Shown here: positions 1 through 64,000 of the stretch, piece after piece
Layout of the letters: the number at the start of each line of letters is the position of its first letter
Numbering within the stretch: position 1 is the first letter of the stretch
From: Ostreococcus lucimarinus
Taxonomy: Eukaryota
Assembly (NCBI GenBank): GCA_000092065.1
Contig: CP000587.1
Reading direction: 5' to 3' (one strand)
DNA length: 64,000 nt
The notes under the pieces: model-generated
What the model was told of the DNA's origin: nothing
Databases searched by the model: none
The model's input: only the letters and a program-made list of their open reading frames with translations
Translations under genes and position numbers: made by a program

Positions 1-196
1 CCCTAAACCCTAAACCCTAAACCCTAAACCCTAAACCCTAAACCCTAAACCCTAAACCCTAAACCCTAAACCCTAAACCCTAAACCCTAAACCCTAAACC
101 CTAAACCCTAAACCCTAAACCCTAAACCCTAAACCCTAAACCCTAAACCCTAAACCCTAAACCCTAAACCCTAAACCCTAAACCCTAAACCCTAAG
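1..196. repeat. Telomere repeat array, (CCCTAAA)x28; complement TTTAGGG (plant/algal type). A degenerate unit CCCTAAG follows at 197-203.
   Basis: Direct reading: 28 perfect heptamers from base 1. The C-rich strand reading 5'->3' is what a left chromosome end should look like. Confidence 0.95.
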
Positions 197-427
197 CATG
201 AGGGAGGGAGGCGCTTCGGGAGAAGTGCCGTAACCGACCGACTAGCTAATACTTATTACACCTCACCCTAGGTTCTCTGCGTCGTACTGAGGCATGAAAA
301 GTCACGATCATTCGCATCCTTCCTGTGCACCTGCACGACACCCGACGGCCAGCACTCGTCGACCAGCACGGCACCGCAGACTTCCCCCTCGACGCTCCGG
401 ACGTCTCCGGACTAAAACCTAAAAATA

Positions 428-595
428 GCGATATGGTGACGTGAGCGGTTTCCGCGAGCGTTTTCGTCAAAAACGCATCAAAACGTTCAATGGCTTGCAA
501 GAGGCGCTAGTCTACAAGCTATCGTGTCACACACCGCGCCTTTTTCGTTCAGACCGCCGTGGAGAAGCAAAAACACACGCTTCGACGATGGCGAC
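428..595. repeat. Left copy of a 168-bp inverted duplication. It covers the 3' end (last ~36 codons plus 3' flank) of the kelch gene.
   Basis: Reverse complement of 428-595 matches 8184-8351 essentially base for base. ORF-track pairs 524..757(+)/7908..8255(-) and 441..746(+)/7634..8623(-) share identical peptides (MSHTAPFSFRPPWRSKNTRFDDGD; SGFRERFRQKRIKTFNGLQEALVYKLSCHTPRLFRSDRRGEAKTHASTMAT). Confidence 0.9.
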
Positions 596-1986
596 ACCAC
601 GGCGCTCGCCGACATACCTTCCTTGCCAATTAGAGCGCACGACTCCGCGAAGAGCGTCCACCGACACTTTCGCTCGTCCACGCACGCTCGTAAATCGAAC
701 GTGTACGCATCCTGGGTTGCGTTTTCGTTATCGCCACCACCAATGACGAACCACTGATTTCCAATCGCTACGGACGCGTGCGCCGCGCGAGGCGATGGGC
801 GATCACCGTCTTCGTTGTCGCCATCGACAGTTCCCCACTCGCCCTTGACGACGTCGTACACGTCGACTGCGCCGCAATCGCATAACTCATTGCCAGTCGA
901 ACCGCCGCAAACGAGCAAATATCGTTCGTCGACACTCGTCGCTGCGTGCGAACTTCGTGGACGCGTCCCATTCGCTAATTTCTTCCACACCGTCGTCGTC
1001 GGTGTGAACTCCCAAAGTTCATCTAAGTCGTCTCCCGTCTTCGCGTCGACGCCGCCGAAGATGAAAATTCGATCGCCGATCGCAGTCGAAGTGTGACCGG
1101 ATCGCGCACGCGGAGGCGTTGAAACCTCATCGCTTGTTTCACAACGCACGTGCGTCCACTTGAAATCTTTCGACGCGTAATCGGCGGTCAAATCAATGGC
1201 GCTCACCGTGAGACTGTACACACCGTCGACGTCGCAGTCATCCGCTGATTTCCCTCTAAAGGCGTACAGTTTCGATCCTATCGTCGCGCTCGCCGCGCCC
1301 GCGCACGTCGACCCAGGCCACTGCAATTTGCGTTCGGCCCACGCACCCGTGGCCAGGTCGAACGCCCACAAATCACCGAGTAATCGCGAGCGTGAGCCTC
1401 GACCGTGCGAGAAGAAGATGGTGTCGCCGTCCACCACAGCGGACATATGTCCAGACCGCGCGCGTGGTGAGACCTTGCTCAGGATTGGAAGTCTCACAAA
1501 CTCATCGTCCGCCGCGCTGGCGAACATTTCATCTAAAAACGCCGTCGGTCCCGTGGAGGAATTGAACGCGAGCGCGCGGCGAGCGTCCTTCGTCTGCGCC
1601 AGTCGCGCCGATTCCCCTAGTGCCCCGCTCGCTAACGCGCGATAATACTCCAGCGCGCACTCTTTCGCCGTCGCAATCATCGCTCGTTTCTGTTTTTCGC
1701 TCATACCTCGCACGAGCATGTCAAACCAATCGGCGTATCTCGAACTTATCACTTCGCAATACAGCTCCATCGCGCGCTCTGGGCTAATATTCCCCAGCAT
1801 GCTCCACGCGTCGTACGCCAGCGCGCCCGCGGGATCCCACAAATCCCACGGTCGCGTTCCTTGACACGGTCCACGCGACGCTTGTCGCTCCAGCGCGTCC
1901 AGGAGCAAGGTTTTGTCCTCGTCAAACAGCACCGCGTCCTCAACGCCATCGGCATCGTGCGCGCGCGACATCGCCTGTCGACCCAT
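487..1986 (-). CDS. Kelch-repeat (galactose-oxidase/beta-propeller) protein. The N-terminal ~200 aa domain is unassigned.
   Basis: ORF 487..2250(-). Repeated kelch signatures are present (GDTIFFSHGRG...LWAFDLATGAW; GDRIFIFGGVD...LWEF; YLLVCGG; WFVIGGGDN). The first 88 ORF residues are Arg-rich read-through, so the likely start is MGRQAMSRAHD at ~1986. Confidence 0.7.
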   Translation of the reverse strand: MGRQAMSRAHDADGVEDAVLFDEDKTLLLDALERQASRGPCQGTRPWDLWDPAGALAYDAWSMLGNISPERAMELYCEVISSRYADWFDMLVRGMSEKQKRAMIATAKECALEYYRALASGALGESARLAQTKDARRALAFNSSTGPTAFLDEMFASAADDEFVRLPILSKVSPRARSGHMSAVVDGDTIFFSHGRGSRSRLLGDLWAFDLATGAWAERKLQWPGSTCAGAASATIGSKLYAFRGKSADDCDVDGVYSLTVSAIDLTADYASKDFKWTHVRCETSDEVSTPPRARSGHTSTAIGDRIFIFGGVDAKTGDDLDELWEFTPTTTVWKKLANGTRPRSSHAATSVDERYLLVCGGSTGNELCDCGAVDVYDVVKGEWGTVDGDNEDGDRPSPRAAHASVAIGNQWFVIGGGDNENATQDAYTFDLRACVDERKCRWTLFAESCALIGKEGMSASAVVSPSSKRVFLLLHGGLNEKGAVCDTIACRLAPLASH

Positions 1987-2024
1987 GGTGACTATGGCGT
2001 CGAGCTTGGCGGCGGCATTGTTGG

Positions 2025-3278
2025 ATGTCGAAGCGCTCGCGCGCGCGCGGAACGCGCACGCGAGATAAAACCGTTCAGGACCGCGCATGGGAGGCGCGAG
2101 ATGACGCGATGCGGTTGGTCCGCGAACGGTCGTTCGGGACGACCGTGCCTCTCGCGCGGTTCGCCGCACACGATGGCGCCGCGAACGTCGATATCGACGA
2201 GATGAACGACGACGAACCGCGAAACGCCTTCGAGCGCGCAGCGCGCTCACTCGAGTGTCCTTGGTACGTGGCGATGATGCGCGACGCAGAAACTACGCTC
2301 GACGACCTCGCGAAAAGTGTCGAGAACGACGAGAACGAGGACGACGCTTTCAGAACGAAAGCAATTTCTGCGCTCTCCGACATCGGCGTGGAGACGAAAG
2401 ACACGATGGCAATCGTGGATCACGTGCTTTCATCGCGCGCGCGCGCGCGTGCGCCCGCGATGGCGGTGACGCACGGCGACGCTCGAGACGTCATAAAGCG
2501 CACGCGCGGAGGCATTTATGACGAATCTTTTCTCAGCGCGATCGAGCCGCTGTATGATTTACACATGGGCGCGGAAAATATGGGACCTTTGTTGTACGCA
2601 ATCGCTCGGTTTTGTAAGCCCGCGCACGTGTTGGAAGTTGGCGCAGGGTACACGAGCATCTTTTTGCTCCAAGCGATGCGAGACAACGCCGATGAAATTG
2701 CGACGTATCGAGCGATGATTCAGCGTCAGGAGGCGCGCATCGGCGACGTTCCTTGGACAGCACCTGATTATGACTATGAAAAGCTCGACGCGTCAACTCT
2801 TCACATCGTCGACAACTGCGCGCACGAGCATACTACGGCGCATCGAGTGAAAGAGGTTGCTCAGGCGCTGGGGTGCGAATCGTTTTTGCGCGTCCACGTC
2901 TGCGATGCGTTCGACAGCGAGCTACCAAGCACGTTGGCCGTTCCAGATGTCAAGTACTTCGACCTGTTGTGGATCGACTTAGGCGCCGCAAACCGCATCG
3001 AAGGCTTCTTCGACGCCTGGTGGAGTCGAGTGAATCCATGCGGTGGTTTCGTCGTCGTGCACTCGACGCTGACAAATACGCTGTCGCGTAAATGGCTGGA
3101 AAAGATGCGAAAGCTCGCCCGAGACGGGGGTCGCGACGCCGAGACTGGAGCATCGCCTTACGGGGAGTTCGTCACTGTGAGTTTCCTGGAACCGCATAAG
3201 ATGTTCCAAAACTCGTGCTCGTTTTTCCAACGACGCCAAAGCTCGTGGACCGAACGCACCTTGACGAAGTATCCATAG
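2025..3278 (+). CDS. Class I SAM-dependent methyltransferase (O-methyltransferase-like Rossmann fold)
   Basis: Motif I VLEVGAGYTS; acidic post-I residue; LLWIDLG; VVVHSTL. The 5' end is uncertain because the ORF start overlaps the divergent kelch ORF extension. Confidence 0.55.
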   Translation: MSKRSRARGTRTRDKTVQDRAWEARDDAMRLVRERSFGTTVPLARFAAHDGAANVDIDEMNDDEPRNAFERAARSLECPWYVAMMRDAETTLDDLAKSVENDENEDDAFRTKAISALSDIGVETKDTMAIVDHVLSSRARARAPAMAVTHGDARDVIKRTRGGIYDESFLSAIEPLYDLHMGAENMGPLLYAIARFCKPAHVLEVGAGYTSIFLLQAMRDNADEIATYRAMIQRQEARIGDVPWTAPDYDYEKLDASTLHIVDNCAHEHTTAHRVKEVAQALGCESFLRVHVCDAFDSELPSTLAVPDVKYFDLLWIDLGAANRIEGFFDAWWSRVNPCGGFVVVHSTLTNTLSRKWLEKMRKLARDGGRDAETGASPYGEFVTVSFLEPHKMFQNSCSFFQRRQSSWTERTLTKYP

Positions 3279-3351
3279 CGTAGCTTAGCGTAGGCATAGT
3301 TCGAATAACGGTACATTTTGTTTTCCTATATTTTCCATTCTAGAACATGAT

Positions 3352-6300
3352 CTACATTTTGCTCTCGTCGCTATATTTGCACCCTTCTTTCGCGAGGTAA
3401 GTGTTCCAAACGCCGCCGTCCGCGCATTCCCACAGGCTATTGTCCTCCACAATCGGCATGCTCACCGAAGGAACTTTACGCCAGACGCTACACTTGTGGC
3501 ACTGTTTCCAGTTCACCTCTTCGTCCTCTTGCATGCCCGCGTCGCCGCCGACGATTTTGCTTACGTCAATGTCAACGTTGCCGAGGCTGAGAATGTTCAC
3601 CGCGGCGGCGTTGCCAGTGACGACTGCACCGTGCACACATTGCGGTCCAGTAATTGAACACGCCTCTCCGGCGAAGTAAAGCCGTCCATCGTGCTCTGGA
3701 GCGGCCAAAGCCTCGACGTCGAGAACAGTCGTGCCGGTGCGCGCATACGAATACGCGCCAAAAGAGTGCTCGTCGTTTCCCCAGTTCGTGACGATGTAGT
3801 CATCTGGCACAGGAAGTGACTTCAACCGAAACATCTTCTGCAACACTCGACAAACGCCGCGAACAATTTCAAGTTCATCTTTACCGTCGAAGTCGTGCGC
3901 GTACGGCGGGGCGACATGCGCTAACAGGGTGTGTTTTTTGCCGTACGCGTCTAAATTCAGAAAGCGATAACGTGGATCGGTGACTTGGAAGAATTTCGAC
4001 TTCGGCCAAAACATTTCTTTGAAGCGCATGTAAACCTTATTTTCGGTACCCATTCCTATGCGTTGAATCGCGCGCAACTTTTGATCGCTCAACGGCGGCG
4101 TGAACTCGATGCGATTCTTTTTTAGGACACCCAGTGGCACGGTGACAACGACGTAATCGCACGGATGCTGCGTCCCGTTTGTGCACGTAACACAGTATGA
4201 CTTCTGCTTTGCCTTGATCTGTTGTCCAAACTCGTTCATGAAAGATGTCTCGTCGACTTTCACACGATTGACGACGTGCTCATACTTGATATCGAGCGCG
4301 CCATCTTTCTCCCCAATTAATCGATCTATGAGCAGGTCTTTGTATCCATTCACGACCATGCCGTCAGAAAAATCTAACTGTTTGTTTTCCACCTTGCCCG
4401 GCGGCCGTTTTACGGCGGAGTCCACTGTGGACGCGTCACTTTCGCTTTCGACATATGATGTTTCATTTGCGTTGACTGGCCCATCAGGGGCGAGAATGTC
4501 TCTGATTTCGTCTTGCACATTTCGCTCGAAGACGAAGGACAACTCTCGCATAGGCGCAACGAACGCCCAAGTGATTACTGGTATCGAATCATACACTGGT
4601 TTCACCTTTTCAAAACGTTTCTTCCCGTTAAGTAAAGAGTTCACGATTTGGTTCGTCGCGTAGTTGAAGGCGTCTTCCAAGGAGCAATCAGAATTTTCCT
4701 CGATTTCATCGTAACCTCTCGCCGACGGCGACGCGATAAAATGCTGCGCCTGTAACTGTTCGTTTTGTGTGCTTTTTATCGGCACGCACAGCGACCGCTC
4801 AATGTCCTCGGCATTTTTAATAAACATTATTTCAGTCGCCTTGCGCGAGATTTGAAACGCCTGCGCAACGTCTTGTTCTTTCACGCGTCCGCCCTCGGCG
4901 TTATACCACGACGACTTTTCTCCCCATCCAGCGCTGTAACCGCCACCTGCCGTGTTGAGCGCGACTTTATGCTTCTTGGCAATCGCATACACAGGATTGT
5001 AATCGTGGCAACCATGAATGAACGATGCACCGAGATCAACCTGCACGCTCGGTAAGCCCGCGCTCGCCATCTCCCGCATTTCAACGGTGTTGCAGCGCCC
5101 ACCTGGTCGGCTGCGCGACTCTAAAACAACTACGGATGCACCATGATTTTTCAAACTTCTCGCCGCAGCCAGTCCAGCCGGACCGGCACCGACGACGACG
5201 ATAACTGGTGACGGGTTTCCGCCCCACGGCACGTTGACCGGTTTCGCTGGCTTTTCCTCGATTCGTTTCTTCGGTACAGGCTTTTTGACCGCGTCGTTGA
5301 CGTCGCACTTCTTCTTGGTTGCCTTTGTTTCCAAGTCATCAGCAGAAAGCTTACGTTTGGGTGTCACCGGTTTCGATTTGATGACCTTCATCGTCGTCGA
5401 CGCCAACGCATCTTTCGGAACACCATTTTCGACCACCACCGCTGACACCGTCGTCGTCAACTCCGGAAGAGTTGAAGGGACATCCAGCCGCTGACCTCCC
5501 TCGTCATATACTCGCTTCCACCTTTTTCGCAAATCTTTTGCGTAGACGCGAGCTCGGTCGAGGTATCTTCTTATGGATTCGTTAGAGCGTAAACGATTCA
5601 TGTGTGTGCCTATCTCGACTTCACCAGTCGCCGAGCAGTTCGTAAACTTGAGTTTCTCTCCGGTGGTGCGATCGATTCTGATGAACGCTTTATCAATGTT
5701 CTGTGGATTATCCTTGCGCGCTTGCGCGAAAACGTACACGTCGCCATCCCACCACGTAATTCTATTGAGCGGTGCGTCAAATTCCTCGTTCGTCTCGAGC
5801 ACGTCGTGCAGCGGTTTCGGCGGTAGCGCTGGCGCCAAGACTCTGAAGTACTGCCTCTTCTTCATCAACTCGGTCGATGTCTTACCGGCGTTCTTCACCA
5901 ACACCATGCGATCGCACGTCTCTCGTAAGGTCTTCGCGTCAGTGTGAATCGCGTAGCGCGCGCAGTTCGAGGGTGGAAGCAACAAAACTCGATTGGAATT
6001 GAGCAATCGAACGGCGCGTAGTTTCGCGTCTGACACCTTCTTGACGTACTCCTTCGCATCCAAAAGCACTCCCGGTATCAACTCGCCGTCAAATTCGTCT
6101 GCTATACTCACCGCGCACCACTTGGCGCTCGCTACTTTCGCTGTCTTCGTCTTCGCTACTTTCGCTGTCTTCGTCTTCGCCGCGTTCGCTGTCTTCGTCT
6201 TCGCCGCGTTCGCTGTCTTCGTCTTCGCCGCGTTCGCTTGGCTCGGGCGCATCTCGCAATCACTGAATTTCACGTCATGTCGCTTCCTCGCGGGCGGTAA

Positions 6301-6399
6301 AGGCGCGATGACGTCTTCTTCGTTGTCGTCGTCGTCGTCAACCGCCGGCATGTGAGACTCCCGTGAGATTCCTCGAGCGCTTGCCGCGTGGTTCGACAA
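3352..6399 (-). CDS. LSD1/KDM1-like flavin amine oxidase with a C-terminal CW-type zinc finger and an N-terminal Lys/Thr-rich repeat (putative histone demethylase)
   Basis: FAD-binding fingerprint VVVGAGPAGLAAARSLKNHGASVVVLESRSRPGGR. C-terminal amine-oxidase block (YSYARTG...RLYFAGEA). Terminal W-x-QC-x2-C-x-W...WEC CW finger (NWKQCHKCSVWRKVP...WECADGGVWNTY). N-terminal ANAAKTKT x5 repeat. Confidence 0.75.
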   Translation of the reverse strand: MSNHAASARGISRESHMPAVDDDDDNEEDVIAPLPPARKRHDVKFSDCEMRPSQANAAKTKTANAAKTKTANAAKTKTAKVAKTKTAKVASAKWCAVSIADEFDGELIPGVLLDAKEYVKKVSDAKLRAVRLLNSNRVLLLPPSNCARYAIHTDAKTLRETCDRMVLVKNAGKTSTELMKKRQYFRVLAPALPPKPLHDVLETNEEFDAPLNRITWWDGDVYVFAQARKDNPQNIDKAFIRIDRTTGEKLKFTNCSATGEVEIGTHMNRLRSNESIRRYLDRARVYAKDLRKRWKRVYDEGGQRLDVPSTLPELTTTVSAVVVENGVPKDALASTTMKVIKSKPVTPKRKLSADDLETKATKKKCDVNDAVKKPVPKKRIEEKPAKPVNVPWGGNPSPVIVVVGAGPAGLAAARSLKNHGASVVVLESRSRPGGRCNTVEMREMASAGLPSVQVDLGASFIHGCHDYNPVYAIAKKHKVALNTAGGGYSAGWGEKSSWYNAEGGRVKEQDVAQAFQISRKATEIMFIKNAEDIERSLCVPIKSTQNEQLQAQHFIASPSARGYDEIEENSDCSLEDAFNYATNQIVNSLLNGKKRFEKVKPVYDSIPVITWAFVAPMRELSFVFERNVQDEIRDILAPDGPVNANETSYVESESDASTVDSAVKRPPGKVENKQLDFSDGMVVNGYKDLLIDRLIGEKDGALDIKYEHVVNRVKVDETSFMNEFGQQIKAKQKSYCVTCTNGTQHPCDYVVVTVPLGVLKKNRIEFTPPLSDQKLRAIQRIGMGTENKVYMRFKEMFWPKSKFFQVTDPRYRFLNLDAYGKKHTLLAHVAPPYAHDFDGKDELEIVRGVCRVLQKMFRLKSLPVPDDYIVTNWGNDEHSFGAYSYARTGTTVLDVEALAAPEHDGRLYFAGEACSITGPQCVHGAVVTGNAAAVNILSLGNVDIDVSKIVGGDAGMQEDEEVNWKQCHKCSVWRKVPSVSMPIVEDNSLWECADGGVWNTYLAKEGCKYSDESKM
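6131..6240. repeat. 24-bp tandem repeat, ~4.5 copies (gc[tc]ac/gcgttcgctgtcttcgtcttc), inside the LSD1-like CDS. It encodes the (A)NAAKTKT repeat.
   Basis: Direct reading of 6121-6240. The peptide repeat is visible in ORF 3352..6399(-) and mirrored in ORF 5993..6355(+) (FAVFVFA x5). Confidence 0.8.
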
Positions 6400-6565
6400 C
6401 GCGACCGCGATCGCGCCGCGACTGTCAGGTGCGTTCGGTCGACTCCGTCGCAGTCCGTTCGCGCGTGCGCCCAGCGTCGACGCAGAGCGGCGCGCGCGTT
6501 GACGAACTTGGCCCGGCGCGCGAGCGCCCCGCTGTGCGGCCGTTCGCCACTCGACGTCGCTCGTC

Positions 6566-7945
6566 GTGTCGAGTCAAGGTCGTGGTGTCTCGATGCGACA
6601 TGGCGACGCCAAGGTGGCGTTCGTGAGCGACAATCCAGGGACGTCGTACGGTGAAGTCAACGCCGTGGTGTTCGTCGTCCTCGTCGCCGCGTGGGCGTGC
6701 GTCACAGTTCGCGAACGATGCAAGTCATGGGCGTCGACGTCGACGAAGACGACGCTTTTAGTGGGTACAGAGACGGCGATGCTCGCCTTGGCGACTTTGG
6801 CGAGCATGTTTGCGGTGACGAAGGCCTTGGCCGTGGCCTGCGCCGTGGCGGGAGGCTGCTTCTTGTACTGGGCTTGTAATGCGCGCCCAGCGCTGGGAAG
6901 CCGCGCCAACAGCGCCGCGTTTACTTGCGAAGATGCGCTCACGCTGTACAGGTTTACGCTCGCTATGATGACCGTCGTCGCCATCTTGGCCGTAGACTTT
7001 ACCCTCTTTCCTCGACGTTTGGGCAAGACGGAGACGTACGGTGTGTCCCTCATGGACGTCGGCGCCGGTTCGTTCGTATTTTCTTCGAGCGTCGTCTCGC
7101 GATTCGCTCGAGGCAAGGAAAAGCGAAACTTGCGCGCGAGTCGGCGTAAAGTGATGCAAGTCATGCTGTTGGGTTTAGCCAGGCTTGCGATCACGACCAT
7201 GATCGGGTATCACTCCGTCGAGACCGAGTACGGACGGCACTGGAATTTCTTCTTCACTCTCGCCGTCATTCAAGTGTGTGCGGACACGCTTCCAATCGCA
7301 GCGCACAGGGCGTTGCCCTTCGGTTTATTGATTTCGTTCGCGTATCAGTACGTGTTATCCTGTCACGGCTTGAGCGCTTGGATCCTGCAAGCCCCCGATG
7401 TGCGATCGCACGAGTCCGAGACGAATGTCCTGACAAGGTTCGTCTCGATGAACCGAGAAGGCGTCTCGAGCGCGTGCGGTGGGTACTTTGCGATCCATCT
7501 CATAGCGGCGCATCTCGGCAACGCGCTCTCGAAACCGGTGTTGAACTTTTCAAGGTGGCTACAAACGATGGCGATCGTGACCTGTGCTTTTTGGTTTGCG
7601 GCCATCGCATCTCACGCGTATGTCGAACCAACATCAAGGCGCGCTGGGAACGCAGCGTACGTGCTCTGGATCGTCGCCTTCAATCTGCAAGTCATCATTG
7701 TTTATGTTTGTATGACGTGGTTTGCGCGAAGCGCGAACGGACGGGGGAAGTGCGACATTCCGGTATTGGCGAGCGCGATCAATCGTCGACAACTTTTCGT
7801 GTTCGTCGTCGGAAACGCTCTGACTGGGCTGACGAATTTGGCAGTGGACACGATAAATGCCGACGCTAACACGGCTTGGGGAGTGATGTCGCTGTACTTG
7901 TCGGCGATTAGCATAGTTGCGCTCGCGATGGATCGTAGAAAATGA
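6566..7945 (+). CDS. GWT1: GPI-anchor inositol acyltransferase GWT1/PIG-W
   Basis: Multi-pass membrane ORF with the family motifs LMDVGAGSFVF and EYGRHWNFFFTLAV. Start is 6566 or the Met at 6593. Confidence 0.75.
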   Translation: MSSQGRGVSMRHGDAKVAFVSDNPGTSYGEVNAVVFVVLVAAWACVTVRERCKSWASTSTKTTLLVGTETAMLALATLASMFAVTKALAVACAVAGGCFLYWACNARPALGSRANSAAFTCEDALTLYRFTLAMMTVVAILAVDFTLFPRRLGKTETYGVSLMDVGAGSFVFSSSVVSRFARGKEKRNLRASRRKVMQVMLLGLARLAITTMIGYHSVETEYGRHWNFFFTLAVIQVCADTLPIAAHRALPFGLLISFAYQYVLSCHGLSAWILQAPDVRSHESETNVLTRFVSMNREGVSSACGGYFAIHLIAAHLGNALSKPVLNFSRWLQTMAIVTCAFWFAAIASHAYVEPTSRRAGNAAYVLWIVAFNLQVIIVYVCMTWFARSANGRGKCDIPVLASAINRRQLFVFVVGNALTGLTNLAVDTINADANTAWGVMSLYLSAISIVALAMDRRK

Positions 7946-8183
7946 TTTGCAGATTCGCGAAGCAGTACAGCGTTCCGCGCGATGAGCACGTCGCCGTCGA
8001 CGTGCGTCGTTCGTGCGTCGACGGAGGGCGCACGATCGAGTATGACGTCGCGTATCTCCCGTGCGACGTCGCCGTCGACGCCGCGCGAGCGAGGCTCGCG
8101 AAACCAACGAATTGACGTAGCGGATAGAACGTAGCGGTGAAACTGAATTTGGAAGATGTTGGAATGCAAAACGATTCACCCAC

Positions 8184-8351
8184 GTCGCCATCGTCGAAGC
8201 GTGTGTTTTTGCTTCTCCACGGCGGTCTGAACGAAAAAGGCGCGGTGTGTGACACGATAGCTTGTAGACTAGCGCCTCTTGCAAGCCATTGAACGTTTTG
8301 ATGCGTTTTTGACGAAAACGCTCGCGGAAACCGCTCACGTCACCATATCGC
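8184..8351. repeat. Right copy (inverted) of the 168-bp duplication. On the + strand it carries a kelch 3' pseudo-exon (...SPSSKRVFLLLHGGLNEKGAVCDTIACRLAPLASH*).
   Basis: Same evidence as the left copy. Upstream of 8184 the frame diverges from the kelch protein and stops within 60 codons, so this is a gene fragment and not a second kelch gene. Confidence 0.85.
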
Positions 8352-8457
8352 GACGCGCTACTGGGGAGCGCGTGCGGTGGCGCCGCGATAAAGCGCACGA
8401 ATCGTAGGCCGTAACTCGCGTTCGATCGCACGCCGAAGCACGACGCGACGCGTCGAC

Positions 8458-11400
8458 ATGGGCGTCGATCGCGCTCGCGCTCGTAGGTTGACCGAGAGCG
8501 AGAACGATGACGACGACGACCGAAGTCTCGACGCGCGCGAGGAGGTTGGAGATGGTGACGACGAGAGTGACGAAGAAGATGTGGACGGGGATAGTGTTGT
8601 ACGCGCGTCTCTGGAACGCGCAAGCGAGCGAGATGCGGAGATTGCGGATGAGAGGGATACGCGAGTGCGAATACTTCTCATTCGCGAACGGGACGCCGAG
8701 TTCGCGCGAGATCCAAAATTTAAATCGCGATCAATCGCCGAGTTGAACAACGAAGCCGTGCGATATTTGAAAGCCGGAGACGATGTCAAGTGTGTGGTGG
8801 CTTACGCCAAGGTGTTTCGAAAGGTTTCTGAAAACAACGTCACGCACCCGACGCTATACGTGTGCCACTCAAATCGCGCATTCGCGTACTTGAACTTGGG
8901 TCTATTTCAAGAAGCTCTGTGGGATGGCCATCGCGCGCAGACATTGGCGAATGAGCGTTTCACGCAGTTACAAGATGACGACGGGAGTGTCAAGGTTTTC
9001 GTGAAGGGTTACGCGAGGAAGGGTTTCGCGCTCATGGGTTTGCGGGAACCGAAACTCGCAAAGCTCGAGTTTGAGCGCGGATTAACCATGAGCCCGACCG
9101 ATGAGGAATTGAAGCGCGGTTTGGAAGAGGCAACGCAAGCAGTCATTCGTGATTTATACATCGGACGCGGAAAAGAGAAACAATATGCCCTGCCGAGCTC
9201 CGGGAAAACGAGTGAGAGAATTTCGTCGCTGCCGTACTCGGCGCCGCTTCACCGTGTGCATCCTCGCGATATGCTGCCCAACACGCTATTGACCCCATTC
9301 CAAGCCGAAAATGATTATCATCTGAAGGACACGTACAATTATATGACGATTCAAGCCGATATTCGCGTCCCGAAGAGACATTTCAAGGTTTTACAAGACG
9401 ACGTTCGGCGCGCCAAGTTCTCTACGGCGATTAAATGCGCAATCGACAAGATGCACGACGACGCCAAAGATGCACGAGTTTTGAATATCGGTTGCGGTGC
9501 GGGATTAAATACAATGTTGGCGTTGAAACACGGTGCGCATCACGTGACGGCTACCGAGCGCTGGCTGTACCTCGCCATGGCTACGAAGGAGAATTTGTTG
9601 AACAACGGATACAGTGATGACCAAGTCAAAGTCGTGTACAAGCGTCCGACTGATCTCGCGTTGCTTCGCGATGTCCCAATATCGTGCAACGTGTGCGTGT
9701 GCGATGTATTTGACGACGGTTTGCTGAGTTCGGGGATCATTCCCGCCGTTAGGCATGCCTTGGACAAGCTATTGTTGCCAGACGCAGTCGTCATTCCGTC
9801 GAGCGCGACGCTGTACGCCCAAGCCGTCGATATGCGCACGCCCGCCTTTGACGGAATCAATCTCAGCGCGATAGACGGTTACAGATGGCACCCAACGTAC
9901 ATTGCAGGCATTGATTTATTCGAGAACGCGTACATCACTCTGAGCGATCCTGTGCAAGTGTTCCAATTTGACTTCCTCATGCCGCCAGACTGTAGCGAGA
10001 AGAAGACGATTGATTTAACGTTTACGAAGCGCGGCAAGTTCAACGCCGTGGTGTTTTGGTACGAGATGACTTTGATTGATGATGTGAAAATTTCAACAAA
10101 ACCTGGTGGTGAAGATTGTCCTTCTTCGATGCGCGCCGCTGTCCAGTTCATGCCCGGGAAAATATCAATAGAAGAAGGCAGCGTGTTGCCACTCACGTGC
10201 GCGCACAACACAGTCGGTATACAGTTTAGTGTCGAAGATGCAGAGTACGATCAAGTGACGAAAAAAGATGCCAGTTTTCCAAAATATCACTTTCACATGC
10301 TTCGCGATGAGGGGCGTCTGCACGCGTATTCGGACGCCCTCGGGCGTCAAGTTGCGCGAATCAAGGCTCGCGGAGACACGTGCAGGGCGCTCGACATCGG
10401 CACGGGAAGCGGTATACTCGCCATGCTCGCCGCGCGAGCGGGTGCGGATTCCGTCGTCGCTTGCGACACGCATCCATCGCTCGTGAGCGTCGCTAGACGA
10501 AATGTTGCCGCGAATGGTTACGGATCTCAGGTGAGCGTCCTGAAGCGCGACGCGACGCAACTCGAACGCGGCAAGCATGCGCCATACGACGGCGTTAATC
10601 TTATCGTTCTGGACGTCTTCGACGCCGGACTCACCGGAGATGACGTGTTGGACATGATAGAAGCAGCCCGTAAGCAATTGAGCGCATCTACGTGCGCAGT
10701 CGTTCCCGCGGCGGCGACGATTTATTGCGCAGGCATCGAAGCGTACACAAGCGAAGTCGACGGTTTCAACATGAGCGCCTTCAACAAGTATAGATGGGAC
10801 AGCACGTACGAGGCGACGTACATGCGAGACCAGCCTTACCGAGTGTTGACAAAACCCAAAAAAGTATTCGAATTCTTCTTTGATGACTCCCAGAAGAGCA
10901 AGGGCAGGGAAACCGTGCTAAAGATGGAGACAATCGCGCACGGCTACATGAATGCGGTGTGTTTTTGGTTTGATTTGCACATGGACGAAGAAGAGACGAT
11001 TACGACGGCACCGCTAGGGATTGGAAAGGGTGGTACAATTGAAAATCAACGCATTCTCGGCGACTTTGACGGTGCGCATGCGAAAAAGGTCATGTGCGAA
11101 TCTCTTCGCAGAGTTCGAGCGAACATGGCGTCGAATCCACGAAGCGAAGACTTTGAAAGCGACTCTGCGCGCGAGGGATCAAGCGACAGGACCGTTTTTG
11201 TCTCCGATGCCACGTCCTTAGGAGATGATGAATTCGACGACGACGATCGCGAGGAGCACTATTGGGGGCAGGCGCTGCAATACCTCGAACGCGGCGTCCA
11301 GGTGCGCGCGGGAAAGAAAATCGCGCTCTTGGCCAAGCGACAAAACGGCGGCGTGCACTTTAGTTTAAAAGAGGGCGTCGGAAATTGGGTAGGAAAACCA

Positions 11401-11700
11401 CCGTGGAAGATTGAATGGGGCGGCGGCGCGTCCGTGGAGAGCCCACATTTCCAGCGCGTGCACTATTGCCAATTGCTCGTCAACGATTTTCTGATGCGTC
11501 TACGATGCAAACGGTTCGCGCCGATCGAAAAAGACATGAAGATGATTCTCGCGCATTGCGGTGCGCTGTTTCTCGAGCCTCATAGCTTGACTGACATATA
11601 CCATCACTTAGTCATGCTAGAAGTGTACTTTGATTGGGAAGACTTCTCCCCGGGAACGAAGGTTGAATCGATGACGAAGCCGTGTTTGCGCCTGTGCTAA
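8458..11700 (+). CDS. PRMT9-like protein arginine methyltransferase: N-terminal TPR repeats followed by two tandem PRMT modules
   Basis: TPR-like segment (AYAKVFRK...HSNRAFAYLNLGLFQEAL...KGYARKGFALMGL). Module 1 has VLNIGCGAGLNTM...CVCDVFDDGLL. Module 2 has ALDIGTGSGILAM...LIVLDVFDAGLTGDD and a THW-like loop EHYWGQ. The [DE]xFDxxL loop is of the PRMT7/9 type. Confidence 0.75.
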   Translation: MGVDRARARRLTESENDDDDDRSLDAREEVGDGDDESDEEDVDGDSVVRASLERASERDAEIADERDTRVRILLIRERDAEFARDPKFKSRSIAELNNEAVRYLKAGDDVKCVVAYAKVFRKVSENNVTHPTLYVCHSNRAFAYLNLGLFQEALWDGHRAQTLANERFTQLQDDDGSVKVFVKGYARKGFALMGLREPKLAKLEFERGLTMSPTDEELKRGLEEATQAVIRDLYIGRGKEKQYALPSSGKTSERISSLPYSAPLHRVHPRDMLPNTLLTPFQAENDYHLKDTYNYMTIQADIRVPKRHFKVLQDDVRRAKFSTAIKCAIDKMHDDAKDARVLNIGCGAGLNTMLALKHGAHHVTATERWLYLAMATKENLLNNGYSDDQVKVVYKRPTDLALLRDVPISCNVCVCDVFDDGLLSSGIIPAVRHALDKLLLPDAVVIPSSATLYAQAVDMRTPAFDGINLSAIDGYRWHPTYIAGIDLFENAYITLSDPVQVFQFDFLMPPDCSEKKTIDLTFTKRGKFNAVVFWYEMTLIDDVKISTKPGGEDCPSSMRAAVQFMPGKISIEEGSVLPLTCAHNTVGIQFSVEDAEYDQVTKKDASFPKYHFHMLRDEGRLHAYSDALGRQVARIKARGDTCRALDIGTGSGILAMLAARAGADSVVACDTHPSLVSVARRNVAANGYGSQVSVLKRDATQLERGKHAPYDGVNLIVLDVFDAGLTGDDVLDMIEAARKQLSASTCAVVPAAATIYCAGIEAYTSEVDGFNMSAFNKYRWDSTYEATYMRDQPYRVLTKPKKVFEFFFDDSQKSKGRETVLKMETIAHGYMNAVCFWFDLHMDEEETITTAPLGIGKGGTIENQRILGDFDGAHAKKVMCESLRRVRANMASNPRSEDFESDSAREGSSDRTVFVSDATSLGDDEFDDDDREEHYWGQALQYLERGVQVRAGKKIALLAKRQNGGVHFSLKEGVGNWVGKPPWKIEWGGGASVESPHFQRVHYCQLLVNDFLMRLRCKRFAPIEKDMKMILAHCGALFLEPHSLTDIYHHLVMLEVYFDWEDFSPGTKVESMTKPCLRLC

Positions 11701-11814
11701 AGCACACAAACTTTTTAACACACATTTACTTCTCCTCTTATGCATTAAAACAACGTAACGTACAACGACTATTTGTGGCGCCGAATTTCCGACCAAGACC
11801 ATGACTACCCTCCT

Positions 11815-12370
11815 CTAAAACTGCAAGTTTGCGATTCTTTCCTTCTCCGCCTGTCGGCGCGCCAACTCGGCTCGTCCGGCCGCGGTCTTTTGCAGCTCGT
11901 GCACCGTCTTCTCCTTCCCACCCTTCACCGCAGCGCCTTGCGTCGTCACACCACCCGAAGCGGCGTGCGCGTCCGTCCAGTCTGCGAACACAAACGGGAG
12001 TTTGGCGTGTTTGCTATCCCAGTGCGCGACAGCCGTCTTCTCGCTCGGCGCGCCCTGCGCGCACACGGGACATTTGAACTTGGCGTGTCCCGCCGCTCCA
12101 CCGAGTCGGTCCGCCTTACCGCTCTTCCCACCGCCCTTGTTCGTGAGCGCGGCCGCAGCCTTACTCGCGAGCTCCTTCGCCGTGTGCTGCGCGATAATAT
12201 TCGCCGTCAGTCTCGTGGTCGCGTCGCGCGTCACGCGTGCGTCGCGCCCATCGCGCGTCCGTCCGCGGCGGCGGTCATCGCGCGGCGTCGTGCGGCGTCG
12301 CGCGGCGTCGCGACGCGACGAACGAACGACACGATGAACGAACCTTTTTCGGCTTCGCCTTTCCAGCCAT
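11815..12370 (-). CDS. SERF/4F5 + C2H2 (ZNF706-like) small basic protein, 2 exons: 12344..12370 (MAGKAKPKK) and 11815..12186
   Basis: Exon 2 encodes ...KGGGKSGK...AKFKCPVCAQGAPSEKTAVAHWDSKHAKLPF, matching the ZNF706 C2H2 (YTCTVC...FKQHFESKHPKTPL). No Met lies in frame upstream. ATGGCTGGAAAGGCGAAGCCGAAAAAG|GTTCGT (ORF 12275..12499(-) tail) gives a phase-0 first exon that joins to a cgcag| acceptor at 12187-12188. Confidence 0.5.
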
Positions 12371-12552
12371 CGCGCGCCGTCCGTCACCGTCGACCTTCGC
12401 GTCGTCGTGCGCGGCGCCCAGGCGCGCGCGTTCGAGACGTCGCCGCCGTGTCGGGCGGCGAGACTGCTTACTACACGGACGGCGACACGCGCGCGACACG
12501 TCGCTCGCCGTCCCACGCGCCGTTCCGTCTTTACTCGGCGCGCTCGATCACG

Positions 12553-13690
12553 ATGGCGACGACTCAAGAAGTGAAACTGTTCGGAAAGTGGACGTTCGAT
12601 GACGTTGAGGTGCGTGCGCTCCATCCCGACGCCGCGCGACGCACGCGCGGCGACACACCGGCGGCGATGCCGATGGCGATCGCGGCGTTTTAGGGTCTTC
12701 GCGAGGGCGTCGCGCGACGCGATCGCGCGCGCGCTGCGCGTCGATGAGCGCTCAAAATGAACGATGAGACTGACGAACGCGCGTGTTGGATTACAGATCA
12801 ACGACATCTCGTTGGAGGTTCGTCACCGAGACGAGCGATGCGCGCGAACGCGAGCGAGACGCGGGCGCGGAAGATGATTGGAAAACCCTGGCGCGTCCAC
12901 GGACACGTCGCGGGCGCGCCCGCGCGGCGCGGCGCGCGACGAACGCGAGACGCAGACGCGGAGTGGACGAGGGGCGATATAAAGCATCGTTTCGCTCGCT
13001 CCCGTCGGCGTGGACGCTCGCGGAACGACGACGTCGTCGGTGCCGTAGCACGGGGCTTTTGACTGGGACGTCGCGCGCCTCGAGGACGCAACGGGGGAAC
13101 TGCAGAATATGTCGTCGGGCGTGAAGCGACAACGTAGACGCGATCTCGAAACTGACCACACATCTGTTCGTCACGTCTCGCAGGATTACATTGCGGTGAA
13201 GCCGAAGTACGCGGTGTACGTGCCGCACACCGCGGGTCGATTCGCCGCCAAGCGTTTCCGCAAGGCGCAGTGCCCGATTGTTGAGCGCTTGGTGAACTCG
13301 CTCATGATGCACGGTCGTAACAACGGTAAGAAGTTGATGGCTGTTCGCATCGTGAAGCATGCGATGGAGATTATTCACTTGCTCACCGACCAAAACCCGG
13401 TGCAAGTGATCGTCGACGCCATCATTTACGCTGGTCCGCGCGAAGACGCGACGCGAATCGGTTCTGCGGGTGTGGTTCGCCGTCAAGCGGTCGATCTCTC
13501 CCCGCTCCGCCGCGTGAACCAAGCCATCTACTTGTTGACCACTGGTGCCCGCGAATCCGCCTTCCGTAACGTCAAGACGATTGCCGAGTGCTTGGCCGAC
13601 GAGTTGATCAACGCCGCCAAGCAGTCGAGCAACTCTTACGCGATCAAGAAGAAGGACGAATTGGAACGCGTCGCGAAGGCTAACCGATAA
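12553..13690 (+). CDS. RPS5: 40S ribosomal protein S5 (uS7), 3 exons: 12553..12609, 12797..12817 (21-nt microexon) and 13184..13690
   Basis: Exon 1 is [25 protein letters not shown]. The microexon is ttacag|ATCAACGACATCTCGTTGGAG|gttcgt (INDISLE). Exon 3 begins at cgcag|GATTACATT (DYIAVKPKY...). The spliced product FDDVEINDISLEDYIAVK aligns without a gap to human FDDVQINDISLQDYIAVK. The rest of exon 3 is near-identical to RPS5 through ...[18 protein letters not shown]. Confidence 0.9.
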
Positions 13691-13812
13691 GGGGTGAATC
13701 TTTCTGGCGTCGGAGACTATAGCTCATATACCGGTGTAAGAAGGAAAGGAAAATATAGCTTCAATAAACGCTTGCGTCGCGCGCGGAGTGATGCGTGTGC
13801 GAGGATTTCGAT

Positions 13813-14670
13813 TTATTTCACTTCTAACTTTTGCTGATTATGCCAAGCAACAACGTCGTCGTACTTGAGCGCACCACCGAAACAATCGAGGGCAGAACCT
13901 ACGGTGATGTCGACCATCCCTCGCCCAGCTGCTTTGACAAGTTCGAGATCGTCCAAGCTGCGTGCCCCGCCCGCGTACGTCACTGGAATAGGGCAGAATT
14001 CGCCGAGAAGTTCGACGAGTTTTAAGTCGATTCCCAGCTTCATCCCTTCCACATCCACGCCGTGAACTAAAAACTCATCGCAGCATTTCGCCAAACGCTC
14101 CATCGTCGACCCGTCCACGGCTAAATCGGTCCACTTTTGCCACCTATCCGTGACGACTTTGTACCGGCCGTCGGCGTCGTCCAAACGGCAGCTCAAATCG
14201 AGCACGAGTTTGTCCGCGCCGACCGCGCGAATCATCTCGCTCAGCGCGTCCTCGTTCAGCGCCCCGTCTCTAAATACATAGCTCGTCACGATCACGTGCG
14301 AAGCTCCCGCATCGAGCAACTCCGAGGCGTTCGTCGGGTTGACGCCTCCGCCGACTTGTAACCCGCCCGGGAACGCTCGCACCGCCTCTTTCGCCGCTCG
14401 CAACGTCGCCTCGTCTTTGCTCAGCAATATCGCGTGGCCGCCGTATATGCCGTCTCTTTTGTACATCTCAGCGAACGCCGAGCTCGGGGTTTCAGTCTCA
14501 AAATTCGTCGCCGGCGTCTCCGAACCCGCGTCCCCGGGGCGCGCATCTTTGAGCGTGCTGCCGACGATTTGTTTCACCTTGCCGTCGTGGATATCGATGC
14601 ACGGACGAAACCGAACCGCGCGCGCGTGCGGCGCGAGCGCATTCACCGCGACGACGGTCGCCGCGCGCAT
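13813..14670 (-). CDS. HIS6: ProFAR isomerase HisA (eukaryotic HIS6-type) with a short N-terminal presequence, histidine biosynthesis
   Basis: FRPCIDIHDGKVKQIVGSTL, the VLDLSCR...VTDRWQKWTD barrel and the C-terminal GxD motifs are present. ORF 13813..14820(-); likely start is MRAATVVAV at 14670. Confidence 0.8.
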   Translation of the reverse strand: MRAATVVAVNALAPHARAVRFRPCIDIHDGKVKQIVGSTLKDARPGDAGSETPATNFETETPSSAFAEMYKRDGIYGGHAILLSKDEATLRAAKEAVRAFPGGLQVGGGVNPTNASELLDAGASHVIVTSYVFRDGALNEDALSEMIRAVGADKLVLDLSCRLDDADGRYKVVTDRWQKWTDLAVDGSTMERLAKCCDEFLVHGVDVEGMKLGIDLKLVELLGEFCPIPVTYAGGARSLDDLELVKAAGRGMVDITVGSALDCFGGALKYDDVVAWHNQQKLEVK

Positions 14671-14860
14671 GTCGAGCCAACACCGAACGCCGCCGCCGCC
14701 GACGACGACTTTGCCGCCGCGCCGCGACGAACAGTGCGTCCCGAAACGAACGCTCGCGAACGACGAGGGTTTAGAATTTATTATGTGCTCGTGTGTGCAA
14801 ACACTCACAATACCTGCCACAAAAGTTCAATGCGCGTGCTCGTGGATCCGTGGATAAAAG

Positions 14861-14930
14861 ACGACGGCGACGGCGTTGGCGACGGCGACGGCGACGGCGA
14901 CGGCGTGGGCGATGGCGCCGACACACCGCG
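14861..14930. repeat. (GACGGC)n hexanucleotide microsatellite upstream of eIF2A
   Basis: Direct reading: gacggcgacggcgttggcgacggcgacggcgacggcgacggcgtgggcgatggc. Confidence 0.7.
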
Positions 14931-14974
14931 CCGACGCGCGCGACGGCGACGGCGACGCCGAGGGTGTCGGCGCC

Positions 14975-16708
14975 ATGACGCCTCTCATGACGGTCACCGA
15001 GCGCACGCCGATCGGGATGAAACACTGGAAGTTTCACGACTGCCCGAGCACCATCGGCGCGAGCTCGGACGCCGAGGCCGTGGCGGCGTACGATGCGCAC
15101 GACTTTCGTGCCGACGTCGTGGGCGGCGGTGACGACGTCGAGGCGCAGTGCGGTGATACGGCGACGTATTCGAGAGACGGGACGTTATTCGCGTGCGCGA
15201 ACGGCGATACGGTGGAAGTGTACGACGCGAGCGTCGAACCTTTCGCGCTCGCCGCGACGCTCGACGGCTTGCCGGGAGCGAGCGCGTTGAACTTTTCGCC
15301 GTCGAAGACGTATTTGGCGATTTATCAGAAGCAAACCTCCACGGGAGCGTCAAAGGATACGAAAAACATGACGATATGGAACATAACAGGTTTGACGACG
15401 AACCGCGCGCCGCCGCGCAAAGTGTACGAAGTGTTCCAAAGGCAGTTTCTCAAAGCCGAGTGGCCGTACTTTCAGTTTAGCGACGACGACTCAACCGCGG
15501 TTCGGTGCGTGAGTAATGAGATTCAAATCATTCGTCCGGCTGAGGGATTCGACAGACATGCTCGACTTCGAGTGCCTTCTGTGGCGGTGGCGAAAATATC
15601 GCACGGATCGACGCCAAGAGTGGCGTGCTTCGTACCCGAAGTCAAGGGCGCGCCTGGATCGGTTCGCATCTACGAGCTCGCTCAGCACACAGAAGAGGGG
15701 GTGGTGGAGAACCCGACGCCGGTCGCACGTAAGTCTTTCTTCCGCGTCACTGAAGTAGATTTGATGTGGGCCCCAGATGGCTCCGCGGTGTTGATTCTAG
15801 GCTCGAGCGAAGTCGACGCGACAAACAAGTCTTACTACGGCGAGAGCTGCTTGCATTACCTCAAGGCGGATGGCTCTTTTGAGGGTGCGGTGCCGCTGAA
15901 CAAGGAAGGACCCGTCCACGACGCGCAGTGGTCGCCTTGCAGCGACGAATTCGGTGTGGTTTACGGATACATGCCCGCGAAAGCGACGATTTATAAGGCG
16001 GCACAGTGTGAGCCCAAGTATGAACTCGGCGCGGGTCCGCACAACACGCTTCGATGGAACCCGTTTGGACGTTTCGTCGCTCTCGCCGGTTTCGGAAACT
16101 TGCCCGGTGACGTCAAGTTTTTTCAAAAGATGAAGGATGGTAAGTACAAACCCATCGGATCGACGCGGGCATCGTGTTCTGTGACGTTAGAATGGTCTCC
16201 GGATGGTCGAAGACTGCTCACGAGCACGATAGCTCCTCGCCTGAACGTCGACAACGGATGGAAAATTTGGAGGTACAACGGAGATTTGTTGCTCCACGAA
16301 GAGCGTGCGAAGATTTATGAGGCGACGTGGCGTCCAGTTCCCGACGGCACGTACGAAGATCGCCCGATTTCTCCCGCATCCAAGCGTGTGGAGAGCCAAG
16401 GCGGCGCGGTTTTGACGAATGCGTCGGAGGCCACAAAAGGGGCGTACCGTCCGCCGCACGCAGCGAAAACCGCGTACCGTCCGCCGCACGCCACGAGTGG
16501 AAGTGGTAACTTTAGTCTCGCCAAGGCCTCGGAAGAAGACATGAAGGCTGGAAAGTTTAAGGCGGCTGGCGCCAAGGAACCCGCCAAGGCGGACGCCGGC
16601 GTCCCGGGGGCGGGCGCGCAACTTTCAGCCGCGGCGGCTAAAAACGCAAAGAAACGAGCGGCGAAGAAACGCGCCGCGAGCGCAGCCGCGGCGTTAGAGA
16701 AACTTTAA
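14975..16708 (+). CDS. EIF2A: Translation initiation factor eIF2A (beta-propeller, Lys/Ala-rich C-terminal tail)
   Basis: YGYMPAKATIY, AGFGNLPGDVKFF, TSTIAPRLNVDNGWKIWRYNG and an AYRPPHA x2 repeat match human eIF2A blocks. The ORF starts at 14876; the homologous N-terminus begins at MTPLMTV (14975). Confidence 0.8.
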   Translation: MTPLMTVTERTPIGMKHWKFHDCPSTIGASSDAEAVAAYDAHDFRADVVGGGDDVEAQCGDTATYSRDGTLFACANGDTVEVYDASVEPFALAATLDGLPGASALNFSPSKTYLAIYQKQTSTGASKDTKNMTIWNITGLTTNRAPPRKVYEVFQRQFLKAEWPYFQFSDDDSTAVRCVSNEIQIIRPAEGFDRHARLRVPSVAVAKISHGSTPRVACFVPEVKGAPGSVRIYELAQHTEEGVVENPTPVARKSFFRVTEVDLMWAPDGSAVLILGSSEVDATNKSYYGESCLHYLKADGSFEGAVPLNKEGPVHDAQWSPCSDEFGVVYGYMPAKATIYKAAQCEPKYELGAGPHNTLRWNPFGRFVALAGFGNLPGDVKFFQKMKDGKYKPIGSTRASCSVTLEWSPDGRRLLTSTIAPRLNVDNGWKIWRYNGDLLLHEERAKIYEATWRPVPDGTYEDRPISPASKRVESQGGAVLTNASEATKGAYRPPHAAKTAYRPPHATSGSGNFSLAKASEEDMKAGKFKAAGAKEPAKADAGVPGAGAQLSAAAAKNAKKRAAKKRAASAAAALEKL

Positions 16709-16936
16709 TTCGAGTTGAAATACTAATCCGAGTTGAAATCACATCGCATCGCCACCCTCGTCGTCGCGCCGCCCTCGCGCGTGGTGTTCGTTCTGCGCTC
16801 TGACTGCACTCCATATGTAAAACCCCGGTCGGTCGCGGACGGCAGTCGACGCGACGTTTGGAACGCTTTATGGCGACGTTTGGGTTTGCCCGCACGCCGC
16901 GGCGCACCGTACGCACCGTGGCGCCGCTGACGACGC

Positions 16937-19732
16937 GTGACGTGGACAACGAAGTCGTTTCGATCGCGCGACATGTCCTCGCGCGCTCCCACGGACGAAC
17001 TCGCGGCGTTCTTGGACTACTTGCCGTCGCATCCACACGTCGGCGCGGGGGCTGCGTTGGACGATGGCTTAGAGGCGGACATATGGGATTCGATCGAGCT
17101 CGAACTCACGCGTGAAGTCGACGCGAGGACGGCGAACGATAATGGCGATCACAACGCGTTAGACGTCCGCGAAGGACGATCAACTCGAGGACGGGACGCG
17201 TCGACAAAGGACACGGCGAGAGGGACGAGAGGGCGTCGGCGAGCTTCGACGACTTCGAGGTCAAGGTCGCGCTCGTTGACCAAGCACACTCAGAAGGATG
17301 CGTTCGGACTCGTGAGAGGGGCTTATGAAACGGTGGAATCGAACGCGAGCGATGCCTCGGTGAACACCATGATGAAGCAACTCAACGATGCGCTGAACGC
17401 CGTCTCCGCCGGCTTGGGCGACGGTTGCCTCGCACAGATTTGGTTTGTTGAACGCGAAAATGACGACGTACTATTGCACACGGTGACTGAGTACGTGCGA
17501 GTGTGCAGTGAACATCGCTCGGATGCCCTTTGGGCGTTTCACCGCGGATGTACGTCGTTCATGTTGAACGTCGCGATCGCGGGCTCGGATGGTTTCACGC
17601 CTGGCTCGGGGGCGCCGGGACGCGTATTCGCGACGAATAGACCGGAGTGGACGCCATCGGTGCAGTGTTATCATCCATCGGAGTTTCCAAGAAATTCACT
17701 GGCGATCGAATGCGGGTGTTACAGTCAGTTGATCGTACCCGTGAACGCGAAACCGCAATCCACGACGCCGTTTGCGTTGCTTGAAATCACATTCCTGCAT
17801 GTGTTGGACAACATGGGTTCGGTTTACTCGCACGTCGTTCGCGAAATGACCAACGCGGGATTACACACTCCAATATCCGAAACGTTAGCGCCGCCGCCGG
17901 TGCTGATGGATAAAATTGCCGGAGAAGTTGCACGGTTGAAGGTAGCGGAGACGCAAAAGGGCTTGCAGATGATATGCTCCCGTCTTGAAATTCCGTTTGC
18001 GCAAATTTGGATCCCTCACGACGTGGATGGCACTCTAATTTGCGTGGGGACACCTTATTATCAGAAGTCGAATCATTTTCTTCACTATAGGAACGCATCT
18101 ATGAATCTCGCAATATCTCAGCACACCGGCTCCTTGTCCAAGGTTTGGAAAAACGGTTCCATGGTGTGGATGCATGATCTGAGCACGCTATCTCATCGCG
18201 ACTTTCTTTTGAAGCATTCATGTGATTTACTCAAGTTGCAAGCGATGTGTATTTCGAAGATTGCGTTGAAAGGTGTGACATCAGGTCAACCACTTCAGGT
18301 GCTGGTAGAGATCTTCCTCGATCCCAGCCTCAAGTCTCCGCGCGATCAGGCAAAGACAGTGCAGTCGTTTTGGTCCTCGGTTGAGGCGGATTTGAACGCT
18401 AGTGTGGTGACGGATACCGACAAAACATGGCTCGAAGAGATGAAAAAGAACCAGACAGCTTCTTCAAGCGGGGCAAATCCGGATGCCGCCGGAACAGCAT
18501 TGTGGGGTATCACCCTTGAGGTTTTGCAGCAAAACTTTCACAAGCATTTGAAACAAGCGGCGAGCGACCTCGGCGTCGGGAGCACAACGCTGAAACGAAT
18601 ATGCCGACAATACGGTATCCGTCGTTGGCCGCGAAGAAGTCTTAATAGCAAAAATGGTCATATGTCTGATATATTGGCAAAGAGTATCGCCACTGGCGCG
18701 ACTATGAGCGACGACGGCGCTGGGGAGTCTGTCCACGGAGGCGCTAGTTGCGTGTCGCACACTTCAGAAATCGGCGCATCAGGTACACTACCCTCACAAA
18801 GCATAAAGTCTCACTCACTCAGAGATATCGCCACGTTTTCGCCGACAACATCGGAGAAAAATAAGAGAGCTCTCGAGCAACGCGTTCACCGAGGTGGCAA
18901 TCTCGGCGCTTTTTGGCAAGGCGAAGGGGTGTCAAAAATGCAGCGCGGCATGAGCTGGCATGGGAACAATCAGGCGAGAGATGCGCTTGATTTTGACTTC
19001 CCAAATCGCTACGAGCAAAGCGTTCATGGTGTGTATAACTTTAATATGCCGCCACCACCGATGGACCAAAGTGTTCGAGGGGCGAGCACGTACAACGCCC
19101 TCTCCCTGGACGCGTCCGAAGAAATGGCGAGTTTTATCGATAAATTGGTTAAAGAACCTGAGAAAGAACCGGTGGTTGTTAAGGTACAAGTGCGTGATGT
19201 GCTCATACGAGTTCGATTGGTGACAAATGAGAGATATGTTGAACTCGTCGATGCGCTGACTGATTTGCTCGATCTACAAATGTCTTCGTGCAAGCTCAAA
19301 TATCAAGACGACGAGCAAGACTGGTGCTTGTTGCGTAATCAAGAAGATTTCGATGAGTGCTGGGCTTTCTGTACGCGACGTGGTTCGTCGTGCACGATGC
19401 GTGTAAAATTGACGATCGAAGAAGGAGTTGAGACAAAATCTCTATTCAAGCCGCAGCGCGCGCGAGCTGAAGTGCCGGACGCACAGGCGAAACCAATATC
19501 CGTAAAAGCAAGTGTTGGCGAAGACGTGCTACGATTCAAGTTAACGACAGAGATGTCGTGCGATGACATCGTAGCCAAGCTCAATCTCGCAGAAAATTCC
19601 TCTCAAAGTGTCACTTTGTGCTATCAAGACGAGGACGAGGACTGGATTCGACTCGGCGGTGACTATGACTTAGCTGAGCTTCGGCACGTCGGCAGCGCCA
19701 CGGGAGCGCTTAAACTGCAAGCAAACTATTAG
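16937..19732 (+). CDS. NIN-like (NLP) transcription factor: N-terminal GAF-like region, RWP-RK domain and two C-terminal PB1 domains
   Basis: RWP-RK core is [34 protein letters not shown]1 #1 is [15 protein letters not shown]...[16 protein letters not shown]1 #2 is [18 protein letters not shown]...[22 protein letters not shown]. Confidence 0.8.
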
Positions 19733-19840
19733 TGTTTTTGTATTGTACAAAAGTTTTTCTGTAGAAATGCACTCGCTGTTCTGTCTCAATCTTCTCACAA
19801 TGTCTTACACAAACGTGAGCGGCGCTGAAACGCGGAGCGG

Positions 19841-20752
19841 CTAAGGCTGCTGAAGAAAAGCTAAGGCTGCGAGCAAGACGATCTGCACCACGAAACCGGG
19901 AGCTAACGATGGATCGGGCAATAAGTTCGAGTACATCAGGGTCTTACGCGCGCCCTCGCCGACGGCATCGAGCAAACCAGCGTACTTTTCGCTCTCGTAC
20001 TCCAAACCGCCTTCATCTATGAGCGCCGGGAATCCACCAGGGACGTATCTAACGTCCGTGTACCCAGCTTGCACGAGCTCGTACGCCGCGCGCAAGCTCA
20101 ACGAATCTCCACGGTCGCTGACAGCGGTTGAACCATTGAGTGGGGCGATGTCGAGATCGCCCCCTCGCAAATCGACGAGGACGACGGCGTCCCGGCGATT
20201 TTTCGTCACCTCAGCCACGACGTCTACGAACGCGACGTTGCGTTCCTTCAGCCCACCCTTGATGGCCAAGAAGTACCCACTCGCGCGTCTCAACACGTTT
20301 TCCATGGGCACTAAATACGGTGCGCTCTTCGTTCCCACCAGCCTCCACTCCGCGTGTTCGAGCGGTTGTCTCACGTCGACGACGACGCCTCTTCTCTTCC
20401 CCGACAACATCTCCGCCACCTCGTTCGCCGTCGCCGCGCGCACCTTTTTACTCTTCACCAGCGTTTCGTATATCTCACCGTATTTCGGGCTTCCCGGTCC
20501 CTTTCCCGGGATAACGCTCGACGCCGACGTCGACGTCGACGCCCGCGTCGTCGTCGCTCTCGCCATCTTCTTCGTCTTGGTCGTCGTTCGTCGTCGTTCG
20601 ACGCCTCGAGGCGAGTTCGACCTCGCCGTCGACGCGCTCGACGCGCGCATCGTCTTCGTCTTCGTCGCGCGTCGCGCCTCGCGCGTCGCGCCTCGGTGCG
20701 CCGCGGAGTGGTTCGACGCCGACGCATCCGTCGCGGCGTGACGTCGACCCAC
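19841..20752 (-). CDS. Rhodanese-like domain protein with a C-terminal transmembrane anchor (plastid STR-like)
   Basis: The rhodanese fold shows in VVVDVRQPLEHAEWRLVGTKSAPY...VVLVDLRGGDL...AGYTDVRYVPGGFPAL. C-terminal TM is FVVQIVLLAALAFL. The S/T/R-rich N-terminus is a possible transit peptide; the true start may be an internal Met (~20566). Confidence 0.6.
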   Translation of the reverse strand: MGRRHAATDASASNHSAAHRGATREARRATKTKTMRASSASTARSNSPRGVERRRTTTKTKKMARATTTRASTSTSASSVIPGKGPGSPKYGEIYETLVKSKKVRAATANEVAEMLSGKRRGVVVDVRQPLEHAEWRLVGTKSAPYLVPMENVLRRASGYFLAIKGGLKERNVAFVDVVAEVTKNRRDAVVLVDLRGGDLDIAPLNGSTAVSDRGDSLSLRAAYELVQAGYTDVRYVPGGFPALIDEGGLEYESEKYAGLLDAVGEGARKTLMYSNLLPDPSLAPGFVVQIVLLAALAFLQQP

Positions 20753-20796
20753 ATCGCGTCGCGTCGCGACTCTGTCCGACGCGCGCGCGCTCGAAC

Positions 20797-23700
20797 ATGG
20801 TCGCGACGCCCGAGGAGACCAACGTCGGCGATCGTCTGAGCGATTTCGTCCGCGCGCTCGACGACGAGCGGCGCGCGCGCGGCGCGAGACCGGCGGTTGA
20901 GGTGCGATGCGACTTTTCCTGCGCCCTCGCGCTCGACGCGGGGAAGGCGAATCGAACGATACAGACCGTGCCGGGGACGTTCGCGAGGGCGGCGATGAAA
21001 CCGTTCGAGGCGATGAAATCGCTCGTCGCGCGCGCGGAGAACGCGGGAGATAAGAAGACGACGCTCGAGGTGCTGCGAGACGCGCGCGGGTGCTTTCGGC
21101 CGGGGACGCTGACGCTCGTGCTGGCGCCGCCGGGACACGGGAAATCGACGCTGTTGAAATCGATCGCGGGAGTGAACCCGCTGCCGATCGAGGGCGAGAT
21201 CACGTACAGCGGGCTGACGAAGAACGAGCTCGAGGCGAAAGGGGTGTCACTGCATAGGTTGTGCGAATACGTCACGCAGCTCGACGAGCACCTGCCGTAC
21301 TTGACGGTGAAGGAGACGGTGCAATTTTCTCATGAAAACGCGTGCCACGTGCCGAGTGATGCGGAAGGGAAGGCTGCTTACGACGATAAAGTGGACAAGG
21401 TGATCAATCTATTAAATTTGGACGGATGCAAGGACACGATAATTGGTAACGATCTCATCAGAGGCGTGTCTGGCGGGGAGAAGAAGCGCGTCACCATCGC
21501 CGAAGCGATGGTGAAAAATGCGCAAGTTTTGTGCATGGATGAGATCTCTACCGGTCTCGATGCGGCGGTGACGTACAACATTGTAGCTGGTTTGAAGGAA
21601 TGGGCGTCTCGAACGCAAGGTACGGGCATCATTGCTCTCCTCCAACCCACTCCCGAGGTTGTCTCGCTGTTCGACGACGTTCTCCTTCTCAAGGAAGGTG
21701 CAACGGTGTATCACGGTCCTGTGGATAACGTCGCTACCTACTTCAAAGGCTTGGGATTCGCCCCACCCGCTGTCAACTCTGGCGCCGATCTCGCCGATTG
21801 GTTGATCTCTTTGCTCGTTTCACCCACGGAAACGCTGTTGCGCGCCGGAACGCAACCGTCCGACGCGATTCCCACAAACGTTGACGCCATGGTGAAGTCG
21901 TGGCAATCCACGCAAGCGTACGAGTCGAGCATTAAATCGAAGTGTACACCAGCCGACATCGAACTGAATACGCCGTTTGCCAAGAATCAGTATTCTCTCA
22001 GTTACCCTCGCTCATTCGCCGATCACTTCAAGTCTGTGTTCAAGCGACAGGCCCAAGTGACGCTGCGGAACAAGCTCTTCTTGCAAGCGCGCATCTTCGG
22101 TGCGTGCGTAACGTCACTCATCCTAGGTTCGGTATGGTTTGACTTACCGCTCGAACGTGGGTTCGAAAAGCTTGGTATGCTGCTCTTCTGCATCTTGCAC
22201 ATCTCCTTCTCAAACTTTTCTGAACTGACGTTCAGCGTCGAGCAAAAGTACGTCGCATTCAAGCACTTGGACGCGAAACTTTTCCCCGAGCTATCTTATC
22301 TCGCGTCATGGGCCCTGGTGCATCTTCCGATTGCTATCGTGGAGACTCTCATCTTCAGCTGCGTGCTGTATCCAATGGTTGGCTTGAACTTAGCTTTCAA
22401 ACAATGGGGCTTTTTCTACTTGCAGTTGGTGCTCGCAAACGTCGCGATGGCGTCCTTCTTCCGCGTCATTGCGTTGGTATCTCCGACGATGGAAGTCGCA
22501 CAAATCTACCCGGGTCCATTCATCGCAGTTATGATCCTCTTCGCTGGTTTCTTGATCAGCCCGGAGCTTATGGGAGGTTTGGAGTTCATGTACTGGGTTT
22601 CGATTTTCGCCTACTGCTTGCGTTCGCTATGTCAGAATGAGTTCCTGTCGGGTCACTACAACGTTTTAGTTCCGAACGACCCGATCACGGCAGCAACGTT
22701 CGTGGCCAATAATCCGCAGTACAGCTCAACCTCGATGGAGAGCCTTTGTCGGCAAAATTTGATCACGCCGTGCTCAAACATGGGAGAAATCATTCTGGAC
22801 ACGATTGGCATCACCAAAGATACCTCTTACAAATGGGCCGGTCCGGCGTTTTGTCTCGGATTTTTTGCTCTCACCTTTGCCGTTGGATTGCGCACACTGC
22901 ACACAACCCGCATTCAACGTAATATCGGGTCCAGTCGCGCCGAAGATAAAGCTCAAAACGATGAAGAAGTTATTCAAATGATCGACGTCGCGGCCGCCCA
23001 AAAGGCGATGGATTTTACCGCCATGGCCATATCGTGGAAAGATCTGTGCTACACCGTTGAAGTGGCAGCGGCGACCCCCAAAAGTGGCGCCATGGATGAC
23101 AGCACAACAGACAAAAAAGAGAAAACCGTGTCAAAACAACTGTTACACAATATTTCATCCGCTGCACAACCGGGTCGCATGCTCGCTCTCATGGGGAGCT
23201 CAGGCGCGGGCAAGACAACCCTGCTCGACGTCATCGCTGGTCGCAAAAACACAGGGCTTATCTCTGGAGATATCAAGTTGAACGGACATAATGTGAAAAA
23301 AGAAACATTTGCCCGCTTGACTGCGTACTGCGAGCAAATGGATTTGCACAACGAGTTCACTACGGTGCGCGAAGCGCTTGAATTCAGCGCCAAGCTTCGC
23401 TTGCATCCGTCCATCTCCGATGAAACTCGCGTTGCGTTCGTCGATGAAGCGCTGGAGATTTTAGAGCTTAACTCCATCGCCCACAGAATGATCGGCACGT
23501 CTGGAAGTGACACCGGGTTGGCCCCAGGACAGCGCAAAGTGCTCACGGTGGCGGTTGAGCTGGTGTCAAACGCTCCCGTCTTCTTTTTGGACGAACCTAC
23601 ATCCGGACTGGACGCTCGCAGCGCGTTGATCGTCATGAAGGAAGTTAAGAAGGTGGCTGCGTTAGGGCGTACGGTTATCAGTACCATCCACCAACCCTCG

Positions 23701-24957
23701 ATGGAGATATTCTTGATGTTCGATGACATGCTTCTTCTCCAGCGGGGCGGCTATCAAGTATACTTCGGCGAACTCGGGAAGGGAGGCTCGACCATGGTGA
23801 ATTACTTGCAATCGCTGAAAATGGCTCTTCCGCTTCCATCGGGTATGAATCCGGCGAGCTGGATGCTCGACGTTCTCGGTGGCAGCGACTCGAGCGGCGG
23901 AGCCTCGAGGAAGAAAGGTAGCATGAAGCGCAGTGCCAGTGGCATCGCCCTCGACGGCTTGCTGCTTGATCAAAAATTCATGTCTAGCGCCGAGGGTCAG
24001 GCTGCGATGAAGTTGGTGAACGCCATTAGTGAGCAAGGAGCGGATGAAAAAATGTTTAGTTTCGATTCTCCGTACGCTAGAACGTTCAAAACGCAACTTT
24101 TGGCGATCCTTTCGCGTGCGAACAAGTCGCAATTGCGCGATGTCGGCTACAACTGCGGACGCATCAGTATCCTCACAATCTTGTACATTCTCTTTGGCGT
24201 CATTTACCTCGACTTGAAGATTACAGATGAAGCTGGAGTGCAATCTATGGTAGCGTGCGTGTTCATGACGACGATTTTCACTGGTATTATTTGCATGAAC
24301 AGCGTCATGCCAGTGCGAGTTCGGGAGCGAGCGGTGGCATTCCGCGAGCGCAGCTCGTACATGTACGACGCTATTCCATTCTCTTTGGCGACGGCTATCA
24401 TTGAAGTCCCTTGGATCGCAATCATCAGCTTAGTCACCGTGATTCCGATGTATTTCCTCGTCGGTATGATTCCAACCGCACAGCGTCTCTTTTTCCATAT
24501 CCTCGTCAACTTCTTGGTATCGTTCACGTTTTTGAGTTTTGGTCAAGCCATCGCGTGCATGTGCTCCACCATTGAAACTGCGCAGGCGGGCACTTCGGCG
24601 TTCATTCCCATCGCGTTCTTATTCGGTGGTTTGTACTTGCCCCTTCCGCAGATTCCAGTCTACTGGCAGTGGGCTTATTACATCAATCCTGTGGCGTACG
24701 CCATTCAATCCGTCGTCGCGCCGCAGTTCGAGCGACGCGGGTGCTCTGGCCCATACCCCAGCGGCAACTGCCCGACGATTCAAGCGTTCCGAGGCTCTTA
24801 CTTTGAAACCATCGACACTTTAACGTACGTCGAACAAAAGTATGAGATCAAGTTCTCAGAACGCTGGATCTCGTGCGGCTACCTCTCCATCTTCGCCTTC
24901 GGCATGCAGTTCGTCCACTCCCTCTTTTTCAAGACGAGCAACGTCGTGAAGCGATGA
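20797..24957 (+). CDS. Full-size ABCG/PDR-type ABC transporter (NBD-TMD)x2
   Basis: Walker A is GHGKSTLL in NBD1 and GSSGAGKTTLL in NBD2. ABC signatures are VSGGEKKRVTIAE and LAPGQRKVLTVAVEL. Two six-helix membrane domains are present. Confidence 0.85.
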   Translation: MVATPEETNVGDRLSDFVRALDDERRARGARPAVEVRCDFSCALALDAGKANRTIQTVPGTFARAAMKPFEAMKSLVARAENAGDKKTTLEVLRDARGCFRPGTLTLVLAPPGHGKSTLLKSIAGVNPLPIEGEITYSGLTKNELEAKGVSLHRLCEYVTQLDEHLPYLTVKETVQFSHENACHVPSDAEGKAAYDDKVDKVINLLNLDGCKDTIIGNDLIRGVSGGEKKRVTIAEAMVKNAQVLCMDEISTGLDAAVTYNIVAGLKEWASRTQGTGIIALLQPTPEVVSLFDDVLLLKEGATVYHGPVDNVATYFKGLGFAPPAVNSGADLADWLISLLVSPTETLLRAGTQPSDAIPTNVDAMVKSWQSTQAYESSIKSKCTPADIELNTPFAKNQYSLSYPRSFADHFKSVFKRQAQVTLRNKLFLQARIFGACVTSLILGSVWFDLPLERGFEKLGMLLFCILHISFSNFSELTFSVEQKYVAFKHLDAKLFPELSYLASWALVHLPIAIVETLIFSCVLYPMVGLNLAFKQWGFFYLQLVLANVAMASFFRVIALVSPTMEVAQIYPGPFIAVMILFAGFLISPELMGGLEFMYWVSIFAYCLRSLCQNEFLSGHYNVLVPNDPITAATFVANNPQYSSTSMESLCRQNLITPCSNMGEIILDTIGITKDTSYKWAGPAFCLGFFALTFAVGLRTLHTTRIQRNIGSSRAEDKAQNDEEVIQMIDVAAAQKAMDFTAMAISWKDLCYTVEVAAATPKSGAMDDSTTDKKEKTVSKQLLHNISSAAQPGRMLALMGSSGAGKTTLLDVIAGRKNTGLISGDIKLNGHNVKKETFARLTAYCEQMDLHNEFTTVREALEFSAKLRLHPSISDETRVAFVDEALEILELNSIAHRMIGTSGSDTGLAPGQRKVLTVAVELVSNAPVFFLDEPTSGLDARSALIVMKEVKKVAALGRTVISTIHQPSMEIFLMFDDMLLLQRGGYQVYFGELGKGGSTMVNYLQSLKMALPLPSGMNPASWMLDVLGGSDSSGGASRKKGSMKRSASGIALDGLLLDQKFMSSAEGQAAMKLVNAISEQGADEKMFSFDSPYARTFKTQLLAILSRANKSQLRDVGYNCGRISILTILYILFGVIYLDLKITDEAGVQSMVACVFMTTIFTGIICMNSVMPVRVRERAVAFRERSSYMYDAIPFSLATAIIEVPWIAIISLVTVIPMYFLVGMIPTAQRLFFHILVNFLVSFTFLSFGQAIACMCSTIETAQAGTSAFIPIAFLFGGLYLPLPQIPVYWQWAYYINPVAYAIQSVVAPQFERRGCSGPYPSGNCPTIQAFRGSYFETIDTLTYVEQKYEIKFSERWISCGYLSIFAFGMQFVHSLFFKTSNVVKR

Positions 24958-25339
24958 GGCGCGAGCGCGACGAGTTCGCGCCGATCGCGCCGATCCCTAG
25001 ACCACACACGTTCATTCAGCTTACCCAATGCAATCAATCTAGTTCATCACGCGTTCGAACGCCGCGTTGCTCCGCGGCACGAACCGCAGACGAGTCCCCC
25101 GTCTGCGCGTGGGCTCGTCCAGCTTTGCCGGCGCAACCGGCGCAACCGCCGCCTCACAACGCGCCGACGTGTGTCGTGCGCTCGGCGTCGGCGAATCGAT
25201 CGCGGTCGGGGGTGAGCGAGGGAATACGACTCATCCTCCATCGCGTCGTCGGCCTTTTTACGTCGTCGTCGTCGTCGTCGCCGTCGCCGACGTCGTCCGG
25301 ACGCGCATTCACGGACCTTGCTTCCCCTCTCGAGACGTC

Positions 25340-26004
25340 ATGAGCGTGAACGCGACAGCGGCGATCGATGGGACGTCGAGCGCGAAGACGAACGCGAGCG
25401 ATGGCGGACACTCTGATTCTGCTGCGGTCGCGAGGAGGTGAGACGACTCGTCTCGACTCGAACGCGACGATGGAATAGAAACCGCCCCGTCGACGGACCT
25501 CGCGAGCCCGCGCGAAGCGAAGAGGCGACTGACCGATTACCGTGGTCTCCTTCGAAACGACTCGTGCGAACGAATAGATTGCAAAGCGAATTGATGAGCC
25601 TGATGACGAGCGCCGATAGTGGCATCTCGGCGTTTCCAGATGGCGATAACATTTTTTCCTGGGTGGGGACCATCGAGGGCGCGCTCGGGACGTGCTACGA
25701 GAACCTCAAGTACAAGCTGTCGCTGACTTTCGCGAACGATTACCCATTCAAGGCACCGACGGTAAAATTTGAGACCCCATGCTTTCATCCGAACGTCGAT
25801 CAGTACGGAAACATTTGCTTGGACATTTTGAAAGAAAAGTGGAGCCCGGTGTACAACGTGAGAACGATTTTGTTGAGCATTCAGTCGTTGTTGGGCGAAC
25901 CGAATAACGATTCGCCGCTCAACGTCGCCGCGGCGCAGCTCTGGGCGCAACCTGAGGAGTACAAAAAGGTGCTACTGAAGAAATACAAGGAAGATTCGAT
26001 GTAA
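25340..26004 (+). CDS. UBE2C: Ubiquitin-conjugating enzyme E2 C (UbcH10/UBC19-20 type), 2 exons: 25340..25437 and 25578..26004
   Basis: Exon 2 is a near-identical UBC core ([19 protein letters not shown]...[19 protein letters not shown]...[14 protein letters not shown]). The N-terminal exon MSVNATAA...SAAVAR ends ag|GTGAGA in phase 2, and the acceptor aatag|A rebuilds ...[11 protein letters not shown], matching human KRLQQELMTLM. Confidence 0.85.
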
Positions 26005-26256
26005 GGCGGCAGGTCAGAGAGCACTAGCGCGTGGGACGACTTCCAACTCACGATTCGCGCCGAGGTCGCTTTGCGGCGCTCAGCCGAGATGGTATGCGTG
26101 AGCCACGCCACGCTGCGCGAATACTAGGCGACGTTGGACGTCGTGTCGAGTCACGCGATGTAACATTCATCATATCCCACAACCATCCCACAACCAAAAC
26201 CGCGTAAATCGCCACGCTCCTGCGTCTGCAACTGCAAACCTCGACTGGCGCCCGCG

Positions 26257-26884
26257 ATGGAGACGAGCTTGCGTTACGACACCACCTCGCGTTCGCTTTC
26301 GCTCTTCGCCAAGGAAAGATTCACGAATTCGGAAGACGTCGTTCTCACGGTACGCATCGCGATGAGACGCATTCCAACGACGCATTCCGACGACGACGCG
26401 CTCGTCGCAATCCGCTGACGCACCGACGCCTTCTTCTCGCGCGCAGGTTTCTGGGAGTCTAGACACTCGCGATGGGCGCATGGACGGTAAAGCACACGTG
26501 CGCAAACGACTTTTCTCCCCGGCGAAGTCCTCGCCGCTCGTACCCGATCGCGCGGACATCGGATTGACGTACGAGACGAAGCTGGACGACGTGCGCTACG
26601 GCGCGCGGGCGCGCAAAACCGTGGACGTGTCGCCGTCGAAGGATGGGATGAGCACGGTGACATTGAGAGGCGGGGTATCGTACGGGGTGAAACGTTCTAA
26701 GCCCTTGATCGAGGGTACGATAGAACTCACGCACAAGGTGTTCAACTTTCAAGAGGACCAAGACTTGCGCTTGCGTGTCGGGTACGATTTGGTGAAGCGG
26801 GAACCGTACGCACATATTCGCGAAAACAACTGGAGTTTCAAGACTGATTTCCAAAAGAGTTGGAGCGTGTACTATGACTTGTAG
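26257..26884 (+). CDS. OEP21: Chloroplast outer-envelope pore protein OEP21 homologue, 2 exons: 26257..26349 and 26447..26884
   Basis: Exon 1 METSLRYDTTSRSL...DVVLT|GTACGC matches the pea OEP21 N-terminus METSLRY. Exon 2 after gcgcag| continues VSGSLDTRDG... and ends VFNFQEDQDLRLRVGYDL...PYAHIRENNWSFKTDFQKSWSVYYDL (pea: VFNFQKDQDVRLRIGYE...[26 protein letters not shown]). Confidence 0.7.
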
Positions 26885-27063
26885 TATGTAATCACAAGAT
26901 GTGCGAGATGGTTATTAAAAGCGATATAACAACTTACTGTACAAGGCGCGATATATAAATTTTTCCGGAGTCAGGCGGGCGGGCAATTCACGAAAGAGCG
27001 AACAAATCGAACCAATCGGCCCTGGAATATGATTGTTTATTGTCGTTTGAAAGCGTGTCACTT

Positions 27064-28413
27064 TCACGACGCTGCTGCGGCTGAAAAACCCCAAAAGTCG
27101 TCGTCGTTTGCGCCGTTTGAGTTGAACGTTTGACGCGGCGTCTTGGCGCGCTTTGCGATCCGCGTCGCTTTCGGATTTTTATCCAAGACGCGCCGCTGAT
27201 GCGAAGTTCTTTGCTGTACAGAGTGCGGTATGAGTGTCGGTGATTGCGGAGGGAGAGGGAGGCCCGGCAAACCTATGGACGCGCTACGAACGCTTTCCCA
27301 CGGAGTGCGTTCTCGTTCTGGCGTATTCCTTTCATCCAGCTGTGGCGAATCATCACTGCCAATCATGCCTTTAGACTTCACCGTGGCCACATCGAACTCT
27401 TTTACAGCTTCTTTTCTCAGCTCGTCCACTTCAGCCATCGGACGCTTCATGGCGACCGTCTGCGGGGCAGGCTTTCGCTTCGTCGTCACCTTGGCCGTTT
27501 TTTGAACTCTCAGTCGCGACGGATTCCTTTGAGCCTTCGAGCCATCTAAAGTCTGCGAACGCTTAATGATATCCCCGACCGCATCGAGTAGTACAGCTGT
27601 TTCTAATTCATGATCGCTATCCTGAGGATCGTTTTCGTCGACTCTGTTGGCGGAATACGTTAAAAACTCGAGCAACGCGTCTTGGCGATGCGATATTTTC
27701 ATTCGTTCCGAGTACTCTAGCTCTGCGAGCGTCTTATGGCAGTCTTCCGGCTTGAAAATGCTCTGCAAACCATCTTCGTCGCTCGCCTCCATCTCGCCTC
27801 TCGGTACGACGAGCACACCCGAACGCGACGAAATGAAAATCTTCTGCTCGCCCGTGCGCAAACACTTGACGCCGAGCGCGCACTTTAACTCCGCTCTTCG
27901 ATCGCAATGGCGAGACATGAGATCCCAGAGTCCGTCTGGACCGAGTGCATCTATCATAGGCTTGACATACGGGCCCGGAAACCCACGAAGAGCTTTCAAT
28001 TCTAACGATTCTGCGTCGACGAGGAGGTAGTCGGCGTCACCGCCCAAACCTTCGCGCAGTCTATTCGCCATGCTCGCGTTGCGCTCCTGCGAATCGTGTT
28101 CATCCATCGACTTCCCACCCGATTGTGGATGAAACAACATCTTGTTCGCCCATTCCAGCTTACTCTCCACGATCTCACGCAAATCTCCTTGAGTCGCGGC
28201 GACGCGAACTTGCACCGTCCCGAGCACGACTTGTTGCTTAATGGCCTCCTCCGCGTTTGTAAATACGTACGCGGTCTCGCTGAACGTTCGCGCGCTATCG
28301 GTGACGTAGGCCACGCGCAAACACTTGTCGCACCCCGATTCCCGCTTCGCAGGACGTCGGTTCATGCTCAACGACGCTCCACGGCGCGCGTCGAGACCAA
28401 CAGCCTCGCGCAA
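27064..28413 (-). CDS. Ham1/ITPase-fold paralogue with degenerate N-terminal catalytic motif and ~250-aa basic/disordered C-terminal extension
   Basis: Central block DAESLELKALRGFPGPYVKPMIDALGPDGLWDLMS... parallels the canonical ITPase at 38887. The N-terminal motif reads VAYVTDSARTFSE where ITPases have [FI]ATGNxxK. The C-terminal tail is unassigned. Confidence 0.6.
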   Translation of the reverse strand: MREAVGLDARRGASLSMNRRPAKRESGCDKCLRVAYVTDSARTFSETAYVFTNAEEAIKQQVVLGTVQVRVAATQGDLREIVESKLEWANKMLFHPQSGGKSMDEHDSQERNASMANRLREGLGGDADYLLVDAESLELKALRGFPGPYVKPMIDALGPDGLWDLMSRHCDRRAELKCALGVKCLRTGEQKIFISSRSGVLVVPRGEMEASDEDGLQSIFKPEDCHKTLAELEYSERMKISHRQDALLEFLTYSANRVDENDPQDSDHELETAVLLDAVGDIIKRSQTLDGSKAQRNPSRLRVQKTAKVTTKRKPAPQTVAMKRPMAEVDELRKEAVKEFDVATVKSKGMIGSDDSPQLDERNTPERERTPWESVRSASIGLPGLPLPPQSPTLIPHSVQQRTSHQRRVLDKNPKATRIAKRAKTPRQTFNSNGANDDDFWGFSAAAAS

Positions 28414-28779
28414 TTACACACCCCGCGCACGCCCGATGTTTTCGATCGCGCGCGCCGCCGCCGCCGCGCGCGACGCGTCAGAGTCCGGGCGCGACGCTGG
28501 TATCGTCTGTCGTCGCGCTGCGATCGTCCGCGCGACTTCGGGATGCTGTATCCGACGCCATGTGCCGCGAGATCGTTCGCGCGCGCCGACCGCGTCTCCG
28601 CGGACGGTTTTCGGAGACGGGCCTGCGTCTCGGTTCGCAAACCTCCGATCGGGTTCCAGGCACCCGAGGCGCGCGCAGTCCGGCGACAGATTTTTCATCC
28701 CTCGGCGCGCGCGAAATCGGTCGGTCGGTGGGTGCCGGATTTCCGGATTCCCGTCGACGTCCTCGCGCGGACGTCGTCG

Positions 28780-28900
28780 CGCGGACGTCGTCGTCGTCGT
28801 CGTCGTCGTCGTCGCGAGGCGCGTCGCGGCAGTGGAAGACGCGAGCGCGACGCGAGCGCGACGCGAGCGCGACGCGAACCGACGCGAACCGACGACGGTC
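28780..28900. repeat. GC-rich simple repeats, (GTC)n and a 13-bp gcgagcgcgacgc x3 tandem, in the CUL1 / ITPase-like divergent intergenic region
   Basis: Direct reading: gacgtcgtcgtcgtcgtcgtcgtcgtcgtcgc; gcgagcgcgacgcgagcgcgacgcgagcgcgacgc; gacgcgaaccgac x2. Confidence 0.7.
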
Positions 28901-29064
28901 CGCGCCGCCGCGATCGAACGGCGCGGCGCGACCGAGGCGCGCGCGCGGCGGTTTGCGTTTGATTTGGAATCTCGTCGTTCGTTCGCATCGACGCGCGAGT
29001 TTCGTCGGGTTGAGGGCGCGAACGCGGACGACGCGCGAGCGAGGGACGTTGGATGAACGGAGGA

Positions 29065-31551
29065 ATGAGCGATCGACGCGTGATCGCGCTTGAAGATGGT
29101 TGGGGGAACATGGAGGTGCGTCGACGGACGATTTGGAATCAAACGCTCGAGGACGCCGAGAGCTCGCGAGGCGCGGGAGAAACGAGACGTACTGACGAGA
29201 TCGTGACGTTTGACGACGCGCAGGATGGTATCATGAAACTTAGACGCATTCTAGATCAGGAGGATGCGGAATCGTTCACGTCGGAAGAGTACATGAATCT
29301 TTACACGTGCGTAGGACGACGCGTTGACCGCTCGCGGGGCGGTTGGGGGCGCGCGCTCGCGCGCTCGCGCTCAAAGACCCCCCGAAACAAGTGGCGCGGT
29401 GATCGCATGGACTGACGCAATCCAACAACATTTACACGTTCTTGCAGGACGATTTACAACATGTGCACGCAGAAGGCGCCGTACGATTTTTCCGAAGAGT
29501 TGTACAAGCGCTACGAGGCCGCGTTTAACCAATACATCAACTCAAAGGTTTTACCGGCGCTCGTGGAAAAAAAGGGAGAGTACATGCTGAGAAGCTTGAT
29601 GAGTCGATGGGAAAATCACAAGATAATGGTTCGCTGGCTGTCTCGGTTCTTCAACTATCTCGACAGATACTACGTCCAGCGCCATCACTACGCGACACTC
29701 AATCAAGTCGGCGTGGGTTGCTTCCGAAGACTGGTGTACGAAGAAATCAAGCCGAGCATGAAGACGGCGGTGTTGGCCCTCATAGACAAAGAGCGAGAAG
29801 GAGAAAAAAGTGATAGAGGTCTCATCAAGAGCATCACGTCAATCTTCGTCGAGATGGGGTTGGGTACGATGGACGCATACCAAAACGATTTCGAAAACGA
29901 CTTGCTCACGCACACATCATCATTTTACACTCGCAAGGCGACGCAGTGGATCGCTGAAGACTCGTGTCCGGCGTATCTCATCAAAGCGGAAGAGTGTTTG
30001 CATAGCGAACGCGAACGTGTGCAACAATACTTGCATCAGAGCACCGAGTCGAAGTTGATATCAAAGGTTGAGCAGCAGCTCCTCGAGCAGTACGAAACTG
30101 AGCTGCTGGAAAAGGAGAATAGCGGTTGCGCAGCGCTCTTGGTTGACGACAAGAAGGAGGACCTAGCCCGCATGTTCCGTCTCTTTAGCTCGGTACCGAA
30201 AGGATTGGCGCCGATAGCTCAGATTTTCAAAACGCACGTTCAAAAAGAAGGGATGAGCCTGGTGAATTCCGCCGAACAGGCGGCGGCGGCGATGAAAGGG
30301 AACAAGGAAAAGCCGACGACGTCTACGTCGATTGAACAGGTCTTTACTCGAAGTGCGATCGACCTGTACGACAAATATAGTGGTTATGTGAACGATTGCT
30401 TTGGTTCCAACGCACTCTTCAACCGCGCGCTCAAGGAGGCTTTTGAATACTTCTGCAACAAGGGCATCGGTGAAATCTCGACGGCGCAGCTACTCGCAGA
30501 TTTTGCGGATAAGCTGTTGCGAAAGGGTGGGAGCGAAAAGTTGAGCGATGAGAAGATGGAAGAGACGCTGGATAAAGTTGTGAAGCTCTTGGCATACATC
30601 AGCGATAAGGATATGTTTGGGGAGTTTGCTAGCAAAAGGCTTTCTCGACGCCTGTTGCAAGACACGTCTGCGAGTCAGGATTATGAGCGCTCCATCTTGA
30701 GTAAACTCAAGACGTCGTGCGGCGCGCAGTTTACATCGAAGATGGAGGGTATGGTGAATGATGTGCAGTCTGCGCGAGACACTCAAGATGTGTTTGAGAG
30801 ATGGGTAGACGAAGACGCTGCTAATCGCAAGACTTGCATCGATTTCAACGTCACCATCTTGACGCACGGTTTCTGGCCTTCATGGAAGCCCATCCAGGTG
30901 GAGCTGTGTGACGAGTTCGCGCAGTGTGTGGAAACGTTTCAAACTTTCTATGATGCTAAGATGAGCCAAAGAAAGCTCACGTGGGTGCATCAACTCGGAG
31001 CAGTCGTGCTAAACGTCAAGTACGAAGCCAAGACTATAGAAATGCACATGCAAACGCCCCAATGCTCTGTTTTGTTGCTCTTTCGGAATGAAAAAGAGCT
31101 GTCGATGCAAAAGGTCATAGAAAAGACAAAAATGCCAGCTGATGCCGTGAAGCGAGCGCTCTATTCGCTCTCGTGTGCCAAGTATAAGATTCTGAACAAG
31201 TCCCCCGAGGGCAAGACGGTGAATCCCGAAGACGTCTTTTCGTTTAACGAAAAATTCACCGATCGTTCGCGACGCATCAAGATTGCATTGCCACCTCCCG
31301 ATGAGAGAAAAGCTACGATTGAGAACGTCGTACAAGATCGCCGTCATGCCATCGATGCAGCCATCGTGCGAGTGATGAAGACTCGCAAGGCGTTGGCATA
31401 CAACGAGCTCGTCGTCGAAGTCGTGAACCAACTCCAACAGAGCTTCCTCCCGGAAGCAAAGATGATCAAAATGCGAGTCGATGACCTCATCAACAAGGAA
31501 TACATCATGCGCGACGAAGAAAACTCGCAAGTTTTCAAGTACATCGCCTAG
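29065..31551 (+). CDS. CUL1: Cullin-1 (SCF scaffold), 3 exons: 29065..29115, 29224..29306 and 29448..31551
   Basis: Exon 1 MSDRRVIALEDGWGNME|GTGCGT. Exon 2 gcgcag|DGIMKLRRILDQEDAESFTSEEYMNLYT(ac|GTGCGT). Exon 3 ttgcag|g-[14 protein letters not shown]... The spliced N-terminus aligns to Arabidopsis CUL1 ([26 protein letters not shown]...[22 protein letters not shown]). The rest matches along the full length, including the neddylation-region and C-terminal blocks (IVRIMK...; KMRVDDLINKEYIMRDEENSQVFKYIA). Confidence 0.9.
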
Positions 31552-31683
31552 TTAGTTTACTGCAAATGAGAGATACGCGGCGCAACACTTGTTTTCAATC
31601 AAGGACGTTCGTAACAAATTACAACTCGGTCCGCTCTGTCTCCCTCCCCCATACTAATGTGTCTAACAAGTCCTCTCGCACGC

Positions 31684-32682
31684 TCAAAGAGTGACGTGGT
31701 TGGGGCGCTTGTACTTGATGATCGTCTTGGAGGCCTTGCTCGGGTGACGAGTCACCTTGGTCACGACCGGGAAGGACAAGTCGTCTTGAATGAACTGGCG
31801 CGTGTTCTCGCGGCGAACATCCTTGTCGGCAACCTCCGCAATCTTAATGATTTGCAAGCACGAAGCACGCACACGGTGGCGGGAAGCCATTTCCTCGTAG
31901 AGCGCATCCACCGCCGCGTTCATCGTCGTCTCGCGGTACTCCTTATACGAGTTGTGGTAACCCGTGCGGGACTGGTAACGGATCCAGATGCCGAAGTTCT
32001 TCACGGTCGTCGTGTCCGCCTCAAAGATCTATTCGTCATTGTGAACGAATCAACACTCGTCAGTCTCTCATTCCGCGTTTTTCATCGTCGCGACGCGCGT
32101 TTAACACGATTCGCGTCGCTCAAAGTCGCGTTCGCGTCCGCGTCCCGCTCTAGGGCTTTCACCCATCCACAAAGACGCACCTCGTTGCACGCGATGATTT
32201 GGCCGTTCGCCTTCTTCACCTTCTTGAGGCGAGACATGAAGTACCAGAACTTCGATCGCGCCTTGACGTCATCGAGCGCCCACAACTTCATGCGGAACAC
32301 CTCCGGCTCGGGGTGCGCATCGGTCGGCACGTGTCGGCCGACGACTTGGTATTGGTGGTACTGCGTCGAGCAATCATTCGCGCGTTTTCTCGTCAGTCGA
32401 TCGTTCGTCGAGCGCTTCGATCGCGCGCATCGCGAGCATGAAATTATCTTCCCCCGAACGCGCCGCCGCGCGCGCGACGTCCGCGCGCGCGTCCCACCGC
32501 GCGCGCGTCGTCCCATCGTCCCGTCGTCGCCCGTAGGGTTTCGCCGCGATCGCTCCGTCCGACGCTTTCGCGTCTCGCGTCGCGCGCGCCGCGCCGCGCG
32601 CGCCGCGCGTCGCGCGCGCGCGTCATCGTTTTCGCATCTCGCGCTGTCCACCGCGCGCGCCACGCACCCTAATTTTCGCCAT
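31684..32682 (-). CDS. RPL18A: 60S ribosomal protein L18a (eL20), 3 exons: 32668..32682, 32181..32360 and 31684..32028
   Basis: Exon 1 ATGGCGAAAATTAGG|GTGCGT (MAKIR). Exon 2 gacgcag|[14 protein letters not shown]...[16 protein letters not shown]. Exon 3 aatag|[26 protein letters not shown]... Arabidopsis RPL18a is [14 protein letters not shown]...[17 protein letters not shown]. Confidence 0.85.
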
Positions 32683-32857
32683 CGTTCGCGACGCGTCGAG
32701 TAAAGAGGTCGATGGCGCGGCGCGATGGCGCTCTTCACCGCGGGGCGAGCGACACACGGACCCTCCGGGTATCACACACGCCACCAGACACCCCCCGAAA
32801 CGGCCGACGCCGACGCGCGCGCCGCACGCGGCGACGCGCGCCGGCGACGCGCGCGCG

Positions 32858-33805
32858 ATGTCGCACGTCTCGGCGCGCGCGGCGATGCGGTCGTCGTCGA
32901 CGTCGACGGCGACGAGGACGAGGACGAGAACGACGCGCGCGCGCGGAGGGGATCGCGCGGCGCGCGGGGACGGTGGAGGAGGCGCGATTGCGACGGTCGA
33001 GCGCGGTTCGGCGCGCGCGACGACGCTCGGAACGCGCGCGCGACGGCGAGTCCTCGCGCGCGGGACGGCGTCGAGCGGAGACGAGGGACGAGAGCTTCGA
33101 AGACGCGCGGCGGCGGCGGTGGGGCGAGCGGCGGCGGCGAACGCGAGCGCGAGCGCGTCGGCGAACGCGCGGCGACCGAGAGTGGACGATGGAACGCGCG
33201 ATGGAGCGGTCGGGGACACCGCGTTCGAGCGGTCGGGGGGATTACTGTACGTGCGAAATTTCTTTGAACCCGAGACGTTCGAGCGCGTGGCGGCGGAGTG
33301 CGAAAAATTGCGCGCGAGCGTGACGCCGGAAAATAGAGCGTGCGCGCGGCAGAGGCTGGGTGTCATGGTACCGTCGGATAATTTCGTGCACGAAGCCTGC
33401 GTGGCGAGCTCGGTTTCTGATCGCCTGCGATCGTTATTGCTCGGTGAAAATGACGACGCGGGTGCGTTGGTCGCCGGCGACGTACCCGTGGAATTCAGAG
33501 TGTACCCCGTCGGCGGGTCGATGGACTGGCATAAAGACGTCGCGTTGTACACGAAACCGCAGTATGAAATAGTATTCACGGTGACAAACACGAGTGATAG
33601 TACGACGGAGTGGGAAGATGAGAGAACTGGAATGCGTTACGGCGGCTGGACCGAGCCAAACTCGGTCATCATCGTTCGCGCGGATGGCGCTCCGCACAGA
33701 GTGACGGGCGTGACGAGAGGTGAGCGTTCGATCATCAAGTTCGTGCTCACGCAAACGCTGGAGAAGACGGATGATTTCTTTGATAACCTTCTCATCTACA
33801 CGTAG
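32858..33805 (+). CDS. 2OG-Fe(II) oxygenase superfamily protein with S/T/R-rich (possibly organelle-targeting) N-terminus
   Basis: HxD...H facial triad candidates (DWHKD; APHRVTG) plus a downstream RSIIKFV basic residue in the C-terminal ~200 aa. The N-terminal half is low-complexity and the start is uncertain. Confidence 0.5.
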   Translation: MSHVSARAAMRSSSTSTATRTRTRTTRARGGDRAARGDGGGGAIATVERGSARATTLGTRARRRVLARGTASSGDEGRELRRRAAAAVGRAAAANASASASANARRPRVDDGTRDGAVGDTAFERSGGLLYVRNFFEPETFERVAAECEKLRASVTPENRACARQRLGVMVPSDNFVHEACVASSVSDRLRSLLLGENDDAGALVAGDVPVEFRVYPVGGSMDWHKDVALYTKPQYEIVFTVTNTSDSTTEWEDERTGMRYGGWTEPNSVIIVRADGAPHRVTGVTRGERSIIKFVLTQTLEKTDDFFDNLLIYT

Positions 33806-33842
33806 TCAGTTAGTGGCTAAACAAGTTGTTGTATAATACAGT

Positions 33843-35408
33843 TTAGCGAGGCATCCGAAATGCCAAGTATCGCCGAACCCATCGCTCGTAATCCTCGCGT
33901 ATGATCTCCCAAATCGCGAGAGACAGCTGCTCTTTCTTCGTCGGAGGGTGAATCATCGTCTTCACTACTGTGTTTCGCAGGGCGATGTTCGATTTTTTGT
34001 TCACGCCAGCGGAGTGACGCCAAATCGCCGACTTTGTTCGATCTGCGACGTCGATGGAGTCACCAAATCCGAATCGCTCGCCAGCTTCAACGATTCTAAG
34101 CCTGACCGCGGGTGCTTGCAAGACGTGTTCTACGCAACTCGACACGTGGAAGTCTACGGCGGCGATCGGTATGTCGTCGCGGCGCATGAAACCACCCCAC
34201 GTCTTGGCTGCATCCGTTGCTTCTCGCGCGGCGTCGAATGCGAGTTCGAGATACGAAAGCCACGGCGACTTATCGTCAATGATTTCCGGATTGCGCAGCT
34301 CGTCGTACTCGAGCGGTACATCATTACTTTTTGCCGTCTGCTTGAACCGATTGAACCATACGTGCGAAAAACCGTGTAACATGGCGACGTCTCCGGGCAT
34401 TCCGCCAAAGTGCGCACGAATCATCAAAGCCTGAACGACGGTGGCCTCGGCCGCCGGCAACGCGGCCTCGACGTCATTGAGCGCGAGCATGCCACTGGCT
34501 GAATCGCCAGCGACGCCGTACGAAACGCTATCTTTGATGCGGATAGCCGCCATTTCGCCAGCTATACGAGCCACCGCGGCGCGCAACGCGTCCGTCGGCT
34601 CGAATCCTTTGCTCGTCGCGCACATGAGCCACGTCAACAGTACGACATCTGGATGCAGGATAGCATCTTCTAATGAAATGATCACGAGTCTACGGACGCA
34701 TTCGATGAGCGCTTGCGGGTCTAAACACATGTGCATGGCTACGCGCGAAGCAGCAGCAGCGCGACCTCGCCTGATATTCTTCTGCAATGCGGATTTGATC
34801 ACGCTCAACTTGAGCTGTTCGCCATCTGCACTCGCTCGACTCGCGCGAACTTCAGCGTACTCTTTCGCGTCCCGTAACGCTTCGCGCAACGCGTTCTCTT
34901 GATCTGGACCATCGTCGCTCGCGACGTCCGTCATCAACTTTAGCGTCGTCGAACACGTCGTACCGCTCGCCAATTTCTCTTTAACCACGACTTGACTCGC
35001 CCACTTCGCCGAAGATTCCGCCTTAATAGATTTCCCCAACGACAACGACACGTCCCAACGTGAACGCGCCGCGTCGTAGGTCAACAAAAATATGCGCTCG
35101 CGCTCGCGCTCGCGCTGCGCCGCCATCATGCTCGCGAAGGCGTTCGTCGCCGGTTTTGGTTTTGTCGCCGGCTGTTTCTCGGCAACCTCAGCATCGCTGT
35201 CGCCATCCTCTCGACGTTCACGTATAATGCACGTCCCGACGTGAGATTCCAAAAGCATCTTGGCAACGTTCTTTGCGCATAAAGGACACCGTTCGAATCG
35301 CGACGATGAATCCGTGGAAGTTCGCGCCTTCTTCGCGCCGTCCGCCGCGCTCGGCGTCTTAACAGCCGGTGCAAAATACGCGGCGATGCTCCCTCGTTTA
35401 TGCGTCAT
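33843..35408 (-). CDS. UBZ4 (Rad18-type C2HC) zinc-finger protein of unknown function
   Basis: N-terminal C-x2-C-x11-H-x3-C (RFERCPLCAKNVAKMLLESHVGTC). ~460 aa downstream are largely helical with no recognisable catalytic motifs. Confidence 0.55.
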   Translation of the reverse strand: MTHKRGSIAAYFAPAVKTPSAADGAKKARTSTDSSSRFERCPLCAKNVAKMLLESHVGTCIIRERREDGDSDAEVAEKQPATKPKPATNAFASMMAAQRERERERIFLLTYDAARSRWDVSLSLGKSIKAESSAKWASQVVVKEKLASGTTCSTTLKLMTDVASDDGPDQENALREALRDAKEYAEVRASRASADGEQLKLSVIKSALQKNIRRGRAAAASRVAMHMCLDPQALIECVRRLVIISLEDAILHPDVVLLTWLMCATSKGFEPTDALRAAVARIAGEMAAIRIKDSVSYGVAGDSASGMLALNDVEAALPAAEATVVQALMIRAHFGGMPGDVAMLHGFSHVWFNRFKQTAKSNDVPLEYDELRNPEIIDDKSPWLSYLELAFDAAREATDAAKTWGGFMRRDDIPIAAVDFHVSSCVEHVLQAPAVRLRIVEAGERFGFGDSIDVADRTKSAIWRHSAGVNKKSNIALRNTVVKTMIHPPTKKEQLSLAIWEIIREDYERWVRRYLAFRMPR

Positions 35409-35715
35409 CGCCCGAGACGCGCGCTCACCGCGAGTTCACAGTGTTCGTCGTCACCTCTCGCACACTCACTCGTATCGCCTCGCTCAATCCTTTCGCGTCG
35501 TGCAACGACTTCGTAATCAAGATTTGAACTCTCGCGATGGCGTCCTTGGGTTCGATTTTCGACGTCGTCGCGGCGTGGCCTCCGATCTTCTTGCGCGATA
35601 TGGGAAAGTCGTTCGCGCGCGTCTCCCTCGAGCGTTTCATCGACGCGCGACGCGCGGACGAGTGAAGTCGGTGCGCGAGGCGCTGAGTTGTTTTGATTTG
35701 CTCGGGCTATCACAG

Positions 35716-36984
35716 CTATCGCGCTACTTCTACAGTTCTACTCTTTTCCTTCTTTTCCTTCTTTTGCTTCTTCTCCTTCTTGTCCTTCTTCTCCTTCTTC
35801 TCCTTCTTCGCCTTTTCGTTTTTCCGACGCGCGTCGTTCTTCGCAACGTCGTCGTCGTCGTCGTCGCCGAAGTCGGTTCGTCTGACGCCCGTCCACTCGC
35901 TCTTCAACACGCCTCTGCCGCCGAGACCTCGCTTCGTGCCCTTGGCGACGTTTGTTTCGTGCGCGGATTTAAATAAAGCCTCTTGATCGTTCTCGGTGAA
36001 TCCCTTGCCGCGCTTAGCGCGATCGGCGCCGTCTTCGTCGTCCGCGGCGCCGTCGTCGTTCAAGTCGCGCTCGCGTTTCGAGCCGACCAAGCCGCCCCAG
36101 GCGAAACCCGCGCGCGTCCACCAATCGCTGAGTTTGGTGCTCAAAGACTTTTCACCCTCGTACGACACGCCCGAAGGTCTCACCGTCGTTTCGACCGCAC
36201 CTTCGCCGTCGGATTTGCGCTTTTTCTTGTCCTTCTTAGACTTTTCCTTTGGCTTTTTCTTCGTCTCCGCGGCGGCGGGCGCCGACGCGCTCCCGCGTTG
36301 AATCCCATACTTGGCCAACTGTTCCGCCTCAAACTTTGCGATGCGTTCGAGCTTACCCACGCGCCCACCGAACGTGGATCCGCGATGATTATCCTCCGCC
36401 AGCTCTCGCATGAGCTGCAAATCGCTCTTCGATCCGCTAAACGCCACGCCGTCGCGTCCCGTCGCCGTCCCCAGTCTCGCCGCGACTTCATCCTCGCTCG
36501 AATCCTCGCTCTCGCTCGAGTCTCCATCGCGTCCCGACGTCGACGTCGACGACGTCGTCTTCCCATCCTCCTCGCCTCCGACGACGCGCGCAATCTTGCT
36601 CGCCGCGTTCGCGTACGTCCCCTCCCACCACTTTTCGTCCCACGCGTACCTCGTCTTCCTCTTCCCCACGCCCGCGTTATCCTCGCGCTTCACCACCTCG
36701 ATCGCCTCCGCGCGTCCGTGTCGTCTTTTCCCCAGTCCATCGCCCCTGTCGCGCGCGCGGGGTCGTTCGCGCGCCGTCAGTCTCCGCTCTTCTCTTCGGG
36801 GTCGGGCGTCCCGCCGCCGGTCGTCGGTCGCGTCGGTCGCCTCGGTCGTCGGTCGCGCGCACTTGGACCATCCCATCGCGCGCAGCACGCGCTCGCCCAT
36901 GCCGCCGTACGACTTCGCCCCCGGCGCGGCGTCGTGCGTCGGCACCTTCATCGCGTCGTCGCCCGCGCGCGTCTCTGCGGGCAA
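35716..36984 (-). CDS. PINX1-like G-patch protein with Lys/Glu-rich C-terminal tail, 2 exons: 36863..36984 and 35716..36745
   Basis: GERVLRAMGWSK (aa|GTGCGC) ... cgacag|g-GDGLGKRRHGRAEAIEVVKREDNAGVGK rebuilds a G-patch (human PINX1 GQRMLEKMGWSKGKGLGAQEQGATDHIKVQVKNNHLGLG). The 117-nt intron is in frame, which is why the ORF track reads through it. The C-terminus is a KKEKKEKKDKK repeat. Confidence 0.65.
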   Translation of the reverse strand: MPAETRAGDDAMKVPTHDAAPGAKSYGGMGERVLRAMGWSKCARPTTEATDATDDRRRDARPRREERRLTARERPRARDRGDGLGKRRHGRAEAIEVVKREDNAGVGKRKTRYAWDEKWWEGTYANAASKIARVVGGEEDGKTTSSTSTSGRDGDSSESEDSSEDEVAARLGTATGRDGVAFSGSKSDLQLMRELAEDNHRGSTFGGRVGKLERIAKFEAEQLAKYGIQRGSASAPAAAETKKKPKEKSKKDKKKRKSDGEGAVETTVRPSGVSYEGEKSLSTKLSDWWTRAGFAWGGLVGSKRERDLNDDGAADDEDGADRAKRGKGFTENDQEALFKSAHETNVAKGTKRGLGGRGVLKSEWTGVRRTDFGDDDDDDVAKNDARRKNEKAKKEKKEKKDKKEKKQKKEKKEKSRTVEVAR

Positions 36985-37094
36985 CCGTACCCTGTACGCG
37001 AGTCGCCGTCGCCGGCAACCCCCCTGCGCCGCACCTCGCAGCGCGCTGCACGCGCGAGCGTCGCGAGCGAAACCCGAGACGCGCGTCGCGAGCG

Positions 37095-37739
37095 ATGTTT
37101 AACGCGATGCCGCGCGCGTCGCTCTCGCCCGCGTCGTCCTTGTTCACCTCGCCTCGCGTCGGCGTCGATTCGGACGTGTCTTTGACGAGTGTTGTGGATA
37201 ACCACCATCGGCGGGCGCGCGTCGTCGGTCGTCGCGCGCGACACGTCGCGCGCGCGTCCGAGGTCGACATCGACGCTGGTAAGTACATGCTCGAGCGCGA
37301 GGACTATCTGTTCGTCGATTGCCGTTCGTGGAAGGAGTACGACCGCTCGCACATCACAAAGCCGCCGGCGAAAACAATCAACGTGCCGCTCGCGCAGGAC
37401 GCGAGCGTGGAGGATTGGGTGAAAGCCGCGCGAGAAAAGACGCGACCTGGTATGAAATTGTTGATCGTCGACGCCGATGGGGCGAGAGTGGCGGAGTTGG
37501 TAAGCGGGCTCGAAGCCGCGGGCTACACGAACGCAGTCCCGGTGGCGGGCGGCTACGCGGCGTGGACCGCCAAGTACACCACGTTCGGGCGTAAAGTGCC
37601 ACCGAAAGGGAAATTCGTGAGTACGGGGAAGGAGGCGTTGAAGAGCGGGTTGGATCTCGATCCCAACGTCGCGAGCGCGTACGAGGAAAACTGGGGTCGA
37701 GCGCCGCCGAAGTACGGCGAGGAGGCCAAGTCGGACTGA
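37095..37739 (+). CDS. Single-domain rhodanese/sulfurtransferase-like protein with a predicted N-terminal transit peptide
   Basis: YLFVDCRSWKEYDRSHI...AVPVAGGYAAW is a rhodanese-fold signature. The N-terminus MFNAMPRASLSPASSLFTSPRVG is Ser-rich. Confidence 0.65.
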   Translation: MFNAMPRASLSPASSLFTSPRVGVDSDVSLTSVVDNHHRRARVVGRRARHVARASEVDIDAGKYMLEREDYLFVDCRSWKEYDRSHITKPPAKTINVPLAQDASVEDWVKAAREKTRPGMKLLIVDADGARVAELVSGLEAAGYTNAVPVAGGYAAWTAKYTTFGRKVPPKGKFVSTGKEALKSGLDLDPNVASAYEENWGRAPPKYGEEAKSD

Positions 37740-37879
37740 GACCACATTCGGCCGATCGCGCGTGTAATTAAAGCATTGATGTCAGAAACGTACATTTCAG
37801 AAATAACCTTCGCCTGCGCTCGGCGTCGTTTCGTGGAGGACGGTTCGCCGCCGTCCGCGTCGCGCGTCGCGCGAGCTCG

Positions 37880-38785
37880 ATGACGACCGCCGCGACGGTG
37901 CGAGTATCGCCAGACTTTGCCTCGCCTCGCGCTATGAGACCGATACCCGGTCCCGCAAACGCCTTCGCGTCGCGTGAAAACATCGCACACGCGCGCGCGA
38001 ACGGTGAAGGCGACGAAGGTGCGCGTGAGGCGACGCCCAACGACGCGACGAGTTCAAATCCCGCGGCGACAGCTGAAGATGTCCTCGACGCCGCGCTCTT
38101 CGCGTCCGCGCCTTGGCGCCGCGCGCTGGACGCCATCGACGTCGAAAACTTCGACCCGAATCGTGCGGAGTGTAAATACAACGTCGCTTGGTTGCGTCGC
38201 GGTGGATGGCGATCGGGAAGGGCGCCGCGCGTGGCGGGCGCGCTTCGCGAGCTCGGCGCTACGTCGAACGGCGACGGCGCGGGAACGCTGTGCGATCCCA
38301 CTGGTGAGATTAGAGTCATCGTGCATCGGGAATTGATGATGAGTGAGCGTGCGCTTGCCTCGGGCTGCGCGGTGGTGCTGCGAGACGTGCCGGTGTTGAG
38401 TGTGGATGCCACGGCGCACGCGCTCGCGGTGACGAGCGAAAACTTAGTGGCGGTGTTTGAGGCAGACGTCGATGCGTACGCTGCGAGCGCAGCGAAGCGA
38501 ACGAGAATCGAGCGCGAAGCGTTGCGAGAGCGGTTAAGAGAAAGCGCGGTGATCGAAGCGGTGAGCGGAGTCGACTGGGAAGACTTTGAAGACGTCGCCG
38601 GAGATTTTTCCGGGTACGGCGGCGACGCGCCACCCTCGGCTGAAATCGACCACAACGCGCGCGATGAAGAGACAGTGCACACGGACGAAATGATGAATGA
38701 TGTGACGACCGCGCCCACGCCCGATGGACCGAGTGACTTCGCGCTGCAGCTTGCGGCGCTCTACGCCGACGACGGGGACGCTTGA
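37880..38785 (+). CDS. Hypothetical protein (acidic C-terminus; possible OB-fold core)
   Basis: Clean 301-aa ORF in an otherwise densely packed interval. There is no confident family assignment from the sequence alone. Confidence 0.4.
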   Translation: MTTAATVRVSPDFASPRAMRPIPGPANAFASRENIAHARANGEGDEGAREATPNDATSSNPAATAEDVLDAALFASAPWRRALDAIDVENFDPNRAECKYNVAWLRRGGWRSGRAPRVAGALRELGATSNGDGAGTLCDPTGEIRVIVHRELMMSERALASGCAVVLRDVPVLSVDATAHALAVTSENLVAVFEADVDAYAASAAKRTRIEREALRERLRESAVIEAVSGVDWEDFEDVAGDFSGYGGDAPPSAEIDHNARDEETVHTDEMMNDVTTAPTPDGPSDFALQLAALYADDGDA

Positions 38786-38886
38786 GTGCTTGACTGCATC
38801 GGCGATCTCTTCATAACCTCGCGCGCGAGAACGACGACGACGAACCAGCGGACTCGTGTTGACGGCGAGATAATCGACAAGCGCTC

Positions 38887-39549
38887 GTGCAACGCCTGGC
38901 GATGGCGTCAATCCCGACGCTACGCATCGCTTACGCCACGGGTAACCACGGCAAGTTTGCCGAAGCCAAGCACGTATTCAACAGACCGGAAAACCTCGCG
39001 CGAGCGAACGTGATTCTGCAGCAGTTCGACGTGGACACTGTTGAAATACAAGGCTCAAAAGTGGACATCAGCAAGCACAAGCTCAAAGAGGCGGCGACGA
39101 TTCTTTTTCAAGAGGCAGATGCGGGCGATTTTGATTACCTCCTCGTCGAAGACGTGTCACTCGATCTCGACGCCTTGAACGGATTCCCGGGGCCCTATTG
39201 CAAACCCATGCTTGAAGCGATCGGACCCGATGGACTATGGGACGTGATGTCCCGGTACGAAGATCGTAACGCGACGGTTACGTGCACGGTTGGAGCGATG
39301 GCCGTGCGAGCGGGGGGCTCTCGCGAGACGAATGTGTTTATCGGCTCTATCAGGGGAACGATGGTGCCTCCGCGAGGTGAAGTCAAGCACGGCAAGGCGT
39401 CGTGGAACAGCGTTTTCCAGCCCGCGGGATTCGCCAAGACGTTTGGAGAACTGCAGTTCGTGGAGCAAGCGGAGATTTCGCACAGGCGCATTGCGCTTGA
39501 GAAGTTTTTAGGAAACGCAATCGAGGCGGCGACAGAGGTCAACTGTTAG
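38887..39549 (+). CDS. ITPA: Inosine triphosphate pyrophosphatase (Ham1/ITPA)
   Basis: IAYATGNHGKFAEAK, LNGFPGPYCKPMLEAIGPDGLW and FGELQFVEQAEISHRRIALEKF are canonical ITPase blocks. The homologous start is the second Met at 38902. Confidence 0.85.
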   Translation: MQRLAMASIPTLRIAYATGNHGKFAEAKHVFNRPENLARANVILQQFDVDTVEIQGSKVDISKHKLKEAATILFQEADAGDFDYLLVEDVSLDLDALNGFPGPYCKPMLEAIGPDGLWDVMSRYEDRNATVTCTVGAMAVRAGGSRETNVFIGSIRGTMVPPRGEVKHGKASWNSVFQPAGFAKTFGELQFVEQAEISHRRIALEKFLGNAIEAATEVNC

Positions 39550-39599
39550 AAGATCTTGTAGCATGATTATTAGCCATATATAGATAGAACGGTGTCTCG

Positions 39600-41210
39600 T
39601 TAGTAGTACGTCGGATCATCGCGCGAGTTGCGAGACGGCCTCGCCCGTCTAGCATCGCCGTCGTCCCGAAACGGTCGCCTTTCGTCTTCGTAATACTCGT
39701 CCACTTCGTACTCATCTCTTGAGCGACCACCGCGACGTTCATTTTTACTTCGCGACTTGCCGAGCTCGACCGATCGTCGACCGATGAGAAACCAAATCCT
39801 AATCAACAATAGTGCGCGGCTCGGAAGCGAAAATAATTCCTCGACGACAATGTCTCGCCATTCTGCGAGCTGCCGAGCGTCGTTTTGCGACGAAACCTCC
39901 ATGACGGCTTCGTCGTAGTCATCTAACGGCTCGTGATCGTCCGCGAACTCTTCTTCGTGGAAATGCCGACCCAACCTGCGCGGTTGGCGTTTCGCGCCGG
40001 CGTTTCGCGCCGCAACCGCCACGTTCGCCACCGCGGCGAATATCGCGAGCGTCGTGATCCCGGCTGCGAGTGGAAGCACTTGCGATGAGGGTGTCGCGCT
40101 CACACCGACGCTCGATCGGCCACTGTTGCCGTCGAAACCTAGCGTGCTTCCGAGTGCGCCAGTCAGCGCGTTGAATGGATTTTGAGCCGTTTGGCGCGAG
40201 AAGGACGACGCGTCGCTCGCTGCCGACACCCCTCGTCGCGTTGTCATCGCCGACGACGCGCTCTGCGGAGATTTGCGCAAGTCAATCGCCAATGTAGGCG
40301 CTGTTCGACCCGTGGCTTCTTCAGCGAACTCGAGCAAAGCGCCGACGCTTCTGTCGGCGCTCGCGTGGCGGTACACCGGCCCTTTGCCCGCGGGCAAAGC
40401 GACGATGGTTGGAAAAGTCTTGGCGCGAAAGTATTTCGCCGCAAACTGCTTCATCTCAGCGCTATCGCATCTCAGCCGGCACACGCGCACGGTGGGGTCG
40501 TTGGCGTAGCACACCGCTACCGCCGTCCACGCCGGCTGCACGTCGTCGCACCATCGGCAATTCTCCGTCTCCACCAGCAGCATCACCGTCTCGTCCCTGT
40601 GCGTCAGCATCCCCACCACATCATCTCGCGTCAACTCTTCCACCGCGCTCGCGCTCACCACGGCGTGCGTTCGCGTCGTCGGCGCGCTCATCCGTCTCTG
40701 TTCGCTCCTCGACCGTCTCGCTCGCGCGAACTCCGCGTCGCGTTCTCGTTCGCTCATCGCCGTCGTCCGTCGACTCCCGTACTCTCCCACTTCACCTCGT
40801 CTCCATCGTCCATCATCATTCGTCGTCGGAATCAACAGCCGCTGTCCGACGTACAGCGCCGGCGCGTCTTCGTCGTTTCCTTCGTCGTCGAACCGAATCC
40901 CATTCGCCTCGCACACCGCCTCCGCGCTCGTCCCGTGCGCTCGCGCGATCTCGTTCAGCGTGTCCCCGTACATCACCGTGTGCACGTCGTAATCATCCCG
41001 ATCCCGATCCCTCGCTCGCGCGTCGTTCGTTCGCGACGCCCGCGCCGTCGTCGTCGTCGTCGTCGTCCCGCGCGACCGTTGGCGACGATTCCGCCGAAGA
41101 CGACGCCCGTCGCGCGTCGCGCCGCGCTCGATCGCGCGCGTCGACGCCGCGCCGCGCGTCGCGCGCGTCGACATCGCGGTCGTCTCCTTCGTGCTTCGCG
41201 CGCGCCGCAC
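39600..41210 (-). CDS. LysM-domain + thioredoxin-fold (CxxC) membrane protein
   Basis: LysM is YGDTLNEIARAHGTSAEAVCEANGIR...LYVGQRLLIP. The Trx-like block contains ENCRWCDD. One or two predicted TM helices (VLPLAAGITTLAIFAAVANVAVAA; WFLIGRR). Confidence 0.6.
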   Translation of the reverse strand: MRRARSTKETTAMSTRATRGAASTRAIERGATRDGRRLRRNRRQRSRGTTTTTTTARASRTNDARARDRDRDDYDVHTVMYGDTLNEIARAHGTSAEAVCEANGIRFDDEGNDEDAPALYVGQRLLIPTTNDDGRWRRGEVGEYGSRRTTAMSERERDAEFARARRSRSEQRRMSAPTTRTHAVVSASAVEELTRDDVVGMLTHRDETVMLLVETENCRWCDDVQPAWTAVAVCYANDPTVRVCRLRCDSAEMKQFAAKYFRAKTFPTIVALPAGKGPVYRHASADRSVGALLEFAEEATGRTAPTLAIDLRKSPQSASSAMTTRRGVSAASDASSFSRQTAQNPFNALTGALGSTLGFDGNSGRSSVGVSATPSSQVLPLAAGITTLAIFAAVANVAVAARNAGAKRQPRRLGRHFHEEEFADDHEPLDDYDEAVMEVSSQNDARQLAEWRDIVVEELFSLPSRALLLIRIWFLIGRRSVELGKSRSKNERRGGRSRDEYEVDEYYEDERRPFRDDGDARRARPSRNSRDDPTYY

Positions 41211-41399
41211 TGCCGATCGCGCCGCGCCTCGACGTCGCGCGGCGCCCTTCCCGCCCTCGTCCAGATTTTTTCGTCTTCGCGCGCGACGGGGCCTCGCCGG
41301 CTCGAGGGGCCGCGACGCGTCGGGTGACGATCGCGCGCGGCCACCGGTGCGCGCTGAAGCGACGAGAACGCAAAGAATTTTGGTACAAATTACAATTTT

Positions 41400-44300
41400 T
41401 CAGCCGTCGTCCGTTTCGTATTCGCTCTCTTCGTCGTCGCCGTCGTCTGTCTCATATTCGTCGTCGTCGTCTGTCTCATATTCGTCTTCGTCGTCGTCGT
41501 CGTCGTACCGCGTAACCGCGGGTCTACGACCGTGTAGAGCGCGGCGGAGTAGTGCTCGGCCGAAATGAAGATCATCTTCCGCGTCGTCACTGTCGCTATC
41601 GATGAAGTCAGAGTCGTATTCGCTGGAATCGTCGTCTCCCGAGTGCACGCCTTCGCCGTCGTCGTCGTAACGCACCCAATCGACCTCAGCCTCGCGCACC
41701 ATCTCGCGTAGACTGTTAATTTGATGCCGAATGCGCGCTTCGTTGATGTTTACCCGACCGTCTGCATCCTCAATGCGTTCTTCCGAGTCTTCGTCCGAAT
41801 AATCTTCTTCCCATCCATCGTGGTCCATGTTCAAAACCATGGGCTCGATCTCTTCGTGCTCGTCTTCGACGTCTGATTCGTCATCGGCTGGTCGTAGTCT
41901 CCCAACTTCGTGCAGACGCACGGTTGACTCGTGTGTGTTCAAGATATCATACTCCACCGTAGCGCAAAGAGTGTCGGAATTCACATCCCACGCGGCGTCA
42001 ATCATGCCCGAAGGAACGTCGACAGTGCAAATATCTGAATAATCGAGCATGTCGATGGTACAAAAAGAATGCTTGTACGGATGATGACACTTGCGCAAGG
42101 ATGAAAGCGGTGGCTCGTTTCTAGGGTGTAAAATGTGCGCCATACCCACGGTGCCGGTGAGGTTGAACTTTAGCGCTGCACGGTCGAGTGAAGGCACCAC
42201 GCGGAGCAAGCGTGATGACCGAATGTCCCACACTTCCCGCCCGATAATGATTTCGTTTCCTCCCGGATGGAAACACGCGCCCGCAGCCTCTGAATAACGG
42301 TCGAATCGTCGAATTGGCTTATCATTCGCCAATCGTACATCCCAGAGTACTTCATCCCACAAAATCAAGTCGTCGCTTGGAGAAAATGAAACTTCGTCGT
42401 TGTTTTTCGTCAATAACGGAGGGCCGCCAGTGTTCGAGGTGAGCCTGCGTGTAACGCGATGTGTTTCCATGTCCGCGAGCTCGACGACTGATTCGAGGCT
42501 ACCGCTGACAAATTGAGAGCCCGTGGAGTTTATGGCGCACCCAGAGTGACCAGAGCACCAAAGCATGTAGGGCGCATCGTCTGGATTCGGGAGGCTCCAA
42601 ATTGAGCAGCTTTCCACCGACGTAACGGCGAATAACGGTGTCGGGCACAGCGGACCAGCCGCCGCAATCTTGCGAATGGCGCCACTGACCCTCCCTGGCG
42701 TGGCGGCTATTTCCAAGAGCTCTCCAGATATGTGGTCGTACAGATGAAGCTCGCCGTCATTGTCACCGATGATGATTTGTTCCGGCACGCCATACAAGAA
42801 AGACGCGGCGGTGAATAAGCAATCATTGCCCCGAATCGCGCGCAGCGGTCTGAATCTGCTGTACACAAAGTGTCGATCAGCTCGACGCATGCCGGCATCC
42901 CAGCCAGTCACGTTAGCCCACTCACGCTGGCGAAGACGAGCCGTCAAGTTTCGCGGTGCTTCAAGAATACGTTTTGGCTGAGGACACTGATGCGGCGCAA
43001 GCAAAGAGAAGGGAGCGCACGCCGTAATCGGCGCGGCGCACTGCCGATGCTGAGCTCGGAGGTATTGCGTCAGAATAGAATCTAATCGCGAACGCACGCC
43101 ACAACCCGTTTCACCGCGTGGTGCATCGGAGACCAACACACCGGGTGTAGGAAACTCTTTGTGAACGCGCTCCTTCACGCTTGGCGATGGTGTTTGGTGT
43201 TCATTCGCACAGCAGGCGCGTTCTGTTGCACCAACTGCAATGGGTGGTGTGATAAGAGATTTCCGTATTTCTTCTCCGTTAGTTTTTCGCTTTTTGCCTC
43301 GTCGTGTGCTGCAAGGAGTAACAACAATACCATTTGCTCCTGGTTTGCTCGTTTTGACCGAATTGACCGAAGTTGTGACCACTGCGGGTGAAAGTTTGCT
43401 GGCTCGACTTGATTCTCCACGCCGTGGCCCTTTGCGCGGCGGCGCTTGAGTGGAGCCTTGCTCGAGCCCAAGAGTGAACGGTTCGCCCGCAATCCCGAGC
43501 ATACCGCGTGCCGCACCAGTCATTCTCGATCGTGGTGCACGCCGATACATCTTTGTGCGAGCTGTCTTGCTCTTGAAATTTAGCTTGAGGCGCGGCGCAG
43601 GCGAAGGACACAAACGACCTACACTCGCGCTGCGACCCGGGCGCTCCATCCCCGCCTCGTCCACGAGCGAAGCCGCGGTACTCGTCAAGCCAGCCGCGAC
43701 GAGATGCTCATGCATTATTTGTAAAAGCTCGTTGTGCGGATATCGAACTTTAGTTGCAGCTGCAATCAAGTGTCGTTCGAGTTTCGCCAGAGGCGGCGCC
43801 GCAGCGTCGGACGCCACCGCGGGCGTCGTCGCTTTGACGTTTGCAAACCCTGCGGTTGCCGCGATGAGCTCCACGGCGCATCGATGAAACTCTGTGGCGG
43901 CAGCCTGAACCGTAGCAGCTGTACCGTTTTCGCGCTTCGAGTCCACGATCGCTAGTTCGTCAAACGCGGAGTGTTGCGTCGTCCCCGTCTCGCGCAAAAG
44001 CTCTGAAAGATGCCGCGCTATTTGCAGCGTCTGTAGAGTGTTTGCGATTGACGCATCGCGAGATAACCCGAGCAAGGCACGACAACAAAGTGCTCTAGAT
44101 ATGTTCATAGACGGCTGAGGTAACGTCTTCGACGTTTTAAACAGCAGGTTGAGCAAAGACTTAACGCCAAAAGCCTCTCGGATATGTTTCCGCCCCGCCT
44201 CAAACGTTTCCTCCATTCGCGCGTAGTCAAAAACTGAGAACGACTTGCCATCGATGCTGTGAGAGCGCTGTAACTTCCCACTCTGTGATTTAGCATCGGT

Positions 44301-46367
44301 ACTATGCAAGGCGTAAGGGGGAGAAACGAGATTGCAAACGACTTTCAAAGCCTCGACCACGGCTTCAGTGTCGACCGCCTCTGCCGCATTCTCGACGACA
44401 TCTATGAGAACGTACCCAGAAGAGTAATATTCATCAAATTGCGCCTTTGCCGTGTGCACTCTTCCAGTGGGATGTGACGTCACAATCTTTAAAACGCTTA
44501 AAGATCCCAAAACGCACTCGCGAAGAGTTTTTTCACCCGGAGCCAAAGTGAGCAAGTCGAGCATCACCTTCGGCCCTTTTTGCGCCACGAAGGCTTCTAT
44601 GACGAGCCACGACTTGGTTTGCATGACGGCGGCGATGCGCTTTTGGCGACTCACTAAGCTAAATAGTCGCTCCGTCGCATCGTATCCGATATCCATCGCT
44701 TGTAGCATCGCACGATTATTGGTGCTCGTACTCTTCTTCGATTTGCCCATCACCTTTTCTTCGATCGCTTTGACGTGTTGCGCAAAATGCGCGCGCATGT
44801 ACTGTCTAAGCAACAAGCTCACGTGATCTCCAGTCTCTTTCGCCTGCGAAATCTCGTTCGGAGACATCGATGGGCGCACCTTATCTACGTCTACAACCAT
44901 CACTGCCAACGTCCGAAGGACGTCAAGGACGAGCTTGAGGCCAGCCTCCGCGTCAAACGCCACGACGACGACGGGGATTTGCATGGCAAACGTCAGGAAC
45001 AATGCGGCTTGACGACGCGCGTACTCGTTGCTGCAATCCAAAAGCTCGAGCGATACTTTCACATATCGTCGTGCCAAGTCCACCTGCGGCGACACGAGAC
45101 GTTCGAGCGCCGTGGTGATGCTCGCGATACCGAATAGGCAGCGCGTCAAATTGTAGTACGTCATAGGCCCTCTGGGAATGTTTAGCAACAACTTTGCGCC
45201 ACCGGCGTCAATGAAAGAAATCGCAAACTTCCGATGCGCCAGAAACGCACTGACGATAGAGAGCGCTTCGGATAGTTGAGGATCTCCAGGCCAAGCCGAA
45301 GTTTCTCCGTGGTGCCGCTTGAAGCCGTACTTCTCAAGCCACCCGTTTTCGCGGGGTCCCGCGACGAGACGCAGAGAGAGTTCGAGGACACCGTGCTTGA
45401 GTGCCTCTGCAAAACACTCAACATAATCGCCTATTGCTCCCACACACGTCAAGCGCGCTTGCATTAACGAGCGATGAAGATCGTCGTGATCGCCCGCATC
45501 GAGTCCGCTCGAGCAACCTTCGCCGGCGTCCTCGGCTAAACGCAACGTGTCCTCGCAAGAAATTTCCCACGCGGGCATGTCTTCGCCACCGCGACAGATC
45601 AACCGCACGAGCGGTATCAACAAACTCTCCATCACCCCGTTTCGTATGTTATCGCTCGCCGCGGTATCCGTGACGAGTAACGAGCAAAGCGCGCCCATCG
45701 CGTACGTCTTCAGCCGCCGCATGTCCAATTCCGCCGTCGGCCCGAGCAAGTGTTCGTTATCTCGCCTCGCCTCCATCGCTTGCACGTACGACCGACCCTC
45801 AAACGCGATCTCGCTCAGCACGTTGCAATACAAATCTTTCGTCGCATCATCGAACGGAAGGATTGAACATTTTTGCGCGTTTCGCATTCGGCACCCCAAC
45901 CCGCACGCGCGCATCACCCGCATCGCTCCCGCTTGCTCGCACAGTGCGCTGACGTACATCTGCTCCCCCACGGCGATGTCAACGATCGACCGCCGCCACT
46001 CAGGCTTGAACGGCATGTCATCGATCGCCTTCAGCCCGGCGTACTCGCGTCGGAGCGCGCTCGAGCACGACCCGCTGAAATCCTCAAAGCCTCGTTCCTC
46101 GCGTTCGATCGCGCGCGCCAGCGCGTGATACGACCGCGTCGCATCGTCAATAGCGCCTCGCGTGCGCGCCGCGACGACGCTTTTCCACGCCTCCTCCATC
46201 TCGCGCGCGTTTCGTTTCGATTCCGCCGCGAACGTCGACGCCGCCAACTTCTCCACGCTCGGCGGCACCGCGTGCTCGCGCGTTCGACGCCCCCGCGCGC
46301 GAGGCGTCGCCTCGCCGCCCGCGCCGCCGCTCGTCGTCGCGCGCGGCATCGCGTCGCCGCGCGGCAT
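41400..46367 (-). CDS. DCAF1: DCAF1/VprBP-like CRL4 substrate receptor: armadillo-like N-terminal region, LisH motif, WD40 domain, acidic C-terminal tail
   Basis: LisH is ELLQIMHEHLVAAGLTSTAASLVDEAG. The WD40 region runs ...LFAVTSVESCSIWSL...ILWDEVLWDVR...REVWDIRSSRLL. The tail is DDEDEYETDDDDEYETDDGDDEESEYETDDG. The ORF extends to 46844 through Arg-rich read-through; the likely start is ~46367. Confidence 0.75.
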   Translation of the reverse strand: MPRGDAMPRATTSGGAGGEATPRARGRRTREHAVPPSVEKLAASTFAAESKRNAREMEEAWKSVVAARTRGAIDDATRSYHALARAIEREERGFEDFSGSCSSALRREYAGLKAIDDMPFKPEWRRSIVDIAVGEQMYVSALCEQAGAMRVMRACGLGCRMRNAQKCSILPFDDATKDLYCNVLSEIAFEGRSYVQAMEARRDNEHLLGPTAELDMRRLKTYAMGALCSLLVTDTAASDNIRNGVMESLLIPLVRLICRGGEDMPAWEISCEDTLRLAEDAGEGCSSGLDAGDHDDLHRSLMQARLTCVGAIGDYVECFAEALKHGVLELSLRLVAGPRENGWLEKYGFKRHHGETSAWPGDPQLSEALSIVSAFLAHRKFAISFIDAGGAKLLLNIPRGPMTYYNLTRCLFGIASITTALERLVSPQVDLARRYVKVSLELLDCSNEYARRQAALFLTFAMQIPVVVVAFDAEAGLKLVLDVLRTLAVMVVDVDKVRPSMSPNEISQAKETGDHVSLLLRQYMRAHFAQHVKAIEEKVMGKSKKSTSTNNRAMLQAMDIGYDATERLFSLVSRQKRIAAVMQTKSWLVIEAFVAQKGPKVMLDLLTLAPGEKTLRECVLGSLSVLKIVTSHPTGRVHTAKAQFDEYYSSGYVLIDVVENAAEAVDTEAVVEALKVVCNLVSPPYALHSTDAKSQSGKLQRSHSIDGKSFSVFDYARMEETFEAGRKHIREAFGVKSLLNLLFKTSKTLPQPSMNISRALCCRALLGLSRDASIANTLQTLQIARHLSELLRETGTTQHSAFDELAIVDSKRENGTAATVQAAATEFHRCAVELIAATAGFANVKATTPAVASDAAAPPLAKLERHLIAAATKVRYPHNELLQIMHEHLVAAGLTSTAASLVDEAGMERPGRSASVGRLCPSPAPRLKLNFKSKTARTKMYRRAPRSRMTGAARGMLGIAGEPFTLGLEQGSTQAPPRKGPRRGESSRASKLSPAVVTTSVNSVKTSKPGANGIVVTPCSTRRGKKRKTNGEEIRKSLITPPIAVGATERACCANEHQTPSPSVKERVHKEFPTPGVLVSDAPRGETGCGVRSRLDSILTQYLRAQHRQCAAPITACAPFSLLAPHQCPQPKRILEAPRNLTARLRQREWANVTGWDAGMRRADRHFVYSRFRPLRAIRGNDCLFTAASFLYGVPEQIIIGDNDGELHLYDHISGELLEIAATPGRVSGAIRKIAAAGPLCPTPLFAVTSVESCSIWSLPNPDDAPYMLWCSGHSGCAINSTGSQFVSGSLESVVELADMETHRVTRRLTSNTGGPPLLTKNNDEVSFSPSDDLILWDEVLWDVRLANDKPIRRFDRYSEAAGACFHPGGNEIIIGREVWDIRSSRLLRVVPSLDRAALKFNLTGTVGMAHILHPRNEPPLSSLRKCHHPYKHSFCTIDMLDYSDICTVDVPSGMIDAAWDVNSDTLCATVEYDILNTHESTVRLHEVGRLRPADDESDVEDEHEEIEPMVLNMDHDGWEEDYSDEDSEERIEDADGRVNINEARIRHQINSLREMVREAEVDWVRYDDDGEGVHSGDDDSSEYDSDFIDSDSDDAEDDLHFGRALLRRALHGRRPAVTRYDDDDDEDEYETDDDDEYETDDGDDEESEYETDDG

Positions 46368-46560
46368 CGCGCGCGCGCCGCTCTGCCGAGCCGCCGGCGC
46401 GTCGCCGGCATTCGTCGACGCGTTCGAGTCGGCACAGACGCGCTCGCGAACGCATCGCGCGCCGAACGAGCGCGACGACTCGGCGTCGCTCGGTCGCGCG
46501 CGTCGTCGGACCTCGCGCCGCGCCCGTCGTCCGCGTCGCTCGCGCGCGCGCGTTCGGACG

Positions 46561-48705
46561 ATGTTTCGATTGACGACGACGTCCCCGGCGTTGGCGACGC
46601 GATGCGCGCTCGGACGGCGCATCGCGGGCGCGCATCGCGCGCGAATGACGACGTGCAACGCACGGCGGCACGATGTCGTCGGAACGCGCGTCGTGGGCGC
46701 GCGACGAGACGCGAGGACGCGATGGACGGGGGCGGGCGCGAGCGCGGCGGCGAGCGATAAGGCGAACGCGACGGCGAGCGACGCGGAGCCGGTGAAACTG
46801 CTGACGAGCGATGAGAGCGAGAATTTGTTGAAAATACGACACACGGTGCGTTGGAAATGCGAGGCGTGGGGAGACTTGCGTCGGTGGTGGATCGGACGAC
46901 GACGCGCGAGGGGCGAGCGGAGGGGGTTTGTGCGCGACCTGAACCACGCAGGGACGAAAGGAGACTGACGATGGGTTCGCTGATTTTACGCTTCGCAGAG
47001 CGCGCACGTGATGGCGATGGCGGTGCAAAAGGTGTTTCCGAGCGCGCAGTGCACGATCGGGCCTTGGATCGACCGGGGATTTTATTACGACTTTTACTAC
47101 CCAGAGGGTTTCACCGATCAAGACATGAAGAAGATTCAAAAGGAAATGTATAAGATTATTCGCAAGGATTACCCGCTTCGCAGGGAGGAAGTGTCGCGAG
47201 AAGAAGCCGAACGCCGAATCCGGGAGATTAACGAGCCGTACAAGCTCGAAATCTTAGAAGCCATCAAGACGGAGCCGATTACGATTTATCACATCGGCGA
47301 CGAGTGGTGGGATTTGTGCGCGGGACCTCACGTGGAGTCCACGGGCAAGCTTGATCAGAAAGCGTTCGCGCTCGAAAGTTTGGCTGGGGCGTACTGGCGT
47401 GGTGACGAAACGAAGCCGATGTTGCAGCGCATTTACGGCACGGCGTGGGAGAATGAAGCACAGCTTCAGGCGTACAACGATTTCAAGGCGGAGGCGAAGC
47501 GTCGCGATCACCGAACGATCGGTAAGGATTTGGGTTTGTTCTCCCTTCAACAAGATAACGCTGGCGGCGGCTTGGTGTTTTGGCATCCGAAAGGCGCGCA
47601 CATGCGACACATGATCGAGACGTACTGGAAGGATCTCCATCTGGCGCGCGGGTACGAGCTCTTGTACTCACCGCACGTCGCCAGGCAAGAGTTGTGGAAA
47701 ACCTCTGGTCACAGCGATTTTTATTCCGAGAACATGTACCAGCCCATCAAGGTTGAAGATGAAATGTATCAGCTCAAACCGATGAACTGCCCGTTCCACA
47801 TCGTCGTTTACCAAGACGGATACTACTCGTACAAGGATTTACCCATTCGTTGGGCTGAGCTTGGCACGGTGTATAGATATGAACGTAGCGGCACCATGCA
47901 CGGCTTGTTCCGAGTGAGAGGTTTCACGCAGGATGACGCGCATATATTCTGCCTCCCGGATCAAATCACAGACGAGATCAAGAGCGTTCTCGATTTGACT
48001 GAAGAAATTCTGAGCACGTTTGGTTTTAAGGAGTTTGAAGTCAACCTATCCACCAGGCCGGAAAAGTCTGTCGGCGACGACAAGATTTGGGACACCGCGG
48101 AAGGTGCGCTTAAGGACGCATTGCAAATGAAGGGATGGGATTACATCGTCGACGACGGCGGTGGAGCGTTCTACGGGCCGAAGATTGACATTAAGATTTT
48201 GGACGCAATCGGGCGTAAGTGGCAATGCTCCACGGTGCAGCTCGACTTCAACCTGCCGGAGCGATTCGACCTATCCTACGTCGATCGCGAGAACGCAAAG
48301 CAGCGACCAATCATGATTCACCGCGCCATTTTCGGTTCCCTTGAGAGATTCTTCGGTATTCTCACCGAGAACTACGCCGGGGAGTTCCCGTTGTGGCTCG
48401 CCCCGATTCAAGTGCGCTTGCTTCCTGTGACGGACGAAGTCAGCGATTATACCGAAGGCGTCGCGAAAAAGCTCCGCGATGCGGGCGTGCGCGTTGAAAT
48501 TTGCACCGGACAACGTCTCGCTAAGCTCGTGCGCACGGCTGAGAAGGCAAAGATCCCGGTCATGGCGGTCGTCGGTAGAGAAGAAGCGGAGAACAACACG
48601 TTGGCTGTGCGTACGTTCAAGGATGGCGACGTCGGTACATTGTCTGTCGACGAAGTGTTGTCACGCGTCACCACCGCGAACGCGACAAAGGGTCAAAGCT
48701 TCTAG
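46561..48705 (+). CDS. Threonyl-tRNA synthetase, bacterial/organellar type with transit peptide, 2 exons: 46561..46845 and 46999..48705
   Basis: Exon 2 after cgcag| reads SAHVMAMAVQKVFPSAQCTIGPWIDRGFYYDF..., matching E. coli ThrS SSHILAHAVKQLFP...IGPVIDNGFYYD. The class II core is present (LKPMNCPFH, VRGFTQDDAHIFC). Exon 1 MFRLTTTSPALATRC... ends ...ENLLKIRHT|GTGCGT, corresponding to E. coli EGLEIIRHS. The N-terminus is S/T/R-rich. Confidence 0.8.
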
Positions 48706-48793
48706 GAAGAGTCATTATGGACGATAAACGCATCTTTTGTAATCGCTAATCACAACTGGAATATTCTTTACTTAACACGCCGCGTCTCCGTCA

Positions 48794-49456
48794 TCAATCG
48801 AAGTCGCTGTCTTCGTCGTCGCTATTCAACGCCATCTTCGCCCCTCGACGAATATTCGTCGCCTTATCTATCACATTCATCGCCTTCTTAGCCGCCCGCG
48901 GGTTCGCATCGCAGTCGTTATCGCCACCTTCGTAATTAATCACCCCCTTCGAAGCGAGCACCAGACGCAAATGCTCTGTGGGAAAATCATCCGTCCCGCC
49001 GACGTCGTCGAAACCGACAATATAATCCACAACCTTGGTGTTACGAATCAGACAGAGCGTCGGCAACATCCAAATTTTAAGCTTTTCCGTCAAAAACGGC
49101 GACTTCTCGGCGTTGATTCTACAGACTAACGTCTCCGTGTGCTTCCTCGCCACCGCCGCGACGTGTTTATCCATCACCTCGCACGGCCACGACGAAGTTC
49201 TATAAAAATGTACAATCATCTTATCCTCTCCCTTCATCTTTTCGAAAAACGCTTTCTCATCATCTAAATCATTCACCACCCCGTGTCCACGCTCCAGCGC
49301 GCTCTTCCGCGCTTCGTGCGTCGATTTCATCGCCTCCAAGCGTTTCCTTCGAATATCCTCCAACGCGTCGCCGTCCATCTTTTCCAATCGATGCAGCTCA
49401 TCGTCCACGGAATCCTCCACCGCGCGCGCCATGTCGTACACCTTTTGCTCCACCAT
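48794..49456 (-). CDS. TXNDC9: Thioredoxin domain-containing protein 9 / phosducin-like protein 3 (PhLP3)
   Basis: Coiled N-terminus, then a Trx-like block FFEKMKGEDKMIVHFYR...WPCEVMDKH...IWMLPTLCLIRN...VVDYIVGFDDVGG...FPTEHLR, then an acidic C-terminus. Confidence 0.75.
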   Translation of the reverse strand: MVEQKVYDMARAVEDSVDDELHRLEKMDGDALEDIRRKRLEAMKSTHEARKSALERGHGVVNDLDDEKAFFEKMKGEDKMIVHFYRTSSWPCEVMDKHVAAVARKHTETLVCRINAEKSPFLTEKLKIWMLPTLCLIRNTKVVDYIVGFDDVGGTDDFPTEHLRLVLASKGVINYEGGDNDCDANPRAAKKAMNVIDKATNIRRGAKMALNSDDEDSDFD

Positions 49457-49875
49457 GGCCTATCGCGTTCGAGTTGCGTCAGTCGTCGTCCGTTCGCGTT
49501 CGGTCGCGGTCAACGCGCGCGCGACAGCTCGAAAGTCAAAAAATCAAATCGACGCGCGCGCGGCGTGTCGCTTTCACCGTCGCGCGCGGCGCTTTTCGAA
49601 CGCACCTGCATCGCGTCGTTAGCGTTCATCGCGCGCGCGTCCTCCGTCGTCGCACGCGGTGTGTCGTCGTCGCGATCGCGTCGTCGTCGCGTTCTGACGC
49701 TCGGAGTGAGCCGTGAGCGTAAAGTCTTCTTTGAGCGATACTGATTATAAAACTTCTCGAACGAGCGTCGCGCGCGCGAAGAATCGGACGAGCGAGGACG
49801 CCGAGCGATATCGCTCAAACGTCTTTTCTCGCACGTCGTCACCGATTCGCGCGGCACGGCGCCGTCGATTTGATT

Positions 49876-50559
49876 TTAAAGGTATGGATTCCGCGGTTTC
49901 GCCGTCAAAGCGACGCCGTCCAAGGCGCGCTTCAAATCTTCCTCGAATCCTTGCTCCAGAGGATCTCCCGGGCCGTACCTGCGAAGGACTCGGCCATCGC
50001 GACCGACTAAAAACTTGGTGTAATTCCAAGGAATTTCTCCGTCGAACGGCGGTCTCTTTAAAAACTCGTACACCGGCGATTGCTTCGCCGAACTCGTGAC
50101 GTCGTCCACCAACGGCGCCGTCAAAACCGCATCCGGATCATCCTTGAATTCCTCGTACGACGCCGGATCGATTCCTTTGCACCTGACCGGTTTAGCCTTG
50201 ACCGCGATTTTATCCATCACCGGAAACGTATCGACGCCGAATTTCTTATACGCGTACGCGCGTTCCATCTCGCTCGTTCCCGGCGCTTGGCACCCGAACT
50301 GATTCGCGGGAAACGCGATGATTTCAAACCCCCTATCGCGATACGTCTCATACATCCGCCTCAGCGCTGGGTAGTTGCTGTTCACCAGAGGTCACTCGCT
50401 CGCCACGTTGACGACGACGCTCACTTTGCCCCGATACGCCGCCAGCGGCGTCGGTTTCCCGTACTGCATCACCGTGAGATCGTACAACGACTCGGGCGAC
50501 TCCGCCGCGCGCGCCGGCGTCACCGTCACCATCGCCGCGAGCGTCGCGACGCGCGCCAT
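49876..50559 (-). CDS. GPX: Glutathione peroxidase with in-frame TGA (predicted selenocysteine) at the catalytic position; N-terminal signal/transit peptide
   Basis: ORF 50392..50784(-) ends ...GKVSVVVNVASE at a TGA (50392-50394). ORF 49876..50385(-) continues in the same frame as PLV-NSNYPALRRMYETYRDRGFEIIAFPANQFGCQAPG...WNYTKFLVGRDGRV. The concatenation aligns without a gap to GPX VNVAS[QK][CU]GLTNSNY...FPCNQFGGQEPG...KWNFTKFLVD. Proposed start is MARVATLAAM at 50559. Confidence 0.75.
50392..50394 (-). other. In-frame UGA codon, predicted selenocysteine, in the GPX active site
   Basis: It sits at the exact Cys/Sec position of the VNVAS-x-[C/U] motif. The read-through frame is conserved for 165 further codons. 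Confidence 0.7.
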
Positions 50560-50786
50560 CGCCCGTCGTCGCGTCGTCGTCGCGTCGTCGTCGTAAGCAT
50601 CGTCGACGGTTACCGCGACACCCCTACCGTTCGTCGCGCGCGTCGTCGTCGCCGTCGCGCGCGCTCGCCTCGTCGTCGCGCGCGTCGTCGTCATCGTCCG
50701 CGTCGCGCCCGCGCGCGCGGCCGTCGTCGACATGAATCGCCGCGCCGGCGCACCTCCGCGCGTCACAGAGTGTCGCGTCCGCATCC

Positions 50787-51785
50787 ATGTCGGCGCGCGC
50801 GTTCGCGTTCGCGTCGGCGTCGCGCGCGCAGCCGACGCGCGCGCTCGCGCGCCGTCGCGACGCGCGGAGACGCGCGTCGAACGCCGACGGCGCGTCGTCC
50901 TGGACCGTCGTCGTCGATCGCGCGTCGTCGCGCTTCGGCAGCGACCTGCTCGTCGAGCGCGTGTCGAGCGACTGCCCGAACGCCGCGTTCGCGGGCGCGC
51001 TGGTGCTGACGCGCGCGGACGCGCCCGACGCGGTGCTGAGCGAACGACGAGACGACGGACGCGAGTCGCGGTCGGGACGCGCGGTCGGGCGAGGCGGGGT
51101 GTTCGACGCGTTCGCGACGCTGCCGGCGACGCTCGAGGGCGAGGCGAGACGAGGGAAGAAGACGATCGGAATATTAGGCCTGGGGGCGGGCACGTGCGCG
51201 GAAATCATGGCGGGACATCACGACGACGTGGACATGATCGGGTGGGAGCTGGATCCAGCCATCGTGGAACTGGCGAGACGACACTTCGCGGTGGGGGATT
51301 TGGAACGCGAGGGGAGGTTGCGCGTCGTCACGGGGGACGCGTTCGAGGGGTGCGCGCGGAGCGAGATCGAGTTCGATGGACTCATCGTCGATTGTTTCGA
51401 TGAGAATTCAGTCGTGGTGGCGTGTTTGAAGGATAAAGCGACGTGGGAGGCGTTGGCGGCGCGACTGAAACCGGGCGGTCGCGTCGTGGCCAACGTGAGC
51501 ACGGGACGAGGGAAAGGCGCGAAGCTGGACGACGCCATCGCGTGCGCGCAGGCGCTCGCGGACGCGACGTCGGATGAAGTCACGATTTGGCGCGCGGGGG
51601 CGTGTTCGATATGGAACGAGCTCATTTTGAGCGGGCCCGAGGTGAATTGGCGTCGCGTCGCGGACGAGTACGGCGATTTCGCGAGTTTGACAAAGGATTG
51701 GTTTTACTTTAAAAAGCCAGCGGACGCGGCTTCCGGCGCGCCGTGGCTCGCGAAAACGCTCGGGGTAGACAACGATAGCGCATAG
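50787..51785 (+). CDS. Spermidine-synthase-like (PABS-fold) SAM-dependent transferase with N-terminal transit-peptide-like extension
   Basis: ILGLGAGTCAEIM...IGWELDPAIVELARRHF...LRVVTGDAFEG...FDGLIVDCFD matches the spermidine/spermine-synthase-like Rossmann layout. Confidence 0.55.
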   Translation: MSARAFAFASASRAQPTRALARRRDARRRASNADGASSWTVVVDRASSRFGSDLLVERVSSDCPNAAFAGALVLTRADAPDAVLSERRDDGRESRSGRAVGRGGVFDAFATLPATLEGEARRGKKTIGILGLGAGTCAEIMAGHHDDVDMIGWELDPAIVELARRHFAVGDLEREGRLRVVTGDAFEGCARSEIEFDGLIVDCFDENSVVVACLKDKATWEALAARLKPGGRVVANVSTGRGKGAKLDDAIACAQALADATSDEVTIWRAGACSIWNELILSGPEVNWRRVADEYGDFASLTKDWFYFKKPADAASGAPWLAKTLGVDNDSA

Positions 51786-51826
51786 CAAATACATTGTACA
51801 TTATTATAGAAACAACACGAATACAA

Positions 51827-52499
51827 TCAATCAAAGTCGCCGAAGACGCTTTGAATCGCCGCCTTCGTCAAACCATCCGGCGTGTGCGTCGCGCGAAATC
51901 CCGCTCGAATCGCCGCCTCAACGTTCCGCTCGTCGTCGTCGAACAACACCACGGTACCCCTAAACTTTTCCCACGCGTCTTCACCGTACTTTTCGCGCAA
52001 AAGTTCCTCTATTTGTCTATTCTTCCCGCCCTCGACCGCGCACCCATCCTTCACGCCGACGCGACTCGGCGTCGAAATGTCCGCTCGCGTCATCGCCCCC
52101 TCGCCCAACACGCGATCGACGTACGCTTGTATGACCGCATACTTGCCAAAACTCGTTATTTTCACATCCATCCCTCGTCGATTCGCGTACTCTGTCGCCC
52201 GCGCCGTCGTCGCGTCCGTCAGTCGTCTCGTCGTCGTCGTCGCGTCCGTCGACCGCGCGCGCGCTCGACCGCGGCTTCGAATCTCGCGGTCGAGCCTCTT
52301 CGTCTCTCGTCGCACCTAAAAACGCTCGAAAGCACTCGACGTCGACGAACTCTCGCTCGACGTCGCGCAGCTCGAGCGCCTCGACGCGCTCGACCGTGAC
52401 GCGCTCGGCGAACGAGTGCCGCGCGAGGACGGTGAGATCGAAATCGACGCACGCCAGGCGCGCGTCGCCGGACGCGGGCGCCGCGTCGTCGCGCGCCAT
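51827..52499 (-). CDS. MDP1: Magnesium-dependent phosphatase-1 (MDP-1, HAD superfamily), 2 exons: 52316..52499 and 51827..52191
   Basis: Exon 1 is MARDDAAPASGDARLACVDFDLTVL...ECFRAFL(g|GTGCGA), with the HAD DxDxT motif matching VFDLDYTLW. The intron ends gcgacag|. Exon 2 is ag-YANRRGMDVKITSFGK...TVVLFDDDERNVEAAIRAGFRATHTPDGL (human MDP1 [27 protein letters not shown]). The spliced length of 182 aa compares with 176 aa in human. Confidence 0.6.
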
Positions 52500-52647
52500 C
52501 GGTCGCGTCGCGCGATGTCGCGTCGCCGACGTCGCGTCGCGTCCAACACCATCGCGTCGTCGATCGGCATCGGCAGAGCGCGACGACGCGATGGACTCGG
52601 ACTCGCGACGCGGCGACGCGGCGCGCGCGCGATCGACGCGCGGCGCG

Positions 52648-53574
52648 ATGCGCGGCGCGCTCGCGGCGCTCGTCGGCGCGCTCGCGGCGTCGCGCATCGC
52701 GCGCGCTTCGTCGCAGGGTGTTGAGACACCGCCGCTGAACGCGCACGTGAGCGCGCGCGCGCGCGTCGCGAGCGCGGGAATGGACCCGAACATCGAGGCG
52801 ACGGCGGCGGCGTGGTTCGCGAATCTCGGGTTCCGCGTCCTCGAGGGCGCGACGGCGACGACGCGGGGCGCGTGGGGAGGGACGGCGCGCGAGAGCGACG
52901 CGCGGTTCGCGACGTCGTATTGCCTGGACGCGAGCACGAACACGAGCGCGCTGGAGGATTACGATTTCGTCGGGTGGTTGCCGGTGTCGAACGCGATCGA
53001 GGACGTCATGAGCGATCGCGTCGACTTTAAGGTGGTGCTGTTCGAAACGATGGCGACGGAGTGGTGGGAGCACGCGAGGACGCGAGCGGAGAGCGCGAAG
53101 GCGCTGGGAGACGCGTGCGGATGCGGCGCGGGGGCGACGCGGTCGACGGCGTCGACGTGTGGGAACGAGGATTATCATTATTGCGATATTTATCCGTGCG
53201 TGTGGGAGCGCGCGTTCGGGAGCGCGACGCCGGACGAGGAGACGTGGAAGACCAAGTACATCGAGCGCGTGCGCGAGATCAAATCCGCCGCGCCGCCGGG
53301 GCGTTTATTGACGATACCGATGACCGCCGCCCCGGTCGGGCACGCCACCGCGGTGAAGATATCGAAACTCATAGCGCAGTTCCTCGAGATCACGGACGAT
53401 CTCGACGCCTTCGGCGAGGCGTACCCGTTCCTTCGTCGCGATTTGAACGGCGTCGCGCTCAGCAACGTCTCCATCGCGTGGGTCGCGTTCGTCGTCGTCG
53501 CCAGCGCGTACATCGGTTTCTTCGCCAACAAGAGCGATCCGGCGAGGCGATTCGTGCGTCGGCACATCTGTTAG
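52648..53574 (+). CDS. Hypothetical type-I membrane/secreted protein (signal peptide, Cys-containing ectodomain, C-terminal TM helix)
   Basis: MRGALAALVGALAASRIARA is signal-like. C-terminal VSIAWVAFVVVASAYIGFF is TM-like. No family assignment. The ORF starts at 52396, but the start must lie beyond the divergent MDP-1 exon 1. Confidence 0.4.
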   Translation: MRGALAALVGALAASRIARASSQGVETPPLNAHVSARARVASAGMDPNIEATAAAWFANLGFRVLEGATATTRGAWGGTARESDARFATSYCLDASTNTSALEDYDFVGWLPVSNAIEDVMSDRVDFKVVLFETMATEWWEHARTRAESAKALGDACGCGAGATRSTASTCGNEDYHYCDIYPCVWERAFGSATPDEETWKTKYIERVREIKSAAPPGRLLTIPMTAAPVGHATAVKISKLIAQFLEITDDLDAFGEAYPFLRRDLNGVALSNVSIAWVAFVVVASAYIGFFANKSDPARRFVRRHIC

Positions 53575-53679
53575 CGCCCGTCCAGACTTAGTCCATAGCA
53601 CGAATGTCCATAGCACGCTCGCGCGTCGACGCGCGCGACCAAACCAAACTCAACTTCCGAAGCGCCGCACACGTCGACG

Positions 53680-55242
53680 ATGCCCGACGACGGCGCGCGC
53701 GCGGCGGACCACGCGCGAGGGCAGCGAAAGCTCGATGAGTTTCGACGACACAAAGCCGAGGCCAAGGCGCGGTCGAGCGAGGACGCGCGCGCGACGCGCG
53801 ACGACGAGAAGGCTGCGCCGAGCGAGGCTGCGGAGAAAAAACACGACGACGTCGCCGTCGTCAAGCAAAAGCTCGTCAAGGCGGTGAAAAAGGGGAAAGC
53901 GATCGAGGCGGAGCGAGACGCGGCGCGCGCGCGCGCGGAGGCGGCGGAGGAGGCGCGGGATGCGCTGATGAAGGAGTTGGAGGTGGTCAAGGCGGAGACG
54001 GGGGAACGAGCGGCGGCGCGAGAGGAAGCGGAAGTCATGCGAGAGCAGTTGAAACGAAACGCGGAGGCGTTGGCGTACGCGAATGATGAATCACGCGAGG
54101 CGGCGGATGCGGCGCGCGCGGTCGCGAAGAAAATGGAGGAAGAGCTAGAGACGTTGCGCGCGGCGCTGCGGGAGGCGACGGCGGGCGCGGAGAAGGCGTC
54201 GCGAGGCGAGGAAGAAATCTCAAAGCTTCGAGAAGCGCTGCGAGAGGCGAGCGAAGGCAAAGCGTCGGCGGAAAAGCAAGCCGAGTCGTTCAAGCGCGCG
54301 GCGGAACAGACGACGAGTGGGGCGGAATCTAGGGTGTTGGAATTGAACGCCGAACTCGACGCCAAGTCGACGAAATTATCCAGTCTCGAGGCGGAACTTC
54401 TGGCGCTGTCGAGCGCGGCCGAAGACGAAAAGTCTGCGTTGGCGGCTGAAAATATTCGGCTGGCGAGTAAATTAGATGAGGGCCGGTTGGCGCTCGAAGA
54501 GGTGGAAAAGGAGAAGGAGATGTATCTCGCGGAATGCGAAAGAGTGTTGCAGCAAAACGAACAACACGAGCGAATGGCGGAAGAGTTGAAGCAACGATTG
54601 AGGGAGTCCGAGATGAAAGCAGAGGCACACGCCGATGAGATGAGTTCACTCAAGACATCCCAGGACGCGAACAAAGCCGTCGCCGAGGCAGAAAAACGCA
54701 TCGCCGAAGCGCAATCGCAATTGGCGATGGTACAAGATGACGCGAGCCACATGCAAGCGGCGGCGGAATCGCAGGCGAAGGAACTCCGTACGAAGATCCA
54801 AAGTCTGGAAGCGCAAATCCAAAGTTTGGAAGTGGCGTTGCAAGCGCAACGAGCGACGCCGACGCCACCGAGCGCTACCGACGAATCCATCGGACTACGC
54901 CAAGAGTTAGATTCGGCGAATCAACAAATTAAGCAGCTTCAGAGTTTGCTCTCGGACGCTCGCGCAAGCCAAGCCGCCTCGAGTTCCTTCACGAACAAAA
55001 AGAACGAAGACTTCGCGGACACAGATATCGAGGGCGCAGTTCTCACGGGCGGCTCATACGCATTCGTCCCGCTTCAAAATCAGATGAAGTCGTTGACAAA
55101 CGCGCCGATGCTCCACCACCCGATTGCGCTGGAAGTTGCGAGTAACTTTGACAGAGCATCTGTGTACTTGCAACGACGACCGTTCGTCCGTCTTGCGCTT
55201 TCCGTGTACGTCTTCATTCTGCACTTGATCATTTTGTTTTAA
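53680..55242 (+). CDS. Tail-anchored coiled-coil protein (golgin-84/CASP-like)
   Basis: ~450 aa of heptad-rich E/A/K/L sequence followed by a single C-terminal TM segment (RPFVRLALSVYVFILHLIILF) that ends the protein. Confidence 0.5.
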   Translation: MPDDGARAADHARGQRKLDEFRRHKAEAKARSSEDARATRDDEKAAPSEAAEKKHDDVAVVKQKLVKAVKKGKAIEAERDAARARAEAAEEARDALMKELEVVKAETGERAAAREEAEVMREQLKRNAEALAYANDESREAADAARAVAKKMEEELETLRAALREATAGAEKASRGEEEISKLREALREASEGKASAEKQAESFKRAAEQTTSGAESRVLELNAELDAKSTKLSSLEAELLALSSAAEDEKSALAAENIRLASKLDEGRLALEEVEKEKEMYLAECERVLQQNEQHERMAEELKQRLRESEMKAEAHADEMSSLKTSQDANKAVAEAEKRIAEAQSQLAMVQDDASHMQAAAESQAKELRTKIQSLEAQIQSLEVALQAQRATPTPPSATDESIGLRQELDSANQQIKQLQSLLSDARASQAASSSFTNKKNEDFADTDIEGAVLTGGSYAFVPLQNQMKSLTNAPMLHHPIALEVASNFDRASVYLQRRPFVRLALSVYVFILHLIILF

Positions 55243-55276
55243 TACAACGAATTGGCGAGGCCTAGCGACTAAAATT

Positions 55277-56869
55277 CTATTCATCCCCGACGCACTTGGC
55301 TTGACGATTCCTGATGGCGAGGCGACATTGCTCAACCTCCAAAGGACATTCGTCTTCACCATCCCACCCACCGATGAGCGCTATGAGCATATCAACGGGA
55401 GGTAACGGCTGTAAAGCTTCGATCCAGCGTTCGTTGCGCGCACGTTTGGCTCTTACTCGACGCTGAGCATTCTCCTTCACGTCTCTTTCGAGTTGCTGTT
55501 CTCGCGAGCGAAGAAAGAGCTTTGGAAGTCGATCGGCCTCAGCCGTCATGATTTCCTCCCTCGTGCGTTCCCTCGCACCGGTCGAAGACTTGAAATTGCT
55601 CACGACCACGGCGACTTCACGAATCTTGTCCGTCGTGCGTTTTCCCACGGTGAGTAAAGCGAGCTCGGTGGCCTTTTTGGTCAGGACGTCTTCCGCGGTT
55701 TCCGACGTCGCGTCTTCGAACTTTACAGGGAAAGCAGCGCTCTTAGAGTACTGCACTGACGTTCCTTCGATGGCCATCTTCACCGTGAGCGTCGAGGGCC
55801 AGCGCTCCGTGTATGCCTGATGCACTTTGATGGTGGAGTACAAGTCGCGCGCGCGCGCGCCGAGAGTGAGCCCAATTCTCTCTCGTTCGCCGCACGTCAA
55901 TGGATTGTACCATCCCGCTGGTCCACCCGTGACACCGACGTCGCTACCTACGTTTTTTGGTAACGGCTTTGGTACCATCGTGAGCGTCATCGAAGAGCTG
56001 AGCGTATTCTTTTCGTGCACCTTGTGCACGACTTCAGAGTCGTCGACGCCATGCGCGGCTTTGCACAAAGCCAGCGCCCTTTCGCGCGTGAGTCCTACGA
56101 GCGCCTCCAACCGCTTCGCGTTTAGCTCGCGAACATCCCAAGCGGTGCGTAAATTATGCAACGCGAGGTTCCTACGAATCAAAGGTTCGTTGCACTTTGG
56201 CAAATGCGAACTCGGCAGTTGGCGAAAGCATCTTTCGAGATCGGCTTCGTCTTCAATGACGACGACACCGTTCGGTTTCGCTAACTTCGAAGCGATTTTC
56301 GCCAACATCTTGTTTCGCGCGACGCCGACGGACACGCTGTACCCGCACTCTTCCGCGATCGCTCGACGTATGGATTCCGCAAACGCCTTTCCTCGCTGGG
56401 ATGGCTTGGCACCGTTTTCGAGCTGCACGTACGCCTCGTCCACGGACGCTCTTTGATAAATCAGCGTGCCACCGTCGACCCGCAACCGTTCACACGCAGC
56501 GTACAGCTTCGCGTGCAATTCGTACGAAGCGCGCGTGTACGGCTCGTAACTCAACATGTGATCGTCCGTCGAGTGCACGTGCACCACCTCGCCGCCGTGC
56601 GGCGTCAACAACGCCCGACACTTGTCCGGATTCATGTGTTTCGTCGCCCCTAACTCCCGCGCGCGATGATCGACGCATATGATATCCCCATGCTGCCGCA
56701 CCGCCACCGGCACGTCTCTCAACCTCGGATTCCTTTGTTTCTCCACCGCCGCGAAAAACGCGTCCGCGTCCACGTGCGCGACGCATCGTCCTCGTCGTTT
56801 CGACGTCGGTCTTTCCCCCCCGAACCCGTCGTCGGTCGCGCCCTTTTCTTGACTTCCTCGCGTGCGCAT
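55277..56869 (-). CDS. POLH: Y-family translesion DNA polymerase, Pol eta-like
   Basis: VAHVDADAFFAAVEKQRNPRLRDVPVAV and ASVDEAYVQLE are the Y-family catalytic D/E motifs. Little-finger-like C-terminal region. Confidence 0.75.
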   Translation of the reverse strand: MRTRGSQEKGATDDGFGGERPTSKRRGRCVAHVDADAFFAAVEKQRNPRLRDVPVAVRQHGDIICVDHRARELGATKHMNPDKCRALLTPHGGEVVHVHSTDDHMLSYEPYTRASYELHAKLYAACERLRVDGGTLIYQRASVDEAYVQLENGAKPSQRGKAFAESIRRAIAEECGYSVSVGVARNKMLAKIASKLAKPNGVVVIEDEADLERCFRQLPSSHLPKCNEPLIRRNLALHNLRTAWDVRELNAKRLEALVGLTRERALALCKAAHGVDDSEVVHKVHEKNTLSSSMTLTMVPKPLPKNVGSDVGVTGGPAGWYNPLTCGERERIGLTLGARARDLYSTIKVHQAYTERWPSTLTVKMAIEGTSVQYSKSAAFPVKFEDATSETAEDVLTKKATELALLTVGKRTTDKIREVAVVVSNFKSSTGARERTREEIMTAEADRLPKLFLRSREQQLERDVKENAQRRVRAKRARNERWIEALQPLPPVDMLIALIGGWDGEDECPLEVEQCRLAIRNRQAKCVGDE

Positions 56870-56876
56870 GTCGTTT

Positions 56877-57269
56877 TTACGGCGTCGATTGATACATCCC
56901 GATCATGTGGCCGTCCGGCGTTCGCACGCACGCCACCGCGCCGTGCGTCTCGTACTGAATCTTCCCGTCCAATCGTCCTCCCAGCGTCAGCGCCGCGTTC
57001 ACGCGCGTCTGCACGTCGTCCACCTCGAAGTGCAATATCGGCGTGTACCCCGTCTGCAGCTGCGATTCGTGCTCGGCGCGTTGCAGCGCGAGCGTCGGCG
57101 CGTTTCCCGTCGTCGAATCCGCACCGCGCGAATCGAGCGCGAGTTCGGCGAACGTTTCCGTGCAGACGGCGATTCGGAGACCGAGGGCGCGCTCGTAGAA
57201 GGCGGCGGCGCGCGGGACGTCGCGCTGGAGGAGCAGGATCTGGCGCAGCGACGGGAACGCGCGCGTCAT
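56877..57269 (-). CDS. VOC (glyoxalase/bleomycin-resistance fold) family protein
   Basis: LLLQRDVPRAAAFYERALGL...FEVDDVQ...GGRLDG...VACVRTPDGHMIGMYQ is the beta-alpha-beta(3) pattern of glyoxalase-I-like proteins. Confidence 0.6.
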   Translation of the reverse strand: MTRAFPSLRQILLLQRDVPRAAAFYERALGLRIAVCTETFAELALDSRGADSTTGNAPTLALQRAEHESQLQTGYTPILHFEVDDVQTRVNAALTLGGRLDGKIQYETHGAVACVRTPDGHMIGMYQSTP

Positions 57270-57348
57270 CGACGGACGGCGTGTGGCGCGCGGCGCGAGC
57301 GCGAAGATCGATCGAGGCGTCGGGACGCGGCCGTCGTAAAACTACAAA

Positions 57349-60300
57349 CTAAAATAGACCCGCGAGCTCGGTGTCGGCCTGCGCGAGCTCGATGAGCAAA
57401 TCGTCGTCGAAGAATTTACTCACGGTGACGTCTTCGGACATGCCCTTGCGACGACGCGTCTTGACCATGAACTCGCGAGCGAGGTGAGGGACGGGGGCGG
57501 GTTCGAGGGGACGCAACACGACGGTCTTGTCGAGAGGATCGCCCGGAACGACGGCCCAGTGGTCGAAGTAGGACTGACCGAAGGCTTGGCCTTGGGTGTG
57601 GTAGCGCAGGTCGGTCTCGAAACCAAAGGTTTCGATGGCGGGGATGAGCGCCTTGACGGTGTACACGGGGGTGCCAGGTTTTGGGGCATCGCTGACGACG
57701 TGTCCGCGACGTTTACTGAGCACGGTGTAGATGGCGCTCATGCAATCGGCGGGAGATTGGATCTCAACTTCGTAAATGGGCTCCATCAATCGCGGAGTGG
57801 CCATGAGGAAGGCGCTGTACGCGCAGCGACGCGCGGTGGGGATGATTTGCCCGCCCCCTCGCTGAAGCGGGGCGTCGGCGACGACGGCGTCTAAAATTTT
57901 GAACTTGACCTCGCGGATAGGCTCATCGCACAGCGGACCCTCGCGCGTGCCCCACTGGAATCCTTGTACAACGGAGTCACGAATCGCCGCAAGCAATCCT
58001 TTGTCGACTTCGGACGGCAAAGTGTCGTCCAACAACGCGTTGGGGCCGGCCGCGTCGGGGCCAAACGCCCAGACACTCTTCGCAGCGAGCGCGTCCCACT
58101 CGTACTCTGACTTGAAGAAATCGCTCACCTGTTTCTTCGGCGCACTCAAATTGACTTTGCCGGTCTCGATATCTCGCGCAAGTCCCTTGTCGAGGGGCTC
58201 GGCGATCATCGTGAGTTTGTTCTTTTTGTTCGGCGTCTCCGCGTAGCACTTGAGCGAGCTCGTCTCCACGACGGTTTCGTTAAAGCAAACCACAGGATCA
58301 CTCACCTTGACCTCGATTTCGCTGTACATTTCTCGGAGATCCTTCATTACGCTATCTAAAAACAACTCCCCCGTGCCCATGATTGTGTGTTCGCCGCTTT
58401 CCTCAACCTTGGTCACGCAGGCGGGGTAGGATTTGGTAATCTTGCGTAAACCTTCAACCATTTTCGGCAAGTCGCTCGGGTTGAGAGGCTCCGCAGCGAT
58501 CTTCATCACCGATTTGTTATCGAACTCTAACGGTTTGAAAGCGTACAAGTCGTCGTCGTACCCTTTCGGCATCTTCTCCGGTACCAACGTGGCAGTTGTG
58601 GTGATGCTTTGGTCTATGCCTTCGATGAGGACCCAAGCGCCCGCGCGCGCTTCCTTGATGGGAATACGATAACGCGCTTCATATATCCACATATTCGTCA
58701 CATTCTTCACCACGCTGTCTTCTTCGTCATCTGGGGAGAAGTTTTCGCCGAGAACACGAACGCGATCGTTCTTCCTAAGCGTCCCGCACATCACGCGACC
58801 GAGCGCGTCGAACGCCGAGCAATCGCTTTTTGGGATGAGTTTGGAAACCATCACCACGGCTGGTGCGTCCGGGTCACACGCCCGCATTGCATCGACGAGT
58901 TTGCCACCGTTCTTTACCGGGCCGCTGTAAGCGCGCTCAATCTTCATAGCCGCGCCTTCTTCCGCCGTCGGGATGTGTGCGGCGAGCATATCCGCCAGCC
59001 CAGACGCGGCGCCGAAAATCTTCTGGCACGTCATCTTGAGCAGCGGCTTCGTGTTTGCTTTCGTCTCCTTTGGCTTCAGTTTGATGCCAAATTCCTTCAA
59101 CTTATCAGACACGCTGTCAATAGTTTCACCGACAACTTGGCTGAAAACTTTGTACAACGGTTCGAGGATGAACTGCACGAAGGTGCGCTCGCCGCCGCCC
59201 GGCGGTGGCTTCTTCTTGAACATCCGCGTATCGCCGTGATAATACACATCGCCCCACATCCTCTTTGCGAACTCCTTATGATCGACTAACACGCCGTTCA
59301 CATCGACGTAGAGTTTGGCGAACGATTCTAAGGTGAAACTAAATCCGTACAAAGCGCTCCCAAAGCAAACCTTGCCGTTTTCCGGACTCACCGTCGGCAG
59401 AGCTCCGTCGGCGTCTGGTGTGTAAAACGTCTCGATCAAGCCGTTGATTTCTTCGATCGTGTGACGGAGCTTGTGATAGGCATCCGCGGGCGGAAGCTTG
59501 AGCTCGACAATCAAGCGATCAATCTTCGATATGAAGACGCACACGGGCAAACCGTCTCGCGCCGCGTGCTTGATTTGTCGCGTCGTCGAAGTCATAACAC
59601 CTTCGCACGCATCGACGACAAGCAACACTCCATCCGCCAACCGCATCGATGCCGTCACTTCATCGCTAAAATTCACGTGTCCTGGCGTATCCATGACGTT
59701 AAACACCATCGTCTTCCCTCGACTCGTCTGCAACGGCAGCGTCATCGGCGTCGACTTGAGCGAAATCCCTCTCGCCTGCTCATCCATCCTCGTATCCGTG
59801 TACCTCAGCTGCTTATCGTTCGCCAGCCAGTCATAATTCACGTCGTGCGAACACTCGAGCAGCATGTCAAACAGCGTCGTTTTCCCGTGATGCAAATGTC
59901 CCGCCACGCACACGTTGCGTCCCATTCTTCGCGACTCCCCGTGCAAGCCCACCAGGAACTCCTCGCTCACCTTCATGGCGACCTCCGCGTCTTGCGACTG
60001 CACTTGCGCCCCCACGCTTCCTCCCACGTATCTCTGTCCCGCGGCTTCGATGTTCTTCACCTTTACCGGCGCCACGATGGGCGTCTCGAGCGCCTGCGCG
60101 TCTTCGTTCTCCACGAGCGTCTCCGTGCCCTCCCCGTACACCTCCTCGGCGGTCGGGTAGTACTTTTTATCCTCCGCGAGCGTGATCGCGGACGCGTTCA
60201 AGTCATCATCGTCCATCGCGTCGTCCTCGCTCGCGTCGGACGCGTCGTGGGCGTCCTCGCGCGCGGCGTTCGTCGCCGCCGCCGCGCGATCGTCCCGACT

Positions 60301-60393
60301 CTCGTCGCGACGCGCGACGTCGTCGTCGTCGTCCGACGATCCAATCTCGGGGCCGACGTAGTTTCCGAACTCATCGTACAGGTTCGCGTCCAT
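57349..60393 (-). CDS. EFTUD2: U5 snRNP 116-kDa GTPase (Snu114/EFTUD2)
   Basis: Acidic N-terminus MDANLYDEFGNYVGPE... (Snu114 MDTDLYDEFGNYIGPE), then an EF-2-like GTPase with G1 AGHLHHGKTT, DTPGHVNF and the EF-2 domain II-V series. The ORF starts at 60471; the homologous Met is at 60393. Confidence 0.85.
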   Translation of the reverse strand: MDANLYDEFGNYVGPEIGSSDDDDDVARRDESRDDRAAAATNAAREDAHDASDASEDDAMDDDDLNASAITLAEDKKYYPTAEEVYGEGTETLVENEDAQALETPIVAPVKVKNIEAAGQRYVGGSVGAQVQSQDAEVAMKVSEEFLVGLHGESRRMGRNVCVAGHLHHGKTTLFDMLLECSHDVNYDWLANDKQLRYTDTRMDEQARGISLKSTPMTLPLQTSRGKTMVFNVMDTPGHVNFSDEVTASMRLADGVLLVVDACEGVMTSTTRQIKHAARDGLPVCVFISKIDRLIVELKLPPADAYHKLRHTIEEINGLIETFYTPDADGALPTVSPENGKVCFGSALYGFSFTLESFAKLYVDVNGVLVDHKEFAKRMWGDVYYHGDTRMFKKKPPPGGGERTFVQFILEPLYKVFSQVVGETIDSVSDKLKEFGIKLKPKETKANTKPLLKMTCQKIFGAASGLADMLAAHIPTAEEGAAMKIERAYSGPVKNGGKLVDAMRACDPDAPAVVMVSKLIPKSDCSAFDALGRVMCGTLRKNDRVRVLGENFSPDDEEDSVVKNVTNMWIYEARYRIPIKEARAGAWVLIEGIDQSITTTATLVPEKMPKGYDDDLYAFKPLEFDNKSVMKIAAEPLNPSDLPKMVEGLRKITKSYPACVTKVEESGEHTIMGTGELFLDSVMKDLREMYSEIEVKVSDPVVCFNETVVETSSLKCYAETPNKKNKLTMIAEPLDKGLARDIETGKVNLSAPKKQVSDFFKSEYEWDALAAKSVWAFGPDAAGPNALLDDTLPSEVDKGLLAAIRDSVVQGFQWGTREGPLCDEPIREVKFKILDAVVADAPLQRGGGQIIPTARRCAYSAFLMATPRLMEPIYEVEIQSPADCMSAIYTVLSKRRGHVVSDAPKPGTPVYTVKALIPAIETFGFETDLRYHTQGQAFGQSYFDHWAVVPGDPLDKTVVLRPLEPAPVPHLAREFMVKTRRRKGMSEDVTVSKFFDDDLLIELAQADTELAGLF

Positions 60394-60668
60394 CGCGTCC
60401 AAGTTCGCGGGCGCGCCGCGCGCGCGTGTGACGACGCGCGGAAAGTCGCGCAATTCGCGACGACGGTGCAAACCCCCGCGGCGCCGCGGCGCGGCGCGGC
60501 CGCGGTTCGACGCGGCGAGCGGTGGGGAAGCCGGTCGGTGAAGACGACGTGAAACGCTAATAAACTTGAATGAACGTATTACACAAAGTTTGCTCGCGCG
60601 ATCGCGCGGGCGCGCGAAGGCGACGAACGTCGCGAGTGACCATCGAGCGGCGGCGCGGCGCGGCGATT

Positions 60669-62597
60669 TTACGCGCCGACTGGCTCTTCTCTTGGTTCAA
60701 GATTGATCCAAACACCTTCCGGGAAGCAGATGGTGGTATCGTACATGATGTTTAATTCTTCACCGAGCTTGTCGCGACCGGGTCCAGCTTTGGAAAGCTT
60801 GAACTTTTGAACCGTGCTGGCGAGCATGGTGGTCGCGGCGAGCAAGGCGAAGACGCCGCCGATGCAAGATCGCGGTCCAGCACCGAACGGGGTGTACGTA
60901 AAGTCGCGACCAGCAGTCATGCGGCGGCGCATGCGCTCGCGCGCTTGCTCGAGCTTCGCGGGATCACCTTTGGCGACCGCGGATGCTTGCTTCTCCGCCT
61001 GCGCGTAGAGCGCCTCGTCGGTGAAGCGGTCGGGATCAAACTTTTCAGGATTCTCCCAAACTCTCGGGTTTCGCCCCATGGCGTACGTGGATAATAAAAT
61101 AAAGTCTCCAGCTTCAACCTTGTGTCCGCTGGGCAGCGTGTCCGCGCCTTCGGCGAGGCGCGGGAACAAGTTGATCGGGGCGTATTTGCGAAGCGATTCC
61201 TTCACAACTCGCTGCGTGTAAGGTAATCGGCCATCTTGCACATCCTTAAATGTCGGCGGTCGACCACCGAGCGCCTCTAACTCCTCTTCGATGCCACGCT
61301 GAATGTGTTCGTACCTCGCCACGTGCCAGAGGTTCACGGTAAAGTTGGACGCCGTCGTCCTGTGACCCGCCGCCATGATGTCGTTGATATCCCCCCATAA
61401 ATCGGCATCCGAAAGAGGATTGCCGTCGGCATCCTTCGCCTTGACCAATACATCTAACAAACAATAATCTTCCTCATCACCTGCCGCTAAGCGCTCCTTA
61501 ACCACCGCTCGGCGCTCGCTCATGAGCTTTGTGCCAACAGACTCCAAAATCGCGTACTGCTCCTTGAGCTCTCGCACTCGACCGAGACCCAAAAAGTTCT
61601 GGAGCTTGAGAATCGGCCCGGGGGTGATGAAGAGCTCGCCCATGATCTCGCTACTACCGTTGTACGCGTTCAAGAGCTTGGAAATATTATCATTTTTGCC
61701 CTCTTCGCCTCGAAGCGTTCTGGCTTCGTGCGCCTCGCACTGCTCAAAGTCGTACGCGAACGCAACCTTGCCGATGACATCGAGCGTAACTTGCTGAGAG
61801 TCGACGTCGATGTTGATTTCCATCGGCTTACCCGGGTTCATCGCCGCCGCCGACGTCCACGTGTTGCACATGTACGCGATGCGCTCCTCCACCGTCGACG
61901 AAAACTGGCTCAGCGAAAACGAGTTGATGAACGGCTTTTGGCACATCAATCTATGATCGCGGTTGTACTGCCCATCGCTCCCAGTGATGCCTTTATTTTG
62001 GATCACGTATCGGAAAGCGTCCGGAAGCATTCGTAATCTGTAGTTTTTCGCATTCGTGAAGCACACGTACTCGACGATTTCCGGGTCCAAAATCGACACG
62101 CAAAACGGCCCGATGGCATTCTTGATCCCCACGCACTCGCCTTTCTCCGCCGCCCAATCGAGCATGGCGATCGGCATCCCCACTGGATGTTGCGCTGCCT
62201 TCACCAACGACTTCAAGAATGACTTACTATCGATCATCGCCGGATTCCCATCCGCGTCTGGCCGCGTCGGCGGCGGTCCCGCGAACCCCAGCGCCTCCTT
62301 CGCCGCCGTGTACGGGCACGCGCCTCCCTCTGTTTCGCCCTCGACCGCGTCTTCACCGCCGACCACAACACTCTCACCGCTCGACGTGGCCGTGGCGACC
62401 TCATCGTCCTCCTCCGCGACGAGCTCCGGCGCGCTCGACGCCCCCGAGCGCGTCCTCGCGAGCGATCGCATCCCGTCCCTCGACGCCCCCGTCCCGCGAA
62501 TCGCCGCGCGCGCGCGCGCATTTCGTAGAAAGCGCGCGTCGGCGCGCGCGCGAGCGCTTCGCGGCGCGTGCGCGCGCATCGTCGCTCCGTGAATCAT
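60669..62597 (-). CDS. Cytochrome P450 (CYP97-like), N-terminal extension consistent with plastid targeting
   Basis: Heme loop is FGAGPRSCIGGVFAL. ExxR is VKESLRKY. PERF-like is DPDRF. The I-helix reads AAGHRTTAS (CYP97 has AGHETT). Confidence 0.75.
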   Translation of the reverse strand: MIHGATMRAHAPRSARARADARFLRNARARAAIRGTGASRDGMRSLARTRSGASSAPELVAEEDDEVATATSSGESVVVGGEDAVEGETEGGACPYTAAKEALGFAGPPPTRPDADGNPAMIDSKSFLKSLVKAAQHPVGMPIAMLDWAAEKGECVGIKNAIGPFCVSILDPEIVEYVCFTNAKNYRLRMLPDAFRYVIQNKGITGSDGQYNRDHRLMCQKPFINSFSLSQFSSTVEERIAYMCNTWTSAAAMNPGKPMEINIDVDSQQVTLDVIGKVAFAYDFEQCEAHEARTLRGEEGKNDNISKLLNAYNGSSEIMGELFITPGPILKLQNFLGLGRVRELKEQYAILESVGTKLMSERRAVVKERLAAGDEEDYCLLDVLVKAKDADGNPLSDADLWGDINDIMAAGHRTTASNFTVNLWHVARYEHIQRGIEEELEALGGRPPTFKDVQDGRLPYTQRVVKESLRKYAPINLFPRLAEGADTLPSGHKVEAGDFILLSTYAMGRNPRVWENPEKFDPDRFTDEALYAQAEKQASAVAKGDPAKLEQARERMRRRMTAGRDFTYTPFGAGPRSCIGGVFALLAATTMLASTVQKFKLSKAGPGRDKLGEELNIMYDTTICFPEGVWINLEPREEPVGA

Positions 62598-62882
62598 CGT
62601 TCAAAGTCGACACGCGCGCGCTGGCAAAGATATGCCTCGTGCGCACGAATGCGACGTTCGCGCGCGCGCGGGTCGCGCGTCGAGGCGTTCGAGCGACGCG
62701 GGCGCGCGAAGGCGCGTTGAGCGAGCGTTTCGCGCGCGCCAACGGGTCGTCGCGCGCGAGACGCGGCGGCTTCTGGCCGCGATACGGCGGCGACAGCGCG
62801 CAACCATATCCACAAAGTTTGGTCTATGCGTAAACAGTGTCAGTATTTAGTGTCGATTTCGTCTATGTAGTGTCCGCCTTCT

Positions 62883-64000
62883 TCACGAACGCGCGCGAAG
62901 CGCGTCGACGCAGAAGGAGACGGGATCGGAAACATCGCTCGGGACCTCGATCGCGAGCGTGTTGACTCGTGCGAGATCGCTGGATGACGCGCGAAACGCG
63001 TCGATGGGGACGACGAACGAGCGCCCGCACTGGGCGTCGATTTCGTAGTCGGACGACGACGACCCCGGATCGAGACGGAATTTTCTGCCGACTTGCGTCT
63101 CGACGGCGGGAGTGAGGACGGTGCCGTTTCGCCATTGCTTTCGCGTGCGGTGACTGAGACCAATGATGAGCGAGACGTCGAAATTGTCCGTGCACGAGAT
63201 GCGAATCCAAACGGAGACGCTCGAGACGTTGGCGAATGGCTTTGCCGATATTTCACAGAGCCAGCAATGAAACGCGACGCGTCCTCGCGGCGAAAATTCG
63301 CCGCAGAGCGCAGACGAAGACTCCATACGCCCGTATCCTTCGCGGTTGATGACAAGCCAGCGATCGCGATACGGCAAAAGTGCCCATCCCGCGCCGAGGC
63401 CACCATCGTAAATCTTCGCTTCGACGCGGGCGCGCGCGCCGAGATCGACGTCTAGACGTCTCGAATCTTCGCCGCACGACACCGGACGAAACTCAATGTT
63501 CATCTTTCCTTGAATGGGGTGCGCAAGCTTTTCGAACGCATAAAACGACAAATCGAAATGAGGTACCGGACCACAGCAGATCTCTTGAGTGCCGTATTCG
63601 TAGTCGCACGGGCAAGTGTCGATGATTTTCACTTTGATGACGAGCGACTCATCCCAGCACCGCACGAACTCGTATTCAGTCGACGTAGCATCATCGCGCT
63701 TCGCCGGGCGCGCTGGAACCTTCCGTCCGTACGAATCGAGAGCGTCGGGATCGACTTCCCAAAAGCCGCGCTCGCGAGAATACTCGATTCGCCCACCGCT
63801 AAAGTCTTTTAGCACGAATCCGGAGACGCATCGTACCTCGAAGCACGACCCACACGCGCCTTCGTGGAGTTTAAGATCGTAATCCGCCACGGCAGCGACG
63901 GCATCGCGCGCGTAAGGTAGGTTCTCGTTGCTTTCTAGTCCCTCTCCTTTGTTGACAAAGCCGCACGCGTTGCCATAGAGGTCGCCAAAAATTTGTTTGG
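62883..64000 (-). CDS. Expansin-like protein (DPBB domain + CBM63), 5' end beyond the window
   Basis: GNACGF...GACGSCFEVRC...IIDTCPC...HFDLSFYAF is the expansin/DPBB signature, followed by a C-terminal beta-sandwich. The reading frame stays open to base 64000, so the N-terminus and signal peptide lie outside the window. Confidence 0.7.
   Translation of the reverse strand, partial: KQIFGDLYGNACGFVNKGEGLESNENLPYARDAVAAVADYDLKLHEGACGSCFEVRCVSGFVLKDFSGGRIEYSRERGFWEVDPDALDSYGRKVPARPAKRDDATSTEYEFVRCWDESLVIKVKIIDTCPCDYEYGTQEICCGPVPHFDLSFYAFEKLAHPIQGKMNIEFRPVSCGEDSRRLDVDLGARARVEAKIYDGGLGAGWALLPYRDRWLVINREGYGRMESSSALCGEFSPRGRVAFHCWLCEISAKPFANVSSVSVWIRISCTDNFDVSLIIGLSHRTRKQWRNGTVLTPAVETQVGRKFRLDPGSSSSDYEIDAQCGRSFVVPIDAFRASSSDLARVNTLAIEVPSDVSDPVSFCVDALRARS

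Follow-up and report, generated by a model that had tools for sequence, protein, structure and literature searches.

The window, the 64,000-nt stretch that we analyzed, is DNA of Ostreococcus lucimarinus, a very small green alga of the sea. At positions 12553-13690 it carries what is almost certainly the single cytosolic uS7 (RPS5) gene of strain CCE9901, divided into coding exons of 57, 21 and 507 nt and with the microexon constitutive (Table 1). This degree of confidence applies to our best explanation taken as a whole, that is, to the gene, the constitutive microexon, splicing by intron definition and an origin of intron 2 by gain at the base of Ostreococcus. The microexon (ttacag/ATCAACGACATCTCGTTGGAG/gttcgt) lies within the 574-nt interval that separates exon 1 from exon 3. 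The three exons join in frame to 585 nt, corresponding to 194 codons and a stop. Both introns have GT and AG ends and contain the Ostreococcus branch-site motif (G)ACTGAC(G), which reads GACTGACG at 12768-12775 in intron 1, 27 nt 5' of the 3' splice site, and ACTGAC at 13151-13156 in intron 2, about 32 nt 5' of the 3' splice site. The GC content of intron 1 (68%) and intron 2 (66%) compares with 58% in exon 3. Microexons have been defined as exons of 51 nt or less (PMC12409088), and the 21-nt segment is an internal exon within this limit, with an AG acceptor, a GT donor and a branch site upstream. The extended Ostreococcus branch-point motif GACTGACG is given in PMC3879977, which cites Irimia and Roy 2008. 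Set beside the canonical introns as that secondary account describes them, intron 1 has the exact GACTGACG motif and intron 2 has ACTGAC, 27-32 nt from the acceptor; nothing notable differs, and the RPS5 introns are typical members of the class.

Table 1 Features of the RPS5 locus and its surroundings. Positions are those of the window; identity is the mean pairwise nucleotide identity among five Ostreococcus lineages.
Feature	Position	Strand	Description	Identity
RPS5 coding exon 1	12553-12609	plus	57 nt; ATG at 12553; ends in phase 0, followed by donor GTGCGT	91%
RPS5 intron 1	12610-12796	plus	187 nt; 68% GC; GTGCGT...TTACAG	49%
RPS5 microexon	12797-12817	plus	ATCAACGACATCTCGTTGGAG; 21 nt; INDISLE, residues 20-26; phase 0 at both ends	95%
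RPS5 intron 2	12818-13183	plus	366 nt; 66% GC; GTTCGT...TCGCAG	36%
RPS5 exon 3	13184-13690	plus	507 nt including TAA (13688-13690); residues 27-194, DYIAVK...AKANR; preceded by cgcag	88%
Divergent neighbor, exon 1	12344-12370	minus	27 nt; MAGKAKPKK, followed by gttcgt	
Divergent neighbor, intron	12187-12343	minus	157 nt; contains GACTGACG	
Divergent neighbor, exon 2	11815-12186	minus	hand-spliced model	
Flanking gene	8458-11700	plus	intronless; 1080 aa; PrmA/methyltransferase matches	
Flanking gene	13813-14820	minus	His_biosynth (HisA-like)	
Flanking gene	14876-16708	plus	eIF2A	

The spliced 132-aa product of the divergent neighbor is identical to XP_001418807.1/A4RZJ4, which belongs to the same 783,246-nt record as the RPS5 entry. 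XP_001418807.1 is annotated as "predicted protein" and gave no Pfam match. The order of the flanking genes is kept in all of the metagenome copies L001-L011.

The spliced 194-aa RPS5 product is a full-length eukaryotic uS7. An exact-sequence look-up retrieved it as XP_001418582.1/ABO96875.1/A4RZJ5 of O. lucimarinus CCE9901, annotated as [quoted passage not shown]. The two proteins are identical residue for residue, INDISLE included. An earlier note on this DNA had proposed that RPS5/uS7 has three exons, the internal one a 21-nt microexon; this identity bears the model out, and its coordinates and sequences for all three exons and their splice sites are correct to the base. The note's placement of the DNA in the Mamiellales was likewise correct. 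Since the spliced product equals the RefSeq entry, the microexon is already annotated. The 21-nt exon is thus real and correct in the public reference annotation, an ordinary and already known feature, and the identical product suggests that the annotated exon coordinates are the same as ours.

We further characterized the product by comparison with known uS7 proteins. Residues 5-194 align to 8auv_d, the uS7 chain of a solved 80S ribosome (E 4.9e-107), and INDISLE is matched to INDISVE without a gap at either exon junction. Alignment to uS7 proteins had been suggested in the earlier note as a check of the spliced model, and against 80S ribosome chains it is gapless across the heptapeptide. The protein has the N-terminal extension KLFGKW..DV.[IV]NDISL.DY together with near-gapless, full-length similarity to uS7. 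Its identity of 85-89% to proteins in ribosome structures suggests that it is incorporated into the 40S subunit. The Pfam domain Ribosomal_S7 (PF00177) scores 143.4 bits over residues 37-194 (gathering cut-off 24; E 5.2e-42) and lies wholly within exon 3. The microexon is outside the domain; its seven residues (20-26) belong to the conserved N-terminal extension in front of the S7 core. Its deletion leaves the Pfam score unchanged (143.5 bits without it), and domain-based quality control is therefore blind to its absence. An AlphaFold2 model built on a 14-sequence alignment had a mean pLDDT of 43.7, with residues 1-61 below 50, and was set aside as unusable for the structure of the heptapeptide. 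The earlier description of the heptapeptide as invariant is too strong, as variants include INDMSV in Datura and INDMAL in Coccomyxa, as well as VSDISLT and VTDISLV. In a set of 14 green-lineage sequences, D22, I23, S24, L25 and E26 are invariant.

A segment of only 21 nt might in principle be a chance or relic match, a pseudo-exon in one 574-nt intron, with the real protein lacking these residues; apart from the small size of the segment, nothing speaks for this. The interval contains three stop-free cassettes of the form AG/N21/GT, which score +30 (the microexon), -8 and -7 against INDISLQ with BLOSUM62. When the interval was shuffled 20,000 times with its dinucleotides preserved, no shuffle contained such a cassette at four or more identities out of seven, compared to the observed seven of seven, a count that takes E as equivalent to Q. 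The INDISLE match is thus far beyond chance. Moreover, the segment is included in an intron-free contig, shows only synonymous changes next to flanks that have diverged to 36-49% identity, and is present in the identical RefSeq protein. Taken together, the shuffles, the contig, the conservation and the RefSeq identity refute a pseudo-exon, which we regard as so improbable as to be negligible.

The intron-free contig (L097; Logan assembly ERR9850600_404772, 900 nt) contains an uninterrupted 585-nt coding sequence. Its positions 248-315 match 12542-12609 (exon 1) at 100% identity, 314-337 match 12795-12818 (microexon) at 100%, and 335-900 match 13182-13747 (exon 3) at 99.6%. The coding sequence agrees with that of the window at 583 of 585 bases, and a 60-mer over both junctions is present. 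Reads spliced across 12609/12797 and 12817/13184 had been named in the earlier note as a check on the model; both junctions are found in L097, and the outcome favors inclusion. As the contig lacks both introns, it is likely to derive from spliced RNA, and run ERR9850600 would accordingly be RNA-derived. The two differences in the coding sequence indicate that L097 stems from another strain or from a very close relative. Over its first 247 nt, L097 has no match to the window upstream of 12542, although a protein sequence (P0004) supports a genome-colinear 5' UTR to about 12529. The contig is thus probably chimeric at its 5' end, an assembly join being the likely cause.

P0004 (source "merc", ERR1712216_663617) is 100% identical to the product over all 194 residues and spans both junctions. 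Upstream of the ATG it reads LYSARSIT, the in-frame translation of window positions 12529-12552 in the 5' UTR. We take its source to be MERC, in which eukaryotic metatranscriptomes from Tara Oceans are assembled at the protein level; this source and the absent introns suggest that P0004 too is RNA-derived. Thus, inclusion of the microexon in mature mRNA is seen in the exact junctions of L097, in P0004 and in transcriptome-derived UniRef entries.

The microexon is also conserved across the genus. Among the 11 near-identical metagenome copies (94-99.9%), no position in the microexon varies, 21 nt being too short for this to be decisive. We therefore turn to more diverged sequences: at least four further Ostreococcus lineages, at least five with that of the window, all keep the cassette ag/ATCAAYGACATCTCKTTGGAG/gt, and the changes in the microexon are synonymous only (AAC to AAT and TCG to TCT). 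The identities in Table 1 were calculated from the window and four groups of loci from a metagenome scan (L032/L033, L034/L036, L037/L039/L042 and L086/L089). They show the microexon to be more conserved than its flanking introns (95% vs 36-49%). The introns of all lineages keep GT, YAG and a CTGAC 27-40 nt before the acceptor, and intron 2 varies in length from 135 to 367 nt. In total, the cassette pattern ag/ATCAAYGACATCTCNTTGGAG/gt was found at 23 loci.

Several of these loci can be tied to known proteins. The spliced L022 model is identical to UniRef A0A7R9T0G4 (Ostreococcus sp.), and that of L037 to P0141, which occurs on JGI contigs of up to 1,791 nt. L086 translates to INDISLE and then runs into an intron. 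In L089 (2985-3140) and L086, a third RPS5 intron of the form ELERV/gtacgt...tactgac...catag/GCCAAGGCGAACAGATAA cuts off the last five codons (AKANR and the stop). With the third intron removed, the spliced L089 model equals UniRef A0A6U0CWB0 (Ostreococcus) exactly; the gene in the window is without this intron.

Inclusion of the microexon in RNA-derived sequence leaves room for a second form. If the cassette is skipped, the frame is maintained and the product has 187 aa, and the unchanged Pfam score (143.5 vs 143.4 bits) means that the domain model permits it. The cassette could then be an alternative exon, with substantial 12609 to 13184 splicing and a uS7 without INDISLE, for instance as a regulatory or specialized-ribosome isoform. 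However, the exact 187-aa form is absent among about 15 billion proteins, whilst the 194-aa form is in RefSeq and near-identical included forms are in UniRef transcriptome entries and in the "merc" source. Every aligned uS7 homolog has the heptapeptide, and purifying selection on the cassette is strong throughout the genus. Exon skipping is also uncommon in organisms with short, strongly signaled introns. We consider such an alternative exon very unlikely, and inclusion is probably constitutive. A minor skipped isoform may exist, given that skipping in frame is possible, but no observation supports it. Retention of either intron 1 or intron 2 leads to an early stop in the in-frame reading, so that unspliced forms would be non-productive. 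It is similarly improbable that the genus-specific intron 2 and the skippable exon are regulatory, with skipping to a uS7 without INDISLE or intron retention acting as an autoregulatory switch of uS7 dosage.

How an exon of 21 nt would be recognized follows from the introns on either side. Ostreococcus introns are short and have information-rich signals, so each is probably defined on its own. Under such intron definition, the two short flanking introns would be recognized individually via strong extended signals, namely a GTKCGT donor, a YAG acceptor and, 27-32 nt before the acceptor, a (G)ACTGAC(G) branch site. The 21-nt exon would then need no exon-definition machinery.

We inspected the introns for other content. 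An Rfam scan of 12200-13900 on both strands gave no match at E <= 1, and the range of intron 2 lengths among lineages also argues against a snoRNA host. With respect to introner elements, the repetitive introns resembling transposons that are known from Micromonas and other algae, BLAST of both introns within the 64-kb window returned only CG-rich low-complexity matches of 13-49 nt, and orthologous introns are unalignable between lineages. Within the window, neither intron is thus a member of a detectable repeat family. The interval 12610-13183 shares CG-rich, GCGCGACGCG-like stretches (20-49 nt, 77-95%) with, for example, 20859-20896, 32570-32608, 50808-50854 and 52614-52646. These stretches occur at many apparently non-coding places and look like a compositional signature of the non-coding DNA of this genome, not a discrete repeat family.

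The gene structure has consequences for annotation from open reading frames (ORFs). The cassette is invisible in the ORF list, as the earlier note had pointed out: it falls only within a meaningless 37-aa ORF (12764-12877), below the default cut-off of 60 aa. An ORF caller chooses 13109-13690 instead, a 193-aa frame with a spurious N-terminus (MSSGVKRQ...), which is recorded on 502 contigs. The earlier expectation that automated annotation would miss the exon therefore holds for ORF-based callers, with their truncated 193-aa frame, but not for the eukaryotic reference annotation, which has it. For the divergent neighbor, prokaryote-style callers produce a spurious 330-aa ORF (11815-12807) that crosses RPS5 exon 1 on the opposite strand, reaches into the microexon and has been repeatedly recorded. 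The locus thus illustrates cleanly what happens to picoeukaryote genes in metagenomes when gene calling relies on ORFs alone.

To establish the history of the two introns, we mapped exact proteins to genomic loci, with a minimum exon size and only GT donors in the final mapping. Intron 1 is in phase 0, between DDV[EQ] and [IV]ND, and its position and phase are shared by introns in Bathycoccus, Micromonas, Chlorella variabilis, Coccomyxa, Datura and Dichanthelium. The two-exon model of Bathycoccus prasinos equals CAL6316204.1 and that of Micromonas commoda equals XP_002501578.1; both have intron 1 only. These genes resemble that of the window in their phase-0 intron after DDVE, in 89-90% protein identity and in the same kind of splice signals. 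They differ in that INDISLE forms part of the large exon: no intron separates ISLE from DY, and a microexon is therefore lacking. The comparison with RPS5 genes of other Mamiellales called for in the earlier note thus recovers intron 1 and INDISLE in Bathycoccus and Micromonas, but not a separate microexon. Among the mapped loci, intron 2 is absent from Bathycoccus, Micromonas, a Picochlorum-like alga, Chlorella, Coccomyxa, Dunaliella, Datura and Dichanthelium, and within this green-lineage set it is found only in Ostreococcus. Dunaliella and the Picochlorum-like alga have neither intron. The spread of intron 1 indicates that it is ancient and, on the loci compared, predates the split of chlorophytes and land plants.

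Further introns are seen in the part of the gene that corresponds to window 13184-13690 when it is compared with L092-L096. Phase-2 introns after residues ~60, 108 and 176 are common to Chlorella, Coccomyxa and Dunaliella, and the last two positions are also shared with land plants. Ostreococcus, Bathycoccus and Micromonas are without all three. Mamiellales RPS5 has thus lost these three and kept only the first of the ancient introns.

Intron 2 was most likely gained once, in the Ostreococcus stem, at a GAG/GA protosplice site 21 nt downstream of intron 1. As intron 2 occurs only in Ostreococcus and intron 1 is shared, parsimony favors this single gain; the taxon sample is limited and the mapped loci are all from the green lineage. 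In relatives, the uninterrupted site reads GAG^GA or GAA^GA, the former an AG/G protosplice site. The opposite history, in which intron 2 was already present in the Mamiellales ancestor or earlier, was lost independently elsewhere and left an old microexon in Ostreococcus alone, draws some support from the confinement of the sample to the green lineage and from the phase-2 introns that other green lineages have and Mamiellales lack, since losses in this gene imply that intron loss is frequent in the lineage. However, intron 2 would then have been lost exactly and independently at least three or four times (in Bathycoccus, Micromonas, trebouxiophytes and land plants), against one gain, and the site in relatives is a good AG/G protosplice site. 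We therefore think an ancestral intron 2 unlikely. With a gain in the Ostreococcus stem, the new intron 2 beside the ancient intron 1 would have split off the heptapeptide as a separate exon. RPS5 would then be a small, well-bounded case of microexon birth through intron gain beside an ancient intron in an intron-poor genome.

As the reference annotation is already correct, knowledge of the gene itself is unchanged. What we add is an intron-free contig over both junctions, conservation of the cassette across the genus, and the probable origin of the microexon from an Ostreococcus-specific intron beside an ancient one. Our literature search found no paper that links the term "microexon" with Ostreococcus RPS5, and neither Ostreococcus nor ribosomal proteins come up in the main text of PMC8831610. 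The RPS5 exon is similar to the plant microexons described by Yu et al. 2022 (PMC8831610) and in MEPDB (PMC12409088), which are likewise very short internal coding exons that encode conserved protein segments between canonical introns, and which are just as easily missed by annotation without transcript or homology guidance. Those catalogs are mainly concerned with exons no longer than 15 nt, from land plants and Chlamydomonas, whereas the RPS5 exon is 21 nt long, specific to its genus and already annotated.

What the first reader, a model, noticed from the sequence alone, without database searches (positions are those of the whole stretch)
16937..19732. NIN-like (RWP-RK) transcription factor with two tandem PB1 domains
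The RWP-RK core is unambiguous ([18 protein letters not shown]), and the N-terminal region resembles the GAF-like nitrate-responsive part of NLPs. Land-plant NLPs end in a single PB1 domain. Here two PB1-like modules follow one another (…[14 protein letters not shown]… and …[22 protein letters not shown]…), each with the basic Lys and the acidic OPCA-like stretch. Tandem PB1s would allow head-to-tail self-oligomerisation without a partner. This is relevant to how nitrogen signalling is wired in a minimal green alga.
Basis: partly seen in the sequence, partly recalled or inferred. Interest (0 to 1): 0.5.

Follow-up and report, generated by a model that had tools for sequence, protein, structure and literature searches.

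The report
Green-alga NLP factor with two PB1 domains
This is a real, intact gene for a NIN-like (nitrate-type) transcription factor of an Ostreococcus-like picoalga that does end in two PB1 protein-binding domains, but the layout is shared by its whole algal order and has already been noted in print, so it is only a modest curiosity.

Summary
It carries GAF_NLP, RWP-RK and two PB1 modules.

Both modules keep the beta1 Lys and an acidic OPCA stretch. AlphaFold2 gives both the PB1 fold (pLDDT 83.5).

The tandem is not peculiar to this alga. It is conserved, module for module, in about 14 Ostreococcus-like proteins, in Bathycoccus prasinos and in Micromonas 'nit2-like protein 2'. The a/b split is old (30-37% identity). 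Most NLP relatives have one PB1 (116 of 150 representatives), but some asterid plants have 2-6.

A 2024 paper already states that the O. lucimarinus NLP (Ol24740) has two PB1 domains.

My best guess, with pTM 0.79 and 0.76 in two orthologues, is that the two PB1s pack into one defined unit. This is a prediction only. A role in nitrate signalling is inferred from homology alone.

Verdict: a known family and a documented but unstudied architecture. Interest is low to moderate.

The parts
16973..19732 (+). Complete intronless CDS of the NLP-type transcription factor (919 aa plus stop).
   Evidence: ORF list, sequence around the start codon, and identical 919-aa gene calls in other assemblies.
17375..17761 (+). 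N-terminal GAF-like lobe 1 (aa ~135-263), containing the NLP signature block GAPGRVF...[10 protein letters not shown]...EFPR.
   Evidence: Weak GAF_NLP match when scanned alone (16.2 bits, below the 24.1 cut-off). In the profile search this is the part best matched by most land-plant NLPs (profile positions ~110-340). G213-V218 are invariant in A1.
17933..18379 (+). GAF_NLP domain, lobe 2 (aa ~321-469).
   Evidence: Pfam PF22922 scores 44.1 bits when scanned alone and 52.8 bits in the whole protein, against a cut-off of 24.1.
18509..18649 (+). RWP-RK DNA-binding domain (aa 513-559). The motif reads RWPRRS here rather than RWPxRK.
   Evidence: Pfam PF02042 scores 74.9 bits against a cut-off of 29.3. 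The stretch is invariant across the 12 homologues.
18863..19030 (+). Conserved unannotated block (aa 631-686) carrying two of the recurring [ST]xHG motifs (SWHG, SVHG). A third, SVHG at aa 586, lies upstream of it.
   Evidence: Near-invariant in A1. No Pfam match (protein 5). Motif census.
19169..19411 (+). PB1-a (aa 733-813), type I/II: beta1 Lys K737 and OPCA core Y777-Q-D-D-E-Q-D-W784.
   Evidence: Pfam PB1 scores 47.0 bits when scanned alone. K, D779, D780, E781 and D783 are invariant. AF2 gives bbabbab topology with pLDDT ~90. Foldseek top hits are the NBR1 and PKCiota PB1 domains.
19412..19489 (+). Inter-module linker (aa 814-839, 26 residues) with a semi-conserved hydrophobic/basic patch (LFKPQ).
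   Evidence: Alignment A2. The linker is 24-37 aa in all lineages. pLDDT is 61-79 and there is one beta-bridge residue.
19490..19729 (+). PB1-b (aa 840-919), type I/II: beta1 Lys K845 and OPCA core Y884-Q-D-E-D-E-D-W891. It ends at the protein's C-terminus.
   Evidence: Pfam PB1 scores 33.4 bits when scanned alone. K845, D886, W891, D899, L900 and E902 are invariant in A1. AF2 gives the complete bbabbab fold.
19301..19324 (+). DNA encoding the OPCA core of PB1-a. Its only DNA-level repeat partner is 19622-19645 (the OPCA core of PB1-b), 83% identical and 321 nt (107 codons) downstream.
   Evidence: the repeat finder. No other DNA similarity between the modules remains, which fits an ancient duplication.

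Best explanation
The gene encodes the single NLP-type (GAF_NLP, RWP-RK, PB1) transcription factor of an Ostreococcus-like picoalga. It belongs to an orthologue group present throughout the order Mamiellales, whose members all end in two ancient, diverged type I/II PB1 domains (PB1-a, then PB1-b).

Shown here: the domain content; the integrity of both PB1 modules, including fold, beta1 Lys and OPCA acidic stretch; one-to-one conservation of the modules in Ostreococcus-like algae, Bathycoccus and Micromonas; and a linker of constrained length.

Inferred:
(i) PB1-b corresponds to the single C-terminal PB1 of ordinary NLPs and PB1-a is the extra module.
(ii) The protein binds DNA through RWP-RK and, as in plant NLPs, uses front-to-back Lys/OPCA contacts to oligomerise on target promoters, probably those of nitrate-assimilation genes.
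(iii) The two PB1s dock on each other in cis into one defined di-PB1 unit. That unit would still expose one basic and one acidic face and would polymerise as a larger building block, not as two independent beads.

The confidence given (0.55) is for the whole package. The identity and conservation part alone would rate about 0.9, the cis-docking step about 0.4, and the nitrate role about 0.6-0.7.
For: Domains.

Conservation of the tandem, by the curated Pfam model: Micromonas pusilla CCMP1545 nit2-like protein 2 (XP_003058325.1), Bathycoccus prasinos (CAL6325403.1 cluster), P0259, P0260 and P0275 each show 2 PB1 stretches, whereas the paralogue P0057 shows 1. With my own HMM, all 14 Ostreococcus-like proteins have two.

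Module orthology: Bathycoccus module 1 scores 61.7 bits on the a-HMM against 34.8 on the b-HMM, and module 2 scores 25.8 against 53.9. The lone PB1 of the ~1010-aa paralogues scores 11-17 bits higher on the b-HMM. NJ bootstrap support is 42% for b plus singles, 0% for a plus singles and 0% for a and b as sisters.

Interface residues: the beta1 Lys is invariant in both modules, YxDDExDW is invariant in module a, and module b stays acidic but is more variable.

Linker: 24-37 aa in all lineages once the Bathycoccus insertion is placed inside PB1-a.

Structure: pLDDT 83.5 and pTM 0.79 for the query's 205-aa C-terminus, and pTM 0.76 for the Micromonas-group orthologue P0260. My inference is that if only one ~80-residue lobe of a ~205-residue chain were confidently placed, pTM would be limited to about 0.4. 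The best fold matches are PB1 domains of NBR1, PKCiota/Par6, Cdc24, MAP2K5 and the PKCzeta-p62 complex.

Function of PB1 in NLPs: PMC6393987. One NLP per O. lucimarinus genome: PMC11291829 and PMC11148446.
Against: No experiment exists for any Mamiellales NLP. The 2015 review states that outside Chlamydomonas the regulators of nitrate assimilation in green microalgae are unknown.

Genomic context gives no support, because the neighbours are housekeeping genes and not the nitrate cluster.

The cis-docking idea rests only on AF2 pTM values. I could not obtain coordinates or PAE, so I did not verify that the contact uses the Lys/OPCA faces. The two predictions share most of their alignment, which is shallow (14-20 sequences). 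AF2 also tends to pack tethered domains together.

The assignment of PB1-b as the canonical module is weakly supported (bootstrap below 50%). Land-plant PB1s do not clearly favour either module (95 against 48, mean difference 3 bits).

Conservation of the NLP7 nitrate-pocket residues and of the Ser205 site was not tested.
Confidence: 0.55

Rival explanations
1. Open, multivalent arrangement. The two PB1 domains do not dock on each other but act independently in trans. Each molecule would then offer two basic and two acidic faces, so it could cross-link or branch NLP polymers, or PB1-a could recruit a different PB1 partner while PB1-b mediates NLP-NLP contacts.
For: All four interaction faces keep their key residues across three genera, which is what would be expected if all four are used. 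The linker is partly disordered, with pLDDT below 50 over ~20 residues in the Micromonas model. Micromonas also has a single-PB1 NLP paralogue that could serve as a hetero-partner.
Against: pTM values of 0.79 and 0.76 indicate a confident relative placement of the two lobes. Linker length is constrained to 24-37 aa and includes a semi-conserved patch. Ostreococcus has only one NLP, so an NLP hetero-partner is lacking there.
Confidence: 0.3
2. One of the two modules is a non-interacting relic or a purely structural spacer, and the protein behaves like an ordinary single-PB1 NLP.
For: The OPCA of PB1-b is noticeably less conserved than that of PB1-a, for example YRDEEDSW, YLDDSEEW and YKDDVGELC. 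PB1-b scores lower on Pfam (33.4 bits, profile positions 2-65 only).
Against: Both modules exceed the Pfam cut-off. Both keep an invariant beta1 Lys and a net-acidic OPCA across lineages only 25-35% identical in this region. Both are predicted as complete PB1 folds. A relic would not be expected to survive intact in three genera.
Confidence: 0.1
3. The protein is an NLP by architecture but does not control nitrate assimilation. It might instead regulate another nitrogen-status, stress or life-cycle programme, as many algal RWP-RK factors do.
For: There is no functional data in Mamiellales and no linkage to the nitrate gene cluster. I did not verify the conservation of the residues that make plant NLP7 nitrate-responsive. 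The RWP-RK motif reads RWPRRS rather than RWPxRK.
Against: The full NLP domain set is present, including the NLP-specific GAF model. It is the only NLP in the genome according to two surveys. NLPs and NIT2 are the nitrate regulators in land plants and in Chlamydomonas respectively.
Confidence: 0.2
4. Artefact: the second PB1 belongs to a separate downstream gene that has been fused in silico, or results from an assembly duplication.
For: None found. I considered this only because some land-plant multi-PB1 models look like recent or artefactual repeats; the Camellia repeats are 91-100% identical to each other.
Against: The ORF is continuous in the window. The same gene call appears in at least four independent assemblies and in three genera. 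The modules are only 30-37% identical to each other, and the only DNA repeat is the 24-nt OPCA core.
Confidence: 0.01

Closest known systems
Land-plant NIN-like proteins (for example Arabidopsis NLP7 and NLP6)
   Same: They share the domain order: GAF-like N-terminus (Pfam GAF_NLP), RWP-RK DNA-binding domain and a C-terminal type I/II PB1 with a beta1 Lys and an OPCA motif. In plants the PB1 mediates NLP-NLP homo- and hetero-oligomerisation needed for full nitrate-induced expression (PMC6393987).
   Different: This protein has two PB1 modules instead of one and RWPRRS instead of RWPxRK. It has recurring [ST]xHG motifs between RWP-RK and PB1 that are absent after RWP-RK in the four plant NLPs checked. 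The gene is intronless, and nitrate responsiveness is unproven.
Mamiellales orthologues: Micromonas pusilla CCMP1545 'nit2-like protein 2' (XP_003058325.1 / C1MRL0), the Bathycoccus prasinos unnamed protein (CAL6325403.1) and O. lucimarinus JGI model Ol24740
   Same: They have the same architecture, including PB1-a followed by PB1-b, with module-for-module orthology. Ol24740 is reported as a 2,172-bp single-CDS gene with two PB1 domains. That length is exactly what the 919-aa frame gives if it is started at Met197.
   Different: The Micromonas and Bathycoccus proteins are about 1200 aa, with Gly-rich or poly-Q low-complexity insertions. One of these lies inside the alpha2-beta5 loop of PB1-a in Bathycoccus. 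Micromonas additionally has single-PB1 and PB1-less paralogues.
Chlamydomonas NIT2
   Same: It is a green-algal RWP-RK factor with an N-terminal GAF domain and is the master regulator of nitrate assimilation (PMC4620153).
   Different: As described in that review, NIT2 has a Gln-rich interaction region and a leucine zipper around RWP-RK, and no PB1 is listed. Surveys count 0 NLPs in Chlamydomonas. The 'nit2-like' name on the Micromonas orthologue is nominal only.
Filament-forming or oligomerising type I/II PB1 domains (p62/SQSTM1, NBR1/AtNBR1, plant ARF and Aux/IAA)
   Same: They share the beta-grasp PB1 fold and the front-to-back Lys/OPCA logic. The NBR1 PB1 is the best structural match (TM 0.80), and the AtNBR1 PB1 filament entry is also matched.
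   Different: Those proteins carry one PB1 per chain. No solved structure matched both lobes in the predicted geometry. Two-lobe matches (USP7 HUBL, ISG15, OASL, talin) had rmsd of 14-16 A.
Asterid NLP-like proteins with PB1 arrays (Camellia sinensis KAF5936050.1, Coffea NLP6-like XP_027076557.1, Paulownia KAI3470610.1)
   Same: They are NLP-family proteins with more than one C-terminal PB1.
   Different: They carry 3-6 copies, many of them young (Camellia 91-100% identical). They arose independently, may partly be annotation artefacts, and the Coffea isoform shows no RWP-RK hit. In Mamiellales there are exactly two ancient, differentiated modules.

Membership tests
NIN-like protein (NLP) subfamily of RWP-RK transcription factors | RWP-RK DNA-binding domain | tested here: met
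   PF02042 scores 74.9 bits against a cut-off of 29.3, at aa 525-571 of the 931-aa translation. The motif variant is RWPRRS.
NIN-like protein (NLP) subfamily of RWP-RK transcription factors | C-terminal PB1 domain | tested here: met
   Two copies are present, scoring 47.0 and 33.4 bits against a cut-off of 23.6. The second copy ends at the C-terminus.
NIN-like protein (NLP) subfamily of RWP-RK transcription factors | N-terminal NLP-type GAF-like region | tested here: met
   PF22922 GAF_NLP scores 52.8 bits against a cut-off of 24.1. The upstream lobe is homologous to the conserved N-terminal block of plant NLPs.
NIN-like protein (NLP) subfamily of RWP-RK transcription factors | Conservation of the functionally defined NLP7 residues (the nitrate-pocket 'HLY' residues and the CPK site Ser205) | not tested
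   The primary paper (PMC9628810) is not held, so I could not map the residues reliably.
NIN-like protein (NLP) subfamily of RWP-RK transcription factors | Nitrate-dependent activation and binding to nitrate-responsive elements | not testable with these tools
   This needs experiments. No study in Mamiellales was found.
PB1 domain, type I/II (AB) | Ubiquitin-like beta-grasp fold, bbabbab | tested here: met
   The AF2 secondary-structure order is correct for both modules, with pLDDT mostly 85-95. Foldseek matches the PB1 domains of NBR1 (TM 0.80), PKCiota (0.78), Cdc24 and MAP2K5.
PB1 domain, type I/II (AB) | Conserved Lys on beta1 (type II / basic face) | tested here: met
   K737 in module a and K845 in module b are invariant in alignments A1, A2 and A3.
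PB1 domain, type I/II (AB) | OPCA acidic motif (type I / acidic face) | tested here: met
   Module a has YxDDExDW invariant. Module b has Y/F-x-D-[DEA]-x-[DEG]-[DES]-[WL], which is always net acidic but variable.
PB1 domain, type I/II (AB) | Actual front-to-back binding | not testable with these tools
   I had only indirect evidence (AF2 pTM 0.79 and 0.76).
Chlamydomonas NIT2-type regulator | GAF plus RWP-RK within a leucine zipper plus a Gln-rich region, with no PB1 listed in the description | tested here: not met
   The query has two PB1 domains. The NIT2 description comes from PMC4620153, and Chlamydomonas is scored as having 0 NLPs.

The most novel reading that the evidence does not exclude
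In the ancestor of Mamiellales the NLP acquired a second PB1. The two PB1s now form an obligate intramolecular pseudo-dimer, a di-PB1 unit not seen in any solved structure. This unit would change the geometry or valency of NLP polymerisation on chromatin, and it would let the single NLP of Ostreococcus and Bathycoccus do what land plants achieve with homo- and hetero-oligomers of several NLP paralogues.
Probability: 0.3. Interest if true: 0.45.

Novelty: already known. Interest (0 to 1): 0.25.

Why it matters
NLPs are the central nitrate-response transcription factors of plants, and their PB1-mediated oligomerisation is needed for full gene induction. Mamiellales picoalgae are major marine primary producers, with tiny genomes and, in Ostreococcus, a single NLP.

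A conserved di-PB1 tail gives a simple natural system for asking how PB1 valency shapes transcription-factor assembly. It also gives an obvious first candidate for the still unidentified nitrate regulator of these algae.

The gene and its two-PB1 layout are already in databases and have been mentioned in one paper. What this work adds is limited to three points: the layout is ancient and order-wide, the modules are orthologous one-to-one, and a compact unit is predicted.

Tried and rejected
1. I first thought linker length varied greatly (27 to 99 aa), implying a floppy tether. Inspecting the alignment showed that the Bathycoccus excess is a low-complexity insertion inside PB1-a, and the true linkers are 24-37 aa.

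2. Sequence search of the C-terminus against PDB gave only marginal PB1 hits (E 0.2-0.8) and a spurious fibronectin type II / MMP9 match. It was not informative and was superseded by the fold search.

3. A Biopython bootstrap run timed out. I redid it with my own distance code. The resulting support values are low because only 82 columns are available.

4. The third homology search, with the tandem-PB1 profile, returned only 8 short algal fragments, so the tandem could not be extended beyond Mamiellales.

I therefore obtained no organism names from it and made no survey for di-PB1 units elsewhere.

6. The Liu et al. 2022 NLP7 sensor paper is not held, so the nitrate-pocket residue test was abandoned.

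7. Genomic context was checked for a nitrate-assimilation cluster and none was found.

8. The gene-fusion or assembly-artefact explanation was considered and rejected.

9. Species identity could not be established from names. The Ostreococcus assignment rests on ~58% GC, on relatedness to Bathycoccus and Micromonas proteins, and on the exact length match to Ol24740.
Full report
**1. What is there.**
Window 16937-19732 (+) is an uninterrupted reading frame. The first ATG is at 16973, giving a 919-aa protein. Gene callers on several independent assemblies produce the same 919-aa single-exon product in the same neighbourhood: His-biosynthesis gene, eIF2A, this gene, a 241-aa gene, then an ABC transporter. 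The database representative P0001 differs from the window protein at 2 of 919 residues.

Pfam finds RWP-RK (74.9 bits), PB1 (68.3 bits, 2 stretches) and the NLP-specific GAF model GAF_NLP (52.8 bits, 2 stretches).

**2.
The finding was to be refuted if only one segment scored as PB1. Scanned as separate ~95-aa pieces, PB1-a scores 47.0 bits (E 2.6e-12) and PB1-b scores 33.4 bits (E 4.6e-08). Both exceed the 23.6-bit gathering score.

The modules align to each other at 30% identity over 84 residues. The only DNA-level trace of the duplication is the 24-nt OPCA core, repeated 321 nt apart.

AlphaFold2 on the last 205 residues, using a 20-sequence alignment, gives mean pLDDT 83.5 and the PB1 bbabbab order for both modules. 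The best solved-structure matches are PB1 domains: NBR1 (TM 0.80), PKCiota/Par6 (0.78), Cdc24, MAP2K5, the PKCzeta-p62 complex and the AtNBR1 filament.

**3. How unusual is it?**
I ran an exhaustive profile search of 1.84 billion representative proteins. It found 2,940 relatives at E up to 0.001 and 123 at E up to 1e-30.

I counted domains with an iterated local PB1 HMM over the best 150 plus the 12 close homologues:
- 116 proteins have one RWP-RK and one PB1.
- 14 have one RWP-RK and two PB1s. These are the query's own clade plus one 1234-aa protein.
- A handful have 3-6 PB1s.

Cluster look-ups and Pfam rescans identify these groups:
- The 1234-aa protein is from Bathycoccus prasinos.
- A further set of ~1200-aa tandem proteins includes Micromonas pusilla CCMP1545 'nit2-like protein 2' (XP_003058325.1) and another Micromonas 'Nit2-like protein 2'.
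- The multi-PB1 outliers are asterid land plants: Camellia 6, Coffea 5, Paulownia 3, Escallonia 2.

The curated Pfam model reports 2 PB1 stretches in each algal protein rescanned, 1 in the ~1010-aa paralogue P0057, 6 in Camellia and 5 in Coffea. The tandem is therefore the conserved state of one NLP orthologue group across Mamiellales, not a peculiarity of a minimal genome. The single-PB1 rule for land plants is a majority rule with exceptions.

**4. Age and origin of the two modules.**
HMMs built only from the Ostreococcus-like a and b modules sort the Bathycoccus modules one-to-one. Module 1 scores 61.7 bits on the a-HMM against 34.8 on the b-HMM, and module 2 scores 25.8 against 53.9. The duplication therefore predates the Bathycoccus/Ostreococcus split. 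Because the same a-then-b order occurs in Micromonas, it probably predates Mamiellales diversification.

The lone PB1 of the ~1010-aa Micromonas-like paralogues scores 11-17 bits better on the b-HMM. In a bootstrapped NJ tree, b plus singles is recovered in 42% of replicates, a plus singles in 0%, and a and b as sisters in 0%. This points to PB1-b as the counterpart of the ordinary C-terminal PB1, but only weakly. Land-plant PB1s do not discriminate between the modules (95 prefer b, 48 prefer a, mean difference 3 bits).

Modules a and b are 30-37% identical within a protein in all three genera. By contrast the Camellia repeats are 91-100% identical to each other.

**5. Interaction surfaces and linker.**
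The beta1 Lys is invariant in both modules. PB1-a keeps a strict YxDDExDW. The OPCA of PB1-b stays acidic but varies. Both modules therefore qualify as type I/II.

The apparent 89-99-aa linker in Bathycoccus is a low-complexity insertion in the alpha2-beta5 loop of PB1-a. True linkers are 24-37 aa in all lineages and contain a semi-conserved hydrophobic/basic patch.

**6. Mechanism.**
This is not specific to a tandem. A single type I/II PB1 already homo-oligomerises front-to-back, and this is the documented behaviour of plant NLP PB1 domains, where it is required for full nitrate-induced expression (PMC6393987).

What a tandem could add is one of two things: (a) a closed intramolecular a:b pair that polymerises as a larger unit, or (b) extra valency.

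AF2 gives pTM 0.79 for the query's two-PB1 construct. It gives 0.76 for the Micromonas-group orthologue P0260, which is about 28% identical, even though its linker is disordered. With two ~80-residue lobes in a ~205-residue chain, a pTM this high implies confident relative placement, and this favours option (a). It remains a prediction: I had no coordinates or PAE, the alignments are shallow and overlapping, and the use of the Lys/OPCA faces was not verified.

No solved structure shares the two-lobe geometry. Tandem-Ubl proteins match only at 14-16 A rmsd.

**7. Function.**
The nitrate-regulator role is inferred from architecture only. Two surveys count a single NLP in O. lucimarinus. Outside Chlamydomonas, regulators of nitrate assimilation in green microalgae are described as unknown (PMC4620153). 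The neighbours in the window are housekeeping genes (amine oxidase, PRMT-like, His biosynthesis, eIF2A, ABC transporter, Ham1, cullin) and not the Ostreococcus nitrate cluster.

**8. Prior knowledge.**
The orthologues are deposited and carry precomputed PB1, RWP-RK and GAF_NLP annotations.

[quoted passage not shown] Starting the 919-aa frame at Met197 gives 723 codons plus a stop, which is exactly 2,172 bp. Ol24740 is therefore almost certainly this locus, or its strict orthologue, with a truncated N-terminus. An Arachis NLP with two PB1 domains is also in print.

I found no paper that analyses the tandem, its conservation or its consequences.

**9. Verdict.**
It is a documented but unstudied architectural variant of a well-known family. 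Interest is 0.25.

Noticed in passing
window 18728-19030 (aa 586-686 of the 919-aa protein); also P0201, P0295, P0260, P0057, P0058: A short [ST]xHG motif (SVHG, SWHG, SMHG and similar) recurs 2-7 times between RWP-RK and the first PB1 in every Mamiellales NLP checked, against 0.2-0.7 expected per protein from composition. It does not occur after RWP-RK in the four land-plant NLPs checked. The surrounding block [15 protein letters not shown]...RGxSWHGN...RFEQSVHG is nearly invariant and has no Pfam match. Its function is unknown.
   Followed up: partly
P0092 (Camellia sinensis KAF5936050.1), P0144 (Coffea arabica XP_027076557.1), P0183 (Paulownia fortunei KAI3470610.1), P0178 (Escallonia rubra KAK2991422.1): These asterid NLP-family proteins carry 6, 5, 3 and 2 tandem PB1 domains. 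The Camellia repeats are 91-100% identical to each other (a recent expansion or an annotation artefact). The Coffea repeats are 34-96% identical and recur in three Coffea species. The Coffea isoform shows no RWP-RK hit in Pfam.
   Followed up: partly
window 16973-17560 compared with the published O. lucimarinus model Ol24740: The published gene length of 2,172 bp equals this ORF started at Met197, so the JGI model seems to lack the first 196 residues, including part of the first GAF-like lobe. That would explain why the 2024 survey reported that the O. lucimarinus NLP 'lacked several conserved motifs'.
   Followed up: partly
window 18620-18640 (RWP-RK core): The signature reads R-W-P-R-R-S rather than the canonical R-W-P-x-R-K. 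This is invariant across the 12 close homologues.
   Followed up: no
P0201 / P0056 (Bathycoccus prasinos), aa ~1048-1100: PB1-a of Bathycoccus carries a low-complexity insertion of about 50 residues (Asn/Ser-rich plus poly-Gln) in the alpha2-beta5 loop. This makes HMM-based domain boundaries misleading.
   Followed up: yes
clusters of P0278 and P0001: Fragments of these algal NLPs are deposited as 'hypothetical protein [Pseudomonas aeruginosa]' (WP_121331760.1) and as partial E. coli proteins, probably from contaminated bacterial assemblies. JGI labels two fragments 'DNA-binding Lrp family transcriptional regulator', which is a misannotation.
   Followed up: no
window 19841-20752 (-): The convergent downstream gene (303-aa ORF, called as 241 aa in other assemblies) has no Pfam match and a long Arg/Thr/Ser-rich N-terminus. 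Its 3' end lies about 110 nt from the stop codon of the NLP gene.
   Followed up: no
window 18001-20000: G+C drops to 0.50 over the 3' half of the gene, compared with 0.585-0.607 in the flanking 2-kb bins. Similar dips occur elsewhere in the window (4-6 kb, 30-32 kb), so this is probably ordinary heterogeneity.
   Followed up: no

Follow-up and report, generated by a model that had tools for sequence, protein, structure and literature searches.

An expressed ITPase-fold paralogue with a degenerate active site in Ostreococcus and its positional orthologues fused to GATA fingers

ITPases are seen as housekeeping enzymes of one uniform, single-domain design. The Trypanosoma brucei and human enzymes act as homodimers (PMC9016069), and catalytic, metal-binding and phosphate-binding roles are assigned to individual residues, including the metal-binding Glu44 and the catalytic Asp72 (PMC9016069; PMC3899018). 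The HAM1 domain has also been described in potyvirid polyproteins (PMC9249622). The sole re-purposed non-catalytic member found in literature searches was KomB of the bacterial Kongming anti-phage system, an ITPase homologue in which hydrolysis is lost, dITP binding is kept and an effector is switched on (PMC13454610). These searches returned no paper pairing ITPase with pseudoenzyme and none linking Ham1 to a GATA finger or to the algae considered here, the ITPase-GATA architecture reported below being undescribed in that literature. Pseudoenzymes often regulate their active paralogues, and Gal3, the paralogue of yeast galactokinase (Gal1/Gal3), has an established regulatory role.

Exactly two Ham1 loci were identified across the whole 64,000-nt stretch of Ostreococcus lucimarinus DNA analysed (the window), approximately 10 kb apart as given in the first-pass annotation, which had also called the copy at 38887..39549 (+) a textbook ITPase. 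This 220-aa ORF from a GTG (215 aa from the ATG at 38902) gave a full-length Pfam Ham1p_like match (profile positions 2-184, E=1.5e-31), matched ITPA/Ham1 sequences in the PDB (E=5.8e-25 to 6.2e-21) and contained T14, G15, N16, K19, E44, K56, E71, D72, K89, W151, S176, H177 and R178 (human ITPA numbering). Position 152 was N, as in all compared green-algal sequences except P0043 (S). The gene is flanked by HROB and LysM genes, and its positional orthologue P0037 lies between the same two.

The second locus encodes a long-form paralogue at 27064..28365 (-), with 433 aa plus stop from the first ATG; the open frame continues to a TTG at 28413 (27064-28413(-), 449 aa in the ORF list). Its Pfam Ham1p_like match (PF01725; E=1.7e-16, 61.1 bits against a gathering cutoff of 22.5) covered profile positions 59-185 of 186 only. 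BLASTP aligned it with the canonical copy at 40% identity over 223 aa (E=3e-49), N-terminus included, LRVAYVTDSARTFSE standing opposite LRIAYATGNHGKFAE. An identical entry of the 433-aa protein is present in a public collection, and MMETSP Transcript_5118 is colinear with the gene, confirming its expression. The transcript-derived ORF uses the same ATG as the 433-aa frame, begins MNRRPAKR and includes VTDSARTF. An upstream exon restoring a TGNxxK motif was considered and rejected, since the altered motif is homologous and read in frame, the transcript ORF begins at the ATG of the 433-aa frame and no frame of 28200-29500 codes for [TS][GS]NxxK. The reference annotation of this gene comprises a 133-aa fragment only, which the full frame corrects.

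The AF2 model, Foldseek matches and a table of catalytic positions point to a complete ITPase-fold domain at 27646..28320 (-; aa 16-240) that is predicted to be catalytically dead. Model pLDDT was 75-94 across aa 13-244, and the best Foldseek matches were human ITPA structures (4f95/2car/2j4e) with a target TM-score of 0.79-0.87 over 222-234 columns and E of ~1e-16 to 1e-17; as modelled, the long form retains the whole ITPase fold. BLASTP and the multiple alignment placed a degenerate N-terminal strand and phosphate-binding motif at 28282..28314 (-), reading VAYVTDSARTF against the canonical IAYATGNHGKF, with G15 changed to D, N16 to S and K19 to T while T14 is kept (T-D-S-A-R-T). The first-pass annotation had described a TGNxxK motif replaced by VTDSARTFSE; the loss of the motif was borne out, but the domain N-terminus itself is homologous and the losses extend to E44, D72, W151 and D152. 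In the alignment E44 is replaced by A and E71-D72 by D-A, and among the base-recognition residues SHR is kept while W151 has become L, D/N152 Q and F/H149 A (with a one-residue gap near 149). The residues retained are K56, K89, S176-H177-R178 and a GFPGPYxK loop lining the cleft. Of the residues named as catalytic, metal-binding or phosphate-binding, 5-6 that are invariant in 20/20 canonical and GATA-fused relatives are replaced in the long form, and the set T14, N16, K19, E44, K56 and E71/D72, likewise invariant in those 20, is degenerate in all six long forms of the degenerate type, the replacing residues varying from one to the next. The protein is predicted to be without ITP/XTP pyrophosphatase activity, consistent with the earlier suggestion of a non-catalytic or re-purposed ITPase-fold protein.

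Compared with human ITPA/Ham1/RdgB (2J4E, 2CAR; PF01725), the window protein is homologous over the whole domain and shares the GxPGxYxK loop, K56 and SHR. It differs in the replacement of N16, K19, E44, D72 and W151/D152, in an insertion of ~25-30 aa and in a disordered tail of 193 aa. The insertion (aa 77-109; 28039..28137, -), a gap in the BLASTP alignment with the canonical copy, precedes the central strand, is partly modelled by AF2 as a helix (aa 87-107) and ends in the long-form signature LRxGLGGDxDY. Columns R95, L103, R104 and G106-D110 are invariant among long forms. The invariant core of the long forms further includes LGGDxDYLLVD, GxPG, WD..SR..DRRA and LRTGE.

The C-terminal tail (aa 241-433; 27067..27645, -) is predicted to be disordered, with a pLDDT below 50 for aa 245-308 and 322-433, and is fast-evolving by dN/dS. 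It had been described as a Lys/Arg/Pro-rich extension of ~250 aa, a reading that was not sustained: the tail has 193 aa and is only mildly basic (pI 9.7, 33 K+R against 27 D+E, 16 P), with an acidic start and two basic clusters. Possible localisation signals come from these clusters, which are NLS-like by pattern. Cluster 1 (RLRVQKTAKVTTKRKPAPQTVAMKRP; 27439..27516, -), a putative NLS, is missing in the natural variant P0002/L004 through a 69-aa in-frame deletion, and cluster 2 (HQRRVLDKNPKATRIAKRAKTPRQ; 27130..27201, -) contains KRAK, a candidate monopartite signal of the K-K/R-x-K/R type, within the C-terminal 45 aa that are 91-96% identical among close variants. The protein ends in NDDDFWGFSAAAAS, and its acidic-aromatic motif DDDFWGF (27085..27105, -), invariant in P0001, P0002 and P0003, may be functional; comparable acidic/Trp C-termini in other lineages are RDEWWNQ and SLWEIVCED. 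Pfam gave no match to the window tail even at E<=10, no GATA finger (CX2CX17-18CX2C) was found in this tail, which has no Cys, and a motif search of the window protein found no AT-hook core RGRP. Similarity to the L001 tail was not significant (187/1000 shuffles as good), and tblastn with the tails matched only self and very close variants. The C-terminus (KRAKTPRQTFNSNG...DDDFWGF) was also considered as a Cys-less relic of a GATA finger (KTPQWRTGP...), and this was rejected as 347-1550 of 2000 shuffles scored as well or better.

Positional orthologues of the long form were recovered in Ostreococcus-type lineages at a locus of fixed order (cullin, long Ham1, small ORF, E2) that every lineage shares, the GATA forms L005 and L010 among them. 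The small ORF (26480..26884, +; 134 aa, no Pfam family) is conserved and tail-to-tail with the long form, a synteny anchor outside the long-form protein; it showed 61-78% identity and lies next to the long form or the GATA form in L001, L002, L005, L008, L009 and L010. In two sister lineages the positional orthologues are ITPase-GATA fusions with every catalytic residue intact. Ham1 and GATA (PF00320; E=1.2e-13 and 3e-10) occur there in single ORFs from four clusters with 99 member sequences, and a plant-type CX2CX18CX2C finger lies at the tail end of P0038, P0039, P0184 and P0185. The O. tauri-type orthologues combine a degenerate site with AT-hook-like RGRP motifs in the tail. By motif search only, KKPRGRPxG occurs three times in P0040, which is of this type, and a GRP repeat array is present in P0005; Pfam AT_hook was not reported in either even at E<=10, and the AT-hook assignment stays motif-based. 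The GATA finger and KKPRGRPxG cores of these orthologues resemble GATA zinc-finger transcription factors and HMGA-type AT-hook proteins, whereas the window protein carries neither module. Other Ham1 fusions (the potyvirid proteins and P0120, P0044 and P0167) likewise place the domain inside a larger protein, but there it counts as an active pyrophosphatase and is joined to unrelated partners.

The two copies apparently follow a reciprocal pattern. Where the GATA fusion is intact, no stand-alone ITPase was found at its usual site between HROB and LysM (L011, which identical listed proteins suggest to be of the L005 lineage), while an ITPase is kept there in lineages whose long form is degenerate (window; L006). 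This recalls the Gal1/Gal3 pattern, with one gene serving both functions in a single lineage and a specialised enzyme beside a non-catalytic paralogue in others, although fold and pathway are unrelated and a regulatory role of the long form would be by analogy. Three states may be distinguished in close Ostreococcus lineages, comprising an intact enzyme with finger, the same with a probable stand-alone copy (suggested by contigs of one sample only) and a dead domain with a stand-alone copy, a compact natural set for studying the change from enzyme to regulator after duplication in a genus that includes the genetically tractable O. tauri. Assignment of the GATA lineage to Bathycoccus was rejected, its HisA being 87.6% identical to that of the window and only 63-70% identical to that of Bathycoccus prasinos. 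The Micromonas-type ITPase locus, flanked by HisRS and methyltransferase genes, was syntenic with neither Ostreococcus locus and did not polarise the ancestral position.

In the phylogenetic tree the window long form nested within green-algal ITPases and the degenerate forms were monophyletic (99% bootstrap) on long branches. GATA and degenerate forms grouped as sisters with 29% bootstrap only, so their orthology rests on synteny. The long form evolves fast, unlike canonical ITPases, with 31-45% identity between lineages against 52-93% for the neighbouring proteins and a Kimura distance of ~1.0 between its domain and the canonical copy. The family is narrow, with 9 of 1.84 billion representatives below 1e-30, and on this sequence evidence is restricted to Ostreococcus, a single genus-level clade; its members couple an ITPase domain with an extended C-terminal tail that changes rapidly.

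The long form is probably an ITPase-derived nuclear protein associated with DNA or chromatin, turned pseudoenzyme after duplication. It would be a paralogue of the housekeeping enzyme confined to this lineage, no longer able to hold the catalytic Mg2+ or to activate water, that was free to lose catalysis once the stand-alone copy had taken over nucleotide-pool cleaning. Its place of action may be the nucleus, on DNA or chromatin or through a nuclear partner, with the dimer-forming fold as a structural element that possibly also binds a ligand and the tail for targeting and docking. The DNA-binding domains of the orthologues change the most likely function of the long form: as the sister-lineage gene is fused to DNA-binding modules, the enzyme appears to be on its way to a nuclear regulator. 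The window protein is without a recognisable DNA-binding domain, and DNA binding is therefore extrapolated from orthologues with unalignable tails. To the known ITPases the locus adds a eukaryotic member whose active-site residues are gone, which selection maintains and whose gene family includes fusions to a GATA finger or AT-hook-like motifs. A wider and decidedly speculative proposal is that the locus marks an undescribed class of regulators in algae, DNA-binding proteins whose building block is a domain of ITPase origin. The ancestral ITPase-GATA protein would tether a pool-sanitising enzyme to specific DNA sites, the derived dead domain would be a purine-nucleotide (ITP/XTP/IMP) sensor or dimerisation module linking purine/nitrogen status to transcription, and the Ostreococcus clades would represent successive enzyme-to-transcription-factor stages in one genus.

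The alternative that survives best, although unlikely, is a nucleotide sensor in which the dead domain would bind ITP, XTP, dITP or IMP without hydrolysis and couple the purine pool to a nuclear output in the manner of KomB. KomB structures (8ZSG, 9XVC, 9V0G) were among the fold matches of the long form, both would reuse the ITPase fold non-enzymatically (the loss of catalysis in the long form being predicted from residues), and the GATA-fused orthologues join a nucleotide-binding domain to a DNA-binding one. The losses in the window protein, which keeps S176-H177-R178, K56 and K89, mainly concern metal-binding and catalytic residues. In the degenerate orthologues, however, SHR becomes SPR or SAQ, K89 becomes D, R or G and W151 becomes L, F or V, so that a shared ligand pocket is under no visible constraint. 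The phosphate clamp N16/K19 is lost in all of them, and whereas KomB keeps dITP binding, the ligand-binding residues here are not conserved across orthologues. KomB also forms a filament with a SIR2 NADase (KomC), whereas the long form is a eukaryotic nuclear-type protein of independent origin with no SIR2-type gene nearby, the neighbours being cullin, E2 and the small ORF. As the window protein groups with green-algal ITPases, any likeness to KomB would be convergent.

It is improbable that the long form instead pairs with the canonical ITPase as a heterodimer and governs how active or stable that enzyme is or how it reaches the nucleus. In favour, ITPases are homodimeric, as in T. brucei and human, and the two paralogues share 40% identity with the whole fold retained. 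The apparent absence of a stand-alone enzyme at the usual site in the GATA lineage suggests that the family does not need that partner, and the quick divergence of the domain counts against a tightly co-evolving interface. More improbable still is that the domain remains a hydrolase, its active site built anew or its substrate another one: the window protein retains the fold, the GFPGPYxK loop, K56 and SHR, and its domain is under purifying selection, but E44, D72 and N16/K19 are lost, and the substitutes differ in every orthologue (A, P, D or E for E44; A, V or L for D72), so that no replacement catalytic set is conserved.

The dN/dS estimates were 0.09-0.24 for the domain, indicating purifying selection, and 0.55-0.59 for the tail, from few substitutions (3-35 per class). 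A functionless duplicate drifting to loss with a frame open by chance would accord with the very fast divergence, the unalignable tails, the 69-aa tail deletion in one variant and the truncated reference annotation, but is scarcely credible for a transcribed gene with such a constrained domain, an invariant long-form core and an ORF that has stayed open at this locus in no fewer than five divergent lineages (window, L001, L002, L008 and L009). The long form is not a pseudogene and is a real, expressed gene maintained by selection.

Two Ham1/ITPase paralogues had been proposed for the window by the first-pass annotation and were confirmed by Pfam matches to both genes and by a BLASTP alignment covering 223 aa at 40% identity (E=3e-49), which included the N-terminal strand where LRVAYVTDSARTFSE pairs with LRIAYATGNHGKFAE. 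The canonical ITPase ORF (38887-39549, + strand, 220 aa) matched the full Pfam Ham1p_like profile (E=1.5e-31), and the long form (27064-28413, - strand; 449 aa when read from a TTG, 433 aa when started at 28365, its first ATG) matched profile positions 59-185 only (E=1.7e-16). No further Ham1 loci were found in the window, which is gene-dense, eukaryotic, almost without introns, and has a GC content of 58%. Its proteins share 90%-identity clusters with O. lucimarinus CCE9901, such as the cullin XP_001418588.1 and the long-Ham1 fragment XP_001418810.1. The latter is a 133-aa "predicted protein, partial" containing the Pfam core only (27658-28056, - strand), and the reference genome annotation lacks the N-terminus and tail of the 433-aa ORF. 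The products of 27064-28365 and 29461-31551 are identical or near-identical to the NCBI "[bacterium]" MAG entries MDA9627205.1 (hypothetical protein) and MDA9627189.1 (cullin), evidently a eukaryotic picoalgal contig misbinned as a bacterium.

The AlphaFold2 model of the long form, built from 18 family sequences, was confident for aa 13-244 (pLDDT 75-94) and fell below 50 in the tail. In Foldseek, the domain matched human ITPA (4f95, 2car, and 2j4e; target TM-score 0.79-0.87), followed by Plasmodium Ham1, archaeal NTPases, and KomB. Crucial ITPase residues include Glu44, Asp72, Arg178, and Phe149 (PMC9016069), and the Maf/ITPase fold carries a catalytic Asp, a conserved Lys, and an N-terminal metal-binding Glu (PMC3899018). 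An alignment of 26 sequences read at the human ITPA residues showed T14, N16, K19, E44, K56, and E/D71-D72 unchanged in all 20 sequences of canonical or GATA-fused type. In the window, the long form retained T14 in the phosphate-binding stretch with substitutions G15 to D, N16 to S, and K19 to T, along with E44 to A, E71-D72 to D-A, W151 to L, and D/N152 to Q. Its orthologues had E/Q, D/A, or D/T at positions 16/19, P, D, or E at position 44, and A, V, or L at position 72. A KomB-like nucleotide sensor, with its precedent in PMC13454610, is one alternative and would suit the K56, K89, and S176-H177-R178 retained in the window long form, but K56, K89, and SHR are lost in the orthologues, the last becoming SPR or SAQ. 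Less probably, the long form would regulate the canonical ITPase or act as its partner. A residual or novel enzyme would have to draw on residues that differ by orthologue, no replacement catalytic set being conserved among the degenerate forms (long forms with lost catalytic residues). The loss of the catalytic residues without a conserved substitute set therefore strongly predicts that the long form is inactive, and the earlier suggestion of a non-catalytic ITPase-fold protein was borne out as a prediction, with N16, K19, E44, and D72 replaced and the fold kept in the model.

MMETSP Transcript_5118 (Ostreococcus "lucimarinus") contained two ORFs corresponding to long-form aa 1-146 and 150-433, the first beginning MNRRPAKRESG and including VTDSARTF. 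No TGNxxK-type motif was encoded in any frame of 28200-29500, and a hidden upstream exon restoring a canonical N-terminus was thus ruled out; the annotated replacement of TGNxxK by VTDSARTF held. The window long form was compared by the Nei-Gojobori method, on few substitutions, with its counterparts on contigs L003 (protein identity about 90%) and L004 (98%). Against L003, dN/dS was 0.24 in the domain and 0.59 in the tail; against L004, the values were 0.09 and 0.55. The long form is an expressed, maintained gene with its domain under purifying selection, and a drifting relic is an improbable alternative. The adjacent cullin ORF has 696 aa in the window vs 745 aa in the NCBI model of the same cluster, and an in-frame-looking ORF (29053-29415) lies directly upstream (region 29053-29460, + strand). 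This suggests an additional 5' cullin exon and intron, which would shrink the divergent intergenic region shared with long Ham1.

The long-form tail measured 193 aa, shorter than the approximately 250 aa first estimated, with a pI of 9.7 and 33 K+R vs 27 D+E. Its last 45 aa, comprising basic cluster 2 and DDDFWGF, were 91-96% identical among close variants, and the C-terminal ends were DDDFWGF in the window vs RDEWWNQ and SLWEIVCED in other lineages. Motif and Pfam searches of the window tail identified no zinc finger, RGRP, or Pfam match, and its interpretation as a relic GATA finger was rejected after failing a shuffle test. The natural variant P0002 (L004), with a domain 98% identical to that of the window, has A to P at the E44-equivalent site and a 69-aa in-frame mid-tail deletion spanning window aa 278-346 (about 27328-27534), with the loss of basic cluster 1. 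The results show the long form as an expressed, predicted ITPase-fold pseudoenzyme with a tail predicted to be disordered and a conserved C-terminal 45 aa.

A word-indexed search with the long form retrieved six clusters only, and when 1.84 billion representatives were scanned exhaustively by profile, only nine proteins scored below 1e-30, followed by a drop to ordinary ITPases. The orthologues whose search the first-pass annotation had advised were found in position on four contigs: P0004/P0036 (L001), P0005 (L002), P0040 (L008), and P0041 (L009). These contigs shared the window order of cullin, long Ham1, 134-aa ORF on the opposite strand, E2, and ABC transporter, with L009 stopping short of the cullin side. 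L008 is O. tauri-type, its cullin grouping with proteins of O. tauri. Compared with the window, neighboring proteins were 52-93% identical vs 31-45% for the long Ham1 domain, placing the long form among the fastest-evolving genes of the region, and the tails were unalignable. The 134-aa ORF (26480-26884, + strand) is 61-78% conserved and has no Pfam family; in each of seven lineages it lay tail-to-tail with the Ham1 gene, whether of long or GATA form.

Four related proteins (P0038, P0184, P0185, and P0039) were single ORFs of 491-522 aa with a complete Ham1 domain (E about 1e-30), all catalytic positions present in the alignment, and a C-terminal GATA zinc finger (PF00320, E=1.2e-13 and 3e-10; spacing CX2CX18CX2C). 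The small ORF following the GATA gene was 68% (L005) and 61% (L010) identical to window 26480-26884, and E2 also followed in L005, supporting the GATA forms as positional orthologues of the window long form. Assignment of the L005 lineage to Bathycoccus was rejected, as its HisA was 87.6% identical to that of the window vs 63-70% for B. prasinos, indicating a close relative of Ostreococcus. The P0040 tail contained three KKPRGRPxG cores and the P0005 tail a PRGRP/PGRP repeat array, both of which match the known AT-hook core; a Pfam check of the two tails gave no confirmation of AT-hooks. On sequence grounds, positional orthologues of the long form thus carry predicted DNA-binding modules.

An NJ tree (202 columns, bootstrap) recovered the degenerate forms (99%, long branches) and the GATA forms (100%) as monophyletic, both placed close to the canonical copies of Ostreococcus within a clade of green-algal ITPases (94%), and as sisters at 29% bootstrap only. 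The canonical locus order of Rhodanese, HROB, Ham1, and LysM (37095-41210) was conserved in L006/L007; the gene directly upstream of the ITPase (37880-38785, + strand) codes for a protein with an HROB (homologous-recombination OB-fold) domain (E=5.4e-22). In L011/L012, HROB and LysM were separated by 81 nt (L011 2424-2504; same layout in L012) and no Ham1-like sequence was found in 22 kb. The L011/L012 ThrRS was listed on a 222,349-nt contig, and the L005 eIF2A and HisA, together with a GATA-form variant, on a contig of equal length, which suggests a single lineage. The lineage with the intact Ham1-GATA enzyme thus appears to lack a stand-alone gene between HROB and LysM, and lineages with a stand-alone ITPase have a putatively dead long form. 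The sample that contains the second GATA form (L010) also has a canonical gene beside LysM (P0042, L013), a hint rather than proof that one lineage holds both. The simplest scenario would be a local duplication in the Ostreococcus stem, extension of one copy by a long tail that carried a DNA-binding module, followed by reciprocal loss of either the stand-alone enzyme or the long copy's catalysis and finger, and repeated tail turnover. A Micromonas-like contig (L014, GC 0.667, CFAP74 flagellar gene nearby) encoded a sole ITPase of 279 aa with an internal insertion (10001-10840), flanked by HisRS and a methyltransferase. This locus is syntenic with neither Ostreococcus ITPase site and does not polarize the events.

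The pseudoenzyme may be nuclear, given its KRAK-type and KRK clusters, and could work on DNA/chromatin or with a nuclear partner. The dimer-forming ITPase fold would serve as a scaffold and the acidic-aromatic DDDFWGF end as a docking or activation-type motif. In full-text searches, no paper treated an ITPase together with a pseudoenzyme, and none connected Ham1 to GATA fingers or to these algae; the long form would be new as a eukaryotic, lineage-specific, predicted non-catalytic ITPase derivative tied to putative DNA-binding fusions. The fusion architecture and within-genus series are surprising and testable, in a narrow clade and with function inferred. Other large Ham1 proteins included P0120 (3756 aa, Ham1 at 2648-2779), P0044 (796 aa, Ham1 C-terminal), and P0167 (560 aa), possibly viral polyproteins or other fusions.

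What the first reader, a model, noticed from the sequence alone, without database searches (positions are those of the whole stretch)
49500..50559. Glutathione peroxidase with in-frame UGA at the catalytic residue: predicted selenoprotein with an unlocated SECIS
Two minus-strand ORFs (50392..50784 and 49876..50385) are in the same frame. They are separated only by a TGA that falls exactly where GPX enzymes carry the peroxidatic Cys/Sec (VNVASE-U-PLVNSNY versus VNVAS[QK][CU]GLTNSNY). Homology continues without a gap for 165 further codons through FPANQFGCQAPG and WNYTKFLVGRDG. That is the signature of selenocysteine recoding, and Mamiellales are known to be rich in selenoproteins. The residues right after the UGA (P-L-V instead of G-L/K-T) are atypical. 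A eukaryotic SECIS should lie in the 3' UTR (minus strand, ~49500-49875), between the GPX stop and the TXNDC9 start. By eye I see GTGAC/AAAA candidates and a GAGCGATATCGCTC palindrome there, but I cannot fold them with confidence.
Basis: partly seen in the sequence, partly recalled or inferred. Interest (0 to 1): 0.8.

Follow-up and report, generated by a model that had tools for sequence, protein, structure and literature searches.

The report
Known Ostreococcus selenoprotein GpxD, SECIS located
This is a real selenocysteine-containing glutathione peroxidase gene of the alga Ostreococcus lucimarinus, already published in 2007 as "GpxD"; I located the RNA signal that recodes its UGA, so the finding is correct but not new.

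Summary
On the minus strand one reading frame runs from ATG 50784 (or the better conserved ATG 50733) to TAA 49878-49876. It is interrupted only by TGA 50394-50392, at the peroxidatic Cys/Sec position of glutathione peroxidase.

The window is Ostreococcus lucimarinus CCE9901. The gene is the published selenoprotein "O. lucimarinus GpxD" (Lobanov et al. 2007, PMC2375036, Additional file 2), with the same sequence and numbering.

- **TGA conservation:** the TGA is kept in all 69 orthologous loci I fetched, never replaced by a Cys codon. The codons on both sides show coding constraint.
- **SECIS:** This is the Ostreococcus SECIS type described in 2007.
- **SECIS support:** it is the only descriptor hit in the window, and covariation across orthologues supports it.

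Two further points, both inferred only:
- A conserved N-terminal extension looks like a chloroplast transit peptide followed by a twin-arginine thylakoid-lumen signal.
- The family has a fixed U-P-L motif and a 36-residue insertion with two invariant cysteines.

Novelty: already known.

The parts
49876..50784 (-). GpxD coding sequence as in the published model: ATG 50784 to TAA 49878-49876, Sec = residue 131, no intron.
   Evidence: The numbering in Lobanov 2007 Additional file 2 (residue 111 = P of PTPLAAYRG; C-terminus ...KPRNPYL) matches a start at 50784.
50731..50733 (-). Alternative, better conserved start codon (Met 113 residues before Sec, MSTTAARAG...).
   Evidence: In the 98%-identical relative L016 the Met at -114 is kept, but the Met equivalent to 50784 is not. 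ATG 50784 lies only 2 nt from the divergent ATG 50787 of the PABS-domain gene. The choice of start is inferred.
50563..50571 (-). Arg-Arg-Arg codons (residues -59 to -57 from Sec): twin-arginine motif, preceded by an acidic stretch (DDAYDDD).
   Evidence: 34 of 39 distinct orthologue N-termini have RR, then at least 12 uncharged residues, then AxA. In 26 of them there is no Met after the RR. The function is inferred.
50506..50562 (-). Hydrophobic domain and A-R-A (AMARVATLAAMVTVTPARA). Cleavage is predicted after Ala -38, so the mature protein would start AESPESLYDL.
   Evidence: TAT HMMs were inconclusive.
50392..50394 (-). In-frame TGA = selenocysteine codon (peroxidatic residue).
50383..50391 (-). 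Pro-Leu-Val after Sec, in place of the canonical Gly-x-Thr. U-P-L is invariant in the orthologue group.
   Evidence: The 2p5q alignment has C-G-M-T here.
50287..50292 (-). Invariant Cys (+34), then Gln (+35) at the spacing of the catalytic Gln81 of GPX4 (FGCQ in place of FGKQ).
   Evidence: Invariant columns C71 and Q72 of alignment A1. The GPX4 numbering is from my own knowledge.
50086..50193 (-). 36-residue insertion (KPVRCKGIDPASYEEFKDDPDAVLTAPLVDDVTSSA) with an invariant Cys at 50181-50179. It is absent from all solved GPx structures.
   Evidence: phmmer splits the match to 2p5q into query 2-103 and 140-194, with only one residue of the chain (110) between chain 109 and 111. Conservation is shown.
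50023..50028 (-). Trp-Asn of WNYTKF, the catalytic Trp and Asn of the GPx tetrad.
49770..49855 (-). SECIS element, form 2. Helix I 49853-49846 pairs with 49780-49773. Unpaired G 49842. Core UGA 49841-49839 faces GA 49785-49784. Helix II 49837-49828 pairs with 49796-49787 (one U.U mismatch). Unpaired AAAA 49827-49824. Mini-stem 49823-49797 contains GAGCGATATCGCTC.
   Evidence: The MFE fold reproduces the helices. It is the only hit of a generic SECIS descriptor in 128 kb, against 0.1 expected. The covariance model scores 84 bits here and 19 bits for the next best hit. Orthologues carry the same element and covariation supports it.
48794..49456 (-). Downstream neighbour: thioredoxin/phosducin-like (TXNDC9-like) gene, which bounds the 3' UTR.
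   Evidence: Pfam Thioredoxin E 6.8e-08. Exact match to XP_001418816.1. The order GPX, thioredoxin-like gene, ThrRS is kept in O. tauri.

Best explanation
The locus is the nuclear gene for GpxD, a selenocysteine glutathione peroxidase of Ostreococcus lucimarinus.

Recoding. The mRNA is translated through UGA 50394-50392 as selenocysteine. A form-2 SECIS stem-loop in the 3' UTR (49855-49770), about 550 nt downstream of the UGA, directs this. It has a kink-turn core (G-UGA-C facing C-GA-U), AAAA 11 nt above the core, and a long apical mini-stem. By analogy with other eukaryotes, it would recruit SBP2, eEFSec and Sec-tRNA.

Enzyme. The product is a GPx-fold peroxidase with an intact Sec/Gln/Trp/Asn tetrad that reduces hydroperoxides. 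It belongs to a prasinophyte subfamily with U-P-L in place of U-G-x-T, a 36-residue insertion and two invariant cysteines.

What is shown and what is inferred. Shown here: the conserved TGA, coding constraint on both sides, the SECIS structure with covariation, and identity with the published gene. Inferred: actual Sec insertion in this species, the reductant used, and targeting. The N-terminal extension (transit-like region, acidic stretch, RR, hydrophobic domain, AxA) suggests import into the chloroplast and Tat-dependent transfer to the thylakoid lumen.
For: Gene and TGA:
- One frame interrupted by one TGA.
- GSHPx match across the TGA and alignment to 2p5q with the Cys on the TGA.
- Sequence and numbering identical to 'O. 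lucimarinus GpxD', printed with U, in PMC2375036 Additional file 2.
- The organism is confirmed by exact flanking proteins.
- TGA is kept in 69 orthologous loci of Ostreococcus-like, higher-GC and Bathycoccus-like (about 50% GC) lineages, with no Cys codon.
- In-frame synonymous excess upstream of the TGA.

SECIS:
- The MFE fold gives the expected helices.
- It is the single descriptor hit in the window, against 0.1 per simulated window.
- Model R1 finds an element just 3' of the stop, on the coding strand, in 29 loci besides the window. 20 of those were not in its training set.
- 92.1% of cells are paired, against 25-48% when the partner is slid.
- 11 of 17 pairs change on both sides.
- The covariation score is 0.518 against 0.177 for shuffles (0 of 500 reach it).

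Literature (PMC2375036): all Ostreococcus SECIS elements but one have G before the quartet, and almost all have a long mini-stem, which is this anatomy. Five Sec-GPx genes are reported per species, and 75Se labelling of O. tauri shows that Sec insertion is active in the genus. A 'Glutathione peroxidase D' is quantified in the O. tauri proteome (PMC8834552). Its identity with this orthologue is probable but not verified.
Against: - Rfam's SECIS models give no hit, even at E<=10.
- The z-score of the fold against shuffles is only -1.19 in this GC-rich context.
- Alignment A5 was fitted to the model, which inflates the pair counts. The slid-partner control answers this only partly.
- I examined no transcript or peptide evidence for O. 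lucimarinus itself.
- For the targeting inference: TAT HMMs did not hit, apart from one sub-threshold match (19.7 bits against a cut-off of 24). A TargetP survey of O. tauri selenoproteins reported no chloroplast transit peptides, although that depends on the N-terminus of the gene model used.
Confidence: 0.95

Rival explanations
1. Pseudogene or split gene. The TGA is a true stop, the upstream 130-codon ORF is a dead fragment, and only the 169-codon ORF from GTG 50385 (or a later ATG) is expressed, without the active site.
For: Automatic gene callers treat it this way. All close database homologues (P0001-P0022) start just after the TGA. No transcript data were examined.
Against: The TGA and both flanks are conserved in 69 loci across divergent lineages. 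The upstream part is under coding constraint. A SECIS with covariation follows. The gene is published as a selenoprotein.
Confidence: 0.01
2. The UGA is read through, but not as selenocysteine (near-cognate Trp/Cys insertion or a variant code). The downstream stem-loop is an unrelated 3' UTR structure.
For: One database relative (P0043) is recorded with W at this position. Rfam does not recognise the stem-loop.
Against: The position is the peroxidatic Cys/Sec of the family. The stem-loop has every SECIS hallmark, at the correct spacings. Ostreococcus has a demonstrated Sec system (PMC2375036). The W in P0043 is most simply an artefact of the caller's translation table; I did not check this.
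Confidence: 0.02
3. The functional SECIS is the other by-eye candidate further down the UTR (49635-49582, ATGA...AAAA...GA), not the element at 49855-49770.
For: It has an ATGA and an AAAA, flanked by GC-rich complementary arms. Model R1 gives it 18.2 bits.
Against: It fails the generic descriptor. It scores at the level of GC-rich background hits elsewhere in the window. No counterpart was found at that position in the orthologues, whereas the proximal element is found in nearly all of them.
Confidence: 0.02
4. On localisation only. The N-terminal extension is not a chloroplast-plus-lumen signal. Either translation starts at Met -55 (50559), giving an ER signal peptide and a secreted or ER protein, or the bipartite presequence targets the mitochondrial intermembrane space.
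For: O. lucimarinus and O. tauri have a Met just after the RR. The 2007 O. tauri model starts there (residue 36 = P of PRSLGEY). TargetP found no cTP among O. tauri selenoproteins. TAT HMMs were inconclusive.
Against: 26 distinct orthologue N-termini have no Met between the RR and the mature protein, so the RR must be translated. The order transit-like region, acidic stretch, RR, uncharged stretch, AxA is conserved in 34 of 39. This is the classical layout of thylakoid Tat precursors (my own knowledge).
Confidence: 0.45

Closest known systems
O. lucimarinus GpxD (Lobanov et al. 2007, Genome Biol 8:R198, Additional file 2)
   Same: It is the same gene. The sequence around Sec (...PLAAYRGKVSVV(V)NVASEUPLVNSNYPALRRMYET...), the C-terminus (...TAKPRNPYL) and the residue numbering (start at 50784, Sec131) all match.
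   Different: Nothing in the gene itself differs. The held text of the paper gives no coordinates or drawing of this gene's SECIS, and does not discuss its N-terminal signal, the U-P-L motif or the insertion.
O. tauri GpxD (orthologue; locus L001, GCA_002158475.1)
   Same: 80% identity in the mature part. TGA at the same codon, the same GUGA form-2 SECIS about 60 nt after the stop, and the same gene order GPX, thioredoxin-like gene, ThrRS.
   Different: U-P-L-Q instead of U-P-L-V. The apical mini-stem sequence differs. The published model starts after the RR motif.
Ostreococcus-type SECIS (G before the quartet, long mini-stem; PMC2375036 Figure 1)
   Same: G-UGA core, form 2, unpaired A's 11-12 nt above the core, and an 11-bp mini-stem.
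   Different: None seen. It differs from the canonical metazoan AUGA SECIS, and Rfam's SECIS models do not detect it.
Poplar GPX5 (PDB 2p5q), a thioredoxin-dependent Cys-GPx
   Same: Best solved relative (E 2.1e-32). Same fold signature: NVAS-x-C/U, NQFGxQ, WN[FY]xKFLV.
   Different: It has Cys rather than Sec and C-G-M-T rather than U-P-L-V. It has no 36-residue insertion. The usual resolving-Cys position is not a Cys in GpxD; instead Cys +34 and Cys +71 are invariant.
Mammalian GPX4 (Sec-GPx, monomeric)
   Same: Sec at the same position, the catalytic Gln at +35, Trp-Asn present, and 3' UTR SECIS recoding (residue numbers from my own knowledge).
   Different: AUGA SECIS, U-G-K-T motif, no insertion, different targeting.
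Thylakoid Tat (delta-pH pathway) precursors such as OE23 and OE17, and lumenal peroxiredoxin Q
   Same: Bipartite presequence layout: transit peptide, acidic stretch, RR, hydrophobic domain, AxA. A thiol-type peroxidase in the lumen has a precedent in plant PrxQ (PMC3095285).
   Different: No experimental localisation exists. No GPx or selenoprotein in the lumen is reported in the papers I could search.

Membership tests
Eukaryotic selenoprotein gene (UGA-Sec recoding) | In-frame UGA aligned with Cys or Sec of homologues | tested here: met
   TGA 50394-50392 aligns with the peroxidatic Cys of 2p5q and with U in the published GPx alignment.
Eukaryotic selenoprotein gene (UGA-Sec recoding) | Protein-level conservation and coding constraint on both sides of the UGA, with the UGA itself conserved | tested here: met
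   69 loci keep the TGA. Synonymous/nonsynonymous differences are 1098/1273 upstream and 1421/1227 downstream, against about 200/2200 out of frame.
Eukaryotic selenoprotein gene (UGA-Sec recoding) | SECIS in the 3' UTR: helix I, internal loop, UGA/GA quartet, helix II of about 10-12 bp, unpaired AA(R) | tested here: met
   49855-49770 (-). It is the only descriptor hit in 128 kb. Covariation supports it.
Eukaryotic selenoprotein gene (UGA-Sec recoding) | Sec machinery in the organism (tRNA-Sec, SBP2, eEFSec, SPS2, SecS, PSTK) | not tested
   There is no tRNA gene in the window. The literature reports 29 selenoproteins in O. lucimarinus and 75Se labelling in O. tauri.
Eukaryotic selenoprotein gene (UGA-Sec recoding) | Selenium physically present in the product | not testable with these tools
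   This needs 75Se labelling or mass spectrometry of the Sec peptide. O. tauri proteomics lists a 'Glutathione peroxidase D', but its orthology with this gene was not verified.
Glutathione peroxidase (Pfam PF00255) | Profile match above the curated cut-off | tested here: met
   75.6 bits against a cut-off of 27 (E 2.7e-21), with C substituted for U.
Glutathione peroxidase (Pfam PF00255) | Catalytic tetrad Sec/Cys, Gln, Trp, Asn | tested here: met
   U, Q (+35, FGCQ) and W-N (WNYTKF) are all invariant in A1.
Glutathione peroxidase (Pfam PF00255) | Active-site signature NVAS-x-[CU]-G-x-T | tested here: not met
   G-x-T is replaced by P-L-[VQA], invariantly in this orthologue group. Other Sec-GPx loci fetched in the same scan keep U-G (L073, L074, L080, L081, L086, L089).
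Rfam SECIS families (e.g. SECIS_1 RF00031) | Covariance-model match | tested here: not met
   No SECIS family is listed, even at E<=10, for 49300-50000. I take this as a limit of the models for the GUGA, long-mini-stem type, not as absence of a SECIS.
Thylakoid-lumen Tat precursor | Twin-arginine, then an uncharged hydrophobic domain, then an AxA cleavage site, downstream of a transit-peptide-like region | tested here: met
   34 of 39 distinct orthologue N-termini fit, including this one: RRR, then AMAR followed by 15 uncharged residues (VATLAAMVTVTPA within VATLAAMVTVTPARA), ending in ARA.
Thylakoid-lumen Tat precursor | Recognition by a trained predictor or HMM | tested here: inconclusive
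   There were no TAT-signal hits, apart from UCR_Fe-S_N (19.7 bits, below the cut-off of 24) for the Bathycoccus-like orthologue. TargetP and TatP were not available.
Thylakoid-lumen Tat precursor | Experimental lumen localisation, or import dependent on the pH gradient | not testable with these tools
   This needs import assays or microscopy.

The most novel reading that the evidence does not exclude
GpxD is a thylakoid-lumen selenoenzyme. Its conserved presequence (transit-like region, acidic stretch, twin arginine, hydrophobic domain, AxA) would send a folded Sec-peroxidase through the chloroplast Tat pathway. The subfamily-specific features (U-P-L active-site loop, 36-residue insertion, two invariant cysteines) would be adaptations to the acidic, oxidising lumen and to a non-glutathione reductant. 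This would be the first lumenal GPx or selenoprotein, and it would contradict the published statement that no O. tauri selenoprotein is chloroplast-targeted.
Probability: 0.35. Interest if true: 0.55.

Novelty: already known. Interest (0 to 1): 0.2.

Why it matters
The main result is confirmatory. A reader working from raw sequence alone correctly recognised a published selenoprotein gene that automatic annotation still breaks at the UGA. Every close database homologue is truncated there, and one gene model splices the Sec region out.

The practical value is threefold:
- The report gives exact coordinates and a comparative model for the GUGA, long-mini-stem SECIS that Rfam misses.
- It shows that the U-P-L active-site variant and the 36-residue insertion are fixed features of a prasinophyte GPx clade.
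- It gives a testable lead: this clade may be targeted to the thylakoid lumen, which would place a selenium-dependent peroxidase next to the water-splitting side of photosystem II.

Tried and rejected
- **Rfam cmscan of 49300-50000 at E<=10:** only chance hits appeared (snoTBR2, HOXA11-AS1_3 and others) and no SECIS family. I rejected this as evidence of absence, because Ostreococcus SECIS elements are atypical.
- **RNAalifold on a MAFFT alignment of 17 elements:** it paired the UGA with the 3' strand by Watson-Crick pairs and missed helix II, because one-base bulges shift the register. I replaced it with a covariance-model alignment.
- **Second SECIS candidate at 49635-49582:** rejected.
- **Other SECIS elements in the window:** none found with model R1 or with the generic descriptor.
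- **Structure prediction:** The U-to-C substituted sequence is not an exact window sequence, and the exact translation contains the stop. I therefore could not see where the insertion or the two invariant cysteines lie relative to Sec.
- **TAT-signal HMMs in NCBIfam and Pfam:** inconclusive.
- **Link to ostta07g00300:** looking up the O. tauri orthologue by exact sequence gave only OUS47604.1 / A0A1Y5IHG0.
- **Literature searches for a lumenal GPx or selenoprotein:** nothing relevant found.
- **Bathycoccus-like orthologues:** they failed the strict scan, but a relaxed scan finds a GUGA element 64 nt after the stop. In L011 the core reads GCGA, in a 3x-coverage contig.

Full report
**1. The observation**

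On the minus strand the sequence reads ...GTC AAC GTG GCG AGC GAG TGA CCT CTG GTG AAC AGC AAC TAC..., that is VNVASE-stop-PLVNSNY. The ORFs 50392..50784 and 49876..50385 are in one frame and are separated only by TGA 50394-50392. The frame ends at TAA 49878-49876.

With Cys in place of the stop, Pfam GSHPx matches residues 26-121 across the TGA (E 2.7e-21, 75.6 bits against a cut-off of 27). The closest solved structure is poplar GPX5 (2p5q, E 2.1e-32). It aligns VNVASKCGMTNSNY to VNVASE-U-PLVNSNY, which puts its peroxidatic Cys on the TGA.

**2. Organism and prior knowledge**

The two flanking proteins are exact matches to Ostreococcus lucimarinus CCE9901: XP_001418816.1 (thioredoxin-domain protein) and XP_001418594.1 (PABS-domain protein).

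Additional file 2 of Lobanov et al. 2007 (PMC2375036) lists "O. lucimarinus GpxD". It prints ...PT-PLAAYRGKVSVVNVASEUPLVNSNYPALRRMYET... starting at residue 111, and ends ...GVALTAKPRNPYL. Residue 111 for the P of PTPLAAYRG means their model starts at ATG 50784 and Sec is residue 131. So this exact gene is a published selenoprotein.

The same paper reports five Sec-GPx genes in each Ostreococcus species and 75Se labelling in O. tauri. It also reports that all Ostreococcus SECIS elements but one have G before the quartet, and that almost all have a long mini-stem.

**3. Comparative test of the UGA**

All close database homologues (P0001-P0022) begin just after the Sec codon, so gene callers truncate them there. 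A Cymbomonas model (P0024) skips the Sec region altogether, and one relative (P0043) carries W at the site.

I fetched the DNA of O. tauri and of metagenomic relatives. Of these, 69 loci have the context NVASE-TGA-PL[VQA]N. The codon is TGA in every one and never a Cys codon. This holds even though one of the two search patterns was back-translated from NVASECPL, which would have favoured Cys codons.

Among 15 diverse orthologues I counted codon differences on each side of the TGA:

| Region and frame | Synonymous | Nonsynonymous |
|---|---|---|
| 33 codons upstream, in frame | 1098 | 1273 |
| Same region, shifted by 1 (stops appear) | 221 | 2240 |
| Same region, shifted by 2 (stops appear) | 174 | 2147 |
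| 40 codons downstream, in frame | 1421 | 1227 |

Both halves are therefore translated in the same frame. This excludes the pseudo-fragment reading.

**4. The SECIS**

Twenty nucleotides after the stop lies an 86-nt stem-loop at 49855-49770 (-). Its parts are:
- Helix I: 49853-49846 pairs with 49780-49773 (8 bp).
- A short internal loop, then an unpaired G at 49842.
- Core: UGA 49841-49839 faces GA 49785-49784. The flanking U.U and C.C complete the non-Watson-Crick quartet.
- Helix II: 49837-49828 pairs with 49796-49787 (9 bp plus one U.U).
- Unpaired AAAA at 49827-49824, 11 nt after the core.

The minimum-free-energy fold reproduces these helices. Its energy is not exceptional for this GC-rich sequence (z -1.19).

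I wrote a generic descriptor: R-UGA, helix II of at least 9 bp with at most one mismatch, AA 11-14 nt from the core, GA on the 3' strand, and helix I of at least 6 bp. It hits once in both strands of the 64-kb window, at this site. Simulated windows give 0.1 hits.

The same architecture, mostly with a GUGA core, lies shortly after the stop in most orthologues, with different helix sequences. Examples of helix II are GACGUGCGAG/CUCGCUCGUC here, GACGCUCCGC/GCGGAGCGUC in L009, and GACCGCGGACG/CGUCCGCG(C)GUC in L043-L048. Bathycoccus-like loci have one 64 nt after the stop.

A covariance model built from 10 elements gives these results:
- It scores 84 bits here and at most 19 bits anywhere else in the window.
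- It finds 29 elements in other loci, all on the coding strand directly after the stop. Twenty of those loci were not in the training set.

On that alignment:
- 92.1% of cells form standard pairs, against 25-48% when partners are slid by 1-3 columns.
- 11 of 17 pairs show changes on both sides.
- The covariation score is 0.518, against 0.177 for shuffles (0 of 500 reach it) and at most 0.212 for slid versions.

The alignment is fitted to the model, so these counts lean towards the structure. The slid-partner control and the independent descriptor point the same way.

Rfam's SECIS models do not detect the element. That is consistent with its non-metazoan form. A second by-eye candidate at 49635-49582 scores at background level and is not conserved.

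**5. How it most likely works**

The UGA is decoded as Sec under the direction of this SECIS. The enzyme keeps the catalytic tetrad. Sec, Gln (+35, in FGCQ) and Trp-Asn (WNYTKF) are all invariant.

It departs from canonical GPx in three conserved ways:
- U-P-L-[VQA] replaces U-G-x-T. Pro lacks the backbone NH that Gly offers next to the selenolate; this point is my own knowledge and inference.
- A 36-residue insertion (50193-50086) lies between DKIAVK and SPVYEFLK. Solved structures have one or two residues there.
- Two cysteines are invariant, at +34 (directly before the catalytic Gln) and at +71 (in the insertion). The usual resolving-Cys position is not a Cys.

The reductant is therefore uncertain. 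The nearest relatives are thioredoxin-dependent Cys-GPx enzymes.

**6. N-terminus**

In 34 of 39 distinct orthologue N-termini, the region before the mature protein has a fixed layout. It runs: an S/T/A/R-rich stretch, then an acidic stretch, RR, at least 12 uncharged residues, and AxA. In 26 of them no Met follows the RR, so translation must begin upstream of it. Here the layout reads DDAYDDDATTT-RRR-AMARVATLAAMVTVTP-ARA|AESPES.

The Met at 50733 is conserved in the closest relative (L016), whereas the Met at 50784 is not. ATG 50784 also lies only 2 nt from the divergent ATG 50787 of the neighbouring gene. I therefore favour 50733 as the start, as an inference.

This layout is that of thylakoid Tat precursors (my own knowledge). 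HMM tests were inconclusive. A TargetP survey of O. tauri selenoproteins found no chloroplast transit peptides, but the 2007 O. tauri GpxD model starts after the RR. I found no report of a lumenal GPx or selenoprotein. This is a lead, not a finding.

**7. Verdict**

It is already known as O. lucimarinus GpxD. The SECIS is now placed at 49855-49770 and fits the published Ostreococcus type. Interest is low for the gene itself. The possible lumen targeting and the fixed active-site variant are the only parts that go beyond the literature I could read.

Noticed in passing
window 50506-50784 (-): The conserved N-terminal extension of GpxD looks like a chloroplast transit peptide, then an acidic stretch, a twin-arginine motif, a hydrophobic domain and AxA. 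This is the layout of a thylakoid-lumen Tat signal. In 26 orthologue N-termini no Met follows the RR, so the extension must be translated.
   Followed up: partly
window 50784-50787: The published GpxD start (ATG 50784, minus strand) and the annotated start of the divergent PABS-domain gene (ATG 50787, plus strand, XP_001418594.1) are 2 nt apart. Either the transcripts overlap head to head or one start is internal. The conserved Met at 50733 is the likelier GpxD start.
   Followed up: partly
window 50086-50193 and 50290-50292 (-): The GpxD clade has a 36-residue insertion that is absent from all solved GPx structures. It also has two invariant cysteines, one directly before the catalytic Gln (FGCQ) and one in the insertion (KPVRCKG). 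They may form a disulfide or act as a resolving Cys. The geometry could not be modelled.
   Followed up: partly
proteins P0001-P0024 and P0043: Public gene calls for this family are systematically wrong at the Sec codon. Most start just after the TGA, the Cymbomonas model P0024 skips the Sec region, and P0043 carries W at the Sec position. The exact 169-aa post-TGA ORF of this window is recorded only in Logan and ENA, not as a named O. lucimarinus protein in NCBI.
   Followed up: partly
window 49582-49635 (-): There is a second SECIS-like string (ATGA...AAAA...GA between GC-rich arms) further down the same intergenic region. It scores 18 bits with the model, fails the descriptor, and no conserved counterpart was found. 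It is probably chance in GC-rich sequence.
   Followed up: yes
L009 3400-3620; L010 2840-3600; L011 about 3540: Three metagenome-assembled relatives carry apparent assembly errors in this gene. L009 has a frameshift near the C-terminus, L010 has frameshifts around the Sec region, and L011 reads GCGA where sister contigs read GUGA in the SECIS core.
   Followed up: no
loci L073, L074, L080, L081, L086, L089: Other Sec-GPx genes were picked up in the same scan. They have the canonical U-G motif and also TGA at the active site. The scan found an AUGA-core SECIS in L080 and none in the other five. They are paralogous clades, not GpxD.
   Followed up: no
window 50560-50720 (-): Runs of GACGACGACGCG-type low-complexity sequence encode the Thr/Arg/Ala-rich presequence. 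Many weak GC-rich covariance-model hits elsewhere in the window (for example 28427-28771, 32400-33350, 46150-46700 and 52380-52760) come from similar repeats.
   Followed up: no
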